A stretch of DNA of 64,000 nt from positions 87,361 through 151,360 of the forward strand of contig JASLXV010000032.1 in the NCBI GenBank assembly GCA_030740155.1, in the 5' to 3' direction. How positions within the stretch are numbered: position 1 is the stretch's first letter; every line of letters starts with the position of its first letter. This DNA comes from Dehalococcoidia bacterium (GTDB lineage Bacteria > Chloroflexota > Dehalococcoidia > Lucifugimonadales > UBA3495). The notes beneath the pieces were generated by a model that saw only the letters and a list, made by a program, of their open reading frames with translations, did no database searches and was not told the origin of the DNA. Below, one piece after another: positions 1-64,000 of this stretch. The position numbers and the translations under genes were made by a program.

Positions 1-1093
1 AGGCCAAGCCCCCCACGATATAAAGGTTGTCGATCTGGGGGACCTTACCGATTAAGGGCGTTCCATCCAGAGAAAAGGGCATCAGCCCGGCCCAGGTCTG
101 CTCGATGGGAAGCCTTCGCAACATGGGGATCACTTCTCCGGCCTGCTCCCGGTTGACTTCGATTCCGGCGGCTTCCGGCACCCGCTTGAACCCGACCAGC
201 TGCCTATCGCCACCGAAAATTACCTCGCCGCTCCTTGTTTGGCGTCCGTAAAGGTGTCTGGTCAGCCGGGTATCGGCCCCGTGGGTCAGGTCCGGGGGAG
301 GCGCGCCGGCGTTCCCTTGGTCCCGCTGCTTGTGCTCGCCGTCCCAACAGAGGTCCGATTCGGTGGAGCTGATCGTATGGAACAGGCAGGGGGGTACGCT
401 GGGCGTGGACCACATCTGACCCCGCACCGGGACTATCGGGATGTGGAGGCCGAGCATGGCGCCCAGGGGCCCGCACCAGGCGCCCGCCGCCAGGACCAGG
501 ACTCCGGCTTGAAACTCCCGGCCCGACGCGGTTACACTCCAGCTTCTCGCCCCCAGACTCCGGAGGGCGGTTACCTCATGGCTGGTGAGAATGCGGGCGC
601 CGCTCCTTTCGGCCAGGGAAGCAAAAGCCCGGGTCGCTTTCACCGGGTCCGCCTGCCCGCGATCCGGTGAGTACATGAAGCCCAGCAACGCCGGATTCGA
701 CTCGGGCTCCACCGCCAGGGCTTCCCTGGGGCTGAGCAGTTCAACCGTGCAACCCTGGGAACGGAGTCTCAGCACCTTGTCCCGGAGATACTCGTACTGC
801 TCGTCGGTGTGAATGGCCTGCAGGCGCCCCGACTGCCGAAACTCGATGGGGTAGCCCAGGTCTATCTGAATAGTCTTGAAAAGCTCGAAGCTTCCCATGG
901 TCAGGAATGCTTGGAGGTCTGGGTAGTTGCCCCAACCGGCCCCGCCCAAGCCTCCGGCGTTGACCCCGGAAGCCTCGCAAGCGACCGCTCCCCGCTCCAG
1001 CAAGGTGACCTGGTGCCCCTGCTGGGCTAGGTAGTAGGCCGTGGAGGCGCCAGCGATACCGCCGCCTATGATCAGCACATCCGCTTCCGGCAT
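1..1093 (-). CDS. FAD-dependent oxidoreductase (DAO/glycine or sarcosine oxidase-like), 3' end runs off the window
   Basis: Not in the ORF track because no stop lies in the window. Manual translation from ATG at 1093 gives MPEADVLIIGGGIAGASTAYYLAQQGHQVTLLERG..EASGVNAGG, a GxGxxG Rossmann motif, with a GGAGGG RBS upstream. Confidence 0.85.
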   Translation of the reverse strand, partial: MPEADVLIIGGGIAGASTAYYLAQQGHQVTLLERGAVACEASGVNAGGLGGAGWGNYPDLQAFLTMGSFELFKTIQIDLGYPIEFRQSGRLQAIHTDEQYEYLRDKVLRLRSQGCTVELLSPREALAVEPESNPALLGFMYSPDRGQADPVKATRAFASLAERSGARILTSHEVTALRSLGARSWSVTASGREFQAGVLVLAAGAWCGPLGAMLGLHIPIVPVRGQMWSTPSVPPCLFHTISSTESDLCWDGEHKQRDQGNAGAPPPDLTHGADTRLTRHLYGRQTRSGEVIFGGDRQLVGFKRVPEAAGIEVNREQAGEVIPMLRRLPIEQTWAGLMPFSLDGTPLIGKVPQIDNLYIVGGLA

Positions 1094-1496
1094 GGACCCT
1101 CCTGCTGGGTTTGAATAAATATAAGGCCGCAAGCCTGCGTTGCACAACCCCATTTGAAGACAAAGAATGCCGGCGGTAGCGCCGGGAGCCTGAAGCATTG
1201 TACAGGTCTTCTGGGTGCTGGTTATGGCAAGGCGTCTGGTGCACCGCCGCCGGAAGCGATAGAATCTCTACCTACGTGGGGGGTGATGTGAGGCACCCAG
1301 CGGCCAGAGAGAGGATGAATCACCGGCTCTTTCAGACTCCCACCTGCTCGGGTGGGTGGGAAAAACCAGCGTTGGTTGGTAGACTGGGTAGTAATCGGAT
1401 CCCGCTTGCCGCCCCTTGGCATGACTCGAAAGCCGTCCGCCGGCCGGCCTCTCCCGGAGACCGGCTCACGCACCATCCTGTCGTAAGGTGACCGCC

Positions 1497-2600
1497 ATGA
1501 CCCAGGAGCCAGGGCCCCGCCGAAAGCACCCGTACTTCATGTATGACGCCATCCAGCGTCAGCCCGAGGCCATGGAAGAGATGTTGCGCATGCATGGCAC
1601 TCGCGCCCAGGAGGTGGCGGCTGTGATCGCCGGGAAACGGCGCCTGTACCTGGTGGGCATCGGGACCTCCTGGAACGCGGCCCTGGTGGCCCAGCATTGG
1701 CTTCGCCGGTTCGTCGGGCGGTCGGTGGAAGTCGTGGCCTGGCACTCGTTCGAGTTCTGCTCTTATCCGCCGCCCTTGAACGACGAAGACGCCGTCATCG
1801 TCATCAGCCACCGGGGAGCGAAGACCTACTCCTTCCAGGCGTTGGAAATGGCCAAGGCCGGCGCCGCCTACACCGTCTCCATCACCTCTACCGACGCCGG
1901 GCCGCACATCCGGGTGGCCGACGCGGTGTTGCATACCGTGGAGCAGGAGCGCTCGGCCGACACCATAAGCTATACAGCGGCGTTGACGGTCCTGGCGCTG
2001 CTGGCCACTGCCCTGGGAAGCTGGAAGGATGGCGGTGAGGAGTTGCCGCTTCTCCGGGCCCAGCTCGAGGAATTGCCCCAGAAGATGACCCAGGTGCTGA
2101 CCCGCCAGCGCGCCATGCAGCAGGCCGCACGGCGGTTCAGGAGCCGGAGCCGTTTTGTCTCCGTCGGCTGGGGGCCCAACACGGCCACCGCCTACGAGTC
2201 GGCGCTGAAGATGCAAGAGACCAGCGCCACCGACAGCGAGGGGATTCAGGTGGAGCAACTGCTGCACGGCCCGTTCTGCTCCGTTGACCAGAATTGCCTG
2301 GTTACCCTGATCGCGCCTCCGGGTCCCGGCTACGGGCGGGCCTTGAACATCGCCCGGGCCTCCCTGGAGGTGGGCGCACCCGTTTGGGCCTTGGTGCAGG
2401 ACGGTGACGTGCTCCTATCCGATCTGGCCACCGAGTCCTGTAACCTGCCGTCAGTCCCCGAGTTCTGGAGCCCTCTGCTCTACGTGCTGCCCTTGCAGCT
2501 CTTCGCCTACAACCTGGCGCTGGTGAAGGGCACCCATCCCGACCTGTTCCAAGAGGACAACGCCAGGCAGGCCGCCGCTCGTCGGCACTACGAGCTGTAG
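1497..2600 (+). CDS. Double SIS-domain sugar-phosphate isomerase/deglycase (GlmS isomerase-domain or FrlB-like, no glutaminase domain)
   Basis: GIGTS, ISHRG..T, ESALKMQE and HGP motifs; about 367 aa. Confidence 0.8.
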   Translation: MTQEPGPRRKHPYFMYDAIQRQPEAMEEMLRMHGTRAQEVAAVIAGKRRLYLVGIGTSWNAALVAQHWLRRFVGRSVEVVAWHSFEFCSYPPPLNDEDAVIVISHRGAKTYSFQALEMAKAGAAYTVSITSTDAGPHIRVADAVLHTVEQERSADTISYTAALTVLALLATALGSWKDGGEELPLLRAQLEELPQKMTQVLTRQRAMQQAARRFRSRSRFVSVGWGPNTATAYESALKMQETSATDSEGIQVEQLLHGPFCSVDQNCLVTLIAPPGPGYGRALNIARASLEVGAPVWALVQDGDVLLSDLATESCNLPSVPEFWSPLLYVLPLQLFAYNLALVKGTHPDLFQEDNARQAAARRHYEL

Positions 2601-2726
2601 GCCGAAACCCGGCCAACCAGCATTCAGCGGTGACCGGTCAGCCGGAATGGGCTCACCCGGATCCATGGCATTGAGATGATACCCGACGGTCGGCAGCTAT
2701 CAGTTGCCGCAAAAGGAGTACCGAGA

Positions 2727-3104
2727 ATGGCGTCGACAGAAGAAGCCCAGACATTCCTCGACAAAACGGGACCGGGCCGGGGTTACATGCTGGAGATGCA
2801 CCGGATCATGGCGGCAGCCGACCTGGAGTGGGCCCAGAAATTCAATGCGTTCATCGAGACCACGTACACCGGCCAGCGGCTTCTGGACCGCAAGACCAAG
2901 GAACTGCTTCAGATCGTGGTGGAGGTAGCCTTGCGGGCCGACGTGGAGCATATCCAGGCCCACATGAAAGTGGCGCTGCGGGAGGGAGCCACGCCCCGGG
3001 AAATCCTCGAAGCCATGGAGACGGTTGTCGCCCCCATGGGCGCCCTGGCCTTCCGCCGGGGTCTCCAGGCCTGGGCTGCGGAGACGGGCCTTCACGGGGA
3101 ATAA
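2727..3104 (+). CDS. Carboxymuconolactone decarboxylase (CMD/AhpD-like) family protein
   Basis: LDRKTKELL...H...AL..GAT..EI.E pattern; AAGGAG RBS before ATG 2727; no CxxC. Confidence 0.75.
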   Translation: MASTEEAQTFLDKTGPGRGYMLEMHRIMAAADLEWAQKFNAFIETTYTGQRLLDRKTKELLQIVVEVALRADVEHIQAHMKVALREGATPREILEAMETVVAPMGALAFRRGLQAWAAETGLHGE

Positions 3105-3119
3105 CCGGAATAACGGCGG

Positions 3120-3328
3120 GTAGGGGCGCAATATATTGCGCCCCCACGAGTTTGATCCGGAGCGACCGATGCGTTGGGTGCCCACGGGTCCGTGGCAGGT
3201 GCGCGATGAATTGGTCTCCACCGGTGGGGAGCACGCGATTGATTGGTCCTCACCGGTGCGGGTAAGGGCGCAATATATTGCGCCCTTACGGGTCCAGGCA
3301 GGGTCGCCCGATACATTGCGCCCTTACA
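3120..3328. repeat. GTAG-type REP-like palindrome cluster
   Basis: GTAGGGGCGCAATATATTGCGCCCCCAC (3120-3147), GTAAGGGCGCAATATATTGCGCCCTTAC (3262-3289) and a degenerate third copy, between convergent genes. Confidence 0.8.
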
Positions 3329-3329
3329 T

Positions 3330-4112
3330 TTATCGCTCCCGGACCACCGGGTTCCGCAGGACCCCGATTTCGCTGATCTCAACCTCGACGATGTCGCCGT
3401 CCTTCATGTTCTCGCCGGCCCCCTCGGTGCCCATCCAGAGGACGTCGCCGGGGTGCAGGGTGAGGTACCGGCTCATCGCACTGATGTAGGCTCGCACCCC
3501 GAAAATAGCGGTGCCCGCGACATACTCGATCGCCACCCGCCCGCTGAGAGTGACCTTGACGCGGAGGGCATCGGGGTTCAGGCCCGTGACGATCCAGGGG
3601 CCCATGGGCTTGAAGGTGTCGGTATTCTTGGCCCGCCACAGGGTCCGGTCGCCTCGCTGCCAGGTGCGCTCGCTGACGTCGTTGCCGATGGTGTAGCCGA
3701 GCACGTAGTCCAGGGCCTCTTCTTCGGTGACGTTCTTGCACGTCTTGCCGATGACCGCCACCAACTCGCCTTCGTACTGCACCTTCTCCGTCGCGTCCTT
3801 GGGTATGATGATGGGCTCATCCTGGGCGATCAGCGCATTGGCCGCCCGGTAGCCTACGTCAGCTTGCTTGGGCAGGTTGGGTTGGGTGCCCACCTGCTGG
3901 GCCGCCCAGGTGACGTGCTCCGGGTAGTTGATCCCGGCGGCGTAGAACGTGGGAGGAATCACCGGGACCTCCAGCTTAACCGAGCTGAGGGGCTGGGAGT
4001 TGGAGGTCCGGGTGTAGCTATCAAAAGGGCTTCCTTCGACCTCGATGACGGTATCGCCCTCGATGATGCCGTAGACCACCTTTTCCCCAGTCTTGAACCT
4101 GCACCATTTCAT
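3330..4112 (-). CDS. Fumarylacetoacetate hydrolase family protein
   Basis: GINY..H, YEGEL, GYTIGNDVSER, KNTDTF.PMGP and GDV..MGT motifs. Confidence 0.9.
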   Translation of the reverse strand: MKWCRFKTGEKVVYGIIEGDTVIEVEGSPFDSYTRTSNSQPLSSVKLEVPVIPPTFYAAGINYPEHVTWAAQQVGTQPNLPKQADVGYRAANALIAQDEPIIIPKDATEKVQYEGELVAVIGKTCKNVTEEEALDYVLGYTIGNDVSERTWQRGDRTLWRAKNTDTFKPMGPWIVTGLNPDALRVKVTLSGRVAIEYVAGTAIFGVRAYISAMSRYLTLHPGDVLWMGTEGAGENMKDGDIVEVEISEIGVLRNPVVRER

Positions 4113-4400
4113 GGCCCATCCTCCTGAAACGACCTTTTCGGTCCCCGAGTCTGGCCTAGATTGTCACATCAAGCCTCCCAGGGGTCAAGCGGCCCGGCCA
4201 CGGATAGCAGGACCGGTGGAGCATGCCCCGGCCAAGGCAGGTGAATACTGGCTAAGGTCGATGATGTTTACTGTGGGAAGGAAGTAATGGACGTGCTCTC
4301 CGGTTATCACGGAGAGCCCAGATAGCGGCCCTGGTTTGCCCGAACGCTTGGCGTATGCTAGGCTCCCCTGGCTGCTTCGATTACAGCTGGGGGAGACACG

Positions 4401-5168
4401 ATGAGACTGCAGGGGAAAACGGCCTTGATCACCGGGGCCAGCCGGAACATCGGCCGGGAGGTGGCCCTGACCTTTGCCCGGGAGGGCGCCAACCTGGTGC
4501 TGAACACCCGGAGCAGCCGGAACGAGTTGGAGGCGGTGGCCGCCGAGTGCCGCGAAATCGGCGTGAGTGTCCATACCGTCGTGGCCGACGTTTCCGACTC
4601 GGGCCAGGTCTCCCGCATGGTGGAGGAGGGCGTCGCCGCCCTGGGCAAGATCGATATCCTGGTCAGCAACGCCGCGGTCCGGCCCCACAAGCCGGTCCTG
4701 GAGGTCTCCGACGAAGAGTGGCGCCAGGTGTTGGGCGTGAACCTCGACGCCACTTTCTATCTGTGCCGGGCCGTGTTGCCCGGCATGATCGACCGCCGGT
4801 CCGGGAGCATCATCGCCCTGGGCGGCCAGGCGGCCATCACCGGCCGTCCGGGCACCGCCGCGGTGACGACGGCCAAGACCGGCCTGCTGGGGCTGATCCG
4901 GGCAATCGCGGCGGAGATGGCGCCCCATAATATCCGGGCCAACCTGGTGAACCCGGGCTCCACCGATACCGAAAGGCGGCATCCCGGCTGGTATCCGGAG
5001 TTTAGAGATGTGTCCCGGGGTTCGCCGGAGCACCTGAAGGCCCTGCCCATGGGAAGGCAGGGCACGGTCCAGGACATCGCCAACGCCTGCCTGTTCTTTG
5101 CTTCTGACGAGTCGGCCTACGTCACCGGCGACCGGCTCAACGTGGTGGGAGGCCGGTACATCGTCTAG
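4401..5168 (+). CDS. Short-chain dehydrogenase/reductase with atypical active site
   Basis: TGASRNIG, SNAA, NPG..DT and PMGRQG motifs; the YxxxK position reads VTTAK. Confidence 0.88.
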   Translation: MRLQGKTALITGASRNIGREVALTFAREGANLVLNTRSSRNELEAVAAECREIGVSVHTVVADVSDSGQVSRMVEEGVAALGKIDILVSNAAVRPHKPVLEVSDEEWRQVLGVNLDATFYLCRAVLPGMIDRRSGSIIALGGQAAITGRPGTAAVTTAKTGLLGLIRAIAAEMAPHNIRANLVNPGSTDTERRHPGWYPEFRDVSRGSPEHLKALPMGRQGTVQDIANACLFFASDESAYVTGDRLNVVGGRYIV

Positions 5169-6169
5169 CCGGCGGCCACCTGCTGCCAGACCAGCGTGGC
5201 CGCCCCCACCAGACCGACCGAGTCTCCCAACCGGCTGGCCACCAGGCGGAAGTCTTTGTGCCGCTCGCTCATGGCCCGTTGCTCGATCAACGAGTGAATC
5301 CGGGGCAGAAGCTCCAGCTCAGTGAGACCCGCCGTCACGCCCCCGCCCAGGACCAACAGGTCCGGGTTGTACAGGTGCAGGGTGTTGGCGAGGCCCGCGG
5401 AGAGCGCCTGGACCATCTTTTCCAGTATGTCCTTGGCCAGCCCATCGCCCTGGGACGCCGCCCGGAATACGCCCTGGGAGTCGATTGACTCGAGGTCCCC
5501 GGTGGCCAGAACGGACCCCGCCGACCCGGGCTCGGCCAGGCGGGTCCGGGCCGCCAGGGCGATGGCGGTGCCCGACGCCAGGGATTCCAGGCATCCCCGG
5601 TTGCCGCACTGGCAGCGGGGCGCCTCACCGCTCAAGTCGATTGCCATGTGGCCGATCTCGGCGGCTAGGCCATTGGCGCCCAGGAACATCTTGCCCCGGT
5701 CGACCACGCCGCCCCCGATGCCGGTGCTGACCGTCAGGTACACCAGGGTCCGGGTCGGGGTCCCGTCAGCCGCCGGCTCCTGGCCCGCCCCGCAATGAAA
5801 CTCCCCCAGTGCGGCCAGGTTGGCGTCGTTCCCAATCCACACCGGATGACCGAACATGGGCTCCCAAAGCGCTTTCAGGGAGATGCCGTCTAGCTCGGGC
5901 AGGTTGGGCGGGTCGTGCAGGGTCCCGGTCGCGGCGTCCACCGGGCCGGCGGCGGCGATCCCCACCCCGGCGACCGGCCGGCCGGCGCACCACTCTATCG
6001 CCTCACGGAGCAGACCCTCAGCCGACTTCAACAGCCGGGCCTGGCTGGCCTTCTGGGGGCTGGCCACCCGCGACTGCCACCAGATCTTCCCGTCTCGAGC
6101 GATGGCTGCCGCCCGGGTCCAGGTGCCGCCCCAGTCCATCGCTACCGCCAGTTCCGGCGACTGCGTCAT
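5165..6169 (-). CDS. ROK family sugar kinase (glucokinase-like)
   Basis: DWGGT, NDANLAA.GE, STGIGGG and EIGH..CQCGNRGCLE motifs. Confidence 0.92.
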   Translation of the reverse strand: MTQSPELAVAMDWGGTWTRAAAIARDGKIWWQSRVASPQKASQARLLKSAEGLLREAIEWCAGRPVAGVGIAAAGPVDAATGTLHDPPNLPELDGISLKALWEPMFGHPVWIGNDANLAALGEFHCGAGQEPAADGTPTRTLVYLTVSTGIGGGVVDRGKMFLGANGLAAEIGHMAIDLSGEAPRCQCGNRGCLESLASGTAIALAARTRLAEPGSAGSVLATGDLESIDSQGVFRAASQGDGLAKDILEKMVQALSAGLANTLHLYNPDLLVLGGGVTAGLTELELLPRIHSLIEQRAMSERHKDFRLVASRLGDSVGLVGAATLVWQQVAAG

Positions 6170-6352
6170 ATTCTCCCCACTCTGGGCGCAAGATTGCTAG
6201 TTTTCATGATAGCAGTTCACCGCTTGGTTCGCGAAGCCGCCCAAGACGAGGTGATTCGAGGAGGTTTATCCTAACAGTTCCGAAAGGGCTGCTTCCAAGA
6301 TTGCGCCACGATGTTTTGGCCGGGGGTGCCGGATGCGGAGGCCTCGCCGCCG

Positions 6353-6985
6353 TCAGTCCCGGCCGCCGCCGGAGCCGTCGCCGCCGCCAGTGCCGCCGCC
6401 GGAGCCGCTGCCGGTTCCACGGGCAGGCTCCGCGGCCAGCAATTCGTCCAGGGCCGCCCGCAACGAGGCGGCGTTCATCGGCCCCACGAATTTCTTCACC
6501 AAAAGCCCGCCGCCGTCGATGAGGAATTTCTCCGGAATACCCCTGACGCCATAGTCGATGGCGATGGTCCCCCTGGCGTCGATGCCGTTGGGGTAGGTGA
6601 CGCCGTAACGCTCCAGGTAGGCCTCGGCGTCATCCCTGCGGTCCCAGATGTCGACGCCGATGAATTCAACGCCTCGATTCCGGTATTCCAGGTATGCCTG
6701 GGCCAGGATTGGGGCCTCCTTGCGGCAAGGGGGGCACCAAGACGCCCAGAAATCAAAGAGCAGGACGTGGCCCCGCAGGCTGGACAGGGTCACCGTGGAG
6801 CCGTCGAGCAACTCCAGGGAGAACTCTGGGGCGGCGTCACGATCGACCTGGATTTCGCCGTAAGCATTGTTGACTCCCAGGCCGCCCGGGCTGCCGCCCG
6901 ACTCGACCAACGCCCAGGCCAGCAGCGCAATCAATCCCAACACCGGGATTGAGGAGCCCAGCAATATCCAGCCTCGTTTGCTCAA
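6353..6985 (-). CDS. Membrane-anchored TlpA/ResA/CcmG-like thiol-disulfide oxidoreductase
   Basis: N-terminal TM helix, FWASWCPPC, YGV.GIPE; last gene of the ccm cluster; TTG start overlaps the upstream TGA. Confidence 0.88.
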   Translation of the reverse strand: MSKRGWILLGSSIPVLGLIALLAWALVESGGSPGGLGVNNAYGEIQVDRDAAPEFSLELLDGSTVTLSSLRGHVLLFDFWASWCPPCRKEAPILAQAYLEYRNRGVEFIGVDIWDRRDDAEAYLERYGVTYPNGIDARGTIAIDYGVRGIPEKFLIDGGGLLVKKFVGPMNAASLRAALDELLAAEPARGTGSGSGGGTGGGDGSGGGRD

Positions 6986-8265
6986 CTCTCCAACTCACTC
7001 TCTTTGCCGTCTGGCCGCTCCCGTTCTCCCGGCGGCGCTTGATCCTCCCCGCCCTTGGGCTGAGGAGTCTCCAATATCCGGTTCTTCAGCCGGTCTCGCT
7101 GGGGCCGGTATTCCTCCTCCGGCAGGTCCCCTCGCTGGAACCCCTCGTCGAGGGCCGCTATCTCGTGGATCAGGGAGGCTCGCTGTGGCGGCTCCCGGCC
7201 GATCCCCTCGGGGGCGGCTGCCACGGAGGGAACGGCCCTCCGCGAAGCGCCGGTTATCCCGAGCAGCAACAGGATGGCCAGGACCGCGCCGGCGGCCCCA
7301 GGCACGGCCGCCCGCCAGAGGGCGGCACTGCTGGCCGATTTGCCGAGACGCGTCGCCAGACCGGGCTCGGGAAGGTTCGACAGCTCCAGGACCAGGTCCT
7401 GGCCGATCTGGAAATCCCTACCCTGCCAGACCCGGTAGAAGGACCCTTCGATGTTTACCGTTGGGGCCGGTTCCAGAGGAGCGACCTGGATCGAAGCCAT
7501 CTGCTCGGGCACCAGCACCTGGAATAGGGCCGATCCCTGGATAAAGCTCTGCCGGTAGGAGGCCCGGTCACCCCGGTAGGAAAAGCGGAAAGAGAAGTCG
7601 ACCGCGTGTTCTCCGGGGACCACGGCTGAATCGATGGCGAATCCGGTGCCGGTGGGCAGGATATCTCCACCGGGCAGGTCCGACTGCACGCTGAGGTCCT
7701 CGGCCAGGGGCGGCAGCGAGAAGCCCAGGAAGCCCTCCCCCCCCACCTCCACGGGACCGGGCAGGAAGGTGCGGTCGCTCGGGTTTTTCAGTCTCACGAA
7801 CTCGAAGGCCGATATCTCCCGGTTCTTCTCATCTACACCGGCGATCAGCAGGGCCTGGAGGCTCACCGTCAGGACTGACGGGTCCTGGGTCGTCTCGTAC
7901 ACGGTGAGCCGGACCTCATCAACCAGTTCATTCGGGCCCAGCTCCTCGGTATAGAACACTCCTTGGTAGTCTACGCTGAGGAGGTAGCGCCCTCCTTCCA
8001 GCAGGGGCACCTGGTCGAAACGAAAGCTGGCGCCATCGCCGATCGTCGTCTGGTCCGCCGTTCTCAGGTTTCCCGCCTGGTCGGAGGCCAGCAGGAATAC
8101 CGGGAGGTCCGGAGGGGTTGCCGCGCCGCTGGTGCCGTTGGACACTGTTCCTTGGATCGTGATCGTTTCCTGGGCGTTGCTCGTGTCCGGACCTCCCGCC
8201 GCGAGGGCCAGGGTCAGAGCCGTGATCAGCACGGCCAGCCGTATGCCCAACCGCCGGCCCCTCAT
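6982..8265 (-). CDS. Exported membrane-anchored protein (signal peptide, beta-rich domains, C-terminal TM and helical tail) in the cytochrome c maturation cluster
   Basis: Likely start ATG 8265 (MRGRRLGIRLAVLITALTLALAAGG) in an ATGA overlap with the upstream stop; C-terminal LDEGFQRGDLPEEEY resembles CcmI-like helices. Confidence 0.65.
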   Translation of the reverse strand: MRGRRLGIRLAVLITALTLALAAGGPDTSNAQETITIQGTVSNGTSGAATPPDLPVFLLASDQAGNLRTADQTTIGDGASFRFDQVPLLEGGRYLLSVDYQGVFYTEELGPNELVDEVRLTVYETTQDPSVLTVSLQALLIAGVDEKNREISAFEFVRLKNPSDRTFLPGPVEVGGEGFLGFSLPPLAEDLSVQSDLPGGDILPTGTGFAIDSAVVPGEHAVDFSFRFSYRGDRASYRQSFIQGSALFQVLVPEQMASIQVAPLEPAPTVNIEGSFYRVWQGRDFQIGQDLVLELSNLPEPGLATRLGKSASSAALWRAAVPGAAGAVLAILLLLGITGASRRAVPSVAAAPEGIGREPPQRASLIHEIAALDEGFQRGDLPEEEYRPQRDRLKNRILETPQPKGGEDQAPPGERERPDGKESELES

Positions 8266-8708
8266 GCTGAAGCTGGATCCGAGGGGCCGGACTTTTCGCC
8301 GCACTCGGGGCAGGCGCCGCTGCCCGGCGCCGAAGCCGCTCCGCAGCCGGGACAAGGGCGTGAGATTCCACCGGATCCCCATAGTTCCGACCGGGCTGCC
8401 AGTACTTCCTGCTCCAACGCCCAGTCGGGATCGCTTTCCCGCTCCTTCACCACTTGCCGCAGCGCGGTGGCGGCCTGGAGGCGGTAACCCTGAAGCTGTT
8501 CCCGGTATAGCTGGTCCGGCACCTGCCCCAACTCGTGCTCCAGCCGCAGGATGCGAATGGCCTCGTAAATGGCCTCCAACTCCGGCGCTTCCTGATCCAC
8601 TGCAACCACCGGACCCTCACCCCAATTCCTCGAACGAGACTTGAGGAACGGGAAGGCCACTATGGCAACGCTGAACACGGCCAGGGCAGCGCCCAATACC
8701 AATCCCAT
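8262..8708 (-). CDS. CcmI-N-like membrane protein with C-terminal zinc ribbon
   Basis: N-terminal TM, L.LEHELGQV....Y helix, CPGC..CPEC. Confidence 0.7.
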   Translation of the reverse strand: MGLVLGAALAVFSVAIVAFPFLKSRSRNWGEGPVVAVDQEAPELEAIYEAIRILRLEHELGQVPDQLYREQLQGYRLQAATALRQVVKERESDPDWALEQEVLAARSELWGSGGISRPCPGCGAASAPGSGACPECGEKSGPSDPASA

Positions 8709-8885
8709 GCTGTTAGCCTGCTTTCACTATCGAATGTTGAGCGGTCAGTAACTAGCTTTCAGCTGTCAGCCCTTTTCTGGCCGAAGGCGGCCGAACGGCA
8801 ATACGCGAGAGAGGGCCTCCCGCTGTAACGCCGGCCGTCCCACCGGCCTTCAACCTGGCGGCCGACCGCTGCTCACCTGCGAGCC

Positions 8886-10883
8886 TCACGCCGTGGTGGG
8901 CCTGGTGGCCGCCGGGACTCGCCCCGGTGCGGGCTCCCGGGACGGCGCCCGGCGGCGCTGGGGCCATAGCGCGACCACGGTGCCCGCCACGAGCACCGGT
9001 CCCGCCACCCACATCCACCAGATGAGCGGGTTCACCAGGACCCGGAACCCAACCATTCCGTTGGAGAGGTTCTCACTGGGAACCACGTACAGGTCCTCCA
9101 CCGGAGTCGACCGGATGGCGGCCCGAGTCGACGCCATGCTGAAGGCGGGGTAGAAGGCCCGGGCCGGCCGCATGATCGTCAACAGCTTGCCGTCCCGGTA
9201 GACCTCGACTTCGGACACAAACTCGGTGCGATTACCCTTTTCCTCTTCCTGCGTGCCCAGGTACCGTAGCTCGTACTCCGCAATGGTCAAGCTATCGCCG
9301 GGGGCCAGCACCGCGTCTCGCTGGGTGTTGAAAAATGTGGTGCCGACGATGCCCAGCGCCAGCATTACCACCGATAGATGGACGATGTACCCGCCATACC
9401 GGGGCCGGTTGGCCGCGAGGAGACGGAAGAACGCCGTTGGGTAGCTCTCCCCAGACGAGCGGTGCCTGACACGAGTACCCCGGGACCACTCCAGAAGTAT
9501 GCCGGCGGTCACCAGCGCTCCCAGACCGAATCCCGTGAGCGGGTACGCCTGCCGCACGCCCAGGGCCAGCAGCAGCACCACCAACGCCACGGCGATGAGG
9601 CCGGGCAGGAGCAGTGCCCGGCGGACGCTGGCCGGGGTCGCCCGGCGCCAGGGCAGCAGGGGGCCCACCCCCATCAAGAAAAGCAGGCCCAGCAGCAGCG
9701 GCCCGTTCACCTGGTCGTAGAAGGGGCGGGCCACGGTGATCTCCTCGCCGATGGCCAGGCGGGATAGCAAAGGGTAGACAGTGCCCCAGAGGGTGACGAA
9801 GGCGATGGCCAGCAACAGGAAGTTATTGACCAGGAAGGCCGCCTCGCGGGACAGCATCGAGTCAAGTTTCTGGGCACTCTTGAGCAGCGGATAGCGCCAG
9901 AAGAAGACGGCGAAGGGCACCAGCACGCCCACGGCCAAGAAGACGAGGAAGATCCACCCCAGGGTGGAGGCCCCGAAGGAGTGCACCGAGGCGACCTGAC
10001 CGCCCCGGTTCATGAACATGCCGTACAGGGCCATGCCGAAGGACACGTTAATCAGCACGATATTCCACATCCGGAACATCCCCCGCCGCTTTTGCACCAT
10101 GATGGAGTGGACGAATGCGGTCAGGGCCAGCCAGGGCATCAGTCCCGCGTTTTCCACCGGGTCCCAGAACCAGAACCCGCCCCATCCCAGAATGGTGTAG
10201 GCCCACCAGGAGCCCAGCAGCAGGCCGCTCGCCAGCAAGACCCAGGACACGATCCCCCACAAGCGGCCCTGGTCCACCCACTCGTCCCCGCTCTTGCCGC
10301 CTAATTGGGAGCCCAGGGCGAAGGCGAAGGGCAAGGTGATGCCGATCAGGCCGGCCATCAGGGCTGGGGGATGGAAGAACATGCCCACATGGGTCAGCAG
10401 CGGGTTGAGGCCCTCGCCGTCGGCCGGGATGAAGGGCAGCTTTTCGAAGGGGTTCGCCATGAACGCCGTCACCGCCAGGAAGAACGCCAGAACCAGCATC
10501 AAGATCGCGGTGGTGTAGGGCAGGGTGTCGCGGACTTTCACCGGCGCCCGCCAGATGGCGATGCCCGACATCGCCGACAGCACGAAGGCGATGAAGAGCA
10601 GCGACCCCTCGTTGCCGGCGTAGAACGCCACCCAGGTGAAGCGGCCGGCCATCGCCAGATCGCTGTGGCGGGCCACGTAGGCTATCTCGAAGTCCCGGTT
10701 GATGAATGCCGACACCAGGCTGAGGGTCGCCACCAGGAGCACCAGGACCGTCAGGTATGCGGCACTTCGGGAACTCTGGATCAGGACTGGAACACCCCGG
10801 ACCTGGCCCACCAAAGACCCAATGGCGGCGTAGGCCGAGAGAGCCAGCGCCAGCAGTAAGCAGATTGCGCCTAGATCAGCCAT
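8886..10883 (-). CDS. ccmF: Cytochrome c-type biogenesis heme lyase CcmF
   Basis: GNEGSLL, GLNPLL, HPP, the WWD motif (WAYTILGWGGFWFWDPVEN) and SVHSF. Confidence 0.95.
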   Translation of the reverse strand: MADLGAICLLLALALSAYAAIGSLVGQVRGVPVLIQSSRSAAYLTVLVLLVATLSLVSAFINRDFEIAYVARHSDLAMAGRFTWVAFYAGNEGSLLFIAFVLSAMSGIAIWRAPVKVRDTLPYTTAILMLVLAFFLAVTAFMANPFEKLPFIPADGEGLNPLLTHVGMFFHPPALMAGLIGITLPFAFALGSQLGGKSGDEWVDQGRLWGIVSWVLLASGLLLGSWWAYTILGWGGFWFWDPVENAGLMPWLALTAFVHSIMVQKRRGMFRMWNIVLINVSFGMALYGMFMNRGGQVASVHSFGASTLGWIFLVFLAVGVLVPFAVFFWRYPLLKSAQKLDSMLSREAAFLVNNFLLLAIAFVTLWGTVYPLLSRLAIGEEITVARPFYDQVNGPLLLGLLFLMGVGPLLPWRRATPASVRRALLLPGLIAVALVVLLLALGVRQAYPLTGFGLGALVTAGILLEWSRGTRVRHRSSGESYPTAFFRLLAANRPRYGGYIVHLSVVMLALGIVGTTFFNTQRDAVLAPGDSLTIAEYELRYLGTQEEEKGNRTEFVSEVEVYRDGKLLTIMRPARAFYPAFSMASTRAAIRSTPVEDLYVVPSENLSNGMVGFRVLVNPLIWWMWVAGPVLVAGTVVALWPQRRRAPSREPAPGRVPAATRPTTA

Positions 10884-10934
10884 GGGGAATGAAGCCTGCC
10901 TCCTTTTTGGCCTGCCAGACCGGCGAAGCCGCGG

Positions 10935-11573
10935 CTAGCGCTCGCCTTCCGGTTGAGAATCTTCGCCCCGAAGGGGTCCTACGCCGCCGGCGCCCGGGTT
11001 GGATGCAACTTGGGTCTCGCCGCCACTCTCGGACATCATGGAGGCCGGCCGGCGCCCGGAGGGTCCTTCGCCGTTCAGCAGGCCCAGGTCCCGGTCTACG
11101 GTCTCCAGGAAAGGCTCCAGGCCGTCTTCCGGTGACGGCCCGGCAGCGGGCTTTCCACCACCGCCGGCCGCCATCGACCGGAGAATCGCCAGCGCGCCCA
11201 CCAGCGCCGCCACGACCCCGGCCACGGGCAAGATCCAGGCCAGCAGGTTAACGCCGGACTTGGGTGGGGCGGCCAAGACACCGGGCCCGTAACGGTCGAC
11301 GAAGAAGTCCAGGATTTTAGCGCGGCTGGAGCCATGGGACAGCATCTCCCGTACCACTCCGCGCATCTGCCGGGCCAACTCCACCTGGGCCTGGTCGATG
11401 GTCTCGGCCGGGCAAACCGGGCACATCAGGCTCCGGTCGATGGCCTGGGCTTCTTCCTCGTCGTAGGGCAGGACCTGGGCCAGGGCGGTGCCTCCGCTCA
11501 GCAGCAACACCGGGAGCAGCCCCGCGATAAGCGCCAGGGACCTAGGCCAGTTGGATGGCAATCGAATGCCCAT
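10935..11573 (-). CDS. ccmH: Cytochrome c-type biogenesis protein CcmH
   Basis: LMCPVC..ETI, A.QMR, FV.RYG..VL..P followed by a TM; start placed at MGIRLP (11573). Confidence 0.88.
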   Translation of the reverse strand: MGIRLPSNWPRSLALIAGLLPVLLLSGGTALAQVLPYDEEEAQAIDRSLMCPVCPAETIDQAQVELARQMRGVVREMLSHGSSRAKILDFFVDRYGPGVLAAPPKSGVNLLAWILPVAGVVAALVGALAILRSMAAGGGGKPAAGPSPEDGLEPFLETVDRDLGLLNGEGPSGRRPASMMSESGGETQVASNPGAGGVGPLRGEDSQPEGER

Positions 11574-12145
11574 ATACCAGTCCCAGTTGGGGGTCTCGGC
11601 GGGCCGGGCGGTCCCCCGGGTTCTTGACGGAGACCGGCGACGCGGGCCGGTGGTTGAGGAATGGGGTCCGGGCTTGAGCCTCCCTTCCCGGTCGGCCATG
11701 GAGCCGGACCAGGACACCCTGCGTCGGCTCCCCTTGGCGGTGGGACAACGGCGAGGGCAAGGTGGAGGGAAAACCCGTCTCCCAATCGACCGGCGTCCCG
11801 TGGCAGTGGAGGCCACGGGCTTCAAGCCCGCTGAAGTCTGGCGTTGGCGTGGCGGGTGGTGGGCTCAAAATCCCTTGAAGTCGGAGGCAGCAACCCGGCT
11901 TGCGGAAATCATCAGGAGTAGCTGGTTCATTGCTGCTGTTGAGGATCGATGATGTGCTTCGCCGCGGCTCTGAGGCCCGACGACGCGGGACACCACCACT
12001 CCGCTAAGGATAAACCCCTCGATGCCCCGATTGTCAATGGCCGTGTACGTGCGGCGTAGGGACAACCGGGGCGTGGCTTACTCGAGACAGCGCCGTCACC
12101 GGTGCCCGTCTTGAGACCCCGGTATTCTCCCACGGCCAGACGGCG

Positions 12146-13126
12146 TTACGGGGTAACCACGAAGTCTCCGAACATGGTGAAGTTGTGTCCGGGGAATGTA
12201 CACACGAACTGGTAGGTGCCCGCCGCGGGGGCGTCGAAGCTGACATCTCCCGTGGCGCCCGCGTTTAGCACCTTGGTGTTGGCGATAACGTCGGCGTCGC
12301 CGGGCTGTACCCAGTCGTTGCCGGGACCGGCCGCGGTGCCTCGGGAGGAAACGGCGTCTTTCGTCCCGGCTTTCACGATCACCACGTTATGCTGATTGAT
12401 GCCGGAGACGTTATCGAAGCTCAGGACCACCTCGCTGCCGGCGGCGACCTCTAAAGCGTCTTTGTCGAACTGGAGCGCGTCCCCGTTGACGCTGATCTCC
12501 AGGGTGCCGGCCGCTGATGAGTCATCGGGCGGCTGTGTCGGCGGAGGTGTGGCCTCTGGGGTCGCGGTCTCGCCAGCCGCACCGGTCATACCTGCCGACG
12601 TCGGGGCCAGCGTGCTGGTGATGTATTCGACAATGGCGGTTTGTTCGCCAGCGGTCAGCAGCTTGCTGAAGTTCGGCATCGCGACAACGCCGGAGCGCAT
12701 GAAGCCCAGGATGCCTCCGGGGCCGATGGCCTTGGCCTGGTCGGAGGTCAGGTCCGGGCTGACGGCGGCCTCGTAGCCGTAGGAGTTGACCAGCGTTTGC
12801 AGCACCGGCCCGTCGCCCTGGCCGGTCAGGCCGTGGCACATCGAGCAGTTGACCATGTACAGGTGCCGCCCGTCGGTGAACGACGTGGATTCAGGACCGG
12901 GATACCAGGCCACGGAACTCGCCGGCGCACTCAACCGGGGTGGCTCGTGAGACTTGTAGGTCTGCTGGTAGTGCATCTCGTAGAAGATGTCCAGGGGATA
13001 GGCCCCCTGGCTGCACCCGGCGGCTACCAGGCCCAACAAGAGAGCCAGGCCGAATAGGTAGCCCCGGACCCTTCGACGGCCGGCGCTACGGGGTTGATTC
13101 GGTTGTGTCGTTCGCTGATTGCTCAT
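12146..13126 (-). CDS. actE: ActE-like monoheme cytochrome c lipoprotein fused to a C-terminal auracyanin/azurin-like cupredoxin
   Basis: Lipobox VAAG-C, EMHYQ, CSMCH, AMP axial Met; T/P/A-rich linker; HNVVIV and CTFPGH..M type-1 copper ligands. Confidence 0.85.
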   Translation of the reverse strand: MSNQRTTQPNQPRSAGRRRVRGYLFGLALLLGLVAAGCSQGAYPLDIFYEMHYQQTYKSHEPPRLSAPASSVAWYPGPESTSFTDGRHLYMVNCSMCHGLTGQGDGPVLQTLVNSYGYEAAVSPDLTSDQAKAIGPGGILGFMRSGVVAMPNFSKLLTAGEQTAIVEYITSTLAPTSAGMTGAAGETATPEATPPPTQPPDDSSAAGTLEISVNGDALQFDKDALEVAAGSEVVLSFDNVSGINQHNVVIVKAGTKDAVSSRGTAAGPGNDWVQPGDADVIANTKVLNAGATGDVSFDAPAAGTYQFVCTFPGHNFTMFGDFVVTP

Positions 13127-13140
13127 TCCCGTGTGAATCC

Positions 13141-13650
13141 CTAGGTTTCCCGTACCACGTCTACGGCACCCGCTTGGGTAAGTATGCCGGACACCTGCGG
13201 CAGCTGTTCCTCTTCGGCGTTAACTAGGACGCCGATGTAGCCCTCGGTGATGCGGGTGTCGTACAGGCCAAGCTTAAACTTGGGCAACCGGAACTCGAAG
13301 ATAATCCCGAGCACGGTGAACATTATGGCGCCCAGCATGGTGGTCTCGTAGGTTACCACCGCCATCGGTGGGAGGGATAGGATGGGCTTGCCCCCCTGCA
13401 CCAGGGGGTAGGCCATCTGGGTCATGGAGGTCAGGATGATACCCGCCGTCAATCCGATCAACGCGCCGACAAAGGGGAAGATGTACAGCCGGTGGGGCTC
13501 AGGCCGTTCCCCGAAAGCCCCTTCCGGGTAGGGGGCGTCGGTCAGGAAGTCGTAATCATTGGGCGATATGTTCGCAGCCTGCAGGGCATCCCCCGCTTCG
13601 GCAGCGTAGTTTGCATCTTCAAAGAGCCCCAGTATCGGCCGTCTCGCCAT
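13141..13650 (-). CDS. actD: Alternative complex III subunit ActD (DUF3341-like)
   Basis: Two TMs with YPLVQGGKP..S.P...V..YE.T motif; operon position. Confidence 0.85.
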   Translation of the reverse strand: MARRPILGLFEDANYAAEAGDALQAANISPNDYDFLTDAPYPEGAFGERPEPHRLYIFPFVGALIGLTAGIILTSMTQMAYPLVQGGKPILSLPPMAVVTYETTMLGAIMFTVLGIIFEFRLPKFKLGLYDTRITEGYIGVLVNAEEEQLPQVSGILTQAGAVDVVRET

Positions 13651-13719
13651 CTCTTTATCCTCCCTTCATCCCCGCTTCCGGCCACGCTCCCATAGGAGAG
13701 TGCCTCGGGGTGAAAGCCG

Positions 13720-15111
13720 TTAATCCTCTCGAAATACCGCGGGCACGGTCCGGCGCCCAATCTTGAACTCGGTCTTCAGGATGTCCCCTTCTTTTATGTC
13801 GTAAAGCGGTATCAGCGGGACCACTTTGCTCAGCAGCAGGACCAGCATGGCCACCATGGCGAAGGTCGCTCCGATGATGACGGCCTCTACCCAGGTGGGG
13901 CGGTAGGTGTACCAGTCGAAGGAGAACATCTGCTTCTGCGCCAGTCCGGGCACGAAAATCAGGAACCTCTCCAGCCACATGCCGATGTTAACCGCGATGC
14001 AGGCGATTGACATAATCCACAGGTTGCGGCGGGCGCCCTTGTTCAGCCACAGACTCACCGGCAGGAAGTAGGTCAGTATCACAAAGGCGATCATCCACAG
14101 GTTCCAGGGCGGCTGGGTAAACTGGAAGCTGCGCAGCGCGATCTCGTCAGCCTCCCGCCCGTAGAACCCGAAAACCACTTCCATCACGAAGAAGTAGAAC
14201 CAGCCGGTGGCCACCACTATCAGCAAGCGTCCCAGGGCGTCGATGTGCTCGTGGCGGATGTAAGACTGCCACCCGTAGGCCCAGCGCAGCAGTATCATCA
14301 CGAAGGTAACCGCCGAGACTCCCGAGTGGACGGCGCCCACCACGAAGTAGGGGGCGAAGATTGTCGAGTGCCACGACTTGACCGACACGGCCATGCCGAA
14401 GTCCCAGGAGACTATGCTGTGGACCGACACGAACACCGGCAGTATCAGCGCCGACAGCAGCACTCCCGCGATAATCTGAAGCTTCCATTGGCGCGGGTTG
14501 CCCTGCCAGCCCATGGCCAGCACCCCGTATATCTTGTGGCTGATCCCGGTGGTGCGGTCTCGAAGCACCGCCAGGTCGGGGAGCAGCGCGACCATAACGA
14601 ACAGGATGCTGGAGGTCAGGTAGGTGAATATGGCGCTGGGGTCCCACACCAGGGGCGACCGGATGTTGGGCCATACCCCGCGGGCGATGTCGTAGGGAAC
14701 GAAGGGCACGGTGTAGACCCAGTAGACCAGGCGCCAGGGACGACCGCTGTGAATCAGCGGCATCAGCACCGCGGTCATCAGCGAGAAGACTGTGAGCACT
14801 TCGGCAGCCCGGGTGGCCGGCCTCCGCCACTCGGCCTTGGAGAGCCGTAGGATGGCGGACAGCATAACGCCCGCATGGCTGATACCGATCCAGAAGACGA
14901 AGTTGGTGATGAAGAATCCCCACATCACCGGCCGGTTCAGCCCGGTCACTCCCAGGCCGCGGTTGATCATGTAGCCTGTGGCGCCCAGGGCGATCAGGAC
15001 GATCATACCCAGGATGGCGATCGTAAACCAGAACCACTTGGGCGTGAACAGGATCGATCGCAGTAGGTCCGCGTTAACCTGTTTTGCCGATAGGACTCTA
15101 CCTTCCTGCAT
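13720..15111 (-). CDS. actC: Alternative complex III quinol-binding subunit ActC (NrfD/PsrC family)
   Basis: WGFFITNFVFWIGISHAG, IHSGRPW, PN.RSPLVWD, SVHSIVSWDF and WHSTIFAPYFV motifs. Confidence 0.92.
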   Translation of the reverse strand: MQEGRVLSAKQVNADLLRSILFTPKWFWFTIAILGMIVLIALGATGYMINRGLGVTGLNRPVMWGFFITNFVFWIGISHAGVMLSAILRLSKAEWRRPATRAAEVLTVFSLMTAVLMPLIHSGRPWRLVYWVYTVPFVPYDIARGVWPNIRSPLVWDPSAIFTYLTSSILFVMVALLPDLAVLRDRTTGISHKIYGVLAMGWQGNPRQWKLQIIAGVLLSALILPVFVSVHSIVSWDFGMAVSVKSWHSTIFAPYFVVGAVHSGVSAVTFVMILLRWAYGWQSYIRHEHIDALGRLLIVVATGWFYFFVMEVVFGFYGREADEIALRSFQFTQPPWNLWMIAFVILTYFLPVSLWLNKGARRNLWIMSIACIAVNIGMWLERFLIFVPGLAQKQMFSFDWYTYRPTWVEAVIIGATFAMVAMLVLLLSKVVPLIPLYDIKEGDILKTEFKIGRRTVPAVFRED

Positions 15112-15214
15112 GGAAGCTCCTAGACGTTTTGTAACCCATCAACCATTTGTCCGAGGCGTTCCCCAGTCCTCTCCCCGCCGGCCCTCGAGGGCCGCCGGAT
15201 GACTGCCGGGCCGC

Positions 15215-16621
15215 CTATTCAGGTTTGGCCAACACCAGGTAGTGGCCGCGTATAAAGGTGCCCATCCGCTGATACATGGTGCCCTCTTTGACCTCCCAAG
15301 TGGAGAGAATCGGTATCAGCCGCGTTGCCGCTAGGTAGAACAGGGCAGCTCCTCCTATCCCGCCCAGGATCATGAACACGTCCCAAACGTCGGGCCAGAC
15401 TGCCGCGGGCACGTGGGACAACCCCAGGTTGTATATGTCCCCCGCATTGAACGACCCGACGAAGGTCCGGATGTTGAAAAGTAAAGCTCCCACCAGGGCG
15501 GACAGGCCGGCCAGCGGCGCTCCCCAAGCTCTCCGGCGCACCGGGTTCCACAGCAGGATCAAGAGGGGCAGGGCGAAGCTGAATATGAAATTGGCCAAGA
15601 ACACCCAGCCGTAGGCCTCGAAGAACAGGTACTTGAGGATGTTCTGCTCTACCTCCAGGCGGCCAAACCAGTAGGTCACGCCGAAGGCGAAGACCATGTA
15701 GCACCACAGCAGGGTGAAACCCAGGAGTATCTTGCTGGCCGACCAGAAGGGCGACACGCCGATGTACTCCTGGTAGCCTCCCCAGCGGCGCAGAATGAAC
15801 AGTATCACCAGGATCATGCCCAGGGATGACTGAAAGCTGGTGAGCGTGTATATGACCGGGAAAATCGAGTCTTTCCAGCCCGGTATCAGGCTCTGGCCGA
15901 ACTCCGTGCTGATGATGAAGTGGATGTAAAGCAGGAACATGAAGTAGAACCCGCCCAGCATGGCCAGCGCGGCCTTCTGGGTGATCCACTGCCGCTTGGT
16001 GCCGTACCAGTGTCCCGCCAGGAGCGAGTACACCTTCCGGCGAAGCCCGGTGGACGACAGCCGGGCCTCCGCCATGTCGGGCATCGCGGAGAACCACAGG
16101 ATGGCCAGGCCCAGAATGGCCAGGAAGATCACGCCCAGCAGGTCCCACACGTAGGGAGCGCCGACGGGCACTTCAAACCAGAGGGTGCGGCGTACCTCCA
16201 TCTGCTCGGGCCCGGAGCCGGGGTTCTTGATGGGTGGCATCACCAGCATCAACGGGATGAACATCAGGAGGGTGAAGATGCTCACCACGGAGAACAGCTC
16301 CGCTATTCGCGAGAGGGGGCGTCTCCAGTGGCTCTTGGTGAACCGGAAAGCGACCGCCGCCAACGGAGCGGTTCCGGTAACCATGAATACAAACGAGAAG
16401 ACGGCGGCGTAGTAGCCCCAGGGCCCATGCTCGCTGAAACCATCATCGATGACCCGGACGATGAAGCCGGTGATCCCCAACACGAGCAGCATGGCCGAGA
16501 TGGTCATGGCGATCGCCAACCGGTCGGGCAGGACGAAGGTCTTGCCCAACAGGTCCTTGGTTACCTTGTTCGCCTCGGGGAAGACCCATACTCCGGCGTT
16601 ATGATGTCCGTTAACCGCCAT
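15215..16621 (-). CDS. Second NrfD-family membrane subunit (ActF-like)
   Basis: About 10 TMs; WRRPLSRIAE and PGWKDSIFP are paralogous to ActC, but the HxGRP and SPLVWD quinol-site motifs are missing. Confidence 0.75.
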   Translation of the reverse strand: MAVNGHHNAGVWVFPEANKVTKDLLGKTFVLPDRLAIAMTISAMLLVLGITGFIVRVIDDGFSEHGPWGYYAAVFSFVFMVTGTAPLAAVAFRFTKSHWRRPLSRIAELFSVVSIFTLLMFIPLMLVMPPIKNPGSGPEQMEVRRTLWFEVPVGAPYVWDLLGVIFLAILGLAILWFSAMPDMAEARLSSTGLRRKVYSLLAGHWYGTKRQWITQKAALAMLGGFYFMFLLYIHFIISTEFGQSLIPGWKDSIFPVIYTLTSFQSSLGMILVILFILRRWGGYQEYIGVSPFWSASKILLGFTLLWCYMVFAFGVTYWFGRLEVEQNILKYLFFEAYGWVFLANFIFSFALPLLILLWNPVRRRAWGAPLAGLSALVGALLFNIRTFVGSFNAGDIYNLGLSHVPAAVWPDVWDVFMILGGIGGAALFYLAATRLIPILSTWEVKEGTMYQRMGTFIRGHYLVLAKPE

Positions 16622-17420
16622 GGGCGTTATCCTTGCTCAAAGGAAATTGATCGACCTTCTTCAGGTATATGACGTTGGGTTTGGTGCCCATCTCTTCCAG
16701 CAGACGGTAAACCCGGGTATCGCCCGGATCCAAATGCTCTCCCCTCTTCCGGGCTTCGATCTGCTCGTTGGCCTCCTTGAAGCGCTCGTGGACCGGCCCG
16801 GTAATGTCCCCCTGGTCGGCGAAGGTCAACGCGTTGGTGGGGCAGGCCGCGACGCAGGCGGGCAGAAGGTTGAGTTCCGCCATCGCCGCATGGTCCAGCG
16901 TCCTCCGTTCCCGTCTCTCTACCGTTATTTCGGCCCGGCGGATCCGTTGGATGCAGAAGGTGCATTTCTCCATGATGCCGCGGCTTCGCACGGTGATGTC
17001 GCTGTTCAGTTGGTGTCTCATCCGTTCCGGCCACACCGGCTCCCACCAGTTGAAGAACCGGGCCTGATAGGTGCAGTTGTTGGCACAGTAGCGGGTGCCG
17101 ACGCACCGGTTGTAGACTTGAACGTTGAGCCCTTCATCATTGTGGTAGGTGGCGTACACCGGGCACACCGGTTCGCACGGGGCGTTCTCGCAGTGCTGGC
17201 ACATTATCGGAATGAAACGGGCCTTTACGTTGGGGAACTCCCCTTCCCAGTACCGCTCGATGCGGATCCACTCGAAGGACCTGCCCTTCTGGAAGTAGTC
17301 CCTTATGTTGATGGGCAGGTTGTTCTCCGCCTGGCACGACACCACGCAGGCTTGGCACCCGGTACATTGGTCCAGGTCCACAACCATGCCCCATTTGTGA
17401 TCGATCCTAGGTGTAACCAT
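16611..17420 (-). CDS. ACIII iron-sulfur subunit (ActB2/QrcC-like)
   Basis: CTGCQACVVSC, CQHCENAPCEPVCP, CVGTRYCANNC and EKCTFC...CVAACP. Confidence 0.92.
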   Translation of the reverse strand: MVTPRIDHKWGMVVDLDQCTGCQACVVSCQAENNLPINIRDYFQKGRSFEWIRIERYWEGEFPNVKARFIPIMCQHCENAPCEPVCPVYATYHNDEGLNVQVYNRCVGTRYCANNCTYQARFFNWWEPVWPERMRHQLNSDITVRSRGIMEKCTFCIQRIRRAEITVERRERRTLDHAAMAELNLLPACVAACPTNALTFADQGDITGPVHERFKEANEQIEARKRGEHLDPGDTRVYRLLEEMGTKPNVIYLKKVDQFPLSKDNAHGG

Positions 17421-17511
17421 ATTCCACCCGGCTCTCAGCCGTCAGCGTTTAGCCATCGTCTTACGGGCATCCAGCCCGTTACTATCAGTACTCGTGCGCT
17501 ACTCGGGCGCG

Positions 17512-19818
17512 CTACTCAGGCGCGATGGTATGAATAATCCGCTCACCGTGGGTATTGCCTACTTCCACCGCCCGGACAATTCCCTCGAACTTGGCTATCT
17601 TAACCCTTTCTCCCGTGGGGGTCACGGTCACCCGGGTATTGGCCCACGCCAGCGCCCCGGTCCCGTCAACCTGGCTCGGCTCCAAGATGTCCATGATGTT
17701 CGCGCTTTCTTCCTCGGGCCGGTCCGTGGCGTACTCGGACCCGTTGCGGCGACCCTGGCCAAGGGGCACGGAGATCGTGCCGGGGGGCACTGCCGGAGTC
17801 AGGTACACCATCGCCCGGATGGAGCCCTTGGAAGACTCGATGCGGACGACGTCGCCTTCCTTGACCTTCAGCCCTTTGGCGTCATGATCGCTGATCTCCA
17901 CCCAGGTCTGCCAGGCGACGGTCGACAGCGGGTCGGGCGTCCCCTGAAGCCAGGGCAGGTGGGCATGGCGGCCGTCCAACAGCGTGTTATGGGCGAAGGG
18001 CGTCAGGTAGAACGTGCCGGCGCCCAGGCCCTTGCCGGGGAACTGGGGCTCCGCCGCCTTGTCCGCGATGCCGCCGAGGAGGCCCTGTTTCGCGTTAATC
18101 GCTCCCGGTCCGGCGGTCCCTTCGTCCCACCAGCCGCCGCGTTGCAGCAGCCTGGTCCAGAACTCTCCGGAGGAAGCGGCCTGGATCGAACCCCGGTTGA
18201 GGGCGAAGAGGGCGTCCGAGCTTTCCTTGAGCATCTGTTGGTAGCTGGGCCAGGGCAGGCTGGCGTCCTTGCCCAGCTCCTGGGCCACGTTCAGAAGAAG
18301 GTCCGGGAAGCTCCGGGGGTCCAAATCATGGAGAGGGTTGACCACCGGTTGCTGGAACCCGACGACTTCGTAGCCCGGACCCGGCTCCGGGATGTCGGTG
18401 CCCCAGTCCTCGAGATACACCCGGTCGGGCAGGACCAGGTCCGCCATGATGCTGGTCTCGTCCAGGAAGGGCGAGAAGCTGACGATGAACAGGTCGCTGG
18501 CACCGGCGATGGCGTCCTTCAATCCGAGGGAGGCGGGCAGGCCGTGGACCGGGTCCGCTTGATGCAGCAGCAACAGCTTGGTGGCGCCGGTCCGCAGGCT
18601 ATCGACTTCGGTTCTCCACTGGGACAAGGTGGCCGTTTCTCCGGCCGCCGGCGCCTCATCCAGGGGGCTGTTGGGATTGAACCTGATGCCACCCTTGGCG
18701 CCCACGCTTCCCACCAGGTAGTTGAGGGCGTAGATGGCCTCCAGGTTGAACAGGCCGTTTGTGTGGGCCCCCGCCGATCCTCCGCCGATGGCCAGGCTGG
18801 GGCTCCCACCGGCGAACTCCCGGGCCAAGCTGCGGATGGTGTCGACGCGAGCCTGGTCTCCGATGATCTCGGCGAGGAAAACCTTGTCGGCAACGACCTC
18901 GGGCCGGAAGGCTTCGAGTGCCGCTGCTCCCTTGCCGCCGGTCAAGGCCCCGACGTTCACGCCATCTGCCTGCAGGCCCTCGGAGATGATGACGTAGGCT
19001 AGGCTCAGGGCCAGGTGTCCTTCCCAGCCGGGCCGGATGGGGATCCACCGGTCGGCGTTCGCCGCCGTCATGGAGAAACGGGGGTCGACGTGATAGAAGG
19101 TCCCTCGCTTCCGCCCCTCTCCCTGGCGGAACTGGCCGTAGCCCTGGTTCCAGCGGGTGGGTGACACCCAGGTGGAGAGGAAATCGGCGCCGAAGGTCAG
19201 CAGGAACCCGGCGTTTTCGATGTCGAAGTCGGGCAGCAGGTCCTGGCCGAAGACGTTCTTGACCGCGGTGCGGTAGGTGTTGTCGTCCAACGCCTCGAAG
19301 CCAAGGTGCCGTCCACCCACTTCCTTGGAAAAGCGGCTGACCACGGTAGCCAGGTGACCGCGCAGGGGCTCGGTAACCGCCAGCATCCCAGCGCCCCGTT
19401 CGTCCAACTTCTGCCGGAGGGTGTCCATGGCGCTGGCCCAAGAGACCGGCGTGAACTGGCCGGAACCTCGGGGCCCGCTGCTCTGCATGGGACCGGCGAC
19501 CCGGTCCGGATGGTACAGAGCCTGGAGGCCGGCGTCGCACCGGGCGCTCTGCTTCCCCAGGTTAATGGGGTAGAGGGGGTTGCCCTGGATCTTCTTAGCC
19601 CGGCCTTCCATCACCCGAACCAGGATGCCCTCTCCGGTTGGGCAATTGCGGCAGAGGGTCGCGTACCAGTTATCGGACCCCTTTACCAGGTCTTCGGGCA
19701 GCATTGCCGGGCTCTGAATATCCAGTTCCCCGTGACGGATTCCAAATCCTTCACAGGCTACCGCCCCAACGGCGGAGATACCGGCCCACGCTAGAAAGTT
19801 GCGCCGCGTCAGTTTCAT
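17512..19818 (-). CDS. Molybdopterin-oxidoreductase-fold subunit (ActB1/QrcB-like), Tat-exported lipoprotein
   Basis: TRRNFL Tat motif, AVA-C lipobox, GNP.YPIN.G, GADFL.TW, LYHPDR; N-terminal Fe-S motif is degenerate. Confidence 0.88.
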   Translation of the reverse strand: MKLTRRNFLAWAGISAVGAVACEGFGIRHGELDIQSPAMLPEDLVKGSDNWYATLCRNCPTGEGILVRVMEGRAKKIQGNPLYPINLGKQSARCDAGLQALYHPDRVAGPMQSSGPRGSGQFTPVSWASAMDTLRQKLDERGAGMLAVTEPLRGHLATVVSRFSKEVGGRHLGFEALDDNTYRTAVKNVFGQDLLPDFDIENAGFLLTFGADFLSTWVSPTRWNQGYGQFRQGEGRKRGTFYHVDPRFSMTAANADRWIPIRPGWEGHLALSLAYVIISEGLQADGVNVGALTGGKGAAALEAFRPEVVADKVFLAEIIGDQARVDTIRSLAREFAGGSPSLAIGGGSAGAHTNGLFNLEAIYALNYLVGSVGAKGGIRFNPNSPLDEAPAAGETATLSQWRTEVDSLRTGATKLLLLHQADPVHGLPASLGLKDAIAGASDLFIVSFSPFLDETSIMADLVLPDRVYLEDWGTDIPEPGPGYEVVGFQQPVVNPLHDLDPRSFPDLLLNVAQELGKDASLPWPSYQQMLKESSDALFALNRGSIQAASSGEFWTRLLQRGGWWDEGTAGPGAINAKQGLLGGIADKAAEPQFPGKGLGAGTFYLTPFAHNTLLDGRHAHLPWLQGTPDPLSTVAWQTWVEISDHDAKGLKVKEGDVVRIESSKGSIRAMVYLTPAVPPGTISVPLGQGRRNGSEYATDRPEEESANIMDILEPSQVDGTGALAWANTRVTVTPTGERVKIAKFEGIVRAVEVGNTHGERIIHTIAPE

Positions 19819-19840
19819 CGGATGAGAACCTTGCTTGTAA

Positions 19841-20482
19841 TCACTTGTGGCACACCGTGCAATCGGTGGGGACGTTGTTCTGCCGGTGGCAGTCCAGGCA
19901 CGTGCCCATCTTCAGCGATTGGAACCGCTTGGGTTTGACCTTGGTCATGGCGGCCACGTCGCCGTGGCACGTGGAGCAGACCGCCTGCACTTTCTGTTCG
20001 CTGGGGAGGTCCGACGTATCCTGCTGAGTGAAGAACCGGATGTGGGCCTCATGGACGAAGCGCACGTGGTCGGGCATCCGGTGCACCCGTTCCCAGTTGA
20101 TGGGATCGCCGTCAGCGAAGCTCTGGCTGACCTTGGCCATCTCCGCCAGGTTCACGTTGGTCAGGCCCACCAGATTCTCGTCGGCGATCTGTTCGTGGCA
20201 GAACATACACTGCTCCACCGCGGGTACGGTGGCGGCGGTGCCCTTGGTCACGTTCCGGTGGCAAAATTCGCACTGGATGCCCGCTCCACCTGTCTCGACA
20301 GTTCCCGCGTGGACCGTGTGGGGGAAGGCCACGGGCTGAGCCGGAGCGTTCCCCAGGCCGAAGGGCGGGTTGGAAAACCAGGAAATGAGCACCACGACGA
20401 TCACGAAGCCGACTATGAGCGTAACTCCGGCGCTCACCACGCCCAACGCCAGCATCTTTCCGCTCAGTCCCATCGGCAGCAA
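19841..20482 (-). CDS. actA: Pentaheme cytochrome c ActA/QrcA-like
   Basis: N-terminal TM; five CxxCH motifs (CEFCH, CMFCH, CSTCH, CLDCH, CTVCH); QPVAFPH..H and W.RVH..PDHV.F.H..H. Confidence 0.92.
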   Translation of the reverse strand: MLPMGLSGKMLALGVVSAGVTLIVGFVIVVVLISWFSNPPFGLGNAPAQPVAFPHTVHAGTVETGGAGIQCEFCHRNVTKGTAATVPAVEQCMFCHEQIADENLVGLTNVNLAEMAKVSQSFADGDPINWERVHRMPDHVRFVHEAHIRFFTQQDTSDLPSEQKVQAVCSTCHGDVAAMTKVKPKRFQSLKMGTCLDCHRQNNVPTDCTVCHK

Positions 20483-20581
20483 AATCCGTCTGTCAATTCA
20501 GTAATCCAATCCGATTGAATTCGTTTCGGGCTGCTTATCGGGCCGCTTTACTTGGAAGAAGCCAGGCCCGGCCCGCCGGGG

Positions 20582-20878
20582 CTAAATCAAGTACCGGTCC
20601 CAGAAATTGTCCACTTCCAGCGTTTGGTCGATACCCAGGACCAGAATGGTGACAGCGACGAGCAACACCAGAAACGCGAACCCGGTCAGCGGAACTCTGA
20701 ACCGGTGGGCCGTCTGAGGTAGTTGGCCGGTCATTATCAGGGATGGTATCAGCGCGTGGGCGACCAGCATCGTAATCGCGAACGTGACGATCAAAGGAAC
20801 ATAAGTCCAGAACAACTGAAGCCAAATATGGATGTCGTTCCAATTGGCGTTGGTCAACGCTTTGGGATCGTCAAACAT
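20582..20878 (-). CDS. Small two-TM membrane protein, first gene of the ACIII operon
   Basis: MFDDPKALTN.. with two hydrophobic segments, downstream of the promoter at 20943-20971. Confidence 0.6.
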   Translation of the reverse strand: MFDDPKALTNANWNDIHIWLQLFWTYVPLIVTFAITMLVAHALIPSLIMTGQLPQTAHRFRVPLTGFAFLVLLVAVTILVLGIDQTLEVDNFWDRYLI

Positions 20879-20937
20879 CTTGAGTGCTGCACCGCCAGGG
20901 GCTTGGTTTGGGGCAGGACGCGCCTCAACGGAAGCCA

Positions 20938-20971
20938 GGTGAAAAATATCACAGCACCCTATGAGTGTCAA
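20938..20971 (-). promoter_or_regulatory. Sigma70-type promoter of the ACIII operon overlapped by a Rex/CRP-like palindrome
   Basis: Minus strand TTGACA-17 nt-TATTTT; TGTGA-TATTTT-TCACC (20938-20953) covers the -10 element. Confidence 0.55.
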
Positions 20972-21124
20972 GGGGATGGCAGCGCCAATCTCTCCCGCCA
21001 AGGGTCCAACCGGCGTGGCTGCAACACCAGGCGGTGGCGCCGCAAACCGAAAGAGTAGGACCTGCTTGCAGTATTATTTCGGAGCAATAATCTCCGTGGC
21101 GGGCGCTTCGTGAACGCAATTCAG

Positions 21125-21153
21125 TTGACTGGCATCTGGCGCAGATTTATAAT
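21125..21153 (+). promoter_or_regulatory. Sigma70-type promoter
   Basis: TTGACT-17 nt-TATAAT. Confidence 0.7.
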
Positions 21154-21251
21154 ACAACTCCGGGATTGGGTTGCGGAATTGGGGTATGGAACTTCTCGCT
21201 AGAATCCGGGCACGGTCTTTTCGGGCCGTTCACCTGGGAGGGAAGGAAAAC

Positions 21252-23003
21252 ATGGGTTGGTTCTCTATACTCAAGATCGGCAAGCGCAAGTCGCGGCCGG
21301 ATCCTCCGGAGGATGACTCGGGCGAATTTGAAATTGAACTGGATGCGACTACCGCAGACACCCCATCTCCGTTGGTGGACGAAATCGGCAGTATTGAGAC
21401 TGCCGCCGGGGGATCGCCGTCGAGCGGGGAACCTGATTTGGGAGGGCCGCCGGAGGATGAACCGGAGGATGAAGATGAGGATGAGGATGAAGAAACGGTG
21501 ACGGCAGGATCTGATCAGGAGCCGCCAGCGGCGGGATCGCTGGCTTCCAGGACTCCAAATCCAAACCTACCGCAAATGTACAAGACGTGGGTTGAGCTTG
21601 AAGAAACTATAGGCACGGCCCGAGACGGGATGGAATCGATGCTCGCCAACCGAAATATGGCGTCGGCATCGAGAGAGGTGGCCCGGGAGACTCTGGAACA
21701 GGCCGAAGCGGCCTGGGAAGAGGCCCGGCGTCTGGGAGACGTGACCTGGCGGGCCTTTGACCAGGGTTTCACCGCTAACCTGCCCGGCATCGCGGAACGG
21801 TTGAGGACCATCAAAGAGGTCGACGAGGCCCGAAGAGCCCAAGCTGATCTGCGATGGGCCAGCCAGGAAGCGGCCTGGAAAGAGGCCGACGGGGCCCGGC
21901 AAAAGGCCACGGCGGGGCTCCTGAAGGCGATTGCCTCCCTCGCGGCCGCGGCCGTCCAGGTAGAGGGAGATGAGGGAATCGGGCAATCTGTCCGCCTTCG
22001 CCGAATCTCTCAGAAAATCCGCATTGGAGGACTTGACGGGCGCCCAAGCCATACGCGACGAACTGGCACTTTTGGGGCAGAGGGCCCTGGACGAATTGAA
22101 GAAAGACCACCTCTCGGCAGAAGCATTTCCGGAAGTGAGAATGATGCCCAAGCCGGCCGGATCAAGGCCGGAAATCCAGGGGGAACCCGTCGCTCCTCTC
22201 CCGGCGGAGCTGGACGATTCCCCTGACGTTCCCCCCGACGTTTCCGATGAGGATGACACCCCTCCCAGCACTGGGGGAAAACGGCTGCGGCGGAAGCCTG
22301 AGACCCTCGAAAAGCCGGCTGCCGCCAAAGTGGAACCCCCGGCCCCCCCGGCGGGGGAAAACGGGGGAAGTGTCCCGGCGGCCACGGAGCGGGCCGAGGC
22401 TATAACCCCACCGAAGGTGGTGGAGGCCGGAGCAGGTCCGCCGCTGTCGGCAGCCGAGCAGCTCCGGAGGGAATTCGCGGCGGGAGCCCACCCACCCCGG
22501 TCCCCGGAAAGCGGGGCCCCGGTCTCCCCAACCGGGGGGCCGGTCACCGGGTGGAGCCGACGCAAAACGCTCCCGGAGCCGCGGCGGAAGAGCTGAGAGT
22601 AGAGATGGCGGCCCCGCGGCCCCCGGTGGCGGGTGTCCAGCAGCCGGGCGGAGTAATTCCCATGCCGGCCTCCGTCGACCCGGCCGTTTCCGAGGCTGGG
22701 GTTGCGGGACAGCCCGCTGCGGCAGCCCCCGGGCCGGAGACGTACACGGGGCGTCTCTACCTGATGTTCCCGTCAACCCTCGGGCAAGATGACATCGGGT
22801 CCGTTTGGGAGATCCTGGAGGCCGTGGCCGCGGGCAGCATCGTGGAGAACCGGCTCATTTCCAGGGAGGCCGGAATTCAGTTCACCCTCGACCTTGGCAG
22901 CAAGCTGTTTACGGTGGAGGACATGCGCAAGCGAATGCTGGGAGCCCGGCTGGAAGCGCTCGGGCTGGATCGGCTGAGGGTTGACTGGCCACGCGTCGGC
23001 TAG
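21252..23003 (+). pseudogene. Acidic, coiled-coil and Pro-rich protein with a small C-terminal globular domain, split by two apparent 1-nt deletions (pseudogene or assembly error)
   Basis: Protein-like sequence moves from ORF 21171-22226 to 21970-22596 to 22551-23003 at G-rich runs near 21965 and 22550; GGAAGGA RBS before ATG 21252. Confidence 0.6.
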
Positions 23004-23042
23004 CACGGGGTCAGCCCGGCTACGGCCGGCGGGGGAACGTCC

Positions 23043-23957
23043 TCAGGCTCCGGGAGGGTTGCGCCGGTACCAATCGATTATCTGGGAGCCGGTGGCGGAC
23101 CACACTCCCTGCCGGCGAGTCATGTATCCCAGGGCATCGTCCAGGTAGCCGATTCGGAAAGGCTGGCCGATGAGCCACGGGTGAAGGTTCACGGTCAGCA
23201 CCCGTCCGTTCTGCTCTCCGTCCCGGTACATCGTGTCGAAGCACTCTTTGAGCGACTCCCCGTACCGGTCGATGGGGACGTGCCGGGTCCACAGGGCCTG
23301 CACGTCGTCCAGGTCCACCATGATGGGAAGCGCGAACAGCTCACCCGCATCACCCTTCATGGGATAGGGTTGCTCGTCGTTGCCCCAATCGCAAACGTAG
23401 CCGATTCCCGCCTGGGCCAGCAACTGGGGCGTCCTGGGTGACTCCCCGTATTCCGGCCCCAACCAGCCGGTTGGGGCCTTACCGGTGGCCTGCTTGAGGG
23501 CTTCCACCGAGGTCCGGATGTAGCTCCGCTCCTCCTCTTCAGGCATCTGGCCGGTGATCATCCGGCTGACCGATATTCCGTGGCCGATGATCTCGCATCC
23601 GCGCTCCAGGCAGTGGCGGACCAGGTACGGATAGTTCTCCGCGGTCTTCACATCCATGGCCACCGTGGCCTTGACGCCATGCTTTTCCAGGGCATCAAGG
23701 ACTCGGAAGATGCCGACGCGATGGCCGTACTCACGGTGGGTCAAGCGGGGGAAGTCGGGGAAGGGGCGGGGAGCGATTCCCCCGGCCAGGACGGTGGTGA
23801 TGCTGCCCTCCGGCGGGTACCACTCCATGTGTTCCAGGTTGACGATGACGCAGAGGGCGAGCCTCGCGTTATCCGGCCAGCGCAGTACCCCCCGGCTGGG
23901 GAAGGGAGACCAGTCATAGTGTTCGTGGTCCATCCCGAAACGGCGTTGAGCGGGCAT
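23043..23957 (-). CDS. Polysaccharide deacetylase (CE4)/PuuE-like hydrolase
   Basis: NLEH, REYGHRVG.FR, GHG, GWLGP, DEQPYP and LHPW..GQP.R motifs. Confidence 0.85.
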   Translation of the reverse strand: MPAQRRFGMDHEHYDWSPFPSRGVLRWPDNARLALCVIVNLEHMEWYPPEGSITTVLAGGIAPRPFPDFPRLTHREYGHRVGIFRVLDALEKHGVKATVAMDVKTAENYPYLVRHCLERGCEIIGHGISVSRMITGQMPEEEERSYIRTSVEALKQATGKAPTGWLGPEYGESPRTPQLLAQAGIGYVCDWGNDEQPYPMKGDAGELFALPIMVDLDDVQALWTRHVPIDRYGESLKECFDTMYRDGEQNGRVLTVNLHPWLIGQPFRIGYLDDALGYMTRRQGVWSATGSQIIDWYRRNPPGA

Positions 23958-24133
23958 GGCGGCACCTCTCTCCTGTGCGGCTGCCTAATCGGCGAATAGT
24001 CAGACGGGTCCTGGTTCCCAATTGGGACCCTCTCCTCGCTTCCCGGTCATGGAGAAGGCGGGAGCCGGGCTGAAAACGAGTCATGCGCCCTTTGGGTTCG
24101 GGTGGCGGGCGCCGAGGCTCCGAGGGACCTTGC

Positions 24134-25042
24134 CTAGGCCTTGAACTGCCGGGCGTGCTCCACCGCCTGGTCGTAGTAGTTGGCGATATAGTACTCGGCG
24201 ATATCGTCGGCGGTGGTCTGCCACACCCCGTCGTGGGACATGATGTAGCCCAGAAGATCATCCAGGTATTTGATCCGGTGGGGCTGGCCCATGACGTACG
24301 GGTGAAGGGCGATGCACATGACGCGGCCGCTCTGTTCACCCTCTTTGTAGAGCTGGTCGAACTGGTCCTTGCAGATCCGGGCGAAGTAGTCACCTTCGTA
24401 GTTGGCCCGGAACAGGGGTGCGTCGTTCAGCTCGACGGAGTAGGGCACCGAAACGAGCGTTCCCGACTTCACCCGGATGGGCACCGGCTGGTCGTCGTGC
24501 ATCCAGTCGGTGTGGTAGATCAGGCCGGCCTCGGCCATCAGGTCGGGGGTGGCCTCGGTGTCCGAGACGGCCGGCCCCAGCATGCCCTTGAGCTGTTTTC
24601 CGGTATGCTTCCGCAGGGTTTCGATACAGTCCCGGTAGAACTCCCGTTCCTCCTCCTCCGTATAGGTGTTGAGGTAGCGGGTGTTGTAGATGCCGTGGCT
24701 CATGAAGTCCCAATCCCTCTCGACCATGGCCTTGGCGACTTCCGGGTAGTGCTCCAGCACCGCCATGTTGAGGGAAACGCAGCACCGGATCTGGTGGCGG
24801 TCCATGACCTCCAGCATTCGCCAGAAGCCCACCCGGTTCCCGTAGTCGCGGTTTGAGTACTGCTGGACATCGGGATAGGGGGTGCGGGGCCAGGGGTCTC
24901 GCTTCCCGTCATAGTCGGGGAGATACTCGTAGTGCTCGACGTTGGGTGAGACCCACAGGGCCACCCGGGCGCCGTTGGGCCACTCCAGGCGCGGCCTCTC
25001 GATGATGGGGCTGTAGTCCACCCGGTCAGGGGGCAGCGGCAT
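24134..25042 (-). CDS. Polysaccharide deacetylase (CE4)/PuuE-like hydrolase, tandem paralog
   Basis: NVEHYE, RDYGNRVGFWR, SHG, DDQP and LHPY..GQPHR motifs. Confidence 0.85.
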   Translation of the reverse strand: MPLPPDRVDYSPIIERPRLEWPNGARVALWVSPNVEHYEYLPDYDGKRDPWPRTPYPDVQQYSNRDYGNRVGFWRMLEVMDRHQIRCCVSLNMAVLEHYPEVAKAMVERDWDFMSHGIYNTRYLNTYTEEEEREFYRDCIETLRKHTGKQLKGMLGPAVSDTEATPDLMAEAGLIYHTDWMHDDQPVPIRVKSGTLVSVPYSVELNDAPLFRANYEGDYFARICKDQFDQLYKEGEQSGRVMCIALHPYVMGQPHRIKYLDDLLGYIMSHDGVWQTTADDIAEYYIANYYDQAVEHARQFKA

Positions 25043-25059
25043 GGGAACCCACCTCCCGT

Positions 25060-25872
25060 TCAGATCATGATGTTCATCTGGGCTACGATCGCCTCACCAA
25101 GGGCCCGGTCCCCTCGAATCTTCACCTTGCCGGAACCGATCACCTGGGCAGGCTCCCAGCGGCCGCAGCCCAGGCACGCGAAGGTCTCCGCTTCCATGGT
25201 CAGGGACACCGTGGGCCGGGCCGGCGCCTGATCCAATTCCCGGGCGCGGGTCCCTTCCACGCCCACGGGCACGATGCGCCCCGCCGGCCCGGTGATGTCG
25301 AACACCACCGTGGCGCCGTCAGGGGTTTGGGCCTTCTTGGCTACCACATAGGGCATGGCCATGGCCACCCGGCCCACGGAGTGCTCGGCCACCGGCCCTG
25401 CCAGGTTTCCGGCCCGTCCCAGGGCGCGACGCATGTCCTGCTCGTGGACCCAGGCATCGAAGATGCGTATCCGGATAAAGTCGCGCATGGGCGCCCGGCC
25501 GATGGGCGTGTCAGTCTCTGCCTCGAATTCATCCGGCGTCAAGGCCCGGAGAAGCTTCAACCGCTCGGCGGTTGCCTCTTGGAACTCCTCCAGCACCTCG
25601 GCCCCGGTCCGGGGGCGCCGCCAGTCCACCACCACCTCGTTTCTCCGGCCCGTGTCGTTCTTCACGTGGCTCATCTCGGGTGGTGTGTGGTCTGGGGCCG
25701 GCCGCCCCAGCAGTCGGCACTCGGAACCGGCCAGGTGCGAGAGTTGGTCCTGCACCGACCAGCCGGGGCAATCGGTTGGCGTCTTCCAGTCCCGTTCGGT
25801 AAAGGGAGAGCAGAGGCCGGCGATGGACTGCCAGACCTGCTCCATGATGTCGACGAGTTCCTGGTCCGTCAT
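25060..25872 (-). CDS. Maleylpyruvate isomerase (MDMPI/DinB superfamily) thiol-dependent enzyme with SCP2-like C-terminus
   Basis: TDCPGWSVQD.LSHL and R.FD.WVHEQD.R.A motifs. Confidence 0.85.
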   Translation of the reverse strand: MTDQELVDIMEQVWQSIAGLCSPFTERDWKTPTDCPGWSVQDQLSHLAGSECRLLGRPAPDHTPPEMSHVKNDTGRRNEVVVDWRRPRTGAEVLEEFQEATAERLKLLRALTPDEFEAETDTPIGRAPMRDFIRIRIFDAWVHEQDMRRALGRAGNLAGPVAEHSVGRVAMAMPYVVAKKAQTPDGATVVFDITGPAGRIVPVGVEGTRARELDQAPARPTVSLTMEAETFACLGCGRWEPAQVIGSGKVKIRGDRALGEAIVAQMNIMI

Positions 25873-25929
25873 ACGCGCAATCCCTCCGTGAATCAGCGTG
25901 GCCCAGAGGGGAATCCGGATCTTGTTTGG

Positions 25930-26433
25930 CTACGTGCCGCCCGTCTGTTCCCGCTCGATCCTGCGGCGCTCCCGGTTGGTGATCAACCGCACCGCTTCGT
26001 GCGCGCCCATGCGGCCCACCGGGCCGGAGGCGTACATGGAGCCCAGGACCACGCCGCCGCGTCCCAGCAGGAACTCCGCCGGCTGAATGGAGCCGTCGTG
26101 TTCTTCACCCCACCAGGCGCCGGCCAGATCGCCGTCCTCCCTGGTCGCGCCGTAGGCCATGTTGAAGCTGAGGCCCTTCCCCGCTACCTCTTTGGCGTGT
26201 TCCAGCGAGTCGGTGCTCACGGCGTAGATCGTGGCATCCAGGGCATCCAACTCGGGCTTCTTCGCTTCCCATTCGGCCAACTGCCGATGGCAATAGGGTC
26301 ACCAGTGGCCCCGGTAGAAGAGGACCGCGGTGTAGCGGCTCGGCGCGTCGGCCGGGATTTGAATCGTTCCTCCGTCAATCAGCTTCAAGGTCAGCTGCGG
26401 AAACCGGTCGCCCTGTTGTAGCATTTTGCCCAT
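25930..26433 (-). CDS. Peroxiredoxin-like (AhpC/TSA) selenoprotein with a UxxC motif, 167 aa
   Basis: ATG 26433 reads MGKMLQQGDRFPQLTLKLIDG...VLFYRGHW-TGA(26301-26299)-PYCHRQLAEW, in frame with the 116-aa ORF of the track; SECIS-like hairpin follows. Confidence 0.88.
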
Positions 26434-26633
26434 AATAACCTCATGCATCGGTGCGTAGCCGGATCATTGGCGAAAGGGGGCCGGCGCCGTGGGGCTATCA
26501 TACTGACTGGACTACCCATTGGCAACACTGGGGCAATACTGGTTTTGCACCGGCATTTCGCGGTTTGCGTTGACGGGCCCCACCGCCTGGGATAAGCTGC
26601 GGCTGGCATAGGCGGCCACGAAGGAGGTGCAAG

Positions 26634-27470
26634 GTGCGGCGGATCACCGATAACGTGTTCGTGGAGACCCAGGTCAGGGGCTGCAATCACGGGTTCGTGA
26701 CGACTTCCGACGGTATCGTCATGATCGACAGCCCTCAGAAGCCCAGCGACGCCCTGAAGCTGAAGGCGGAGCTGGCCACGCGGGGACGGCTTCGCTACAT
26801 CATCAACACCGAGCCCCACGGCGACCATTGGACCGGAAACGCTTTTTTCGACGCTCCGGTCGTCGCCCACGAAGGCGTGAGAACCCGCATGCTCGCCACC
26901 GATATGGCGAAGCACCTGGCCTGGGTGGCTGATATGGGGCCCGAAGAGCCCGGCCTGCTCCAAGGTTACGAGGCCAACGCCCCCGTCATGACCTTCCACA
27001 GCGGAATGAACCTCCACGTGGGAGACCACACCTTCCAGATGATCCACATGCCCGGCCACACCCTTTATCAGGCGGCCATTCTGATCAAAGAGGAGGGAGT
27101 GGTTTTTACCAGCGACAACATTTTCCACAAGGTGCACACCTGGTTGCAGGAAGCGGACCCGGACCGGTGGCTGGCGTCGCTGGAATCGCTGCGGAAGCTG
27201 GACGAGGAGATATTCGTGCCCGGCCACGGGGATCTGTGCGGCAAAGACTACCTGGACGAGCAGGGCTCCTTCGTCTTGGAATGGAAGGAGTACGTCAAGG
27301 ACGCCGTCGACCGGGGCATGACCAAGGATGAGGCGGTGGCCGGCCTCACCAAGATGACGGACCGGTACCCCATGGACGTGGAGCAGGAGGGGATGGCCCC
27401 CGGGGTGATGCGGAGGAACGTGGCCAACTTGTATGACGACCTGACGGGCGCCTGGTCCCCTCCGGGGTAG
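26634..27470 (+). CDS. Metallo-beta-lactamase fold hydrolase (cyclase-like)
   Basis: TEPHGDHWTGN, PGHT, TSD and VPGHG motifs. Confidence 0.88.
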   Translation: MRRITDNVFVETQVRGCNHGFVTTSDGIVMIDSPQKPSDALKLKAELATRGRLRYIINTEPHGDHWTGNAFFDAPVVAHEGVRTRMLATDMAKHLAWVADMGPEEPGLLQGYEANAPVMTFHSGMNLHVGDHTFQMIHMPGHTLYQAAILIKEEGVVFTSDNIFHKVHTWLQEADPDRWLASLESLRKLDEEIFVPGHGDLCGKDYLDEQGSFVLEWKEYVKDAVDRGMTKDEAVAGLTKMTDRYPMDVEQEGMAPGVMRRNVANLYDDLTGAWSPPG

Positions 27471-27497
27471 CGTGGCTGGAATGCTGTCTCGTATCTT

Positions 27498-27564
27498 CGT
27501 CTTCCCGGCGTAGGCCGGGAACCAGCCCCCGCATCTCTGGATTCCGGCCTACGCCGGAATGACG
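27498..27564. repeat. CGTC-type REP-like inverted dimer
   Basis: CGTCTTCCCGGCGTAGGCCGGGAACCAG ... CTGGATTCCGGCCTACGCCGGAATGACG. Confidence 0.75.
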
Positions 27565-27638
27565 GTGTTTCTGAGGGTCCTATCGCTTTGAGATTGTCGT
27601 AGGTCAGGGGCCGGAACCAGATAAGCTCTCGACCGGGT

Positions 27639-28334
27639 CTATTCCTCTGCCGGGGGCTCCTCCGGGGGCTCTTCGGGAGTCTCTTCAGGTTCTTCCTCGG
27701 AGGGAATTTCGGAGGGCATCTGCTGCCGGGCGATCCAGTTCTGCAGCCACTTGCGAAACTCGTCGAGCGCCGGCGGGGAAACGTAAAACACCTCGATATC
27801 CGCCGGAAACTGAATCTGGTGCCGCTCGCTCACCAGGAGCAATCCGGCCTCGTCTTCCCCCAGGGTGGAGTCGATCTGCTTCGCAATGTGATCGTAGCGG
27901 CTCCGGTTGCTCTCGGCAAACCACTCCTGGAGCTTTTGCGCCACCGTTCCGCTGATGAGGGGCAGCATCAGGCATCTCTGGAGGTCCAGAATTTCCGCCA
28001 GCAGGCCCGTATCCTCGGTGGCCTCTAGCGTAGCGCCGGACTCACACTTGGCCTTGACGAACTGGTGGCTCCGCAGGTCCATTCTTTCCAGATGGTCCAA
28101 GCCTTCCTGGCCACCAACGGGTACGCTTTCGTGATACAGGTGGCGCAGGCCGCCCAGCGCCGACTCCAGCGAACTCACCTGGGTCTGCATCTGGTCCCAG
28201 TACTTGGCCAGGGCGGCCACGCCATCCCGCGCCTCGTCGGGCGGCCCGAACATCAGGGGAACCAGCAGCAGCTTCCTGCGCCCCTGATACTGCTCGGCGG
28301 CGGGCCGGGATATCCGGCCTATCTCCTGGGCCAT
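27639..28334 (-). CDS. Hypothetical protein with acidic EEP-repeat tail
   Basis: GGAGGT RBS before MAQEIGRISRP (28334); globular composition. Confidence 0.75.
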   Translation of the reverse strand: MAQEIGRISRPAAEQYQGRRKLLLVPLMFGPPDEARDGVAALAKYWDQMQTQVSSLESALGGLRHLYHESVPVGGQEGLDHLERMDLRSHQFVKAKCESGATLEATEDTGLLAEILDLQRCLMLPLISGTVAQKLQEWFAESNRSRYDHIAKQIDSTLGEDEAGLLLVSERHQIQFPADIEVFYVSPPALDEFRKWLQNWIARQQMPSEIPSEEEPEETPEEPPEEPPAEE

Positions 28335-28560
28335 CTGGCCACCTCCGGATTCGCGGGCAACGGATAGGGGCCGCCGGGCTGCCGGACGGAGTTGCACCCA
28401 CGGCCGCCGTCCAGTATAACCCATGACCTGCGGCAGGCTACTGCCGCGCCGCCCCGGTATGCAGCGGTTCCTCCATAACACTGCCGTAATACTTTTCATG
28501 ACATGCTGGTTTCGTTGGCAACCCGTACCAGACGGCCTCTGGTGGTGAGGAGGGTCGAAA

Positions 28561-29154
28561 ATGAACTGGCTGGATTTGGCTATACTCGGCAGTATCGCGA
28601 TCGGGGCCTTGATGGGGATGTGGATCGGAGTGATACGGGCCGCGTTTACCGCCGCCGGGGTGGTTTTGGGAATCCTGATGGCCGGGCACTTTAGAGGCAA
28701 CGTGGAGGCGCTGGTTGCCGGCCACGTTGCCAGCGATACCCTGATAACCGTGCTGGGCTATGCCATCATCATCCTGGCGGTTGCCGGCGGGGCCGTCATC
28801 GCGGTAACCATTGTGCGCAAGCTGGCTTCGATGCTGCTTCTCGGTTGGGCGGATCGAGCCGGCGGCATGGCCTTGGGCCTGGTGGCCGCCACCTTGGTCT
28901 CGGCGGCGGCTATCGTGGGCCTGGTGGGCCTGGCCGATAGCTACGAACTTCCCCGCGACGGGGTGGCCGGGACCGTCTTGGAGAACACCCCCTGGCTGGA
29001 CGAGGCGCGGGAGGGACTGCGGAAGTCTCTCGATGATTCAGTGATGGTGTCCGTGCTGGCCGGCGTGACGGATACCGTTCCCATCGGCGCGCTGGCTCGA
29101 GTAACGTCAGAACCCGCGGGGGCCGGCCACAGCCTGTGGCCGTTGGTCCAGTGA
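28561..29154 (+). CDS. CvpA (colicin V production) family membrane protein
   Basis: MNWLD...G...G.IR start and DR..G..LG motif; four TMs. Confidence 0.85.
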   Translation: MNWLDLAILGSIAIGALMGMWIGVIRAAFTAAGVVLGILMAGHFRGNVEALVAGHVASDTLITVLGYAIIILAVAGGAVIAVTIVRKLASMLLLGWADRAGGMALGLVAATLVSAAAIVGLVGLADSYELPRDGVAGTVLENTPWLDEAREGLRKSLDDSVMVSVLAGVTDTVPIGALARVTSEPAGAGHSLWPLVQ

Positions 29155-29216
29155 GCGCCGGGCGGGATTGCTCATCCGGCTGACGGGCCTGGTGCTGGAA
29201 GTAACCGCGCGTATCA

Positions 29217-29312
29217 TCCGCCCGCCCGAGCATGCCGGAGGGCGCGATGCCGCTGGTTCGACAAGCTCACCACGAACGGGAAAGCTCCGTTCGCCCGGAG
29301 CGGTTCGAAGCA
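29217..29312. repeat. TTCGACAAGCTCA-type palindromic repeat
   Basis: TGGTTCGACAAGCTCACCACGAACGGGAAA (29254-29283) is identical to 47794-47823, with degenerate inverted arms on both sides. Confidence 0.75.
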
Positions 29313-29348
29313 CCGGGTCCGGCCTGTTTTGAAATCTTCGGATCGGCC

Positions 29349-30179
29349 CTAATCCAGGCTGTCGATGAACCGGAGCGTCTCCTCCACACAGCGGTCGGGC
29401 ATCAGTAGCTGGATGCCGGCGGCCACATTGGGAAAGACGACGAGTCCCCGGCAATCCGGGAGTTGGCTTCTGATGAAGAGTTGGTCGTCGATTGGAGAGT
29501 TGGCGCTCTTGTCGCCGGTCATGAGCAGCGTCGGGGCCTGAATCTTGGAGAGCGCCCCGGACACGTCGGCCGTCTGGACGATGTAGTGAAGCCCTACTGC
29601 CACTTCATGGGGCGTTTTCGAGTGCTCGTCGAGGTGCCACTCCAGCATCTTGGGGTCGGCCAGGTCCATATCCATGCGGTTGGGCCAGGTGTTGATCAGC
29701 CACTGCCGAAGCCCCAGCTTTTCCACGCCGTCCGCCATCGAGGCGGTTCCCTGGACGTAGAGCGACCTGGGCTTGTCCAAAATCTTGTACGGGGAGTTCA
29801 CCAGGGTCAGGCTCTTGATGCGCTCGGGGTGGTTGATGGCGAAAACCATCCCGATGGTTCCCCCTGATTCGAAGCCGATCCAGTGGAACTTCTTGATGCC
29901 CGCGTGGTCGGCGATGGCCAGGGCGTCCTCGGCCAGACGTTCGGCCGTCCAGGGCGTTCCGGCGGGCGGCACCTGGGAGTGGCCACAGCCCCGGCAGTCG
30001 TTTCTGATCACCTTATACTTGCGCGACAGGCCGGGCACCCATTGAATCCACCACTTCATGCTCCGGGCGTAGCCGTGGTGCATGAAGATAGCCTCGTCGG
30101 TCTCCGGGGCCCACGGGTCTCTGAAATCATCCACGTGGTAGTGAAGCTCCACTCCATCGTCGGTCGTTACTTTCGGCAT
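29349..30179 (-). CDS. Alpha/beta hydrolase fold protein with non-canonical catalytic residues
   Basis: HHGYA, D.RG.GHS, elbow GFESGG, I.APTLL.TGD. Confidence 0.85.
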   Translation of the reverse strand: MPKVTTDDGVELHYHVDDFRDPWAPETDEAIFMHHGYARSMKWWIQWVPGLSRKYKVIRNDCRGCGHSQVPPAGTPWTAERLAEDALAIADHAGIKKFHWIGFESGGTIGMVFAINHPERIKSLTLVNSPYKILDKPRSLYVQGTASMADGVEKLGLRQWLINTWPNRMDMDLADPKMLEWHLDEHSKTPHEVAVGLHYIVQTADVSGALSKIQAPTLLMTGDKSANSPIDDQLFIRSQLPDCRGLVVFPNVAAGIQLLMPDRCVEETLRFIDSLD

Positions 30180-30384
30180 CGGCCCAAACCTCCAAGGGGA
30201 AAGAGTTCCTTCCGGCCAGGGTAGATATTAGGGCCTATCCGGCCGGTTGACAACCGTTGCCCAGGCCGGCACCCGTGGGGCCGGGGCCGCCGCGCTAGCC
30301 GCACCTCGCGTTTTCCTACTCTAGTGTTACCTATGCCCCCGGTCTGGATCTAACCCATGTGCCCGGTTGCGCCGGAGCCTGCTC

Positions 30385-30450
30385 CCTCACCCTGACCTCG
30401 ATAGATCGAGGTCTTCCCTCTCCCTCAGGGAGAGGGACCGAGGGTGAGGG
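30385..30450. repeat. CCCTCACCC/GGGAGAGGG palindromic repeat
   Basis: CCCTCACCCT...CCCTCTCCCTCAGGGAGAGGG..AGGGTGAGGG nested hairpins; related pyrimidine/purine-skewed element near 58441-58520. Confidence 0.6.
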
Positions 30451-30570
30451 CAAAAGGCCGTCCGCCTACTGTGGCGGGGTATTGAATCGTGGGGTACAAT
30501 TGGCCCCAGCCGGGTTCCGGCAACTATTCGAAAAGGCGATATTGGCGAAACCGGTGGCAGGGAGAGGACC

Positions 30571-31539
30571 ATGGCTTTGGGATCGCAGCAACTGCTAGAA
30601 ATGTACCGGAAGATGGCTACCATCCGTGAATTCGACCGGAAGGCCGTGGAGGAGTTCCACCATGGCAACATTCCGGGGGTGGTCCACGCCTACATCGGCG
30701 AGGAGGCGGTGGCCGTTGGGGTGTGCTCCGCACTGCGCCTGGAAGACCGGATCACCAGCACCCACCGGGGACACGGCCATACCATCGCCAAGGGCGCCGA
30801 CATCAAGCTGATGATGGCGGAACTGTTCGGGCGGAGCAACGGCTACTGCCACGGCAAGGGCGGCTCGATGCACATCGCCGACTTCAGCGTGGGCATGCTG
30901 GGGGCCAACGGCATCGTGGGGGCAGGATTGCCCATCGCCACTGGGGCGGCCCTGGCGGCCCAATTGGAAGGCGGCGACCGGGTGGCGGTGTGCTTTTTCG
31001 GCGATGGCGCCTCCAACGAGGGATCTTTTCACGGCTCCTTGAACCTGGCATCCATCTGGAAGCTGCCCATCATCTTCCTGTGCGAGAACAACGGATGGGC
31101 CGTGTCCGTGCCGGCCTCATATGGCCTGTCGGTGGAAGACGTTGCGGTGCGGGCTTCCGCGTACAGCCTGCCGGGCGTGACGGTGGACGGCACCGACGTG
31201 CTGGCGGTACATGAGGCGGTCCAGCAGGCGGTGCAGCGGGCCAGGGCCGGGGATGGGGCCACGCTGGTCGAGTGCAAGACCCACCGCTGGCGTATTCACT
31301 CGGAGCAGCGGGGAGACCCCCAAGACCCCAGACCCGAGGAGGCCCGCGATGCCGGACCCCAGAGAGATCCCATTGAATTCTTCTCCGCCCGGCTGGTGGA
31401 GCAGGGAGTGGCCACCATTGCCGGCCTCGAACAAATAAACCTAGAGGTTGAGGCCCACGTGGCGGAGGCCGTTGATTTCGCCAAGGCCAGCCCGTTGCCC
31501 AAGCCGGAGGACGCGCTGCTGGACGTGTTCGCTCCCTAG
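30571..31539 (+). CDS. TPP-dependent 2-oxoacid/acetoin dehydrogenase E1 alpha subunit
   Basis: THRGHGH, GKGGSMH and GDGASNEG...CENN motifs. Confidence 0.93.
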   Translation: MALGSQQLLEMYRKMATIREFDRKAVEEFHHGNIPGVVHAYIGEEAVAVGVCSALRLEDRITSTHRGHGHTIAKGADIKLMMAELFGRSNGYCHGKGGSMHIADFSVGMLGANGIVGAGLPIATGAALAAQLEGGDRVAVCFFGDGASNEGSFHGSLNLASIWKLPIIFLCENNGWAVSVPASYGLSVEDVAVRASAYSLPGVTVDGTDVLAVHEAVQQAVQRARAGDGATLVECKTHRWRIHSEQRGDPQDPRPEEARDAGPQRDPIEFFSARLVEQGVATIAGLEQINLEVEAHVAEAVDFAKASPLPKPEDALLDVFAP

Positions 31540-31592
31540 ACAGGGCGGAGCCGGGGACGGCAACCCTATCAACCGAATTCGAGGGTGAAACC

Positions 31593-32558
31593 ATGAGAGA
31601 AATCACCTACACGGAAGCCTTGATGGAAGCCTTTCGCGAGGAGATGCGCCGTGACGAGAAGGTGTTCCATCTCTGCGGGGGCTTGGGGGCCCTGGCGGGG
31701 CTCATCCCCGAGTTCGGCCAGGCGCGGGTCCGGGTCTGTCCCATCTCCGAGGAGGCCTACGTGGGAGCGAGCATCGGCGCCGCGGGCAGCGGCTTTCGTC
31801 CAATTGTCAGTCCGGGGATGATGACCTTCGCTTTCACCGCCATGGACCAGATAGTGAACCAGATGGCGAAAATCCACTACATGTTTGGCGGGCAGGCGAC
31901 ATTTCCCATCGTGTTCCGGGCCAACACCGGGGGCGGCCGGTCCGCCGCCGCCCAGCACTCGCAGAGTCCCCACCCGATGTTCATGAGCCTGGCCGGGCTA
32001 AAACTGATCATGCCCTCCAACCCCTACGACGGCAAAGGGCTGATGAAGAGCGCCATCCGGGACAATAACCCCGTGGTGTTCTTCGAGGACCAGATGATGG
32101 ATCTGGGGGGAATGACCGGCCCGGTGCCCGAGGAGGAGTACACCATACCCATCGGCGTGGCCGACATCAAGCGCCAGGGTAAAGACATCACCGTGGTGGC
32201 CATTTCCAAGATGGTGCGAGAGTCCCTCGCCGCCGCCGGGGAGTTGGCGAAGGATGGGGTCTCGGTGGAGGTGGTGGACCCCCGGACCCTGGTTCCCCTG
32301 GACCGGGAGGCGATCAGAGCGTCGGTAAGGAAGACGGGCAGGCTGGTGGTCGTTGACGAGGCGTGCATCACCTGTAGCGCGGCCGCCGAGATCGCGACGG
32401 TGGTCACCGAAGACCCGGCTACCTTCCGCGCGCTGAAGGCCCCTCCCAAACGGGTCTGCGCCCCCGACGTTCCCATCCCCTACAGCCCGATCATGGAGAA
32501 GTTCTGCATCCCGGACCAGGCGGACATTATTCAGGCTGTCAAAGAGGTCCTGGCCTGA
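31593..32558 (+). CDS. TPP-dependent dehydrogenase E1 beta subunit
   Basis: PISE, AMDQIVNQ.AK, AQHSQS and DPRTLVPLD motifs. Confidence 0.93.
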   Translation: MREITYTEALMEAFREEMRRDEKVFHLCGGLGALAGLIPEFGQARVRVCPISEEAYVGASIGAAGSGFRPIVSPGMMTFAFTAMDQIVNQMAKIHYMFGGQATFPIVFRANTGGGRSAAAQHSQSPHPMFMSLAGLKLIMPSNPYDGKGLMKSAIRDNNPVVFFEDQMMDLGGMTGPVPEEEYTIPIGVADIKRQGKDITVVAISKMVRESLAAAGELAKDGVSVEVVDPRTLVPLDREAIRASVRKTGRLVVVDEACITCSAAAEIATVVTEDPATFRALKAPPKRVCAPDVPIPYSPIMEKFCIPDQADIIQAVKEVLA

Positions 32559-32674
32559 ACCGCAAGCTGAGGTTCTTTCCGGAGGGGCTCGGTGGACACC
32601 GGCCGCGTTCTTGCCACCGTTGCCCCGTTGGTTCACTATCTTCACGGCGGGAGACCAAATGATCGTGATCGGGC

Positions 32675-33931
32675 ATGACGATTAAAGACACGACGCAGCC
32701 CCAGCCCCAATCTGACGAAGACCGAGACGTTCGCCTGCGCGGCGGATTCATCGTCTCCGGACTGGCGAGCGGGCACGCCCCGTTCCACTGGTTTCTACAG
32801 AGCTTCGTCGTCGTGCTGCCGGAAATCCAGAGTGCTTTTCAGCTCAGCGCCGTTGGAGTGGGCGCTATCCTCACCGTCCGGGAGCTGGCGTCGGGGATCG
32901 TGGCCCTGCCCGGCGGTGTGGTGGTGGACATTCTTCGGAAGCACTGGGGACTGGTTCTGGCGGCCTGCATCGGAATCTTCAGCCTGGGCGCCTTCGCCAT
33001 GGGCCTGTCTCCGGCCTATCCGGTATTGCTAGTCGGAATTGCTCTCGTGGCGATGTCCCACTCTATCTGGCATCTGGCGGCGGCGAGTTCAATGTCGTAT
33101 CACTTCGCCCAACGTCGCGGCCTGGCCTTATCCTTTCACGGCGTCGGCGGCAGTATCGGAGACGTGGCGGGGCCGGTGGTCACCGGGACGTTGCTGGCGG
33201 TGCTGAGCTGGCGCGGCATCCTCAGCGTGTACGCCGTGGTGCCGTTCTTCATGGCATTCATGGCGTATTGGGCGTTCCGGCGTTTGGGAAAGAATGCCAA
33301 AGGGGTCGTGGAAAGCGGCCCTGATCTCAAGGTGAGGGCCCGGGTTGAGGTGACCAAGCGCCTGTTCAAGAGCCCCGTGCTGTGGGGGATCACGCTGGTC
33401 AAGGGGTTGCGGGGAATGGCGCTGGTGGGGCTGGTCACCCTGCTGCCCCTTTATCTGGATAACGACCTGGGGCTGAGCTCGTTCAGCCGGGGGATTCACA
33501 TCGGGCTGCTGATAGCTATCGGATTGGTGGCCAAGCCGGTGGCGGGCTACATCTCGGACCGGGTGGGCCGAAAGCAGGTGCTGGTGCCGGGCCTGCTGTG
33601 GTCATGCGTCATCTGCCTTCTGATCATACCCTACGGCGACGGACTGGCGCTGACCGTCCTGGTCGCCCTACTGGGCCTGTTTCTGTACCCGGATCAGCCG
33701 ATACTGACGGCGGCAACCCTGGACATCGTGGGTACCGACGTTGCCTCCACCGCCCTCGGGATGATGGCGTTCATCGGGTTCCTCCTCAGCGCGGTATCGG
33801 CGCTGATAGTCGGGGGATTGTATGAGACCTGGGGTGTCGACCCGGCGCTCTTCTACATCGCCACCCTGTTTGCCCTGGCGGCTACCGTGTTTGGGCTAGT
33901 GCGATTGACCCCTATTGACCGAGGTCCATGA
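32675..33931 (+). CDS. MFS transporter
   Basis: About 12 TMs; G.ISDRVGRK motif A. Confidence 0.9.
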   Translation: MTIKDTTQPQPQSDEDRDVRLRGGFIVSGLASGHAPFHWFLQSFVVVLPEIQSAFQLSAVGVGAILTVRELASGIVALPGGVVVDILRKHWGLVLAACIGIFSLGAFAMGLSPAYPVLLVGIALVAMSHSIWHLAAASSMSYHFAQRRGLALSFHGVGGSIGDVAGPVVTGTLLAVLSWRGILSVYAVVPFFMAFMAYWAFRRLGKNAKGVVESGPDLKVRARVEVTKRLFKSPVLWGITLVKGLRGMALVGLVTLLPLYLDNDLGLSSFSRGIHIGLLIAIGLVAKPVAGYISDRVGRKQVLVPGLLWSCVICLLIIPYGDGLALTVLVALLGLFLYPDQPILTAATLDIVGTDVASTALGMMAFIGFLLSAVSALIVGGLYETWGVDPALFYIATLFALAATVFGLVRLTPIDRGP

Positions 33932-34125
33932 TTCGGGCCAATCGCGCATCATTCCCTGACTGAATCTCACCTTCCCTCCCACCCGCCTCAAAACCTCTTT
34001 CCCGAGCAGGGTGAACCTTCTCATGAAGAATGGGCGGTCCGACGGGTTGATTCTGAGGGTGGCTGAGAATCGCCGGAAGGCTGGGGACCGATTAGCAAAT
34101 GGCGAGGACGCCGGTCCCTGACGCT

Positions 34126-34443
34126 TCAGGGAGCCCAGGGCACCTCGATCTCCAGGAGGGGCGCGTACTGCTGGCCCCCGAAGATGTCGCTGTCCTCCAG
34201 GTCTCCCGAGAACACCGGCCTGGGTATGCTGAACTTGATCGCCAGGGCGTTGTCACAGTTGAAGAAGAGGACCTCTTCCTCCGGCTGCCGGTACATCCGG
34301 GCGACCAGCCCCTTGTTCAGCACCCCCGAGTCCCGGACCCGGGTGTAAACCTCCGGGTCATCGAACATGATGTCAAAGGTCAGCACGAAGGGGCCGGCAT
34401 TCTTGCTGCGCACCAGCTTGGTCACTTCCCAGAGCTTGGGCAT
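34126..34443 (-). CDS. DUF4387-like small protein
   Basis: RSKNAGPF.LTFDI.F and D.FGGQQ..PLL motifs. Confidence 0.8.
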   Translation of the reverse strand: MPKLWEVTKLVRSKNAGPFVLTFDIMFDDPEVYTRVRDSGVLNKGLVARMYRQPEEEVLFFNCDNALAIKFSIPRPVFSGDLEDSDIFGGQQYAPLLEIEVPWAP

Positions 34444-34511
34444 AATCGAAACCTCCGATTACTGATCCCTGCGTGAATTGCTAAACATTGCCAGTGGCCG
34501 GGCAGGACCGG

Positions 34512-35882
34512 CTAGACCCGGACCAACTCGGTCGAGAACATTTCGTAGGGCGTTTCCGGCTCCACCACGTGGTTCAAGTTGAAGCGGTGGACCGGGCCGC
34601 GGTTGAGCACGGCGGGGCTGTAGGGGTAGGCCAGGGCCGTGATCAGGCCGTGCCACTCGGGAACCGGGTTATGCACCGCCAGATGCTGGCAGCTGTCGGC
34701 GATGGAGGTGGCCAGGTCCTCGGTTGGAGCGGTTACCTCGATGAAGATGCACAGCTCGTGGGCCAAGTGGGTCGAGGGTTCCAGGGGCCCCATGGTGCCG
34801 TTGCGGCCGTACACCCGGAAGAACACGGAGTAGTCCCGGTCCATCTCCAGCCCGCCGAAGGCGTCCTGGATTCTGACGGCCAGCCGCTGCTTCAAGTTGT
34901 CGAGCCAGGAATCGACCTGCCGGATGATGATGGGGTCCCGGATGCTGCCGATAACCACGCTCTGGTATCCCGCCAGCTCAACTCCCTCCAGTTTCACCGT
35001 GTAGGTTTTCGCCGGCACCCATCCGCAGCCCGAGACCTTCACCGCCCGGCCGGAAACCGCCTCGTAACGGGCATCGGTGGTGTCGAGCATTCCAGAGGCT
35101 TCGTAGAGGTGAAAGGGGTCCGCGTTCTCGTACAGGGTGTGGGACGCCACGCTCTGCGGGGTGCACCAAAGCTCTTCACCGGGCGGTTCCACGATGAAGT
35201 GGTCCTTGCGGATGGTGGCGAACATGCAATCGGGGGCCCGGCGAATGGCGGCGCAGGCCGCGCCGCATTCCAGGGTTTTGGCGGCGTGCCACACCGGGCC
35301 TTCGGCGAAACCGCGGGCCATGGGAATGGCGGCGAAGAGGGAGGTATCGCTGGACCGGCCGGCCAGGACCACCTCGGCCCCCTCCTCCAGGATCTTGGCG
35401 ATGGGCTCGGTCCCCATCATCCCCACGATGTGGACACTGTTGTTGATCACCTCGTCGTTGATGGGCGGCGCCGGTTGGAGGGCGTGAATCTTTCCGTCGG
35501 CCAGTTTGCCTTTGAGGTATTCCCGGTCCTGCTCGGAACGAATGATCCCCAGCCGAAATCTCAGGTCATCCTCCCTGGCGATCTCGGTGATTACGTCCAA
35601 CGTCCACTGGAGGTTGAGGTCCCCGCCGCCGGAGCCGGCGGAGCCGATGATCAGCGGGATCGCGGCCCGGCGGGCGGCCAGCAGCATCAATCTTATGTCG
35701 CGCTTCACCGCGGATTTGGGGAAGTGGCACTTCCCGGTGGCCAGGGCGTCGGGGCCTCCGTCGGTGGAGCCGGCATCACAGGCGATGAAGTGAGGCTCCC
35801 ACTCCATGGCTCGGTGCAGGGACTTCTCCGCATAACCGGAGCCGAGCATACCAGTGGGCGCCAGGGCCCGAATCTCGTCCAC
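34512..35882 (-). CDS. Acyclic terpene utilisation AtuA/DUF1446 family protein
   Basis: DAGSTD.GP, GSAG.GG, AGRSSD, WH.AK.LECG and HTLYENADP motifs. Confidence 0.8.
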   Translation of the reverse strand: MDEIRALAPTGMLGSGYAEKSLHRAMEWEPHFIACDAGSTDGGPDALATGKCHFPKSAVKRDIRLMLLAARRAAIPLIIGSAGSGGGDLNLQWTLDVITEIAREDDLRFRLGIIRSEQDREYLKGKLADGKIHALQPAPPINDEVINNSVHIVGMMGTEPIAKILEEGAEVVLAGRSSDTSLFAAIPMARGFAEGPVWHAAKTLECGAACAAIRRAPDCMFATIRKDHFIVEPPGEELWCTPQSVASHTLYENADPFHLYEASGMLDTTDARYEAVSGRAVKVSGCGWVPAKTYTVKLEGVELAGYQSVVIGSIRDPIIIRQVDSWLDNLKQRLAVRIQDAFGGLEMDRDYSVFFRVYGRNGTMGPLEPSTHLAHELCIFIEVTAPTEDLATSIADSCQHLAVHNPVPEWHGLITALAYPYSPAVLNRGPVHRFNLNHVVEPETPYEMFSTELVRV

Positions 35883-36064
35883 GGCGGACCTCCTCTGGGA
35901 AGAGTGGGGCCTGGGAATCCAGCGGTTATCGTGACGCTCGCGGGCCCGGCCGACGGCCCCTTGAACTGGAGGTTACTTCGAGGCCGTGGGGGTGTCAAGG
36001 ATGGCTGGTAAGTGGAGCGGGCACACCGGCCAGGGCCGGGGATGCCGGGAGGGGTAGCGCCGGT

Positions 36065-37075
36065 TCAGCCGGGCCCCCAAACCTTTTCAAATAGCTTGAG
36101 CCAGTTCCCGCCCAGTACCTTGGTCACATCTTCCGTCCGGTACCCTCTTTTGAGCAGCGCTCCCGCGACGTTTGACAGCTTGTCCGGCGTCTCCATGCCC
36201 TGGGGATGGACCATGGGATCGGGGTAGGTAACCGGGCGCTCCCGGAACTTGGTCCCTTGTTGGGCGTACAACCAGCGGAAGAACGCCGCCGGTTGGTCCT
36301 GGGTATAGTCAGTTCCAATCCCCACGTGATCAATGCCAACCCTCTCGACCAGGTCGTCGATGGCGTCGACGTAGTCCTCAAGGGTAGACTCGAAGGTCTT
36401 GGGAAGGAAGGGCGGGAACGCGTTGGCGCCGATGACGCCTCCCCGCTCCGCGATCAGCTTCAGGGCGTCATCGGTCTTGTTGCGCACGTGCTTGTAGAAG
36501 CTCCGGGCGTTGGAATGGGTGCAGGACACGGGCTTTTCCGACCGCTCGGCGGCGTCGAGGGTAGTGCGGTCTCCCACGTGAGACAGGTCGATCAGGATGC
36601 CCAAGCGGTTCATTTCCTTGACGGCGTCCAACCCGAAATTGCTCAGGCCGTCGTCGGTGCGTTCCAGGCAACCGTTGCCCAGCAGGTTGCGCTCGTTGTA
36701 GGTAATCTGGATTATCCTCACGCCCAGGGCGTGAAACAGGGCAAGCCGGTTCAGGTCATTCCCGATGGGCGAGGTATTCTGCCACCCCAATATGACGCCG
36801 GTCTTGCCTTCCTTCTTCGCCCGGGTGATGTCCTCCACCGACTTCGCCTGGAGGAGAACATCGCCGTACTCTTCGAAACGGTGTATCCAGGCCGTGATGT
36901 TGTCCATCGTCTCCTGGAAGCCTTCCCAAACGGCGCAGGTGGCATTGATGGCGGTGACGGCGCCGGCGTGCAGGCTGCGGTAAACGGCTGGGCTGTCCCA
37001 TTGGCTCACGTTCAGCCCGTCGATGACGATCGCCTCGTCGTAGGTTCGCTGCGCGGATTCGGCTTTCTCCATCAC
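36065..37075 (-). CDS. Membrane dipeptidase (peptidase M19) family
   Basis: QITYN.RN, DLSH, THSN, RNK.D and GIDHVGIGTD motifs. Confidence 0.9.
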   Translation of the reverse strand: MMEKAESAQRTYDEAIVIDGLNVSQWDSPAVYRSLHAGAVTAINATCAVWEGFQETMDNITAWIHRFEEYGDVLLQAKSVEDITRAKKEGKTGVILGWQNTSPIGNDLNRLALFHALGVRIIQITYNERNLLGNGCLERTDDGLSNFGLDAVKEMNRLGILIDLSHVGDRTTLDAAERSEKPVSCTHSNARSFYKHVRNKTDDALKLIAERGGVIGANAFPPFLPKTFESTLEDYVDAIDDLVERVGIDHVGIGTDYTQDQPAAFFRWLYAQQGTKFRERPVTYPDPMVHPQGMETPDKLSNVAGALLKRGYRTEDVTKVLGGNWLKLFEKVWGPG

Positions 37076-37584
37076 TGGCGCTCCTTGCCAAAGAGTGTTC
37101 CGCCATCGCGGGCGCCGCCAGATATCACTCGGGGAATAGCCCGCGGGCTGAAGCTGGGACTTTCAGGTTGGTTCAGGGGTGCGGCACCGGTTTTGGATGG
37201 ACTGGTTGAGCAGAATGGGGGCGAATCCCGGCATCTTGGCGCCGGGACCCGCGGGTCCCATGCTAACCTCATGCAAGTGCTTTGGCAACAAGGTGTCCCG
37301 GGCGCTGCGCTCAAGCGGTATCAGGGCGCTATTGGGCAAATCAGAGGCTGGTGTCGTGAAGTAGCGGCGGATTTCAAAACGGCCTGACACCTCTGGTGGT
37401 GCTCCTTGAGACCGGGCGGCCTGAAGACCGCAAGGCCGGACCGCCTTTCAGTCAATCTGGAGTGTCGATGTCTCGGCCGGTCCTTTCTAGCGAAGTCCAC
37501 CCAAAAGGGCAGGTCAGGGTGCGGACCTCCCCGGTACCGGCCCGGGCAGCGTCACGTCCGGATGGCGCCCGCGGGCGGTGAGGC

Positions 37585-38013
37585 CTACCGCCGCGGCTTG
37601 CCCCGCAGCAAAGGCTCCATGGTGCGAATCAACTCCGATACTTTGCAGGAGACCTCGACCAGGAAGTCGTCATCAAGAGGTTGCAACGGTAGGGTCTCGT
37701 GGACCCGGGTCCAGCCCCGGCCCCATTCCTCGAATTCCATGCCGGCTCCCAGCGAGGACTGGATGTCCTCCCGGTGCCGGCTCAGCAGCTCCAGGTGGCG
37801 CAGGTTACTCTCGGTTGCGCCCTCGAAGTGGAGCCCCAACTCCACCTGCCCCCTTCGCTTCTGGACCCACACTTCGTAGTGGACGGTGGGGTTTTGGTAG
37901 TGAAGCTTTATCAGGGTTGTCGACGGGCCGGTTACGTCGAACCCGCTCAGCCCCGGTGGCAGTTGCTGGCGGATCAGGTCAGCCAGGGTTTCAAGGAACT
38001 CTCTGGTTTTCAC
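37585..38013 (-). CDS. Hypothetical protein
   Basis: GGGAGG RBS upstream; GTG start VKTREFLE; HYEVW...ELGLHFE and EEWGRGW.RVHE. Confidence 0.7.
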   Translation of the reverse strand: MKTREFLETLADLIRQQLPPGLSGFDVTGPSTTLIKLHYQNPTVHYEVWVQKRRGQVELGLHFEGATESNLRHLELLSRHREDIQSSLGAGMEFEEWGRGWTRVHETLPLQPLDDDFLVEVSCKVSELIRTMEPLLRGKPRR

Positions 38014-38107
38014 GTCGAGTGGCCAGCCTCCCTTAAAACACCGGGCCGGAAAACACCGGGCCGGAGAATGCCGGGCCGGGCAGATTGGACCGGGCAACCG
38101 GCACCGC

Positions 38108-38731
38108 TCACCGGGCCGCCGCGCCCCAATGGTCATACGAGCTGACCTCGGAGAGGGGCTTGCGCTGCGCCGGGCCGAAGGAGCCAAGGGGATAGCCCAG
38201 GGGAATGCAATAGACGACCTGGACCGTGCTGGGAATCCCGAACAGCCCGTGCACCCGCTCTTCCACCTGGGGGTGCAGCGTGGTGATGGTTCCCCCGATT
38301 CCCAGTGCCCGTGCCGCCAGGAGCAGGTTCTGGGCCGCCGGAATGGTGGAACCCGCGGGTCCCGGCCCTCGGCTGGTGGCGCACAGCAGGACGATGACCG
38401 GGGCTGCTCCGATCTCGTTGGAAAGCCTCATGGCCGATCTCTTCGAATTCTTGCCCGGCGGAATATCCTCGGGGCCGTTGATCCCCTCGTCCTTTCGCTT
38501 GGCCCACCACGCCTCGCGATAGAGGACGCCCAGCTGGGCCCGCAGGTCCGGGTCTCTCACCACCAGGAAATGCCACGGCTGGGTGTTGCTCCCGCTCGGG
38601 GCCCTGGTTGCCGCCTCAAGAATGTCCTGTAGGTCGGCATCGGAGATCGGGACGGCCCTCATGCGCCGGATCGCTCGTTGCGTGAATATGGCTTCCCCCA
38701 ACGGCATTGATAGGCGGCTCGCCGTGGTCAT
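38108..38731 (-). CDS. Nitroreductase family protein
   Basis: QRAIRR, APSGSNTQPWHF and QNLLLAARALGIG motifs. Confidence 0.92.
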   Translation of the reverse strand: MTTASRLSMPLGEAIFTQRAIRRMRAVPISDADLQDILEAATRAPSGSNTQPWHFLVVRDPDLRAQLGVLYREAWWAKRKDEGINGPEDIPPGKNSKRSAMRLSNEIGAAPVIVLLCATSRGPGPAGSTIPAAQNLLLAARALGIGGTITTLHPQVEERVHGLFGIPSTVQVVYCIPLGYPLGSFGPAQRKPLSEVSSYDHWGAAAR

Positions 38732-38993
38732 GTTCTGTCCTCCTAGCTTGGTGCGGGAATACTCCCGCTATGGCTTCGGCCCAGCCGGGTCCGCCGGGTC
38801 CGGTCGATGCCCGTGACGCTCAAAGTGTAATTCGGCCCCCGCTCCCGGTCAACGGCGGCGGAAAGACCGGCCGGGTTGACGGGGCCGGCCCGTGGGAACA
38901 GCCCTTGACAGGGACAAATGAGGCGCTCTACCCTAGCTTAACCGGGCGGCGCCACGGACCGGGCCGGCCCGTAGGTTAGGTAGGAGGGCGACC

Positions 38994-39554
38994 ATGAAGG
39001 TGTTGCTGCCGAACACCACGTTCCTCAACGACATTACCAAGATGGCTCCCAGGCCTTCTTCGTTGAACGAGAAGGTTGTGGGATTTCTGGATGGGTGGGG
39101 TTGCCGCCGTGAGGACGGCACCTTCGGGATGTACCCGCTCATGGAGGAGATGCGCCAATTGCTGGAGGAGCGGTACGAGTTGGGGGGCCACATCTGGTTC
39201 CACAAACCGAACATCTCCAAGGTGGCGCCTCCGGAGCAGATGCAGGCCCTGATCGAACAGGCCGACGTGATAATCAACGGGCAGTGCGCTTGAGGCTCTT
39301 GCACTTCGGCGTCCGTGCGCGACGCCATCGATCTGGAGCAGCAAGGCAAGCCCACCGTCACCGTTACCCACGACAAGTTCGAGCGGGCCGCCCGGGCCCA
39401 TGCCAAGAGCTTGGGAATGCCGGACCTTAATCTCTTGATCGAACCGGCCCCCAAGGGGGGCAACATCTCCACCGATGTCAGGGACATCGCCGAGGCCAAC
39501 CTGGACCTGGTCATCCGGGCGTTGACATCGTCGGAAGAAAGCGAGATCCAGTAG
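38994..39554 (+). CDS. UGSC-motif selenoprotein, 186 aa
   Basis: ORFs 38994-39293 and 39315-39554 are in the same frame, joined by GQCA-TGA(39291-39293)-GSCTSASVRDA; SECIS-like hairpin follows. Confidence 0.88.
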
Positions 39555-39582
39555 ACTTGACTCTTCACCGGGACTTTCACTG

Positions 39583-40677
39583 ATGGCTGAGCGCTATTCG
39601 TCGCCCGCCGCGGACATCACCGACTACTGGGAGTTCTTCGAGCTGGCCCTGAGCCGGGGCTGGACCGACGGCCTGCCCGTCTGTCTTCCGACGGAGGACC
39701 GGGTCGGCGCCGCCATCGAGTACCTGGGCCGCGACCCCCAGGAATCCCTCGGCGTCATCGAGCCCCAAAAGGGGGTCGCCACCGTCGAGCAGGTGGCCAT
39801 CAACTGCGTAATGGCCGGGTGCACCCCCCAGATGGCGCCGGTGGTCATCACCGCCATCGAGGCCATGCTGGAGCCGGAGTTCAGCCTCCACGGCGTCCAA
39901 TCAACCACCAACCCTTGCGCCCCCCTGGTCATCGTCAACGGTCCCATTGCCCGCGACCTGGGATTCAACGTCCAAGAGGGGGCCTTCGGGGGCGGGTCCC
40001 ACGCCAACGCAGCCATCGGCCGGGCGGTTCGTCTGGTGCTGTGGAACATCGGCGGCGGCATTCCGGGGATCACGGACATGTGCACCCAAGGCAGCCCAGC
40101 CAAATTCGCATTCTGCGTGGCGGAGAACGAAGCGGCCAGCCCCTGGACACTGCTGCATGAAGAGCGGGCCGGCCTGGACCGGGACCAGAACGCGGTGACG
40201 GTCTTCGCCTGCCAGGCCCCGGACCCCGTGTTCGTGCCGGGCAACACGGACCGCATCCTGAAGCTGCTGGCCTACTCCCTGCCCACGGTGGGCATCAACA
40301 TGTTCCACACGGCGGGACAATACCTGATATCGTTCAGCGGCAAGGTGGCCCAGGAGTTGGACCGGGGCGGCTACTCCAAGGAAGCCCTGAAGGAGTGGCT
40401 CTGGAAGTACGCCGGGTACAACGTGGGGTGGCTGAAGCGCAGCGGGATATTGGAGGAGGGGGAGGGCCACATGTACTACTGGGGCCATGGCGTGGCGGAC
40501 CCGCCCAACCTGTCCAATCTCCCTGACGATGCGATCGTCCCCATGGTGGAGACGCCGCAGGACATCCACATCGCCGTGGTGGGAGGCGAGTCCCAGTGGT
40601 GGGCCGGCCTCTCCGCCGGGTGGGGGTCCTACGGCGGGTATGCCGTCACCAGGGTGATCGAGGTACCGGGCAACTAG
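39583..40677 (+). CDS. Uncharacterised partner of the UGSC protein (GWTDGLP family)
   Basis: GWTDGLPV..PT, A.N.VMAGC.P and NAAIGRA.RL...N.GG motifs; starts 28 nt after the UGSC gene. Confidence 0.8.
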   Translation: MAERYSSPAADITDYWEFFELALSRGWTDGLPVCLPTEDRVGAAIEYLGRDPQESLGVIEPQKGVATVEQVAINCVMAGCTPQMAPVVITAIEAMLEPEFSLHGVQSTTNPCAPLVIVNGPIARDLGFNVQEGAFGGGSHANAAIGRAVRLVLWNIGGGIPGITDMCTQGSPAKFAFCVAENEAASPWTLLHEERAGLDRDQNAVTVFACQAPDPVFVPGNTDRILKLLAYSLPTVGINMFHTAGQYLISFSGKVAQELDRGGYSKEALKEWLWKYAGYNVGWLKRSGILEEGEGHMYYWGHGVADPPNLSNLPDDAIVPMVETPQDIHIAVVGGESQWWAGLSAGWGSYGGYAVTRVIEVPGN

Positions 40678-41002
40678 CCGGCTGCCGCCTCCGCACCATC
40701 GCTCCTCCGGTCGGGCCTGCCTCGCCCCGGTAGTCTCGTGTTCCGCCCGCCGCCGGCCGGAAGTGGCGAACCTGACTTCACGGCATCTCCCGAACCGCCT
40801 CACCTTCTCCGCCGCGCCGCCGATGCCTCACGCCGAAGCCGCTACCTGGCGGTAGCAGGGGCCCGGCCGTCTGATTACCAAAGGGATGACTTGCTGGGAA
40901 AATCAAATCCTAGTTGGTAGACTGGGCGTCGAGGGCGACCCCGAGGCCAAGCGCGGGTAAGATTTTCTATGCTTCTCTTATATGCTTCGAGGAGGGGGAA
41001 CT

Positions 41003-42097
41003 ATGCCAGAGAAGGCTGCCGCCGCGGTAATGGTGGGCCCCAATACCATGGAGACCCGAGAGATAGACATCCCGGCCATTGGTGAGGATGATGCATTGCT
41101 GCGTGTCGAGGCTGCCGGCGTCTGTGGCACGGACTATGAGTGGTTCCAGGGTGACCTCCCGGTGCCTTACCCGTTGATTCTGGGCCACGAGCCATTGGGA
41201 CTGATCGAGGCCATCGGGCCGGTGGCCAGCCGCCGCTGGGGTGTGGAGGCGGGCGACCGGGTGGCGGTGCGCTCCGCCTACCGGTGCGGGAGATGCGCGG
41301 CCTGCCTGGAGGGCAAGGACCGGCCCTGTTCCACCGGGGGTAGATTCGGCTCCACCGCCTTGGAACGTTGGCCTGGCCTGTGGGGCTCCTTCGCCCAGTT
41401 TATGTACCTACCCCCGGGGGCGGTGGTATATCCCATGGACAAGGCGCTGCCCGCCGAGGTGGCGGTCATGTTCAACCCGCTGGGAGCCGGCTTCTCCTGG
41501 GCCGTCGAAGCCACCGGTTTGGAGCCGGGCAACTCCATCGCGATTCTGGGGCCGGGGGCGCGGGGCCTGTGTTCGGTCATGGCGGCGCGGGAAGCCGGCG
41601 CCTCTTGGGTGGCCGTCACCGGCCTGGGTCGAGACGAGCACAAACTGGCCTTGGCCCGAGAGTTGGGCGCCGACCTCGCCATCAATGTCGACGGCGAGGA
41701 CCCGGTGTCAAGGGTGATGGAGGTTACCGGAGGCCGGGGAGTGGACGTGGTGCTGGATACCACCCCCTACGCCGTCAGCGCCGTGGCCGAGGCCGTTCGC
41801 ATGGTCAAGGTCGGGGGTACCGTGGTGCTGGCGGGATTGAAAGGAGGGCGGGCCCTGGCCGACCTTTCCAGCGACGAGATTATTCAGAAGCAGGCGACCA
41901 TCAAAGGCGTGAGAGGTGTGGCGTTCGGCGCTTTCGAACGTGCGGTGAAAGCCATCCAGTCCGGGCGCCTCCCACTCCACAAGCTGCACACCCACTCATT
42001 TCCCATCGAATCGGCGGAACAGGCCATCAAGACCCTGTCCGGAGAGTCGCCTGAGCCCTCGATCCATGTCGTGATCGTTCCCAGGCCGCTCGCGTAG
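41003..42097 (+). CDS. Zinc-dependent medium-chain alcohol dehydrogenase
   Basis: GVCGTD, GHE, CGRCAAC..C and GPGARG motifs. Confidence 0.92.
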   Translation: MPEKAAAAVMVGPNTMETREIDIPAIGEDDALLRVEAAGVCGTDYEWFQGDLPVPYPLILGHEPLGLIEAIGPVASRRWGVEAGDRVAVRSAYRCGRCAACLEGKDRPCSTGGRFGSTALERWPGLWGSFAQFMYLPPGAVVYPMDKALPAEVAVMFNPLGAGFSWAVEATGLEPGNSIAILGPGARGLCSVMAAREAGASWVAVTGLGRDEHKLALARELGADLAINVDGEDPVSRVMEVTGGRGVDVVLDTTPYAVSAVAEAVRMVKVGGTVVLAGLKGGRALADLSSDEIIQKQATIKGVRGVAFGAFERAVKAIQSGRLPLHKLHTHSFPIESAEQAIKTLSGESPEPSIHVVIVPRPLA

Positions 42098-42180
42098 GCC
42101 ACCAGGGGTTGCGGTTCACCGGTCAGGTAGCCGTCGGCCGCAGGCTTCGACGGACGCCAAAATACCGGAAGAATCTTTCG

Positions 42181-42207
42181 GGCCGCCGGGTCTCGGCGGC
42201 CTTTTTC
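42181..42207 (+). terminator. Probable intrinsic terminator
   Basis: GGCCGCCGGG-T-CTCGGCGGCC hairpin followed by TTTTT. Confidence 0.6.
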
Positions 42208-42416
42208 TGTTTCGCACCGGGCGGATCATACCCCCTCGGGCGGTGAATCTCACCGGTTTCATCCACGAAAACGGACAATTTGGCCTCATCGCAGGCACCA
42301 AATCATGAACTTGCATTATTGCGAACAATGATGTTGCATCTTTGGCAATAACTCATTATTATCTTAGAGTGACTTCGCCGGTGGATTAACCGGTGGATTA
42401 AATTGGAGGTGCGGCA

Positions 42417-43496
42417 ATGAAATTCGGGTTGTTTTACCTCTTCAGCGACTTCGGCAACATTCCTCAGGACCAGTTGTTCCGCGAGATCCTCGAGGAGATC
42501 GAGTACGGAGAAGAGTTGGGCTATGACTCGGTCTGGCTGCCGGAGCACCACTTCGCCGTTTACGGTATGTTGGGCAACCCAATGACCCTGGCGGCGGCAA
42601 TATCTCAGCGCACCAAAAAGATGAAAATAGGCACCGCCATTATGGTCCTTCCCTTCCAGCACCCGCTGCGGCTGGCCGAGGATGCCGCATTGGTTGACTG
42701 CCTCAGCGAGGGGAGACTGCTGTTGGGCCTGGGCCGTGGCTACCAGCCGCCGGAGTTCCACGGGTTCGGGGTGCCCCAGCACGCCTCGCGAGGCATGTTC
42801 ATGGAGAGTTTCGAGATTCTCCGGCGGGCCCTCTCCGGCGAGAAGTTCACCTACGACGGGCATTTCTGGAAGATTGAGGAACCCACCGAGATCTTTCCCA
42901 AGCCGATTCAGAAACCGTATCCCCCGATGTATCTGGCGGCGGTGAGCCCGCCATCCTACGAGATTGCGGCCCGCCTGAACATCTCGCTCTTGCGTTCGCC
43001 CCAGTTCAGCAACCTGGATTCGGTGGCTGAGGCTTACGACGGCTACGCGAAAAGGATGAGGGAGCTTGGCAATGACCCCGATGCGCTGGACCAGCCCTTC
43101 TCAGTGCGGTCCTATGTGGCGCCCTCCGATGAGGAGGCCAGGGAAGCGACCAGCCACGTCGTATGGTTCTATCACCTGCTGGCAACTCTCCTGCCCGGGG
43201 CGCCCGGACGGCCCGCGCCGCCCTCGGGCTACGAGAACTATCCCCGGGACCCCAGCGTACTGTCGCAGGTCACGGTGGACGACGTGTGGGAGCGGGGGAC
43301 CTGCTTCGGCTCCCCGGAGCGGGTCATCGACCAGATGAAGCGGTATATGCATCAGGCTGGCGCCACCAGCTTCATGCTCCAGATGCGCATCGGAGGGCTG
43401 GAGCACAAGAAGGTGCTGCGCTCCATGGAACTCTTCGCCAAGGAAGTAATGCCCGCCCTCCGGCAGGAGGAAGCCAAACTGGCGTCAACGACTTAG
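42417..43496 (+). CDS. Luciferase-like (LLM class) flavin-dependent monooxygenase
   Basis: EHHF, HPLRLAED.A.VD.LS.GR..LG.GRGY and PKPIQKP motifs. Confidence 0.93.
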   Translation: MKFGLFYLFSDFGNIPQDQLFREILEEIEYGEELGYDSVWLPEHHFAVYGMLGNPMTLAAAISQRTKKMKIGTAIMVLPFQHPLRLAEDAALVDCLSEGRLLLGLGRGYQPPEFHGFGVPQHASRGMFMESFEILRRALSGEKFTYDGHFWKIEEPTEIFPKPIQKPYPPMYLAAVSPPSYEIAARLNISLLRSPQFSNLDSVAEAYDGYAKRMRELGNDPDALDQPFSVRSYVAPSDEEAREATSHVVWFYHLLATLLPGAPGRPAPPSGYENYPRDPSVLSQVTVDDVWERGTCFGSPERVIDQMKRYMHQAGATSFMLQMRIGGLEHKKVLRSMELFAKEVMPALRQEEAKLASTT

Positions 43497-43559
43497 GAAC
43501 AGGGGCCCGAATCGCCGATCCCCCGGTCGCCGGGAATCAACACGAGGAGGAGCACGACG

Positions 43560-44885
43560 ATGCCAAGAGTAGCACATACAGTTACGCGCCCCGGTAAGAA
43601 CTTGGGAGACCCCGAGACGATTATTCCGGTGGCGGAGGACCTGGTCACGGTGCCGGGCGTCCGCCAGCGCCCGGAAGAGGTGGACTGGTACACCGTCGAG
43701 TATCCCCTGGAAAGCCACAATGTGGAGAACCGTTCCTACCGCCAATGGGTGGACACTGTCACCGCGATCAGGGGCCTGCGCCGAGAGCACGAAACGCTGA
43801 ATAGGCCCTGGGTGACCGGCGCCAGGGCGTCGGGTGATCTGGCGCCTACGGCGACCCCGGTTCCCGAAAAGGACGTTACCCAGCAGATCAAGCAGAAGGC
43901 CCGGGAGGTGGGTTACCACGAGGTGGGGATGACGGCTTTCGACCTGCGTTACGTCTTCTCCAGCAAAAGGGACAAGGTTAATTACGACCTGCCCCACGCC
44001 ATCTGCCTGGTCATGGAGCAGCCCTACGAGGACACCCAGAGCGCTCCCAGCGGCCCCGCCGAGGCGGCGGCGCTCGCCACCTACCGTAAGGAAGGCGAGG
44101 CGGGCATCGAACTGGCGGCCTTCATCCGCTCCCTGGGCTATCGCGCCCAGGTCCACAGCCCCAACGACGCCATCTGCGCGAACATACCCATGCACGTGGC
44201 GGCGGGCCTCGGCCAGCAGGGGGCCAACGGACAGCTTCTCTCTCCGTACTTCGGGTCCCGAGCCAGGATCATGCTGATCGCCACCGACGCGCTAGTGACC
44301 TATGACGAGCCGGTGGACTACGGCATCCACGCCTTCTGCCAGGTATGCCAGGTGTGTGTGAACCGGTGCCCCGGCCGGGCCCTGCAGAAGGAGAAGGTCT
44401 GGTGGCGAGGCGTGGAGAAGAACAAGCTGATTGCCAAGCGATGCCGGCCGGTAATGGGCCGCTACGCCGCCTGCGGCATCTGCCAGAAAGTGTGCCCCAT
44501 TCAGAAGTACGGCATGAAAGAGGTGATGGAGCACTACGTCGAGACTGGAGAAGTCAAGGGCAAAGGCACCGACGAGTTGGAAGGCTACACCCTCCCCGAT
44601 ATGGGTTTCTTCGCCTCCGGTGAGCTGCCCCGATTCGACCCCGAGTTCTTCCAAATCCCGGAGGGTCGCCTGGAAGAGTGGGTCGTTAAACAGCTCAAGG
44701 AAAAGTTGGCCGAGGGCGTACAGGATGACACAAAGTTGGCGGAAGAGTACGGCAAGCACCTGGTGAGGGCGGTCCGACGCCCCGCCGACTTCATGGAAGA
44801 ACTCTACTTTACGCCGGAAGTGACCGAGGCCTTGCCGTCCCGGGAGTTCTTCGAGGACGAGCCCGAGTTCGAGGAAGACCTGTAA
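43560..44885 (+). CDS. Reductive dehalogenase/QueG-like cobalamin and 2x[4Fe-4S] protein, cytoplasmic
   Basis: LA.FIRSLGY.A, AGLG..G.NG.L.SP.FGSR.R, FCQVCQVCVNRCP and C...CGICQKVCP; no Tat signal. Confidence 0.8.
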   Translation: MPRVAHTVTRPGKNLGDPETIIPVAEDLVTVPGVRQRPEEVDWYTVEYPLESHNVENRSYRQWVDTVTAIRGLRREHETLNRPWVTGARASGDLAPTATPVPEKDVTQQIKQKAREVGYHEVGMTAFDLRYVFSSKRDKVNYDLPHAICLVMEQPYEDTQSAPSGPAEAAALATYRKEGEAGIELAAFIRSLGYRAQVHSPNDAICANIPMHVAAGLGQQGANGQLLSPYFGSRARIMLIATDALVTYDEPVDYGIHAFCQVCQVCVNRCPGRALQKEKVWWRGVEKNKLIAKRCRPVMGRYAACGICQKVCPIQKYGMKEVMEHYVETGEVKGKGTDELEGYTLPDMGFFASGELPRFDPEFFQIPEGRLEEWVVKQLKEKLAEGVQDDTKLAEEYGKHLVRAVRRPADFMEELYFTPEVTEALPSREFFEDEPEFEEDL

Positions 44886-45588
44886 GGCCTCCGCCGCCGT
44901 CGCTCTCTTACCGGAGAGGCCGGTAAGCGGGCGTGTTCTTGGACCTCACGGGGCGCTCCTTCCCCTCGAAAAACGAAGGGGAGGAGCCCGGGCGAGGATG
45001 GCCGCTGGACGTACCTCGTCGACGTTCCCGCCGGTGGCTTCACCGGCGCGGGGCGACGCTTGCAGGTACAGCCGGCGGCGGGTCGCGGGTCTCACAACGG
45101 TGGGCGGGTAACGCCCACTCGTCGAGAGGAACATCCTGGAACAGCCCAGACGCGGGGGTCATCCCTGGTCTAGTCACGCACCGGCCTGGCGCCGGCGTGG
45201 ACCTGAGATTAACCGGGGGAGCGTGCGGGCTGAAATGCCGGGCGCGGTGGCGCCCGGCTTTATATTGCCCAAGTTTGCCGCGCCGCCGAAGCCGGGAGCA
45301 TTCAAACTGTGCCCCGAGGATGAGTCGGGGCATGCCTATTTTATCGGCGAGACGGGACAGAGAGAGCCGGTCCGGTCCGAAACAGGGGATGACTGTGGTA
45401 TAAGATGGGGGAGCCTCCCCTTCGGAGAGGAGCGCGCCGGCGGCGCCCCGAAGGAAACCGGAGGGGGTCCGCCCACTATGGGACCAGGAATTGATTCCAG
45501 GTACCTGACGGCTGATCGGCGGCACCCGGCCGCCGGCATGGGGGTGCCGATACCTGGTCCGGGAAGTCCACGTGCGGGAGCGTAGCGA

Positions 45589-46824
45589 GTGAAGGAACTG
45601 AGTCGAGGTGAGCCCGCTCGCATGGAATCCAGAGGATTCCTGCTGGCCAACCTGACACTGGGGCACGCCGTCGCCCACTTCTACCAGCGTGGCTTCCTGG
45701 TGCTTCTCCCCAAGATCGTGGACGATTTGGGGCTCAGCGGGGTGGGAGTGGGTTCCCTGGACATGGTACGGCACCTAACTTCCTTCTCTATTGAGGTACC
45801 CGGCGGCTTCGTCGTCGACATGTTGAGACGCCGGTGGAGGTTGGTCTTCGCCGGGTGTATGGCCCTGATCGCGGTGGCCTGGGCGGTGACCGGCGCCGTG
45901 CCCAGCCTGCCATTTCTGCTGGGCGCCATGGTCCTGATCTCCCTGCCGGGCACAATATGGCACCTGCCGGCCATGGCGGCACTGTCCCGGCGCTACCCCG
46001 AACGAAGGGGCATGGCCATCTCGGTCCACGGGTTGGGAGGGAATCTAGGAAACGTGGTGGGGCCCTTGGTGGCGGGAGCGCTCCTAGGCTTCTTGCTCCT
46101 AACTTGGCGCCAGGTCGCTTTTCTCTATGCCCTCCCGCCGTTGATCTTGGCACTGCTGTTCTGGGTGTCCCTCCGGAGCTTGGGAAGGGACAGCGCTGAG
46201 GAGGGGAAAAGACTGGGCGGCCGCCTGCGGGAAGCCTTGGGTTTGCTCAAGAGCGGTGCGGTCCTCCGCCTGGTGTCGGTGGCCATGCTCAGAGCCGTGG
46301 GATTCAATGCCATCAGCTGGTGGACCCCTATATACTTGAGCGACGAACTGGGACTGGGAGACGCCACCGTTGGCTTCTATGTGGCGCTGCTGACCGCCCT
46401 GGGCATGGTCTCGCTGCCCTTCATGGGCACCCTCTCGGACCGCTTCAGCAGGAAGGCCGTGCTCGTTCCGGGGCTGATAGCCATGTCCGTGCTGCCCTTC
46501 TTGCTGGTCAATGTGGGAGCGGGCCTCGGCCTCACCATAGTAATCGGTGCTATGGGCCTTTTTTCCTATTCCCTGAACCAGGTCATCAGGGCCGCGGTTC
46601 TCGACCTGGCGCCTAGAGGCGCTGAGGCCACGTCCTACGGTCTGGTTTTCGGGCTCACCCAACCCATAATCGCAGTGTCATCGATAGTCGCGGGGGCCAT
46701 GAAAGACTGGTGGGGGATAGAGTTCGTGTTCTACTACTCCGGCATTCTGGTGGGCCTGTCCGCCCTCGTACTTATTGTCAGCCCCATGCAGAGACCGGTC
46801 GGCACGGCCCCCGACCCCATATAG
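45589..46824 (+). CDS. MFS transporter, paralog of 32675-33931
   Basis: About 12 TMs; shares PGG.VVD.LR and IWHL.A motifs with the other MFS; start may be ATG 45622. Confidence 0.88.
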   Translation: MKELSRGEPARMESRGFLLANLTLGHAVAHFYQRGFLVLLPKIVDDLGLSGVGVGSLDMVRHLTSFSIEVPGGFVVDMLRRRWRLVFAGCMALIAVAWAVTGAVPSLPFLLGAMVLISLPGTIWHLPAMAALSRRYPERRGMAISVHGLGGNLGNVVGPLVAGALLGFLLLTWRQVAFLYALPPLILALLFWVSLRSLGRDSAEEGKRLGGRLREALGLLKSGAVLRLVSVAMLRAVGFNAISWWTPIYLSDELGLGDATVGFYVALLTALGMVSLPFMGTLSDRFSRKAVLVPGLIAMSVLPFLLVNVGAGLGLTIVIGAMGLFSYSLNQVIRAAVLDLAPRGAEATSYGLVFGLTQPIIAVSSIVAGAMKDWWGIEFVFYYSGILVGLSALVLIVSPMQRPVGTAPDPI

Positions 46825-46996
46825 ATGGAACCCAGCCGGCCGGTCTGGCTGTGCAGCGAGACCGGCCTTGGCTTGGCTAGGCGCCGTCTTCCTCGGCGGC
46901 CGCAACCGGCTCGTGGTTGCCCGCCGGCTCTACCTGGTCAACAAGCGGACGGAGGTTAGGTGCCGGGGTGCTCGATTTGGCGAAGGGGGAACTGGC

Positions 46997-47575
46997 GTGA
47001 AGATCCGATGTCAATGGCCCAAGAGCGACCTAATGATCGAGTACCACGACCGGGATTGGGGCGTGCCGATTCACGATGACCCAAAGCTCTTCGAGTTGCT
47101 GACGCTGGAGGGGGCCCAGGCCGGCTTGAGTTGGGAGACGGTCTTGCGGAAGAGAGAGGGCTACCGGGCGGCCTTCGACCACTTCGACGTCGAGAAGGTC
47201 GCTTCGTATGGCCTGGAACGAATCGAGGAGCTACTTCAGAACCCCGGCATCATCCGGAACCGCCGGAAGATCGAGGCGACGGTGGGAAACGCCGGGGCTT
47301 TTTTGGCGATTCAACAGGAGTTTGGCGCCTTCGACGGCTACGTATGGCGGTTCGTGGGCGGCAAGCCGGTAGACAACTCCCGGCAGGACCTTGCCGAGGT
47401 GCCGGCGACGACTCCCCTGTCCGATGAACTCAGCGCCGACCTGAAGCGGCGCGGCTTCAAATTCGTCGGCTCGACGATCTGCTACTCTTTCCTGCAGTCG
47501 GCCGGGCTGGTCAACGATCACACCGTCTATTGCTTCCGGAACCGGGAGATTGCCGGGCTGCCCGGTCTTGGCTGA
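46997..47575 (+). CDS. tag: DNA-3-methyladenine glycosylase I
   Basis: RC.W, YHD.DWG.P, LEGAQAGLSW, GFKFVG and NDH...C motifs; GTG start at 46997. Confidence 0.93.
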   Translation: MKIRCQWPKSDLMIEYHDRDWGVPIHDDPKLFELLTLEGAQAGLSWETVLRKREGYRAAFDHFDVEKVASYGLERIEELLQNPGIIRNRRKIEATVGNAGAFLAIQQEFGAFDGYVWRFVGGKPVDNSRQDLAEVPATTPLSDELSADLKRRGFKFVGSTICYSFLQSAGLVNDHTVYCFRNREIAGLPGLG

Positions 47576-47793
47576 ATCCGGGGACGGCGGCCGCTCCATC
47601 TGTATTGGCAGCGGCCGGGTAACATGAGGGGCTTACCCCGAAGGCTGCATACAGCGCAGGATTTGCCGAGGCTCACGAGGTCGCGATTGGGTTGTGCTGT
47701 CCCTTTTGCCCTCGCCGAGAATCCCCGTCGCGGGCCGCACGCCAAAGCAACCTTGGCGGGGCACTTGGGGCCCATCCAAATAACCAGCCACTG

Positions 47794-48000
47794 TGGTTCG
47801 ACAAGCTCACCACGAACGGGAAAAACCCGTACCAACGGGAGCATTCCGCACGAACGGGAAGGACCGTACCAACGGGAGCATTCCGCACGAACGGGAAAAG
47901 CCCGTACCAACGGGGGGCAATCCGCACGAACGGGAAAAGCCGGTAGTAACGGGGGTAAATCGCACCATCGGGGAGAACCCGTTCGTCCTGGGATTGTCGA
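47794..48000. repeat. Tandem array of four 37-39 bp units nested inside a palindromic element
   Basis: Units of CACGAACGGGAAAAACCCGTACCAACGGGAGCATTCCG at 47811, 47849, 47886 and 47925, decaying left to right. Confidence 0.85.
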
Positions 48001-48049
48001 TGGGCCGGGAGTAGCCTCGTTCGGGCTTGGCGGATCGGCTCTCCGGCCA

Positions 48050-48967
48050 CTAGAACAGGGCTATCGGGTTGACGGGAGAGCCGGTGCCTCCGATCACCAG
48101 CAAGGGATTGATGGTGAGCATGAATTCGTAGCGGCCCTCCGCGGCACAGGCCTCGGCCAGGGGCTGAAGCAAAGCGTTGTCAACCAGGCCGATGCCGTAG
48201 GCGAAGATAGACCCGTGGACCGACCAGGGGATGTCGTAGCCGTTGGGGTGGAAGTCCATCATGTCCCACACCAGCAGGCAACAGTCCGACTCCCGGATGA
48301 ACTTCAGGCAGGTTGAGTGCAGGCCCGGGCGCAAATTCCGGTCACTGCCCCAGGGTAGATTGCCGGCTTCGTTCCATTTCTCCCGGCCGCTGTACACCAC
48401 CAGGGCATCGCCGGGCGCCATGGTAATCCCTTCTTCTCTGGCGATGTCTTCCAGTTCCCAGCCGTGGACCGGCTTATCGGCGGTTACGAAGGGCTCCCCC
48501 CGGTGTTTGGGAACGTCCAGGAGGACGCCCCGGGTCGCGATGCCTTCTTTCCAGTTCTCCACCGATCCCCAGATGGCCCCGTCCATGGTGATCGCTTCGT
48601 CGGCATGCCGGCCGTTCCACATGCCGTTGGCGTCCCACACGTGGCAGAGGGCGTCCAAGTGGGTGGTGGCCGTGCCATGGTAGGAAATGCCATAGTAGTC
48701 GATCGCGGCGCCGGCCCCGGCGCCGCGATCCATGCGCTTCATATAGTGGATGGCCGGCGTGGGGTTGTTGGGAGCCGGCTTCTTGGGAAAAACGCGGCTC
48801 AGGGAAACGGCCCGGCCCGTCTGGACCAGCCGGGCTGCCGCCGCCCGCTTCTTGGGAGTCACCAGGTTGACCGCCCCCTTCTGGTCGTCGGCGCCCCAAC
48901 GGCCCCAGTTCCGGTCCTCCGCCAAGTATGCCAGTACCTCCGCCTTGGTTGGCACGCGACGCTCCAT
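48050..48967 (-). CDS. Cyclase (kynurenine formamidase-like) family metal-dependent hydrolase
   Basis: NWGRWG.DDQ.G..N, HGTATTHLDALCH, RGVLLD and GTGSPVNP motifs. Confidence 0.9.
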   Translation of the reverse strand: MERRVPTKAEVLAYLAEDRNWGRWGADDQKGAVNLVTPKKRAAAARLVQTGRAVSLSRVFPKKPAPNNPTPAIHYMKRMDRGAGAGAAIDYYGISYHGTATTHLDALCHVWDANGMWNGRHADEAITMDGAIWGSVENWKEGIATRGVLLDVPKHRGEPFVTADKPVHGWELEDIAREEGITMAPGDALVVYSGREKWNEAGNLPWGSDRNLRPGLHSTCLKFIRESDCCLLVWDMMDFHPNGYDIPWSVHGSIFAYGIGLVDNALLQPLAEACAAEGRYEFMLTINPLLVIGGTGSPVNPIALF

Positions 48968-49204
48968 GGGGCCCCTCCTTACTACTTAAGTCAGGCTGAT
49001 AGCGACAGGCAACAAACGCTGGGAGACAAACATTGGGGCGTGACCAGTGGTCCCCGCCAGGAAAATCGGTACCCCGTTGGCGGCTGGCCTAGGCACGGCC
49101 CGACGCCAACAGAATAGCAGACCGGCGGTGCGGCCGCAAAGCGGGTTTCGTGGGTGCATGAGGGCAGGGTGAGGAACGGTGGCTCCGGGCCGGTCCCCGC
49201 CCTT

Positions 49205-49640
49205 CTAACCGGCGCCGGGGGCGGACTCGCCGGCGGCCTTCCGGAGGCTGCCAAAAAACCGGTCCATCATCATCTTGGCGATGCTTTCCATCAGCCGCTG
49301 CCCCACCCGGGCCACGGGCCCGCCGGCTTGGGACTCGCTATCCACGGTCACGGTGGTCTTGCCCCCATGCTCCACCAGGGTAATGACCGCCTCTCCGCTG
49401 ACGAAGCCGCCACCGCCGGTGCCCTGGACCACCAGCCGGAAAGACCGGTGGGGGACCTGGTCCCGCATGGATATCGTGGCGTCGTAGCGGCCGCGAATCG
49501 GACCGACGCCTACGGTCAACACCGCCTGGTAGTCGTCGTTACCCACCGGGTTGAGGCCTTCACAGCCGGGTATGCAGCCAGCCAGGATTTCAGGGTCCGT
49601 TAACACCGTCCATACCTTCGTAGCGGCCTCGTCGAATTCG
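49205..49640 (-). CDS. CoxG/SRPBCC family protein
   Basis: VW..LTDP..LA.CIPGC and GP.ARVGQRL motifs; start MKIKASY. Confidence 0.88.
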
Positions 49641-49839
49641 TAGCTTGCCTTGATTTTCATCGGTAGCCTCAGCCGGCGGCGAACGCCGGGGTATTTGTCC
49701 CGCCAAGCCAGCGCCCTCGGCAAAACCGCCGGGTGGATTTGATCTCAGGATAAGCCGGGCTGGCCTACGCTCTATTCTTCTCGAATGAAGGATCCACCGT
49801 AAGAGCCCCAGCAGTGTACTCTTTTCGAAAATAACGCGG

Positions 49840-51081
49840 CTACAACCGCTCGTCGGCCAAGAGGAGCAGCTCCAGGAGCGTCTGAGCGCCGTTGGCGCAG
49901 TCCTCCGGTGTGGAGAACTCAGCGGGTGCATGGCTGATGCCGCCCTGGCTGGGAACGAAGATCATCGCCGAGTCGGTGATGGCGGCCATGGCCTGGGCGT
50001 CGTGCCCGGCGCCGCTGGGCAGCCTGGTGTGAGTGAGCCCGCAGCGATTGGCCGCCTCCTCCACCAGGGCCTGCACGGGCGGCTTGATGGGGACCGGCTG
50101 GCTCGCCCGATGGCACTCGATTTCCATTTCCACCCCGTCGGAGTCTGAAATCTCCCGGGCGGCTCGCCGGAGTTCTGCTTCGGCGGCGGTGAAGGCTTCC
50201 ATGCTCGTGTCTCGAAACTCCAGCCCGAGCCGGACGTTGCCGGGAATTACGTTTACGGCGTTGGGAATGACCTGAATGCTTCCCACCGTTGCCACCCGGC
50301 AAGCCTGAAGCTCCGAGGCCAGCCGCTGCACTGCCAGGATCAGCCTGGCGGCGCTCACTAGGGCATCCCGCCGGGCCGGCATCAGCGTTGTGCCGGCGTG
50401 GTTTGCCATGCCCTTGATCTCCACCTCGAAGACCGCTCGGCCGGTAATGGCGGTGACCACGCCGATGGGGATCTTCGACTGGAGGAGGGTGAGGCCCTGC
50501 TCGATGTGCAGCTCGAAATAAGCGGCCAGGTCCCCGGGCTTGCGGGCCGCCTCCCCAATGCGGGACAGGTCACCGCCGATGTCGGCCATCCGAACACTGA
50601 GGTGCACGCCCTCGTCGTCGACCGCGATCAGGTCCTCGGGCTCCAGCAGGCCGGCCATGGACCGGCTGCCGATGAGCCACCGGTGGAAGCGGGTGCCCTC
50701 TTCGTTGGTGAAGACCAGGGTCTCCACGGGATGGTGTAGGGTGACCCCGTTGTCGGCCAGGGTTTGAACGACCTCAATGGCTGCCATCACCCCCAGGGCG
50801 CCGTCGTATTTTCCGCCACCGGGCACCGTGTCGGTGTGTGAGCCCAGGGCAATGGCGGGCAGGCCGGGTACCGATCCAGCCCGGCGTCCGATGATGTTGC
50901 CCGCGGTGTCGATTCTGGTCTCCAATCCGGCCCCGTGCATCAGGGAGATGGCGTACTCCCGACCGGCGATGTCGGCCGGGGAGAAGGCGATGCGCTGCAT
51001 CCCCTCGGGGGTATCGCCGAAGCGGCCCAGCTCCTCGAGGGTGCGATTCAGCCTGGCGGAGTCAATCTTCAATGTGGGCAT
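49840..51081 (-). CDS. Zn-dependent amidohydrolase (allantoate amidohydrolase/N-carbamoylase, M20 family)
   Basis: GSHTDTVP.GG.YDG..GV, NEEG.RF, ELHIEQG, NHAGTT and SGAGHDA motifs. Confidence 0.92.
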   Translation of the reverse strand: MPTLKIDSARLNRTLEELGRFGDTPEGMQRIAFSPADIAGREYAISLMHGAGLETRIDTAGNIIGRRAGSVPGLPAIALGSHTDTVPGGGKYDGALGVMAAIEVVQTLADNGVTLHHPVETLVFTNEEGTRFHRWLIGSRSMAGLLEPEDLIAVDDEGVHLSVRMADIGGDLSRIGEAARKPGDLAAYFELHIEQGLTLLQSKIPIGVVTAITGRAVFEVEIKGMANHAGTTLMPARRDALVSAARLILAVQRLASELQACRVATVGSIQVIPNAVNVIPGNVRLGLEFRDTSMEAFTAAEAELRRAAREISDSDGVEMEIECHRASQPVPIKPPVQALVEEAANRCGLTHTRLPSGAGHDAQAMAAITDSAMIFVPSQGGISHAPAEFSTPEDCANGAQTLLELLLLADERL

Positions 51082-51174
51082 ACTCTTCAGACCTCTACTT
51101 GGTCGCAAGCTAAAGCTGCTAATTGGTCGTCTGCCGCCCTGCGGCAACCGGTAAATGCTTGGTTTCCCGGGAGG

Positions 51175-52347
51175 TTAGACCAGCACCCGGAAGCCGTAGC
51201 TGGGCTGGTTCAGGTCTCCGTCCCGGAAGCGGGACATCCGCAGCGGGGAGATGTCGATGGTGGTGGCCTTTCCGTCGAGCATCAACTCGGTCATCAGGAC
51301 ACCGACCATGGGGGACAGCTTGAAGCCGTGGCCGCTGAACCCGGTGCAGATGTACAGACCGTCGGAGCCCTCCATCCGGTCCATCACCGGGTGGGAGTCG
51401 GGGGTGCTGGTGTAGAGCCCGGCGTAGCCGGTGCTGTACTCCGCGTCTTCCAGCACCGGAATCCGGTGGGCTAGGCGGCTCCACACCTCCCGGATGAAGC
51501 TCTGGCTGGGCCGCTGCGCGTAGAACTCCGGGTTTTCGACCGGCTCTTCAATGTTCCCGTTGCCCACCAGAGTCAGGTCGGACCCCTCGGGGCGGAAGTA
51601 GACCAAGCGGTCGAGGTCGCCGCCGCCGGGATGGTAGGGCAGCAGCTCCATGGGCCGCTTCAGGTGAAACACCTCGTGGCGGGTGGCCTCCAGCGGCAGA
51701 TCGATCCCCTGTTGAAGCAGGAAGTGGCGGCTCCAGGGCCCGGTGGCCACCACCGCCATGGGGGTTTCTATCCGCTCGCCCGCGGTCTGGACTGCCACCA
51801 CCCGGCCCCCGTTGACCTCGACCCCGGTGGCCGGTGTCTGGAGCCGCACCGTGGCGCCAAGGTCCCTGGCCCGGCGGGCGTAGGCGGCGGCGGTCCCGGA
51901 GGGGTCGGCGTACCCGGACTGGGGCTCGTAGGCGATCTCGGCGCAATCGTCGAGGAAAAATCCGGGGGCGACCTCTTTGGCGTCTTCCCGGCTGATTATG
52001 CTGGTCTGGATGCCCACCGCCTGGTGCATGGCGATATTGGAGCGAAAGGCCGCGGCATCGGCATCCCCGGAAACGATGACAAAACCGGTCTGCACGAAGC
52101 CGCTGTCTCCCCCCACAATCTGGTCGAAGTCGCGGAGCACCTCCAGGCTGAGCCAGGCCATCCGGGCGTGGATCTCGTTGGAGTAGTGCATCCGTACCAC
52201 GCCGGAGGAGCGCCCCGTGGAGCCGGAGCCCAGCAGGTCACGCTCCAGCAGCACCACCTTCTTCAACCCTCGGGCGGCCAGGTTGTATAGGATGCTGCAT
52301 CCCATCACCCCGCCGCCAATGATAACCGCGTCGGCCTTTATGCTCAT
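51175..52347 (-). CDS. FAD-dependent oxidoreductase (sarcosine oxidase beta/DAO family)
   Basis: IIGGGVMG, GSTGRSSG, TPD..P and GFSGHGFK motifs. Confidence 0.92.
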   Translation of the reverse strand: MSIKADAVIIGGGVMGCSILYNLAARGLKKVVLLERDLLGSGSTGRSSGVVRMHYSNEIHARMAWLSLEVLRDFDQIVGGDSGFVQTGFVIVSGDADAAAFRSNIAMHQAVGIQTSIISREDAKEVAPGFFLDDCAEIAYEPQSGYADPSGTAAAYARRARDLGATVRLQTPATGVEVNGGRVVAVQTAGERIETPMAVVATGPWSRHFLLQQGIDLPLEATRHEVFHLKRPMELLPYHPGGGDLDRLVYFRPEGSDLTLVGNGNIEEPVENPEFYAQRPSQSFIREVWSRLAHRIPVLEDAEYSTGYAGLYTSTPDSHPVMDRMEGSDGLYICTGFSGHGFKLSPMVGVLMTELMLDGKATTIDISPLRMSRFRDGDLNQPSYGFRVLV

Positions 52348-52389
52348 GGCTTGCTCCTTGGGTGTTGGTCGAGTTGTGGATAGATGTTC

Positions 52390-52553
52390 GCCTCAGAGGC
52401 GCAGAGGACACAGAGATTAGGAAATCGCTCCCGTTAGTCTCTGTGTCCTCCGTGCCTCCGTGGCCCAAATAACCGGCAGAACAATGCTCACCACGGAGAT
52501 CGCGAGAGAAGAGACTTTCTTTTTAGTCTCTGTGTCCTCTGCGCCTCCGTGGC
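52390..52553. repeat. GCAGAG..CACAGAG palindromic repeat cluster (two inverted pairs)
   Basis: CAGAGGCGCAGAGGACACAGAGA / TCTCTGTGTCCTCTGCGCCTCCGTGG; related element at 56836-56908. Confidence 0.75.
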
Positions 52554-52567
52554 CAACAAGGCCAGCG

Positions 52568-53416
52568 CTAGAACACCGGCCGCCCCGGCACGTTGACGCG
52601 GATGCTGTAAAGGCCGGTCCGGGCCGTGACGTAGATCGTCTTGTAGTCGGGGCCGCCGAAGGCCAGGTTGGCGGGCAGCTGCGGGAACACCACCGTGCCC
52701 AGGTGCCGGCCCGACGGGTCCAGTACCCACAAGCCCCCGCCGCCGGTGACGTAGAGGTTGCCCTCGCTGTCCACCTTCATGCCGTCGGGATTGCCGGATG
52801 CGGGCACGGTCATGTCGATCAGCACGCGGGGGACGCCCAGGGACCCATCGGCGTTGACCGGGAAGGCCAGCACGTGGCGGCGCCGGGTGTCGTCGACGAA
52901 CAGGGTGGACTCGTCGATCGAGAATGCCAGGCCGTTGGGGCGTACCATGTCGGCCCGCAACAGGGTGATGGAGCCGTCCGGGTCGTAGCGATACACTCCG
53001 TTGAAACCCTGTTGGCCGGGGTCCGGGTCGATCCCGTAGGGCGGGTCGGTGAAGTAGATGCTGCCGCTGGAGTGGATCACGATGTCGTTGGGGCTGTTCA
53101 GCGGCTTGCCGTTGAAGCTGCGGACAAGGGGGACCATCTGCCCGGCGCCGTCCATCCGCGAGACCTGGCGGCCGCCGTGCTCGCAGGCGAGCAGGGTCCC
53201 GGATTGGTCGAAGGTGAGCCCGTTGGAATTGCGGCTGGGGTTGACGTAGGGTTCCGGCGCACTGCCCGGGGTGTAGCGGTAGATGGTGTCGCCGATGATG
53301 TCGCTGAAGAGCAGATAGCCCGAGGGGTGCCATACCGGGCCCTCGGTGAACTTGAACCCGGTGCCCAGGGTTTCCGGCTTCTGCTCGGGCACCAGGTCCC
53401 GGAGAGATAGTGGCAT
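52568..53416 (-). CDS. SMP-30/gluconolactonase family protein
   Basis: FTEGPVW, NSPND, FTDP.YG, PNGLAFS and PDGMKVD.EGN motifs. Confidence 0.93.
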   Translation of the reverse strand: MPLSLRDLVPEQKPETLGTGFKFTEGPVWHPSGYLLFSDIIGDTIYRYTPGSAPEPYVNPSRNSNGLTFDQSGTLLACEHGGRQVSRMDGAGQMVPLVRSFNGKPLNSPNDIVIHSSGSIYFTDPPYGIDPDPGQQGFNGVYRYDPDGSITLLRADMVRPNGLAFSIDESTLFVDDTRRRHVLAFPVNADGSLGVPRVLIDMTVPASGNPDGMKVDSEGNLYVTGGGGLWVLDPSGRHLGTVVFPQLPANLAFGGPDYKTIYVTARTGLYSIRVNVPGRPVF

Positions 53417-53600
53417 TGGCTAAACCTCCGAACGCTTGCACCGCCGGGACGGCCTGGCGATCCCGTACCAGTATATTCGCGGCCTTACGGCAGTGCAAAC
53501 GGACACGAGCCTCGAAATCCCCCCACCCCCCCGTTACGAAAGGGGGGCTTACCTGACGGCTGGCATTTAGCGGCCGGCCTTCGCCGGGTGCCGGGCCCTC

Positions 53601-53652
53601 TTGCCACGAACGGCTCCCGGTATATAATATATAACCGGTATATAATATATAA
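53601..53652 (+). promoter_or_regulatory. Promoter with a tandem AT-rich operator-like repeat
   Basis: TTGCCA-16 nt-TATAAT; CCGGTATATAATATATAA x2 at 53617-53652. Confidence 0.6.
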
Positions 53653-53706
53653 TAGGTATGCTCTGCGGCCGGGGTGGCCGCAACTCCATGCAGCGGAGGC
53701 GACCTA

Positions 53707-55068
53707 ATGGGCGCAACGGAAACGATTGCCAAATGGATTGTCAATACAAGCTATGAGGACATCCCACCCGACGCTATTCGCGTGGCCAACGAGTCTTGCT
53801 TCGACCTGTTGGGGGTCATCCTGGCCGGGTCGGTGCAGCCGGTCGGCGAGATAATCCAACAGTACATTGCCGATCAGGGCGGTGCTCCCCAGGCGACGGT
53901 ACTGTCTTCGGGGATGCAGACCACCCTGGCCAATGCGGCAATGGCCAACGGCACCATGGGGCATGCCCTGGACTACGACGACTTCGGCGGTTTTGGACAC
54001 CCCACAACGGTCATCTTCCCGCCGTTGCTGGCCCTGGGACAGAGTCTGGGCTCCACCGGCCGCGACCTGCTGGAAGCCTACGTCGTCGGCTGCGAGATCG
54101 GCCTGGCCATCTCCCATGCCACCCAGTACAACCAGATGCTCCGGGGCTTCCATAGCACCGCCGTTATCGGCCGGATGGCCAGCACGGCGGCCTGCGCCAA
54201 GCTGCTCAAGCTTGACGAGCACCAGACCAGGACGGCCCTCGGCATCGCCGGGTCCATGGCCGGCGGCCTGATCCACAACTTCGGCACCATGACCAAGCCC
54301 TTTCACGCCGGCATGGTCAGCCGCGACGGAGTGATGGCGGCGCAACTGGCCCAGCGGGGCCTCACCGCCGGGCAACAGGTCCTCGAGCACCCGGTGGGCT
54401 ACGCCGCCACGGTGCTGGGCGAGGGCATCTACGACCTGGACGTGATGGCGGATAACCTGGGCAAGCCTTTCCGCACCCAGGACGCGCTGATAATCAAGAA
54501 ATACCCTTGCTGCGGGGGCAACCACGCCATGCTGGACAGCCTGTTCGGAATGATGCGTGAACATAACTTCACCTACGAAGACGTGGCCAACGCCGAGGTT
54601 GACCAGTCCTTCGTCTCGGTGGTGATGCTGTACGGGGAGCCCGACGACCCGCTAAAGGGTAAGTTCAGCGCCAAGTACAACGTGGCGGCGGCCCTGGTGG
54701 ACGGCAAAGTGGCGGTCGATACCTTCTCCGAGGAGAAGATCGCCGAGGAAAAGATCCAGGAGACGATGGGCAAGGTACGCACCAAGGTCCTGTCCAAATG
54801 GGAACTGGCTGACGTGGATGCTCACCCGACCCTGCCCATCCGGATCACTTTGAAGGACGGGCGTGTCTTCGAGCATCACACCACCAGAGAGATGATCCTG
54901 GGCAGCCAGAAGAACCCTTGGGGCTTCGAGAACATCGCTGGCAAGTTCCGGGACAACGCGGCCCTGGCCCTCTCCGATGAAGGGGTAACCGCGGCCGTCG
55001 ATGCCTGGTCTGACATCACCCAGGTGACCGACCTCACCGAGGTCATCAGCCGCACGCTGGTGAAGTAA
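53707..55068 (+). CDS. MmgE/PrpD family protein, copy 1
   Basis: NGT.GHALDYDD..GHP, GFH, TMTKPFHAG and KKYPCC..NH motifs. Confidence 0.92.
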   Translation: MGATETIAKWIVNTSYEDIPPDAIRVANESCFDLLGVILAGSVQPVGEIIQQYIADQGGAPQATVLSSGMQTTLANAAMANGTMGHALDYDDFGGFGHPTTVIFPPLLALGQSLGSTGRDLLEAYVVGCEIGLAISHATQYNQMLRGFHSTAVIGRMASTAACAKLLKLDEHQTRTALGIAGSMAGGLIHNFGTMTKPFHAGMVSRDGVMAAQLAQRGLTAGQQVLEHPVGYAATVLGEGIYDLDVMADNLGKPFRTQDALIIKKYPCCGGNHAMLDSLFGMMREHNFTYEDVANAEVDQSFVSVVMLYGEPDDPLKGKFSAKYNVAAALVDGKVAVDTFSEEKIAEEKIQETMGKVRTKVLSKWELADVDAHPTLPIRITLKDGRVFEHHTTREMILGSQKNPWGFENIAGKFRDNAALALSDEGVTAAVDAWSDITQVTDLTEVISRTLVK

Positions 55069-55148
55069 AGCGCCGGCGTCCGCCGGTTCGGCATCTCCGC
55101 TCGAATTGCTGTCCTTTGATAGGGAAAGCAAAGCTTGAGTGTTGGGCG

Positions 55149-55194
55149 AAATCCCCCTTAGTCCCCCTTTATAAAGGGGGACTAAGGGGGATTT
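55149..55194. repeat. Perfect 46-bp palindrome
   Basis: AAATCCCCCTTAGTCCCCCTTTATAAAGGGGGACTAAGGGGGATTT; degenerate relative near 53514-53550. Confidence 0.85.
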
Positions 55195-55239
55195 ACTCCT
55201 CGTTAGGTTGAGGAACCTGTTCGCTGCTCAAATGGAGGG

Positions 55240-55330
55240 GTGTGGGGCTCTAGGCGGATGGGACCGCCTTCGATGACCATGATCAGCATTCCACGGCTCA
55301 CCGGGCCTCACGATTACCATGGTCGCCCGG
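55240..55330 (-). pseudogene. Decayed remnant of the 3' end of a MOSC gene
   Basis: CGGATGGGACCGCCTTCGATGACCATGATCAGCA and CACGATTACCATGGTCGCCCGG match 56952-56985 and 57062-57083. Confidence 0.75.
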
Positions 55331-55451
55331 CCGGGATTCCTCGATCCATCAGCGGCGCCTGACGGGTTTCGCCCGCAGCGTGCCGTGGTCACTTCCCTGT
55401 CCCGGGCCGGGAGTGGCAACCCGCGATTCCACCAGGATATGGAGGCTGCAA

Positions 55452-56810
55452 ATGGGCGCGACAGAAACAATTGCCCGCTGGATCGTCAACACCAACTACG
55501 AGGACATCCCACCCGACGCCATTCGCGTGGCCAACGAGTCCTGCTTCGACCTGTTGGGCGTCATTCTGGCCGGCTCGGTGCAGCCGGTGGGCGAGATAAT
55601 CCAGCAGTACGTGACCGACCAGGGGAGCGCCGCCCAGGCGACCGTGCTGTCTTCGGGAATGCAAAGCTCCCTGGCCAACGCGGCGATGGCCAACGGCACC
55701 ATGGGGCACGCCCTGGACTACGACGACTTCGGCGGCTTTGGCCACCCGACGACGATCTTGTTCCCGCCCCTGCTGGCCCTGGGGGAGAGCATCGGATCCT
55801 CCGGCCGCGACCTGATGGAAGCCTACGTCATCGGTTGTGAGGTCGGGATGGCCATCCAACATGCCACCCAGTACAACCAGATGAACAAGGGCTTCCACGG
55901 CACCGCCGTCATCGGCCGGCTGGCCAGCGTCTCGGCCTGCGCCAAGCTGCTCAAGCTCGATCAGCGCCAGACCACCATGGCCCTGGGCATCGCGGGGTCG
56001 ATGGCCGGCGGCCTGATTCACAACTTCGGCACCATGACCAAGCCCTTCCACGCCGGCATGGTCTGCCGCGATGGAGTGATGGCGGCGCAGCTGGCCCAGC
56101 GGGGCCTTACCGCCGGTGTCCAGATCGTGGAGCACCCGCTGGGCTTTGCCGGCACGGTTCTCGGTGAGGGTCTCTACGACCTGGATGAGATGGCCGAGAA
56201 CCTGGGCAATCCCTTTCGCATTCAGGACGCGATGATCATCAAGAAATACCCCTGCTGTGGGGGCAACCACGCCATGTTGGACAGCCTCTTCGGGATGATG
56301 CGGGAGCACAACTTCACCTACGAAGACGTGGCCAGCGCCGAGGTGGACCAGTCGTACATCTCGGTGGTCATGCTGTACACCGACCCCGACCCGCTAAAAG
56401 GCAAGTTCAGCGCCAAATACAACGTGGCAGCGGCGCTGGTGGACGGCGAGGTGGCCATCAACAGCTTCACCGAGGAGAGGATCGCCGACCCCAAGATCCA
56501 GGAGACGATGGCCAAGGTGAGCACCCGGGTCTTCGCAAAGTGGGAGATGGTGGCGGGAGACTTTCACCAGACCCTGCCGGTCCGAATCACGCTGAAGGAC
56601 GGGCGGGTTTTCGAGCACACCACGGCCTCGAACATGATTCTGGGCGCCCAGCAGAACCCCTGGGGCTTCGAGAACATCAAGGGCAAGTTCCGGGAAAACG
56701 CCCGGCTGGTCCTCGACGAGGAGGGGGTGGACGCGGCCGTTGATACCTGGTCCGACATCCCCGGGATGACCGACATCGCCGGGGCCGTCAGGAAGACGCT
56801 GGTGAAATAA
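55452..56810 (+). CDS. MmgE/PrpD family protein, copy 2
   Basis: Colinear and highly similar to copy 1; GGAGG RBS. Confidence 0.92.
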   Translation: MGATETIARWIVNTNYEDIPPDAIRVANESCFDLLGVILAGSVQPVGEIIQQYVTDQGSAAQATVLSSGMQSSLANAAMANGTMGHALDYDDFGGFGHPTTILFPPLLALGESIGSSGRDLMEAYVIGCEVGMAIQHATQYNQMNKGFHGTAVIGRLASVSACAKLLKLDQRQTTMALGIAGSMAGGLIHNFGTMTKPFHAGMVCRDGVMAAQLAQRGLTAGVQIVEHPLGFAGTVLGEGLYDLDEMAENLGNPFRIQDAMIIKKYPCCGGNHAMLDSLFGMMREHNFTYEDVASAEVDQSYISVVMLYTDPDPLKGKFSAKYNVAAALVDGEVAINSFTEERIADPKIQETMAKVSTRVFAKWEMVAGDFHQTLPVRITLKDGRVFEHTTASNMILGAQQNPWGFENIKGKFRENARLVLDEEGVDAAVDTWSDIPGMTDIAGAVRKTLVK

Positions 56811-56920
56811 CGGTGGCTAGGCGGGTGCGCCATTGACCGCAGAGCCGCAGAGGTCGCGGAGATATAAAGAAGATATCGAACCTCCGCGGCCTCTGCGGCT
56901 CCGCGGTGAAAAAGAGGGAG

Positions 56921-57349
56921 CTAGGGCTCGATGCGGATGGAGTCGCCCACCCGGATGGGACCGCCGTCGATGACCATGACCAGCAGCCCCCGGCGTCCGT
57001 TCACCTGCTCCCGCAGGCCCGGCCGGATCGCGTCCATCTTGCGGCAGGGCTCGCACAGCCCCACGATCTCCATGGTCACCCGGTCTTCGATGAAGAGCAC
57101 CTCACCCGGGCGTGCCAGGGACAGGTCGAGGCCGGTGGTGGTGATGTTCTCTTTGAGTTGGCCCGGCTTCACTTCCAGCGCGTCCAGGGTCTCCCGGTCA
57201 ATCACCAGCACCTGACGCGGGTTGTCCGCCCGGCAACTGCGGTCGCCCTCCAGCCCGTGTCCGGAGATTGCCATGGCTTCCTGAACCGGGTCTGACGGCG
57301 TGTCTTGGACCCTGGCCAGGTGAAGGTTCACGATGGTTCCCTGCTGCAT
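56921..57349 (-). CDS. MOSC domain protein
   Basis: GLEGD, RQVL, PG.LKENITT.G, CEPC.KMD and G.I.VGD motifs. Confidence 0.88.
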   Translation of the reverse strand: MQQGTIVNLHLARVQDTPSDPVQEAMAISGHGLEGDRSCRADNPRQVLVIDRETLDALEVKPGQLKENITTTGLDLSLARPGEVLFIEDRVTMEIVGLCEPCRKMDAIRPGLREQVNGRRGLLVMVIDGGPIRVGDSIRIEP

Positions 57350-57578
57350 TCCGGTGTGCCTCCCGTACGGGTTGTTGGTTTCACCGGACTTGTGCTAATC
57401 TGAGGCCCACACCCATAACCTCAAGACCGCCTGGGCGGCTGACCGCGGACATCGTGTCTGAATTATAGAGGCTCGGCGGCACACCTGTCACCGCCAACGG
57501 CTGCGGCTATCGGCTAAAGGCCTCCTCTCCGACGGCGGACGGCCGCAGGCTCGTCAACTCACGAAACGGAGGCAGCTC

Positions 57579-58439
57579 ATGGATTATCAATACCTCAAGA
57601 CGGAGACCAAGGACCACGTCTTCATTCTGACCATGCACGATCCCCCGACTCGCAACGCCATGGGGCCGGACATGGCCGATGAGATCATGTCCGCTTTGGA
57701 CCGGTTCGAGGACGACCCGGAGCAGCGGGTGCTGCTGATGACCGGCACCGAGCCGTCCTTCTGCTCGGGCGCCAACGTCCGGGGAATGAGCCAGCGCCTT
57801 CAACAGGGCGATGGACAGTCCCCCGGAGACGAGGAGCCGGCGCCCCTGCCCTGGGGGAAGATGGAAGCCCGCTACGCCCGGCGGGAAAGCGAGGCTCAAT
57901 ACGGCGGCCGGGCCAGCGTGGTGCCCCTGCGGATCCACAAGCTTCAGAAACCGTCCATCGCCGCGGTCAACGGGCATGCCATGGGAGCGGGCATGGGGAT
58001 TGCCCTGGCCTGCGACATCCGCATCGCCGCCGAGAAGGCGGTATTCTCCGAGGCCTTCGTCCGCATGGGTCTGCTTCCCGGTGACGGAAGCTGCTGGCAG
58101 CTGCCCCGGCTGATCGGCATGAGCAACACCCTGCTGCTCCAATATACCGGGGACCGGGTGGACGGCAACGAGGCCTACCGTATGGGCCTGGTGAGCAAGG
58201 TGGTGCCCGACGGCACGGCGCTGGAAGCCGGCCTGGAACTGGCCACCCGGCTGGCCCAGGGGCCGACGGTGTCGTTGGCCCTGATCAAGTACCTGGTGGT
58301 CAAAAGCCTGGAGACCGACTTCGAGGAAAGCCTCAAAATGGCCCACCTGGGCCTGGACCAGACGCGCCGGACCGAGGACCACAAGGAAGCGGTGCAGGCA
58401 TTCTTGGAAAAGCGGCAGCCGGAGTTCAAGGGGCGGTGA
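57579..58439 (+). CDS. Enoyl-CoA hydratase/isomerase family protein
   Basis: FCSGAN, KP.IAAVNG.A.GAG, F..MGL.PGDG and AFLEKR.P.FKG motifs. Confidence 0.93.
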   Translation: MDYQYLKTETKDHVFILTMHDPPTRNAMGPDMADEIMSALDRFEDDPEQRVLLMTGTEPSFCSGANVRGMSQRLQQGDGQSPGDEEPAPLPWGKMEARYARRESEAQYGGRASVVPLRIHKLQKPSIAAVNGHAMGAGMGIALACDIRIAAEKAVFSEAFVRMGLLPGDGSCWQLPRLIGMSNTLLLQYTGDRVDGNEAYRMGLVSKVVPDGTALEAGLELATRLAQGPTVSLALIKYLVVKSLETDFEESLKMAHLGLDQTRRTEDHKEAVQAFLEKRQPEFKGR

Positions 58440-58541
58440 GACCCCCTCTCCGGTCTCCCGCTTCCCAAAGGGGAAAGTACTGTTCCTTCCCGTTGGTGGA
58501 GGGGGAAGGCTGGGATGGGGACCAAACTCAACTTTCACCCC

Positions 58542-58570
58542 TTGACTCGGGTTTGGAACCTGCCTATAAT
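58542..58570 (+). promoter_or_regulatory. Consensus-like sigma70 promoter for the 23S rRNA transcript
   Basis: TTGACT-17 nt-TATAAT about 195 nt upstream of the 23S 5' end. Confidence 0.8.
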
Positions 58571-59293
58571 GAGGTCAATACAAGAGGGCGGTTACTGAGC
58601 AAGGATGCTGTTTAACTGACAAGATAATAATCGTTGGGAAACCTGAGCGGCGGCTCGGGGTTAACCCCCCGGCCGCCGTTTCTCTTGTAGCACCTTAAAA
58701 AAAGAATAAGAAGTCTAGTAATCCTGCGAAAGAAATTCAAGAAAGTTTGGAGTTCCTAGCGTGGGTCAAGTTATTAAGGGCTTACGGTGGATGCCTTGGG
58801 ACCAAGGGCCGATGAAGGGCGCGGTAAGGCTGCGATAAGCCTCGATGAGCCGTCTAACAGGCATAGTCGAGGGTTCCCGAATGGGGAAACCTGTTCCGGT
58901 GTTGAGCCGGTTCATCCCGATGCAAATCGGGAGGGTAAGCGGGGGAACTGAAACATCTAAGTACCCCGAGGAAAATAAATCAACCGAGATTCCCTGAGTA
59001 GTGGCGAACGAAAGGGGAATAGCCCAAACCAGTACGACTTAGTGGCATGAGGGCCTATGTCGTATCGGGGTTGTAGGGAGCACCTTGGGTCACCTCATTA
59101 GACCTGAAGGAGTTACAAATCTCGTCTCTAGCCGAAGGCGCCTGGGAAGGACCGTCATAGAGGGTGAAAACCCCGTAGACGAAAGGGATAAGACTCCTGG
59201 AGCATACCCTGAGTACCACGGGGCACGTGAAACCTTGTGGGAATCTGGGGGGACCACCCTCCAAGGCTAAATACCCTTGGTCACCGATAGCGT

Positions 59294-59327
<34 letters not shown>

Positions 59328-59895
59328 TAGCGGGGAGTGAAATAGATCTGAAACCGTAAGCCTACAGAAGGTCGTAGCCCTGACTTCGGTCGGGGTGGCG
59401 GCGTGCCTATTGAAGAATGATCCGGGGACTTACTGTATGGAGCGAGGTTAAGGGACTGGAGTCCCGGAGCCGTAGCGAAAGCGAGTCTGAATAGGGCGGC
59501 TAGTTCCATGTAGTAGACTCGAAACCGGGTGAGCTACCCATGGCCAGGTTGAAGGTTCGTTAACGCGCACTGGAGGACCGAACTCGTGGCTAGTACAAAA
59601 GCTTGGGATGAGCTGTGGGTAGAGGTGAAATGCCAATCGAACTCGGAAATAGCTAGTTCTCCCCGAAATGCATTTAGGTGCAGCCTCGGGCACAGGTGGA
59701 CGGAGGTAGGGCACTGAATGGGCTAGGGGGCGTGAGCTTACCAAACCCAATCAAACCACCAATGCCGTCCAACCGATACCCGGGAGTGAGACTGCCACAG
59801 ATAAGTGCGGTAGTCGAAAGGGAAACAGCCCAGACCACCGGCTAAGGCCCCTAAGTTCAAGCTAAGTGGGAAAGGAAGTGAGGTTCCTCAGACAA

Positions 59896-59926
<31 letters not shown>

Positions 59927-60008
59927 TGAAGAGTGCGTAACAGCTCACTGGTCGAGGAGTCTGGCGCCGAAAATGTAACGGGGCTTAAGTTTGACGCCGA
60001 AGCCGTGG

Positions 60009-60165
60009 ATGTTCAGGTGCAAGGGTAAAGATCCCACCCCCAAAGGTGGAGCCAATAGGGAAACCCGCAATAGGGAAACCCGGCAACGGGCAACCTGACG
60101 GTGGGGGAACTTGGCGGCAAAGCCGGCGGGAGAGGGATTGGAGCCTTTGGAGAACGCCTGGGCGT
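60009..60165 (+). other. Intervening sequence/expansion in 23S helix 45
   Basis: About 157 nt between CCGAAGCCGTGG and GGTAGGGGAGCGTTC, where a short hairpin is normally found. Confidence 0.8.
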
Positions 60166-60812
60166 GGTAGGGGAGCGTTCCTCGGGCAACGAAGGTGAGC
60201 CGTGAGGTTCACTGGAGCGCGGGGAAGTGAGAATCCCGGAATGAGTAGCGTAAACTAGGGTGAAAATCCCTGGCGCCGAAAGCCCAAGGTTTCCTACGCA
60301 ACGTTTATCGGCGTAGGGTTAGTCGGTCCTAAGCCGTAGGCAAGCGCCGAAGGCGATGGACAGCAGGTTAATATTCCTGCACCGCCGTTGTTTCGCTTTA
60401 AAACCAAGGAGGGGTGCGGAAGGGTAGGTAGAGCATGCCTATTGGACATGGTGTGTCCTCAACTGTAGGCGAGTCGGGGCAGGTAAATCCACTCCGGCGT
60501 TAAGCAGAGGGTTGAGGGAATCGAGCCTTCGGGCTACGAAACTCTGTTGAACCCAAACCGACTAGAAAAGCTTCGTGGTTATGGAGCAATGGCGACCGTA
60601 CCGGAAACCGCCACTGGTGGGCAAGGATAAAAGTCCTAAGGCGTTCGAGCTAACCTCCGCTAAGGAACTAGACAAAAGAGCCCTGTAACTTTGGGAGAAA
60701 GGGCCCCCCGGGGGGTGAAGCCACTAGCTGGTGGAGCGCTCTGGGGGCGCAGAGAAGAAGGCCGGGCGACTGTTTAACAAAAACACAGGTCTGTGCTAAG
60801 GGGAAACCCTAC

Positions 60813-60856
<44 letters not shown>

Positions 60857-60910
60857 TGGTGCAAGCCGCGAACTGAAGCCCCGGTGAACGGCGGCCGTAA
60901 CTCTAACGGT

Positions 60911-61315
60911 CAACCGAACGGTCCAACCAGGCCTTGGGCGCAAGCCCTCGGCTCGGAGGCTGTTTAAGGCCGTTGTAAAATCTGGCTATATGCTGGGAAA
61001 CCCGAGTATCCGGCGCTACCCGTTGATCGAATCTGGGTCAATTGGTGACAATGCGTCCGGTGCGGACAATCAGCAGGAAAGACCATGGAGGAAATCCCCG
61101 CGCCACGTTCCGGACTCTGTCAAGGAATGGTCCATGGACGGGGTGGAACTTCACGGAATCCTCAGAGACCATACGCCAGACCCGCTGTCGGAACGTGCGG
61201 GAAGATATGGTCCGATCTGTGTGGCGACATGCAGAGGGCGGCAGAAATGACCGTCCCCTCCGGTACTCAGCCAAACAGGCAACTGTCTGACCGGGAATCG
61301 GGGAGTAACAAATTG
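60911..61315 (+). ncRNA. Group I self-splicing intron (405 nt, no homing endonuclease) after 23S U1923 (E. coli numbering)
   Basis: Interrupts TAACGGT^CCTAAGGTAGCGAA; exon ends in U and intron ends in G; P/Q/R/S elements ATGCTGGGAAA, AATCAGCAGG, TCAGAGACCATA, AAGATATGGTCC. Confidence 0.93.
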
Positions 61316-61811
61316 CCTAAGGTAGCGAAGTCCCTTGTCGGGTAAGTTCCGACCCGCATGAATGGTTGAACGACTTGGCCATTGTCTCGGCGGAGGGCTC
61401 GGTGAAATTGCGGTGCCCGTGAAGACGCGGGCGACCTGCGGCAGGACAAAAAGACCCTGTGGAGCTTTACTGTAGCCTGGTATTGGTCTGGGAGCCGTCA
61501 TGTGTAGGATAGGTGGGAGGCTATGATGCCCCGACGCCAGTCGGGGCGGAGCCGCCGTTGAAATACCACCCTTGGCTGTTTTTGGTCCTAACCTCAGCGC
61601 AACTGAGGGACAGTGCCTGGTGGGCAGTTTAACTGGGGCGGTTGCCTCCTAAAATGTAACGGAGGCGTCCAAAGGTTCCCTCAGGACGGATGGAAATCGT
61701 CCATAGAACGCATTGGCATAAGGGAGCTTGACTGCGAGACCTACAAGTCGAGCAGGGACGAAAGTCGGGCAAAGTGATCCTACGGCACCGTGTGGAAGGG
61801 CCGTGGCTTAT

Positions 61812-61842
<31 letters not shown>

Positions 61843-61964
61843 TATCTCGCCCAAGAGTTCACATCGACGGCGAGGTTTGGCACCTCGATGTCGGCTCGTC
61901 CCATCCTGGGGCTGAAGGCGGTCCCAAGGGTCCGGCTGTTCGCCGGTTAAAGGGGTACGTGAGT

Positions 61965-62004
<40 letters not shown>

Positions 62005-62312
62005 CGTGGGCGCAGGAGGCTTGAGGGAACCTCTCCCTAGTACGAGAGGACCGGGAGGGACAGACCTATGGTGTTCCAGTTGTTCCGCCAGGAGCAGCGC
62101 TGGGTAGCCATGTCTGGCAGTGATAAGCGCTGAAGGCATCTAAGCGCGAAGCATCCCCCAAGATGAGGCCTCCCTCCCCGATTAACTTCGGGGGTAAGAC
62201 TGCAGAGAGACTATCTGCTTGATAGGCCGGATGTGTAAGGAGTGTAAGCTCTTCAGCAAACCGGTACTAACCAGTCGAGAGGCTTGACCCACGCTAGGAA
62301 TTTCAAACTTTC

Positions 62313-62526
62313 AGATAGCGGTTAGCTATCAACCGTCAGCACTCAGCTTCCCCCGCCTCCCCTAAAGAGGATTGGAGGGGGCTGATAACTGAACGCTGAA
62401 TGCCGGCCGCATGCTACGACTTCTTATTCTTTACAGGCTGTCAGCTGACAGCTTTCAGTAGTCAGCACCCGCCACCCCTCAAAAGGGGAGGAGGGCCTGA
62501 TAGCTGACTGCTGATAGCTGACTGCT
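62313..62526. repeat. Heptamer (TCAGCNN/GCTGANA) inverted-repeat hairpins
   Basis: ..GCTATCAACCGTCAGCACTCAGC../..GCTGATAACTGAACGCTGAA.. and TCAGCTGACAGCTTTCAGTAGTCAGC../CTGATAGCTGACTGCTGATAGCTGACTGCT; shorter relics near 2620-2710, 8740-8790 and 17430-17455. Confidence 0.65.
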
Positions 62527-62535
62527 TGGCGTCGT

Positions 62536-62610
62536 CGCGGGGTGGAGCAGTGGCAGCTCGTCGGGCTCATAACCCGAAGGTCGTTGGTTCGAGTCCAACC
62601 CCCGCTACCA
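62536..62610 (+). tRNA. Initiator tRNA-fMet (CAT)
   Basis: CGCGGGG..CCCCGCT-A-CCA, unpaired position 1:72, three G-C pairs in the anticodon stem (GGG-CTCATAA-CCC), GGTTCGAGTCC T-arm. Confidence 0.96.
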
Positions 62611-62629
62611 AAAAACTAGATACAAAAGT

Positions 62630-62670
62630 GAGCCCCGATATCCAAGATTGGAGTCGGGGCTCTTGTTTTG
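62630..62670 (+). terminator. Hairpin/terminator after the tRNA
   Basis: GAGCCCCGA...TCGGGGCTC followed by TTGTTTT. Confidence 0.6.
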
Positions 62671-62700
62671 ACAGCAACCTTGACAGCAACCCAGCAGAAA

Positions 62701-63810
62701 TCAGCCCCGGAGAAGCTTGTCCAGGCCGATCATGGCCTCCCGCTGCATCGTCGGCAAAACGTGCGAGTAGACATCCATGGTAACGGCGATCTGGCTGTGT
62801 CCTAACAGTTCTTGGACCACCTTCGGCCTGGTGTCTAGGCCGAGAAGCAGTGTGGCAGCGGTGTGGCGTAGGTCGTGAAACCTGATACTGGGTAACCCGG
62901 CCCGACGGAGCAATGGTCCGAAGGATCGGTGCCGCAGGTTATTCGGATCGACATAGTTACCAAGCGCATTAGTAAACACGAAGTCCGTGTCCGGCCACTG
63001 TGGGCCGGCTTCATATTGGTCTTTTAATTGGTGGATTCGGTGGCGCTGCAACGCTTCTACGGCAAGTGGAGCAAGGTCAATCTGGCGACGGGATTTTGCG
63101 GTCTTCGGTTCCCCGAGGAACCCGCCTTGCTGAAGTGTATACCGTACCTGTAGTGTGCCTTGGTCGAGACTAACATCGCGCCAGTGGAGACCCAATAGCT
63201 CACCCCTCCTCATTCCAGAGGTCACTGCCAGCACGTAGAGGGCTTCGAGCCGGTCTTCTCTTGCGGCTTCGAGGAATCGTCGTACTTCTTCAGGTGTGAG
63301 AGCTTGATGCTCGGTACTTGCACGCCGTGGGGGATCAACCGCTTCGGACACGTTCCGTATCACCAGATTCCACCGGAGTGCTTGTTTAAATGCCCGGTGT
63401 AGGACAGTGTGGAGATGCCTGACACTCGTAGGCGACAATCCTTCTGCGAGTTTTTTGGTATATAGGTCCTGGAGATGCTGAGGAGTGAGCCGGGGAAGGC
63501 GAATATGCCCGATCACTGGTATCGCGTGAAGCCTCATGTATTCCTCGTAACGGACAAAAGTCGTGCGCCGGATCGTAGGCTCAGCGGTTTTCAGCCAGTG
63601 AGTAAGGAAGTGTTCCACGGTTTGCCGCTCAGAAACGACTGGTAAACTGGCTTCCCGGTCTCTGAGTGCTTCATTAAGTTTTCGGGCCACGTCCTGGCGA
63701 GTCTTGCCGTAGAGCGTACGGCGCTTTCTACGTGGCAGGGATACCGCCGCTGCCCACCTACCGTCCTGCCGCTTGTAGATACTGCCTTCGTTGTTTCCGC
63801 GTCTGGCCAT
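62701..63810 (-). CDS. Tyrosine recombinase (phage/ICE integrase)
   Basis: N-terminal arm-binding GSIYKRQDGRW; catalytic GMRRGE, PKT, FHDLRH, LGHS and Y; converges on the tRNA 3' end. Confidence 0.95.
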   Translation of the reverse strand: MARRGNNEGSIYKRQDGRWAAAVSLPRRKRRTLYGKTRQDVARKLNEALRDREASLPVVSERQTVEHFLTHWLKTAEPTIRRTTFVRYEEYMRLHAIPVIGHIRLPRLTPQHLQDLYTKKLAEGLSPTSVRHLHTVLHRAFKQALRWNLVIRNVSEAVDPPRRASTEHQALTPEEVRRFLEAAREDRLEALYVLAVTSGMRRGELLGLHWRDVSLDQGTLQVRYTLQQGGFLGEPKTAKSRRQIDLAPLAVEALQRHRIHQLKDQYEAGPQWPDTDFVFTNALGNYVDPNNLRHRSFGPLLRRAGLPSIRFHDLRHTAATLLLGLDTRPKVVQELLGHSQIAVTMDVYSHVLPTMQREAMIGLDKLLRG

Positions 63811-63814
63811 GTTG

Positions 63815-64000
63815 TCAACCCCCCGATGCTCGTTGCTTCCGCTTTCTCAGCTTCGCCCCGACCGGTTCGCCGCACAAATTGCAGAAGTTCATCCGGCCCC
63901 TCTGGGGCTTTCTTCCTTCCCGAATATACGTCTGGCCGCAGCCATCACAGACCGCTAGACCCTGGCTCTTACTGACCGCGAACATCAGCTGGACCCCAAG
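63815..64000 (-). CDS. C-terminal part of a zinc-finger protein upstream of the integrase (partial)
   Basis: Manual translation ..AVCDGCGQTYIREGRKPQRGRMNFCNLCGEPVGAKLRKRKQRASGG*; stops 4 nt before the integrase ATG. Confidence 0.65.
   Translation of the reverse strand, partial: LGVQLMFAVSKSQGLAVCDGCGQTYIREGRKPQRGRMNFCNLCGEPVGAKLRKRKQRASGG

Follow-up and report, generated by a model that had tools for sequence, protein, structure and literature searches.

A single gene of an uncultured marine Chloroflexota bacterium (Dehalococcoidia, SAR202-like genome) joins the monohaem cytochrome c subunit ActE of a putative alternative complex III (ACIII) with an auracyanin-like cupredoxin in one polypeptide that is predicted to be lipid-anchored. 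The existence of this ActE-cupredoxin fusion, as opposed to chance or misassembly, is confirmed, and it is somewhat probable, as judged by comparative genomics, that its cupredoxin arm acts as a tethered copper shuttle from the ActE haem to the aa3 oxidase. The window is the whole stretch of DNA analysed, 64,000 nucleotides in length, to which coordinates given without a locus name refer.

Results

The fusion gene and its authenticity

12146..13126 (-), actE-cupredoxin fusion gene, 326 aa, single open frame from ATG to stop, linker bridged without indel
13013..13126 (-), signal peptide and lipobox VAAG-C38, predicted lipid anchor (sequence, conservation, model)
12611..13012 (-), ActE-like monohaem class I cytochrome c domain, C94-x2-C97-H98 (Pfam; 6f0k_E, E=3.2e-8)
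12506..12610 (-), T/P/A/S-rich linker of 35 aa (composition), predicted disordered
12149..12505 (-), predicted auracyanin-A-like type-1 copper cupredoxin with His246, Cys309, His314 and Met318 (2aan matches)

The initial annotation had described one reading frame with a lipobox, an ActE-like monohaem domain, a linker of about 35 aa and complete cupredoxin motifs, and every residue named is found in the 326-aa protein, namely VAAG-C38, EMHYQ, CSMCH (94-98) and AMP (Met150), followed by HNVVIV (His246) and CTFPGH-x3-M (Cys309, His314, Met318) in the cupredoxin. Pfam recognizes both domains above the curated cut-offs, Cytochrom_C/CBB3 at 83-172 and Copper-bind at 210-324, and on the plus strand of 12146-13126 stops are present. 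Cys38 is conserved in at least 90% of 46 fused homologues, from which an AlphaFold2 model of the fusion protein was built that has a helix at residues 15-38, a confident barrel (block pLDDT mostly 85-97) and a moderately confident haem domain. The linker (173-207) consists to 69% of T, P, A and S, as compared with 26-34% in the other three segments, has a pLDDT below 50 over 176-193 and 195-205 in the model, and is 17-37 aa long and unalignable among the homologues; it is likely flexible.

A stop or frameshift in the linker had been raised as a point to check, and in each of four public runs, from three studies, the linker is covered by one contig free of indels, the sole difference within the gene being a synonymous third position at 12650 in one run. 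Two of these four runs are RNA libraries, the contigs of which may stem from DNA and therefore provide no proof of transcription. The exact fusion protein is recorded from 17 contigs, and the metagenome sources carrying the sequence are labelled seawater, marine or plain metagenome. An assembly artefact is ruled out by the homologues of the same build, the 17 contigs and the four runs spanning the linker. No promoter or terminator above chance was found around the fusion gene.

The haem domain

The cytochrome domain carries the attributes of ActE, a lipobox cysteine, a single CxxCH and a distal methionine, encoded by a gene directly after actD, and C94, C97, H98 and M150 are invariant in 46 of 46 fused homologues, with Met150 the likely axial haem ligand by sequence. 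All four solved ActE chains are matched (E 7e-16 to 1e-10), with ActE of Rhodothermus marinus (6F0K) the closest ACIII chain; 6h5l and CcoP chains score the same or higher. The domain is accordingly assigned to ActE, as the initial annotation had it, by position at the actE place of an ACIII operon, lipobox and haem motif, the score alone fitting other class I cytochromes equally well. In many unfused ActE proteins (L014, L018, L030 and others), the C-terminus is a short tail whose two cysteines, about 9-12 residues from each other, may form a disulfide; at this position all seven fused loci have the linker instead.

The cupredoxin domain

The auracyanin type of the tail, likewise proposed from the outset, is borne out by sequence and fold. 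Auracyanin A (2aan) is the best PDB sequence match (E=3.8e-24) as well as the best fold match in a search with the model (TM 0.91 of target, rmsd 1.5 A), and auracyanins make up the top three sequence and the top two fold matches. The C-x4-H-x3-M loop is the same as in auracyanin A, Cys309 is the only cysteine of the domain, the azurin disulfide being absent, and the azurin model TIGR02695 scores 63.5 bits, below its cut-off of 105.1. Sequence, model and fold search agree on a His/Cys/His/Met set on a cupredoxin barrel, the arrangement of a type-1 copper site, which is complete in 50 of 52 ActE-fused cupredoxin domains; the tail is predicted to bind type-1 blue copper. As the cupredoxin is a C-terminal domain and not a stand-alone protein, it is named auracyanin-like.

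The same genome encodes two free lipoprotein cupredoxin paralogues, 71-75% identical to the tail, which share lipobox, P/T/A spacer and cupredoxin build with it. Gene conversion from these own free copies (75% identity) was considered and rejected, since the tree, which like all our cupredoxin trees took in Dehalococcoidia domains only, groups the tail with other ActE tails, if with weak support (80), apart from the free copies. R262 (12341-12343) and D279 (12290-12292) occur in 51 and 48 of the 52 ActE-fused cupredoxins; 70 subunit IV cupredoxins have mostly D or A at 262 and R at 279, a swapped charge pair that may represent an internal salt bridge marking lineage only.

The ACIII operon and its surroundings

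13141..13650 (-), actD (PF11821, 96.7 bits, above cut-off), stop 14 nt before the fusion gene
13720..15111 (-), actC, NrfD-type quinol-oxidising subunit (four solved ActC chains, E 7e-80 to 1e-75)
15215..16621 (-), actF-like gene for a second NrfD subunit, before actC (weak matches to ActC, 2e-13, and ActF, 2e-8, chains only)
16611..17420 (-), actB2, iron-sulfur subunit, separate gene (Fer4 domains; QrcC 225 bits, cut-off 400)
17512..19818 (-), actB1, molybdopterin-enzyme-like with twin-arginine leader (ArrA and four ActB chains matched)
19841..20482 (-), actA, pentahaem cytochrome c with five CxxCH (four of four PDB matches are ACIII ActA chains)
20582..20878 (-), conserved hydrophobic ORF of 98 aa ahead of actA (no Pfam or NCBIfam match)
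6353..11825 (-), downstream cytochrome c maturation block of ccmH, ccmF, a 148-aa ORF, a 466-aa ORF and a ResA/TlpA thioredoxin

The genes follow the order A-B1-B2-F-C-D-E. ActA and ActC match only ACIII chains in the PDB, and ActC residues H121, D157 and D237, which we take to have roles in the quinol and proton sites, align with conserved His/Asp residues of the solved chains. The actF-like product has 468 aa. ActB1 has ArrA as its best PDB match, ahead of the four ActB chains, and retains only three cysteines (C56, C59, C94) in its N-terminal cluster motif. Instead of one ActB chain there are two genes, B1 and B2, with 91 nt between them; among the best 80 of 199 related loci they are separate in all 75 that hold actB2. 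As domains B1 and B2 both occur, the operon is read as a split-ActB ACIII and not as the canonical complex, with actF before actC, an assignment drawn from gene content and homology.

The titles of 78 of these best 80 of 199 loci name Dehalococcoidia, Chloroflexota or SAR202, and 76 loci hold an actE-like gene, which actD precedes in all 76 and ccmH follows in 71. The 98-aa ORF is found in 72 of the 76 operons, the four misses being cut by contig ends, and its product is a possible accessory, lineage-specific ACIII subunit. No separate cupredoxin gene lies within the locus in any of the 69 unfused operons from the same best 80 of 199. A tandem actD duplicate before actE characterizes one subclade of these loci (20 of 76, among them L048, L050, L052 and L057; also L284). 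The 466-aa membrane-anchored ORF (6982-8382, -), for which Pfam and NCBIfam give no match, lies between ccmF and the thioredoxin gene in most related loci. At 21171-22596 (+), two low-complexity ORFs of 351 and 208 aa overlap in different frames, the second without Pfam match; they are possibly one frameshifted gene.

Spread and origin of the fusion

The domain-architecture survey suggested with the initial annotation recovers the same two-domain build, ActE with one cupredoxin, in 50 of 120 listed homologues, the 50 including two that are the window's own protein or a fragment of it and one with a decayed tail; 30 others are oxidase subunit IV with two such cupredoxins, 36 are cytochrome only, one is truncated and three are of other kinds. 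Their database names are generic, such as azurin, c-type cytochrome or plastocyanin/cytochrome c. Seven of the 76 related loci (best 80 of 199) are fused. Among 37 genomes of the family, an ActE match is present in 36, fused in seven spread over five genus groups and unfused in 29, with close unfused sisters (L036 and L041) beside fused loci (L009 and L011), so that the distribution is patchy, with four changes on the RpoB tree. For the fused haem domains, monophyly is rejected (AU p=0.003), whereas a single origin of the copper tails is not (AU p=0.25); therefore, either the tail was transferred from one ActE backbone to another or the haem domain under it was replaced.

Two further fusions join ActE to different, shorter cupredoxins, one in another family of the same order (G037, L155:5712-6752) and one in another Dehalococcoidia family (G409, L290:1846-2973), the latter being one of 16 long-frame loci read from a 400-genome sample of the class. 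Both lie directly after actD. Their tails align to the tail of the window over only 15-25 residues and each type recurs in several 90% clusters, from which we infer that ActE-cupredoxin fusions arose independently at least three times in the class. None of 20 long-frame ActE-like loci in a 400-genome phylum sample has a tail, and among 39 matches to longer ActE forms, restricted to 374-2000 aa, no cupredoxin fusion was found.

Clusters of cytochrome c with cupredoxin from Acidobacteriota and Actinomycetota in the ESM Atlas, with scores below 0.9, are leads only, and some may be caa3 subunit II. In P0083, the ActE-fusion tail loses the cupredoxin frame and the copper ligands near its end, either by decay in progress or by sequencing error.

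Tethered carriers on the oxidase

A CuA oxidase is encoded in all 37 family genomes, hence in all seven with the fusion. Its subunit IV carries, as checked with Pfam, a cytochrome c tail in 20 of the genomes, the same auracyanin-like cupredoxin in 11 and no tail in six (examples L228:1666-2643, L138:3595-4392, L128:4022-5239). Cupredoxin-tailed subunits have one or two auracyanin-like domains, and in G049 the cytochrome domain is doubled. G003, with the cytochrome, and G029, with the cupredoxin, belong to one genus and differ in exactly this tail, so that both carriers fill one slot. The haem c motif of subunit II is present in 30 of 30 tail-bearing and in none of five tail-less genomes (G027 and G025 left out). 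In G010 and G025, the gene immediately after those of the oxidase encodes a free lipoprotein cupredoxin. G037-type cupredoxin also occurs at the C-terminus of a caa3 subunit II with CuA and cytochrome c (P0275, three cluster members).

The ActE fusion is found in none of the 20 cytochrome-tail, four of the 11 copper-tail and three of the six tail-less genomes. All fused and copper-tail genomes fall within one 20-genome RpoB clade (tree without G024), and an independent-pairs test of fusion against tail, with 2-4 pairs, is not significant. Each of the seven fused genomes has at least one free cupredoxin copy; four have a subunit IV copy, and these four already carry cytochrome c on subunit II in addition to the cupredoxin on subunit IV. 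G000, G001 and G009 possess an oxidase without tethered carrier. In G023, both such a cupredoxin and an oxidase-bound cytochrome c are absent.

The genome of the window

The genome bin is 93.7% complete with 7.65% contamination. The oxidase operon is split over two contig ends (L317, C54 end; L316, C48 end), which overlap and are 88% alike (332/379); CxxCH is missing from the 256-aa subunit II, and the 69-aa subunit IV has no cytochrome c. Subunit I (L317/L316) contains a YSHPAVY motif, presumably of the A2 type. The initial annotation had remarked on the absence of photosynthesis genes from the window; in the genome, at 93.7% completeness, the photosynthetic reaction-centre gene (PF00124) was not found, nor were bc1 cytochrome b and NirK. 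A candidate for a small lipoprotein cytochrome c is encoded on C80.

An operon resembling that of nitrite/nitrate oxidoreductase (NXR; L307:744-11065, G000:C13) encodes a 1191-aa frame near NxrA of PDB 7b04 (1794 bits), beta subunit, chaperone, haem b subunits, c-type cytochromes and a bd-like membrane protein, the bd-type match of the genome lying inside it. A second NxrA-like copy is located at G000:C20:55624-57582 and a NarG at L311. The operon could be a genuine nitrite/nitrate oxidoreductase of the lineage or bin contamination; NXR-like genes are present in two of 39 genomes searched and in one of the seven fused family genomes.

Discussion

Proposed function of the copper arm

Extrapolating from solved ACIII systems, quinol would be oxidised at ActC and electrons would pass via the ActB2 cluster and the five ActA haems to the ActE haem (excerpt of PMC7439408). 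They would then be handed to the tethered copper domain, which would swing on its linker to the CuA site of the aa3 oxidase and, as comparative genomics suggests, take the place of the cytochrome c carrier between ACIII and oxidase. The contour of the 35-residue linker, about 120 A at about 3.5 A per residue, would provide enough reach to a neighbouring oxidase. The occurrence of the domain on either the donor complex or the acceptor, and its exchangeability with cytochrome c, is as expected of an ACIII-oxidase carrier. Weakening this reading of the arm as a shuttle to the oxidase are the split oxidase operon, the contamination of the bin, the restriction of all co-occurrence to one clade, the two carriers already borne by the oxidase in four of the seven fused genomes and the dispensability of ActE in Flavobacterium; moreover, the unfused majority and the carrier-less G023 imply that the copper arm is dispensable, and in the genome of the window the free paralogues or the C80 cytochrome candidate could do the carrier's job.

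The presence of free paralogues with the same lipobox, P/T/A spacer and cupredoxin build, at least one copy of which is kept in all seven fused genomes next to a subunit IV copy in four, would also suit a tail that acts as relay or anchor, a seventh redox site near ACIII which passes electrons to other membrane-tethered carriers. Recipients would be the free lipoprotein cupredoxins or the subunit IV cupredoxin or cytochrome, neighbouring complexes may reduce the tail, and the linker would be a spacer common to all these lipoprotein cupredoxins; linkers down to 17-18 aa do exist, and the R262/D279 contrast between ActE-fused and subunit IV domains would fit distinct roles. The relay is nevertheless considered rather unlikely, as the one Copper-bind match in G409 is the fused domain itself (a search that misses some copies in other genomes), three genomes including G000 have an oxidase without tethered carrier, and the charge swap perhaps reflects lineage only. 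Service to a branch to or from another extracytoplasmic enzyme such as the NXR-like molybdoenzyme, perhaps with electrons flowing backwards into the quinone pool as in Qrc, is improbable: the NXR-like gene occurs in one of seven fused and two of 39 searched genomes as against a CuA oxidase in seven of seven, NirK was not found in the genome of the window, the Qrc scores lie below cut-off, and ActC, ActD and ActA match ACIII, even though the genome does encode two proteins near NxrA of 7b04 and NarG, the separate ActB genes best match the QrcB and QrcC models, and ActE has been suggested to route electrons outside the supercomplex (excerpt of PMC8552683).

A near-neutral fusion, finally, in which the gene of a lipoprotein cupredoxin came to lie in frame after actE and its product uses no more than the lipid anchor of ActE, without any particular electron exchange with it, would explain the patchy distribution with four changes on the RpoB tree, the close unfused sisters L036 and L041 and the decayed P0083 tail without copper ligands. 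Fusion of three different cupredoxin types at the same place, copper ligands kept down to 49% identity and 69 unfused operons (best 80 of 199 loci) all lacking a cupredoxin gene of their own speak against such an accident, which we regard as very improbable. The shuttle to the aa3 oxidase thus stays the preferred reading.

Relation to known systems

Chloroflexus aurantiacus and Roseiflexus castenholzii (8K9E, 6LOD) share with the system described here pentahaem ActA, ActC, ActD and a lipid-anchored monohaem ActE, and their auracyanins (2AAN, 1OV8, 6KOL) are, like the tail, type-1 copper acceptors of the auracyanin fold, with copper predicted in the present case. Electron transfer from ACIII to auracyanin has been shown in these systems (excerpts of PMC10873879 and PMC7439408), in Roseiflexus by EPR and enzymology with cytochrome c551 as alternative acceptor (excerpt of PMC10873879), so that the acceptor role, presented in the initial annotation as only a proposal, is already established. 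There, auracyanin is a separate protein and the sink shown is the reaction centre, whereas here acceptor and ActE form one chain, a reaction centre was not found and ActB is split. According to an excerpt of PMC3150298, the Chloroflexus auraA and auraB genes are separate and distant from the ACIII operons, the auracyanin-like Caur_2581 is numbered beside the COX II gene Caur_2582, and Thermomicrobium, which is not photosynthetic, is noted to have an auracyanin gene. Auracyanin A has been proposed, rather than shown, as donor to oxidase (excerpt of PMC9316378).

An ACIII subunit with an extra tethered one-electron domain is also present in the ACIII-aa3 supercomplex of Flavobacterium johnsoniae (6BTM). 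That domain, for which shuttling between ActE and the aa3 oxidase has been proposed (excerpt of PMC8552683), contains haem c and forms the N-terminus of ActA; the present one is instead predicted to carry copper and makes up the C-terminus of ActE, next to an ActA with five haems only. The Rhodothermus marinus ACIII-caa3 system (6F0K) likewise combines pentahaem ActA with ActE as proposed donor, but bridging there falls to the haem c of oxidase subunit II, to HiPIP or to a soluble cytochrome c (excerpt of PMC8552683), whereas subunit II here lacks a haem c motif. Azurins, including the lipid-modified azurin of Neisseria (3AY2), resemble the tail in an azurin-fold type-1 copper domain behind an A/P/E-rich spacer; they match it less well than auracyanins do, have a second cysteine pair that is missing here and are not subunits of respiratory complexes. 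QrcABCD, which supplies the best NCBIfam names, similarly has its B1-like and B2-like parts in two genes that follow a multihaem cytochrome, but its scores are below the cut-offs (72.7/180, 277.6/440, 225/400, 29.8/570), and the present operon has two NrfD genes instead of one, ActD, ActE and an ActC very near to that of ACIII.

The fusion had been put forward as evidence for the link of ActE and auracyanin, and this evidence has become stronger than claimed, since relatives carry the domain on subunit IV of the oxidase as well and ActE is fused to two further cupredoxin types elsewhere. The initial annotation knew of no description of the fusion, and none was found in the full-text literature covered, mostly open-access and including an excerpt of PMC5826079; its novelty is narrower than this implies, as a tethered carrier on ACIII has a precedent (excerpt of PMC8552683). 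Transfer from ACIII to auracyanin and a carrier tethered to ACIII are hence known in principle, and, in the mostly open-access literature covered, the architectures of ActE with copper and of subunit IV with copper or cytochrome are new, no paper having been found on the subunit IV tails.

The exit step of ACIII is unsettled, as ActE was held to contain the last haem, yet in Flavobacterium its deletion left oxidase activity and ActE is dispensable for transfer from ACIII to aa3 (excerpt of PMC8552683). A natural single-chain ActE-cupredoxin of about 290 aa would turn a transient encounter into a measurable haem-to-copper transfer and a trappable structure.

In respiration, the alternation of cytochrome c and cupredoxin on subunit IV parallels the swap between plastocyanin and cytochrome c6. 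It is possible, though doubtful, that a marine SAR202-like Dehalococcoidia clade rewired its aerobic respiration to copper, with arms on ActE and subunit IV replacing cytochrome c in copper-to-copper transfer within a supercomplex, with no haem between ActE and CuA in the genome of the window and with at least three fusions in the class. As it stands, the fusion is real, conserved and well supported by comparative genomics and would extend the known wiring of ACIII, and auracyanin-type carriers would extend from photosynthesis to a marine heterotroph lineage, for which, speculatively, copper in place of haem iron could matter.

Follow-up and report, generated by a model that had tools for sequence, protein, structure and literature searches.

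The UGSC family of predicted selenoproteins was described by Zhang and Gladyshev (2008; PMC2398784), who illustrated a fusion between a UGSC domain and a second domain termed "Unknown_1" (their Fig. S1A) and who assumed a thioredoxin-like fold and a redox role. As far as the accessible part of that paper goes, only fusions are described. According to the available text of a 2026 review (PMC13188914), the family is still uncharacterised, in keeping with the sequence-only reading of the locus studied here, in which UGSC proteins were taken as a predicted selenoprotein family without an assigned reaction. No function for the family was found in the literature searched, which left subscription papers mostly out of reach. 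The other described systems to which the locus can be compared are D-proline reductase (PrdA/PrdB) and protein B of glycine/betaine reductase (GrdB/GrdE) (PMC11229817, PMC10838667, PMC13188914, each as far as accessible), in which a small selenocysteine (Sec)-bearing subunit works with a larger partner and of which substrate-specific paralog sets exist. In the proline reductase reaction, the partner subunit PrdA holds the substrate, whose carbon is attacked by the Sec of PrdB (PMC11229817). For paralogs of the GrdB type, a range of several substrates that includes fluoroacetate was proposed, and a GrdB-type protein with a non-pyruvoyl partner was proposed to break the C-F bond (PMC10838667).

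The locus lies in a stretch of 64,000 nucleotides from a Dehalococcoidia bacterium, hereafter the window, whose host genome assembly is 3.6 Mb long, 93.7% complete and 7.65% contaminated. The 14 DNA sequencing runs that contained at least 94% of the sequence words were marine or seawater metagenomes, 8 of which are possible sources of this DNA. A placement of the host in SAR202 is tentative. The features of the locus are listed in Table 1. Similar to the published UGSC/Unknown_1 fusion (PMC2398784), the locus possesses the U-G-S-C motif, a SECIS-like hairpin and a partner domain with an AVNAVMAGC block. Given that the partner corresponds to "Unknown_1" of that paper, the link between the two proteins is already in print in the form of a fusion. 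Different from the published fusion, the two genes of the window are separate, and its UGSC protein contains a FLDGWG insertion with Cys37, a Cys at position -2 from Sec and an Ala at position -1.

Table 1. Positions of the features of the UGSC-partner locus within the window.
Feature	Position	Strand	Basis or remark
Shine-Dalgarno-like AGGAGG	38982..38987	+	upstream of UGSC start; sequence
UGSC-family predicted selenoprotein, 186 aa	38994..39554	+	PF24696, NF041046, AF2, fold searches
Cys37 codon, within subfamily insertion	39102..39104	+	close homologs, tree
Cys98 codon, -2 to Sec	39285..39287	+	predicted beta-strand end; clade-limited
In-frame TGA, predicted Sec100	39291..39293	+	paralogs, Cys homologs, independent runs
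Cys103 codon of U-x-x-C	39300..39302	+	first turn of predicted helix; conservation
SECIS-like hairpin, 6-bp stem and 7-nt loop	39308..39326	+	subfamily-specific register
Partner protein, 364 aa (GWTDGLP / "Unknown_1")	39583..40677	+	ORF; unmatched in Pfam and NCBIfam
Partner loop residues 101-109, ending Thr108-Thr109	39883..39909	+	predicted interface (homolog P0101 model)
Nitroreductase-family gene, divergent	38108..38731	-	PF00881; neighbour, outside system

The sequence-only reading had joined two short ORFs through the in-frame TGA and had placed a partner ORF 28 nt behind them. Both statements hold at the coordinates given in Table 1. The UGSC gene starts with ATG, has TGA as codon 100 and ends with TAG (39552-39554), and its read-through product contains the segment INGQCA-U-GSCTS. 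An RNA-library contig, X16 (39473-39626), spans the gap between the UGSC and partner genes, which does not prove a single transcript. Downstream of position 40675, cover was absent from all three RNA runs, which is not probative, and a promoter and terminator scan returned one weak minus-strand site and zero terminators.

The divergent transcription of the nitroreductase gene, which is on the minus strand, was correctly noted in the same reading. Among 164 loci, a nitroreductase gene adjoins the pair only in L029, an uncultured Dehalococcoidia relative whose partner is 90% identical to that of the window. In L055, one more lies 5 kb off, whereas 25 stretches of the own genome and 76 stretches of G073, the genome of a relative, contained none (filtered ORFs). 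The nitroreductase was therefore rejected as part of the system. The other neighbours in the window, as identified with Pfam and NCBIfam, encode a Zn dehydrogenase, a luciferase-like oxygenase, a reductive-dehalogenase-like protein and a dipeptidase, and together they point to no single substrate.

The read-through product matched PF24696 with 134.2 bits (cut-off, 25) from position 2 to position 171 of the 172 positions of the model. Its score against the equivalog model NF041046 was 86.3 bits, below the cut-off of 125, as was that of P0101 (81.2 bits), a fusion protein of the same subfamily with Cys in place of Sec. All 28 UGSC paralogs of the own genome above the Pfam cut-off had an in-frame TGA, which directly preceded G-x-C or, once, G-G-G. 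A TGA was also present at the Sec site in 86 of 87 UGSC domains of partner loci from GTDB. The Cys homologs that the sequence-only reading had suggested looking for exist, as P0101, L095 and L144 naturally carry Cys at the Sec position. That reading had also raised the possibility of a misread TGC or TGG; three contigs that cross the site, X9 from a DNA run and X15 and X17 from RNA runs, all give TGA and no other letters. Moreover, the genome carries the Sec machinery that such a codon needs, i.e., selA, selB, selD and tRNA-Sec, and its selD itself has an in-frame TGA. On these comparisons of sequence, the TGA is predicted to be a genuine Sec codon, in a variant subfamily of a known, uncharacterised family. 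The subfamily is marked by the insertion, seven residues long, in the UGSC domain. Cys103 is 95% conserved (109 full-length UGSC rows), and the subfamily lacks the Asp at position -1 (73%) and the His109 (70%) that are typical of the family. Thus, its chemistry may differ from that of the rest of the family.

The hairpin GGCGTC/CGTGCGC/GACGCC follows the TGA after a 14-nt spacer, at the position given in the sequence-only reading, and its conservation in the subfamily supports it; its significance when taken alone does not. By itself the hairpin was within chance (z of 0.57, -0.49 and 0.49), and 5% of synonymous recodings folded equally well. In seven subfamily genes, from which the near-copy L029 was left out, 35 of 42 pairs were kept in this register, compared with 25.8 ± 2.9 under synonymous recoding (P ~0.001), with two-sided G-C/C-G/A-U swaps at third codon (wobble) positions. 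Given this conservation of the register and the compensatory wobble changes, the hairpin is likely a real SECIS that is specific to the subfamily. Another stem register was conserved across the 28 paralogs (143 of 168 pairs vs. 99.6 ± 5.9 under synonymous recoding), of which this gene forms only three of six pairs. This mismatch with the family-wide register, the chance-level fold of the hairpin alone and the NF041046 score under the cut-off are what could be expected if the TGA were a true stop or an error in a split or decaying gene. The same-site TGA in paralogs and GTDB domains, the natural Cys homologs, the complete Sec machinery, the compensatory changes in the subfamily hairpin and the agreement of the independent runs make such a gene extremely improbable.

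The sequence-only reading had further inferred a three-ligand Cys/Sec site, C-x-U-x-x-C, which our results do not support as a defining feature. A Cys at position -2 was found in 2 of 28 own-genome paralogs, 1 of 87 UGSC domains of the GTDB partner loci and 7 of 156 in G073. Among 55 close N-terminal halves, the 52 that end at the Sec site had Cys in 22, Ala in 29 and Gly in one. On a tree of 51 rows, from which six fragments or near-copies were left out and the last residues trimmed, the distribution of Cys98 needs two changes, which fits a single clade with one loss. C-x-U-x-x-C was thus ruled out as a feature of the family by the counts, the 29 subfamily members with Ala and the tree. Of the 55 close homologs, 18 had Cys37, each of them together with Cys98, and His took the place of Cys37 in two Cys98 proteins. 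Because these proteins form a single clade, the co-occurrence of the two residues is not an independent covariation. Two Sec-less relatives, P0121 and L190, retain only the equivalent of Cys98. Cys98 and Cys37 are clade-specific extras outside the core site, possibly forming a disulfide or a metal site of that clade.

Similar to the published fusions, UGSC genes are closely associated with partner genes. The own genome has 28 UGSC genes above the cut-off and 33 partner genes or domains. A partner was located within 1 kb of 27 of the 28 UGSC genes, and 11 of the 28 were fused to it. Conversely, 27 of the 33 partners had a UGSC gene within 1 kb and 6 had none in that range. When loci were collected with the partner as query, a UGSC domain was present in 80 of 80 loci from GTDB (the best 80 of 340 matches) and in 73 of 80 from metagenomes (the best 80 of at least 595 matches), in total 153 of 160 loci that include kin and hence are not independent. 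In G073, 97 of 156 TGA-bearing UGSC genes were fused to the partner.

AlphaFold2 (AF2) modeled the UGSC protein with a pLDDT of 93 as a domain of repeating beta-alpha units, in which Cys98 ends a strand and Sec100-Cys103 opens a helix. Its fold matches were of a generic flavodoxin/Rossmann type with many ties (top Z of 10.2, rmsd of 3.7, 129 residues aligned), and the best of them were receiver, TIR and SDR domains (Z of 9-10, rmsd of 2.6-3.7). Thioredoxin was absent from the fold matches listed, an absence that does not exclude a thioredoxin fold. Different from the thioredoxin-like fold assumed in 2008 (PMC2398784), the fold is thus predicted from the model to be flavodoxin-like.

Binding between the two proteins was predicted with P0101, a natural single-chain fusion whose partner part is ~50% identical to the window's partner. 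The complex was modeled on the two halves of P0101, not on the window pair, with our own alignments, in which the rows of the N-terminal half were shifted by three columns beside the active site. The complex score was 0.67, compared with 0.00 for the best of three controls; in a benchmark, 116 of 157 solved complexes scored at least this high, as did 2 of 215 mismatched pairs. The runs agreed in at least 88% of contacts, and the pLDDT of the partner was at least 81. The predicted interface included Cys104, the Sec equivalent of P0101, and partner residues 296 and 298-304, as well as the partner loop that corresponds to residues 101-109 of the window's partner. The N-terminal arm of the UGSC half packed against the GWTDGLP and AMAG region of the partner. 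No similar solved complex turned up in the PDB sequence searches or the partner fold searches. For the halves of a homolog, the complex modeling proposed in the sequence-only reading thus predicts binding. Its suggestion of a two-subunit selenoenzyme is supported by gene linkage, natural fusions and this prediction, and we consider it very probable that UGSC and its partner form such an enzyme.

The partner matched no Pfam or NCBIfam family. Its AF2 model had a pLDDT of 96.7, and three fold searches gave no clear match (best Z of 4.1), which does not show a new fold. The PDB sequence searches returned nothing meaningful, the best match being thioredoxin reductase 4jnq (E of 0.0013 over 94 residues), which the fold search did not support, and the closest ESM Atlas clusters had no names. 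In 85 diverse rows, Asp29, Cys80, Thr/Ser108, Asn142, Arg147, Glu181 and Trp188 were nearly invariant; position 108 was Thr or Ser in all 85 rows, and Cys80 was 93% conserved. In 152 partner rows of G073, the N-terminal half was conserved and the C-terminal half variable (mean top-residue frequency of 0.60 vs. 0.34), and Cys178 was kept in 97. The partner showed no profile similarity to GrdE/PrdA (probability of 0.5%) and no PF09338 match, and the eight PF09338 loci of the genome lie elsewhere; for want of a profile match, it was ruled out as a GrdE/PrdA relative.

Class I fumarase alpha was the top Foldseek match of the partner (E of 3e-3) and tied for its top match by VIA-align (Z of 4.0, rmsd of 5.3, 182 residues aligned; within background). 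Overall, the fumarase matches (7xky, 5l2r) showed a weak whole-length resemblance at background level, with Z of 4.0-4.1, rmsd of 5.3-5.9 and 182-197 residues aligned. These matches and motif likenesses had suggested kinship with class I fumarases, for which no profile match was found: hhalign probabilities against 18 PF05681 proteins were 0.1-0.6, PF05681 was not matched in Pfam, and the cluster-binding Cys pattern of the Fe-S fumarases is not recognisable in the partner. In such a hydro-lyase, a metal or an Fe-S cluster would be held by Cys98, Sec100 and Cys103, the three ligands of the sequence-only reading, to which Cys37 or a Cys of the partner might be added. The restriction of Cys37 to Cys98 proteins, its replacement by His in two of them and the retention of just the Cys98 equivalent in the Sec-less P0121 and L190 would suit metal ligands. 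A cluster of this kind is nevertheless very unlikely, as most family members and 29 of 52 subfamily members lack Cys98, which maps to one clade, the Z of 4 is within background, the profile probability is below 1%, and Cys178 of the partner is kept incompletely.

Similar to PrdB and GrdB, the UGSC protein contains a Sec-bearing beta-alpha segment with U-x-x-C, and this segment appears to be homologous. When the UGSC profile was compared with seven GrdB/PrdB-like proteins of the own genome, hhalign gave probabilities of 92.8 and 91.7 (E of 4e-7 and 8e-7), aligning UGSC to their Sec-bearing C-terminal segment with Sec on Sec, in an alignment that spans 77-94 columns only against a template of seven rows. 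The controls were 2.0 for the reversed profile, at most 0.5 for 15 column shuffles and at most 2.0 for unrelated templates. With the Sec motif masked, the same 77 columns were aligned with a probability of 28 (E of 6e-4). Different from GrdB and PrdB, the UGSC protein of the window was not listed against PF07355 at E 0.1, and a PF07355 search of the own genome gave seven other loci. No PrdC, PrdH or GrdA family was among the annotated neighbours, profile comparison shows no relation of the partner to PrdA/GrdE, and a pyruvoyl group is not shown in it. GrdA is present in the own genome and was not found in four of four other UGSC-rich genomes (96, 95, 62 and 93% complete), an absence that fits a proline-reductase-like route better than a glycine-reductase one. 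By analogy with these enzymes, the chances are about even that the pair is a proline-reductase-like two-subunit selenoenzyme that would catalyse the reductive cleavage of a small organic molecule.

Alternatively, the pair might be a selenol oxidoreductase that acts on heteroatoms, such as those of a sulfoxide, N-oxide, peroxide or disulfide, in the manner of Sec-MsrA or of thioredoxin-like proteins; the partner would then be a substrate-binding scaffold. The position of U-x-x-C at a helix start, the 2008 assumption of a thioredoxin-like fold with a redox role (PMC2398784) and the high conservation of Cys80 in the partner would suit such an enzyme, as would thioredoxin-reductase-like genes with CxxC, which were found near only 5 of 164 loci. 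Two of these loci, L133 and that of the subfamily member L191, have such a gene directly upstream and co-oriented, in both cases just below the TIGR01292 cut-off. Of 179 partner ORFs, 14 were extended, and none of the 14 carried a thioredoxin fusion. We regard heteroatom chemistry as unlikely, given the predicted flavodoxin/Rossmann-type fold without thioredoxin among the matches listed (which does not exclude a thioredoxin fold), the finding that GrdB/PrdB is the closest relative of UGSC among the profiles compared, and the presence of more than 100 diverged paralogs in one genome, which is easier to reconcile with a diversity of substrates than with general redox maintenance.

For a reductive-cleavage enzyme, the following mechanism can be proposed. 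The N-terminal arm of UGSC is predicted to dock onto the GWTDGLP/AMAGC region of the partner, and the Sec loop is predicted to face the Thr108-Thr109 loop; thus, the active site would sit at the interface. The partner would bind and polarise the substrate, probably a small imported organic molecule, and its variable C-terminal half would set the specificity. Sec100 would then attack the carbon that bears the leaving group, breaking a C-N, C-S, C-O or C-halogen bond. Cys103 would free the product by formation of an Se-S bond, which a thioredoxin-type system may re-reduce. The few thioredoxin-reductase-like genes near the loci would suit this last step too, whereas their rarity and the lack of thioredoxin fusions among the extended partner ORFs speak against it.

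Solute-binding and catabolic genes recur beside the pair, which is in line with the cleavage of imported molecules. The genes most often found next to it encode TctC (34), SDR (15), acyl-CoA dehydrogenase (15), luciferase-like (12), CoA transferase III (9) and MmgE/PrpD (9) proteins, counts over 164 loci that are inflated by kinship. In addition, the 76 stretches of G073 contain ~100 ORFs that cluster with a family-5 solute-binding protein, a count without a genome-wide control. MmgE/PrpD and the lactate-racemase-like, crotonase, MaoC dehydratase and glycyl-radical enzymes also seen as neighbours would fit a non-redox racemase, isomerase or lyase, in which Sec would act on small carboxylic acids, transiently, as nucleophile or base, and so would the lack of a regularly linked electron donor. 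The conservation of Cys103, as expected of a resolving residue, and the redox activity of the homologous GrdB/PrdB motif (PMC13188914, PMC11229817, as far as accessible) argue against such an enzyme, which is improbable. Racemase families were absent from the fold matches listed, which does not exclude them. The reductive-cleavage reading can be extended tentatively, at somewhat less than even chances: UGSC and its partner would be a third, so far unrecognised class of Sec-dependent enzymes of reductive cleavage, with a subunit whose fold is undescribed in the place of the pyruvoyl subunit. In Dehalococcoidia, this class would have expanded into a set of catabolic tools for dissolved organic molecules, with 28 copies in the own genome and more than 140 in G073.

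UGSC was identified in 24 of 24 sampled genomes of the same family, with 2 to 24 matches each, and 113 of 301 genomes of the class had a match above the cut-off, a tally that includes the unpublished G283. Matches numbered 46 in G075, 24 in G117, 18 in G247 and 17 in G091. The largest set was that of G073, a single metagenome-assembled genome of 5.0 Mb (96% complete, 7% contaminated, one selB) and the only member of its family and order in the collection. Of its 208 UGSC candidates, 150 were scored and all 150 were above the cut-off. Its 76 stretches contained 162 UGSC domains, 156 of them with TGA at the Sec site, followed by G-x-C in 155 and by G-T-U in one. A second TGA occurred within the matched stretch in 13 of the 156 genes, leaving 143. 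The identities to the nearest paralog had a median of 70%, with none at or above 95%, and 634 of 930 SECIS pairs were kept vs. 447 ± 12. Two contigs alone carry 22 and 19 UGSC genes. The accessible parts of the literature give a maximum selenoproteome of 63 for bacteria (BSepDB, PMC13326102), whose top ten includes two Dehalococcoidia with 49 and 46, and a maximum of 96 selenoproteins for any organism (PMC7539508). The UGSC count of G073 (143-156) exceeds the published counts found.

Compared with the available description of UGSC/Unknown_1 fusions (PMC2398784), in which the pairing was already published, this study adds the near-constant linkage of the two proteins, the predicted flavodoxin-like fold, the Sec-on-Sec alignment with GrdB/PrdB, the predicted binding and the mass paralogy in G073. 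What makes the finding valuable is a mechanism that can be tested, together with the extent of the UGSC expansion; the special Cys site is a local matter. The system can now be tested at the bench, given a defined partner, a predicted interface that includes the Sec position and a homologous enzyme of known mechanism, and P0101, as a natural Cys version in a single chain, makes Sec recoding unnecessary. Given that gene callers cut UGSC genes at the TGA and that the partner has no family name, a large enzyme set has been invisible in the annotations of marine Dehalococcoidia. If the count in G073 holds, the ceiling of the bacterial selenoproteome would rise from 63 to more than 140, so that this one family alone would be more than twice the size of the largest published bacterial selenoproteome.

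The 84%-identical copy of the window's partner gene, located elsewhere in the same genome (C38:10402-11493; L015:2397-3494), had no UGSC gene within 6.8 kb and no UGSC remnant upstream. This copy may borrow the UGSC subunit encoded in the window. One luciferase-like gene and two MmgE/PrpD genes were found near it. On contig C62 (31242-39469; L021), four stand-alone partner genes were accompanied by a single stand-alone UGSC gene, next to a fused UGSC-partner copy. The arrangement suggests that a single Sec subunit serves several partners.

Two other fused UGSC-partner genes of this genome were apparently broken or shortened: the one at C61:8892-9909 showed a frame change, and the one at C20:48944-50092 had a TAG upstream and a short partner match. 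Two relatives in the subfamily of the window's UGSC protein, P0121 and L190:759-1328, lacked both Sec and the resolving Cys and kept the equivalent of Cys98; the partner match of L190 contained an internal TGA.

The window's genome also possessed seven GrdB/PrdB-like Sec genes, eight matches of the GrdE/PrdA-like type and one TGA-containing GrdA gene. This set (contigs C69, C17, C54, C79, C91, C59, and C11; loci L195-L209) is unusual for a bacterium found in seawater metagenomes. Within the window, the reductive-dehalogenase/QueG-like gene immediately followed a luciferase-like monooxygenase gene.

Other genes in the window
Feature	Position	Strand	Remark
AtuA-like gene and DUF4387 gene	34126-35882	-	
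Membrane dipeptidase gene	36065-37075		adjoins the AtuA-like/DUF4387 genes
Reductive-dehalogenase/QueG-like Fe-S protein	43560-44885	+	TIGR02486, 114 bits, below the cut-off of 160

The 5-Mb genome of a relative from the class Dehalococcoidia, G073, contained at least 156 UGSC genes with a TGA at the Sec site (stretches L232-L307); for 143 of them, the part that matched the family was free of any further TGA. About 100 ORFs resembling family-5 solute-binding proteins were interleaved with these genes. The UGSC count exceeds the largest published selenoproteomes found, 63 for bacteria (PMC13326102) and 96 for any organism (PMC7539508). Several glycyl-radical (PFL-like) enzymes were encoded amid the UGSC arrays (stretches L241, L243, L248, and L281), which points to an anaerobic lifestyle of the G073 organism.
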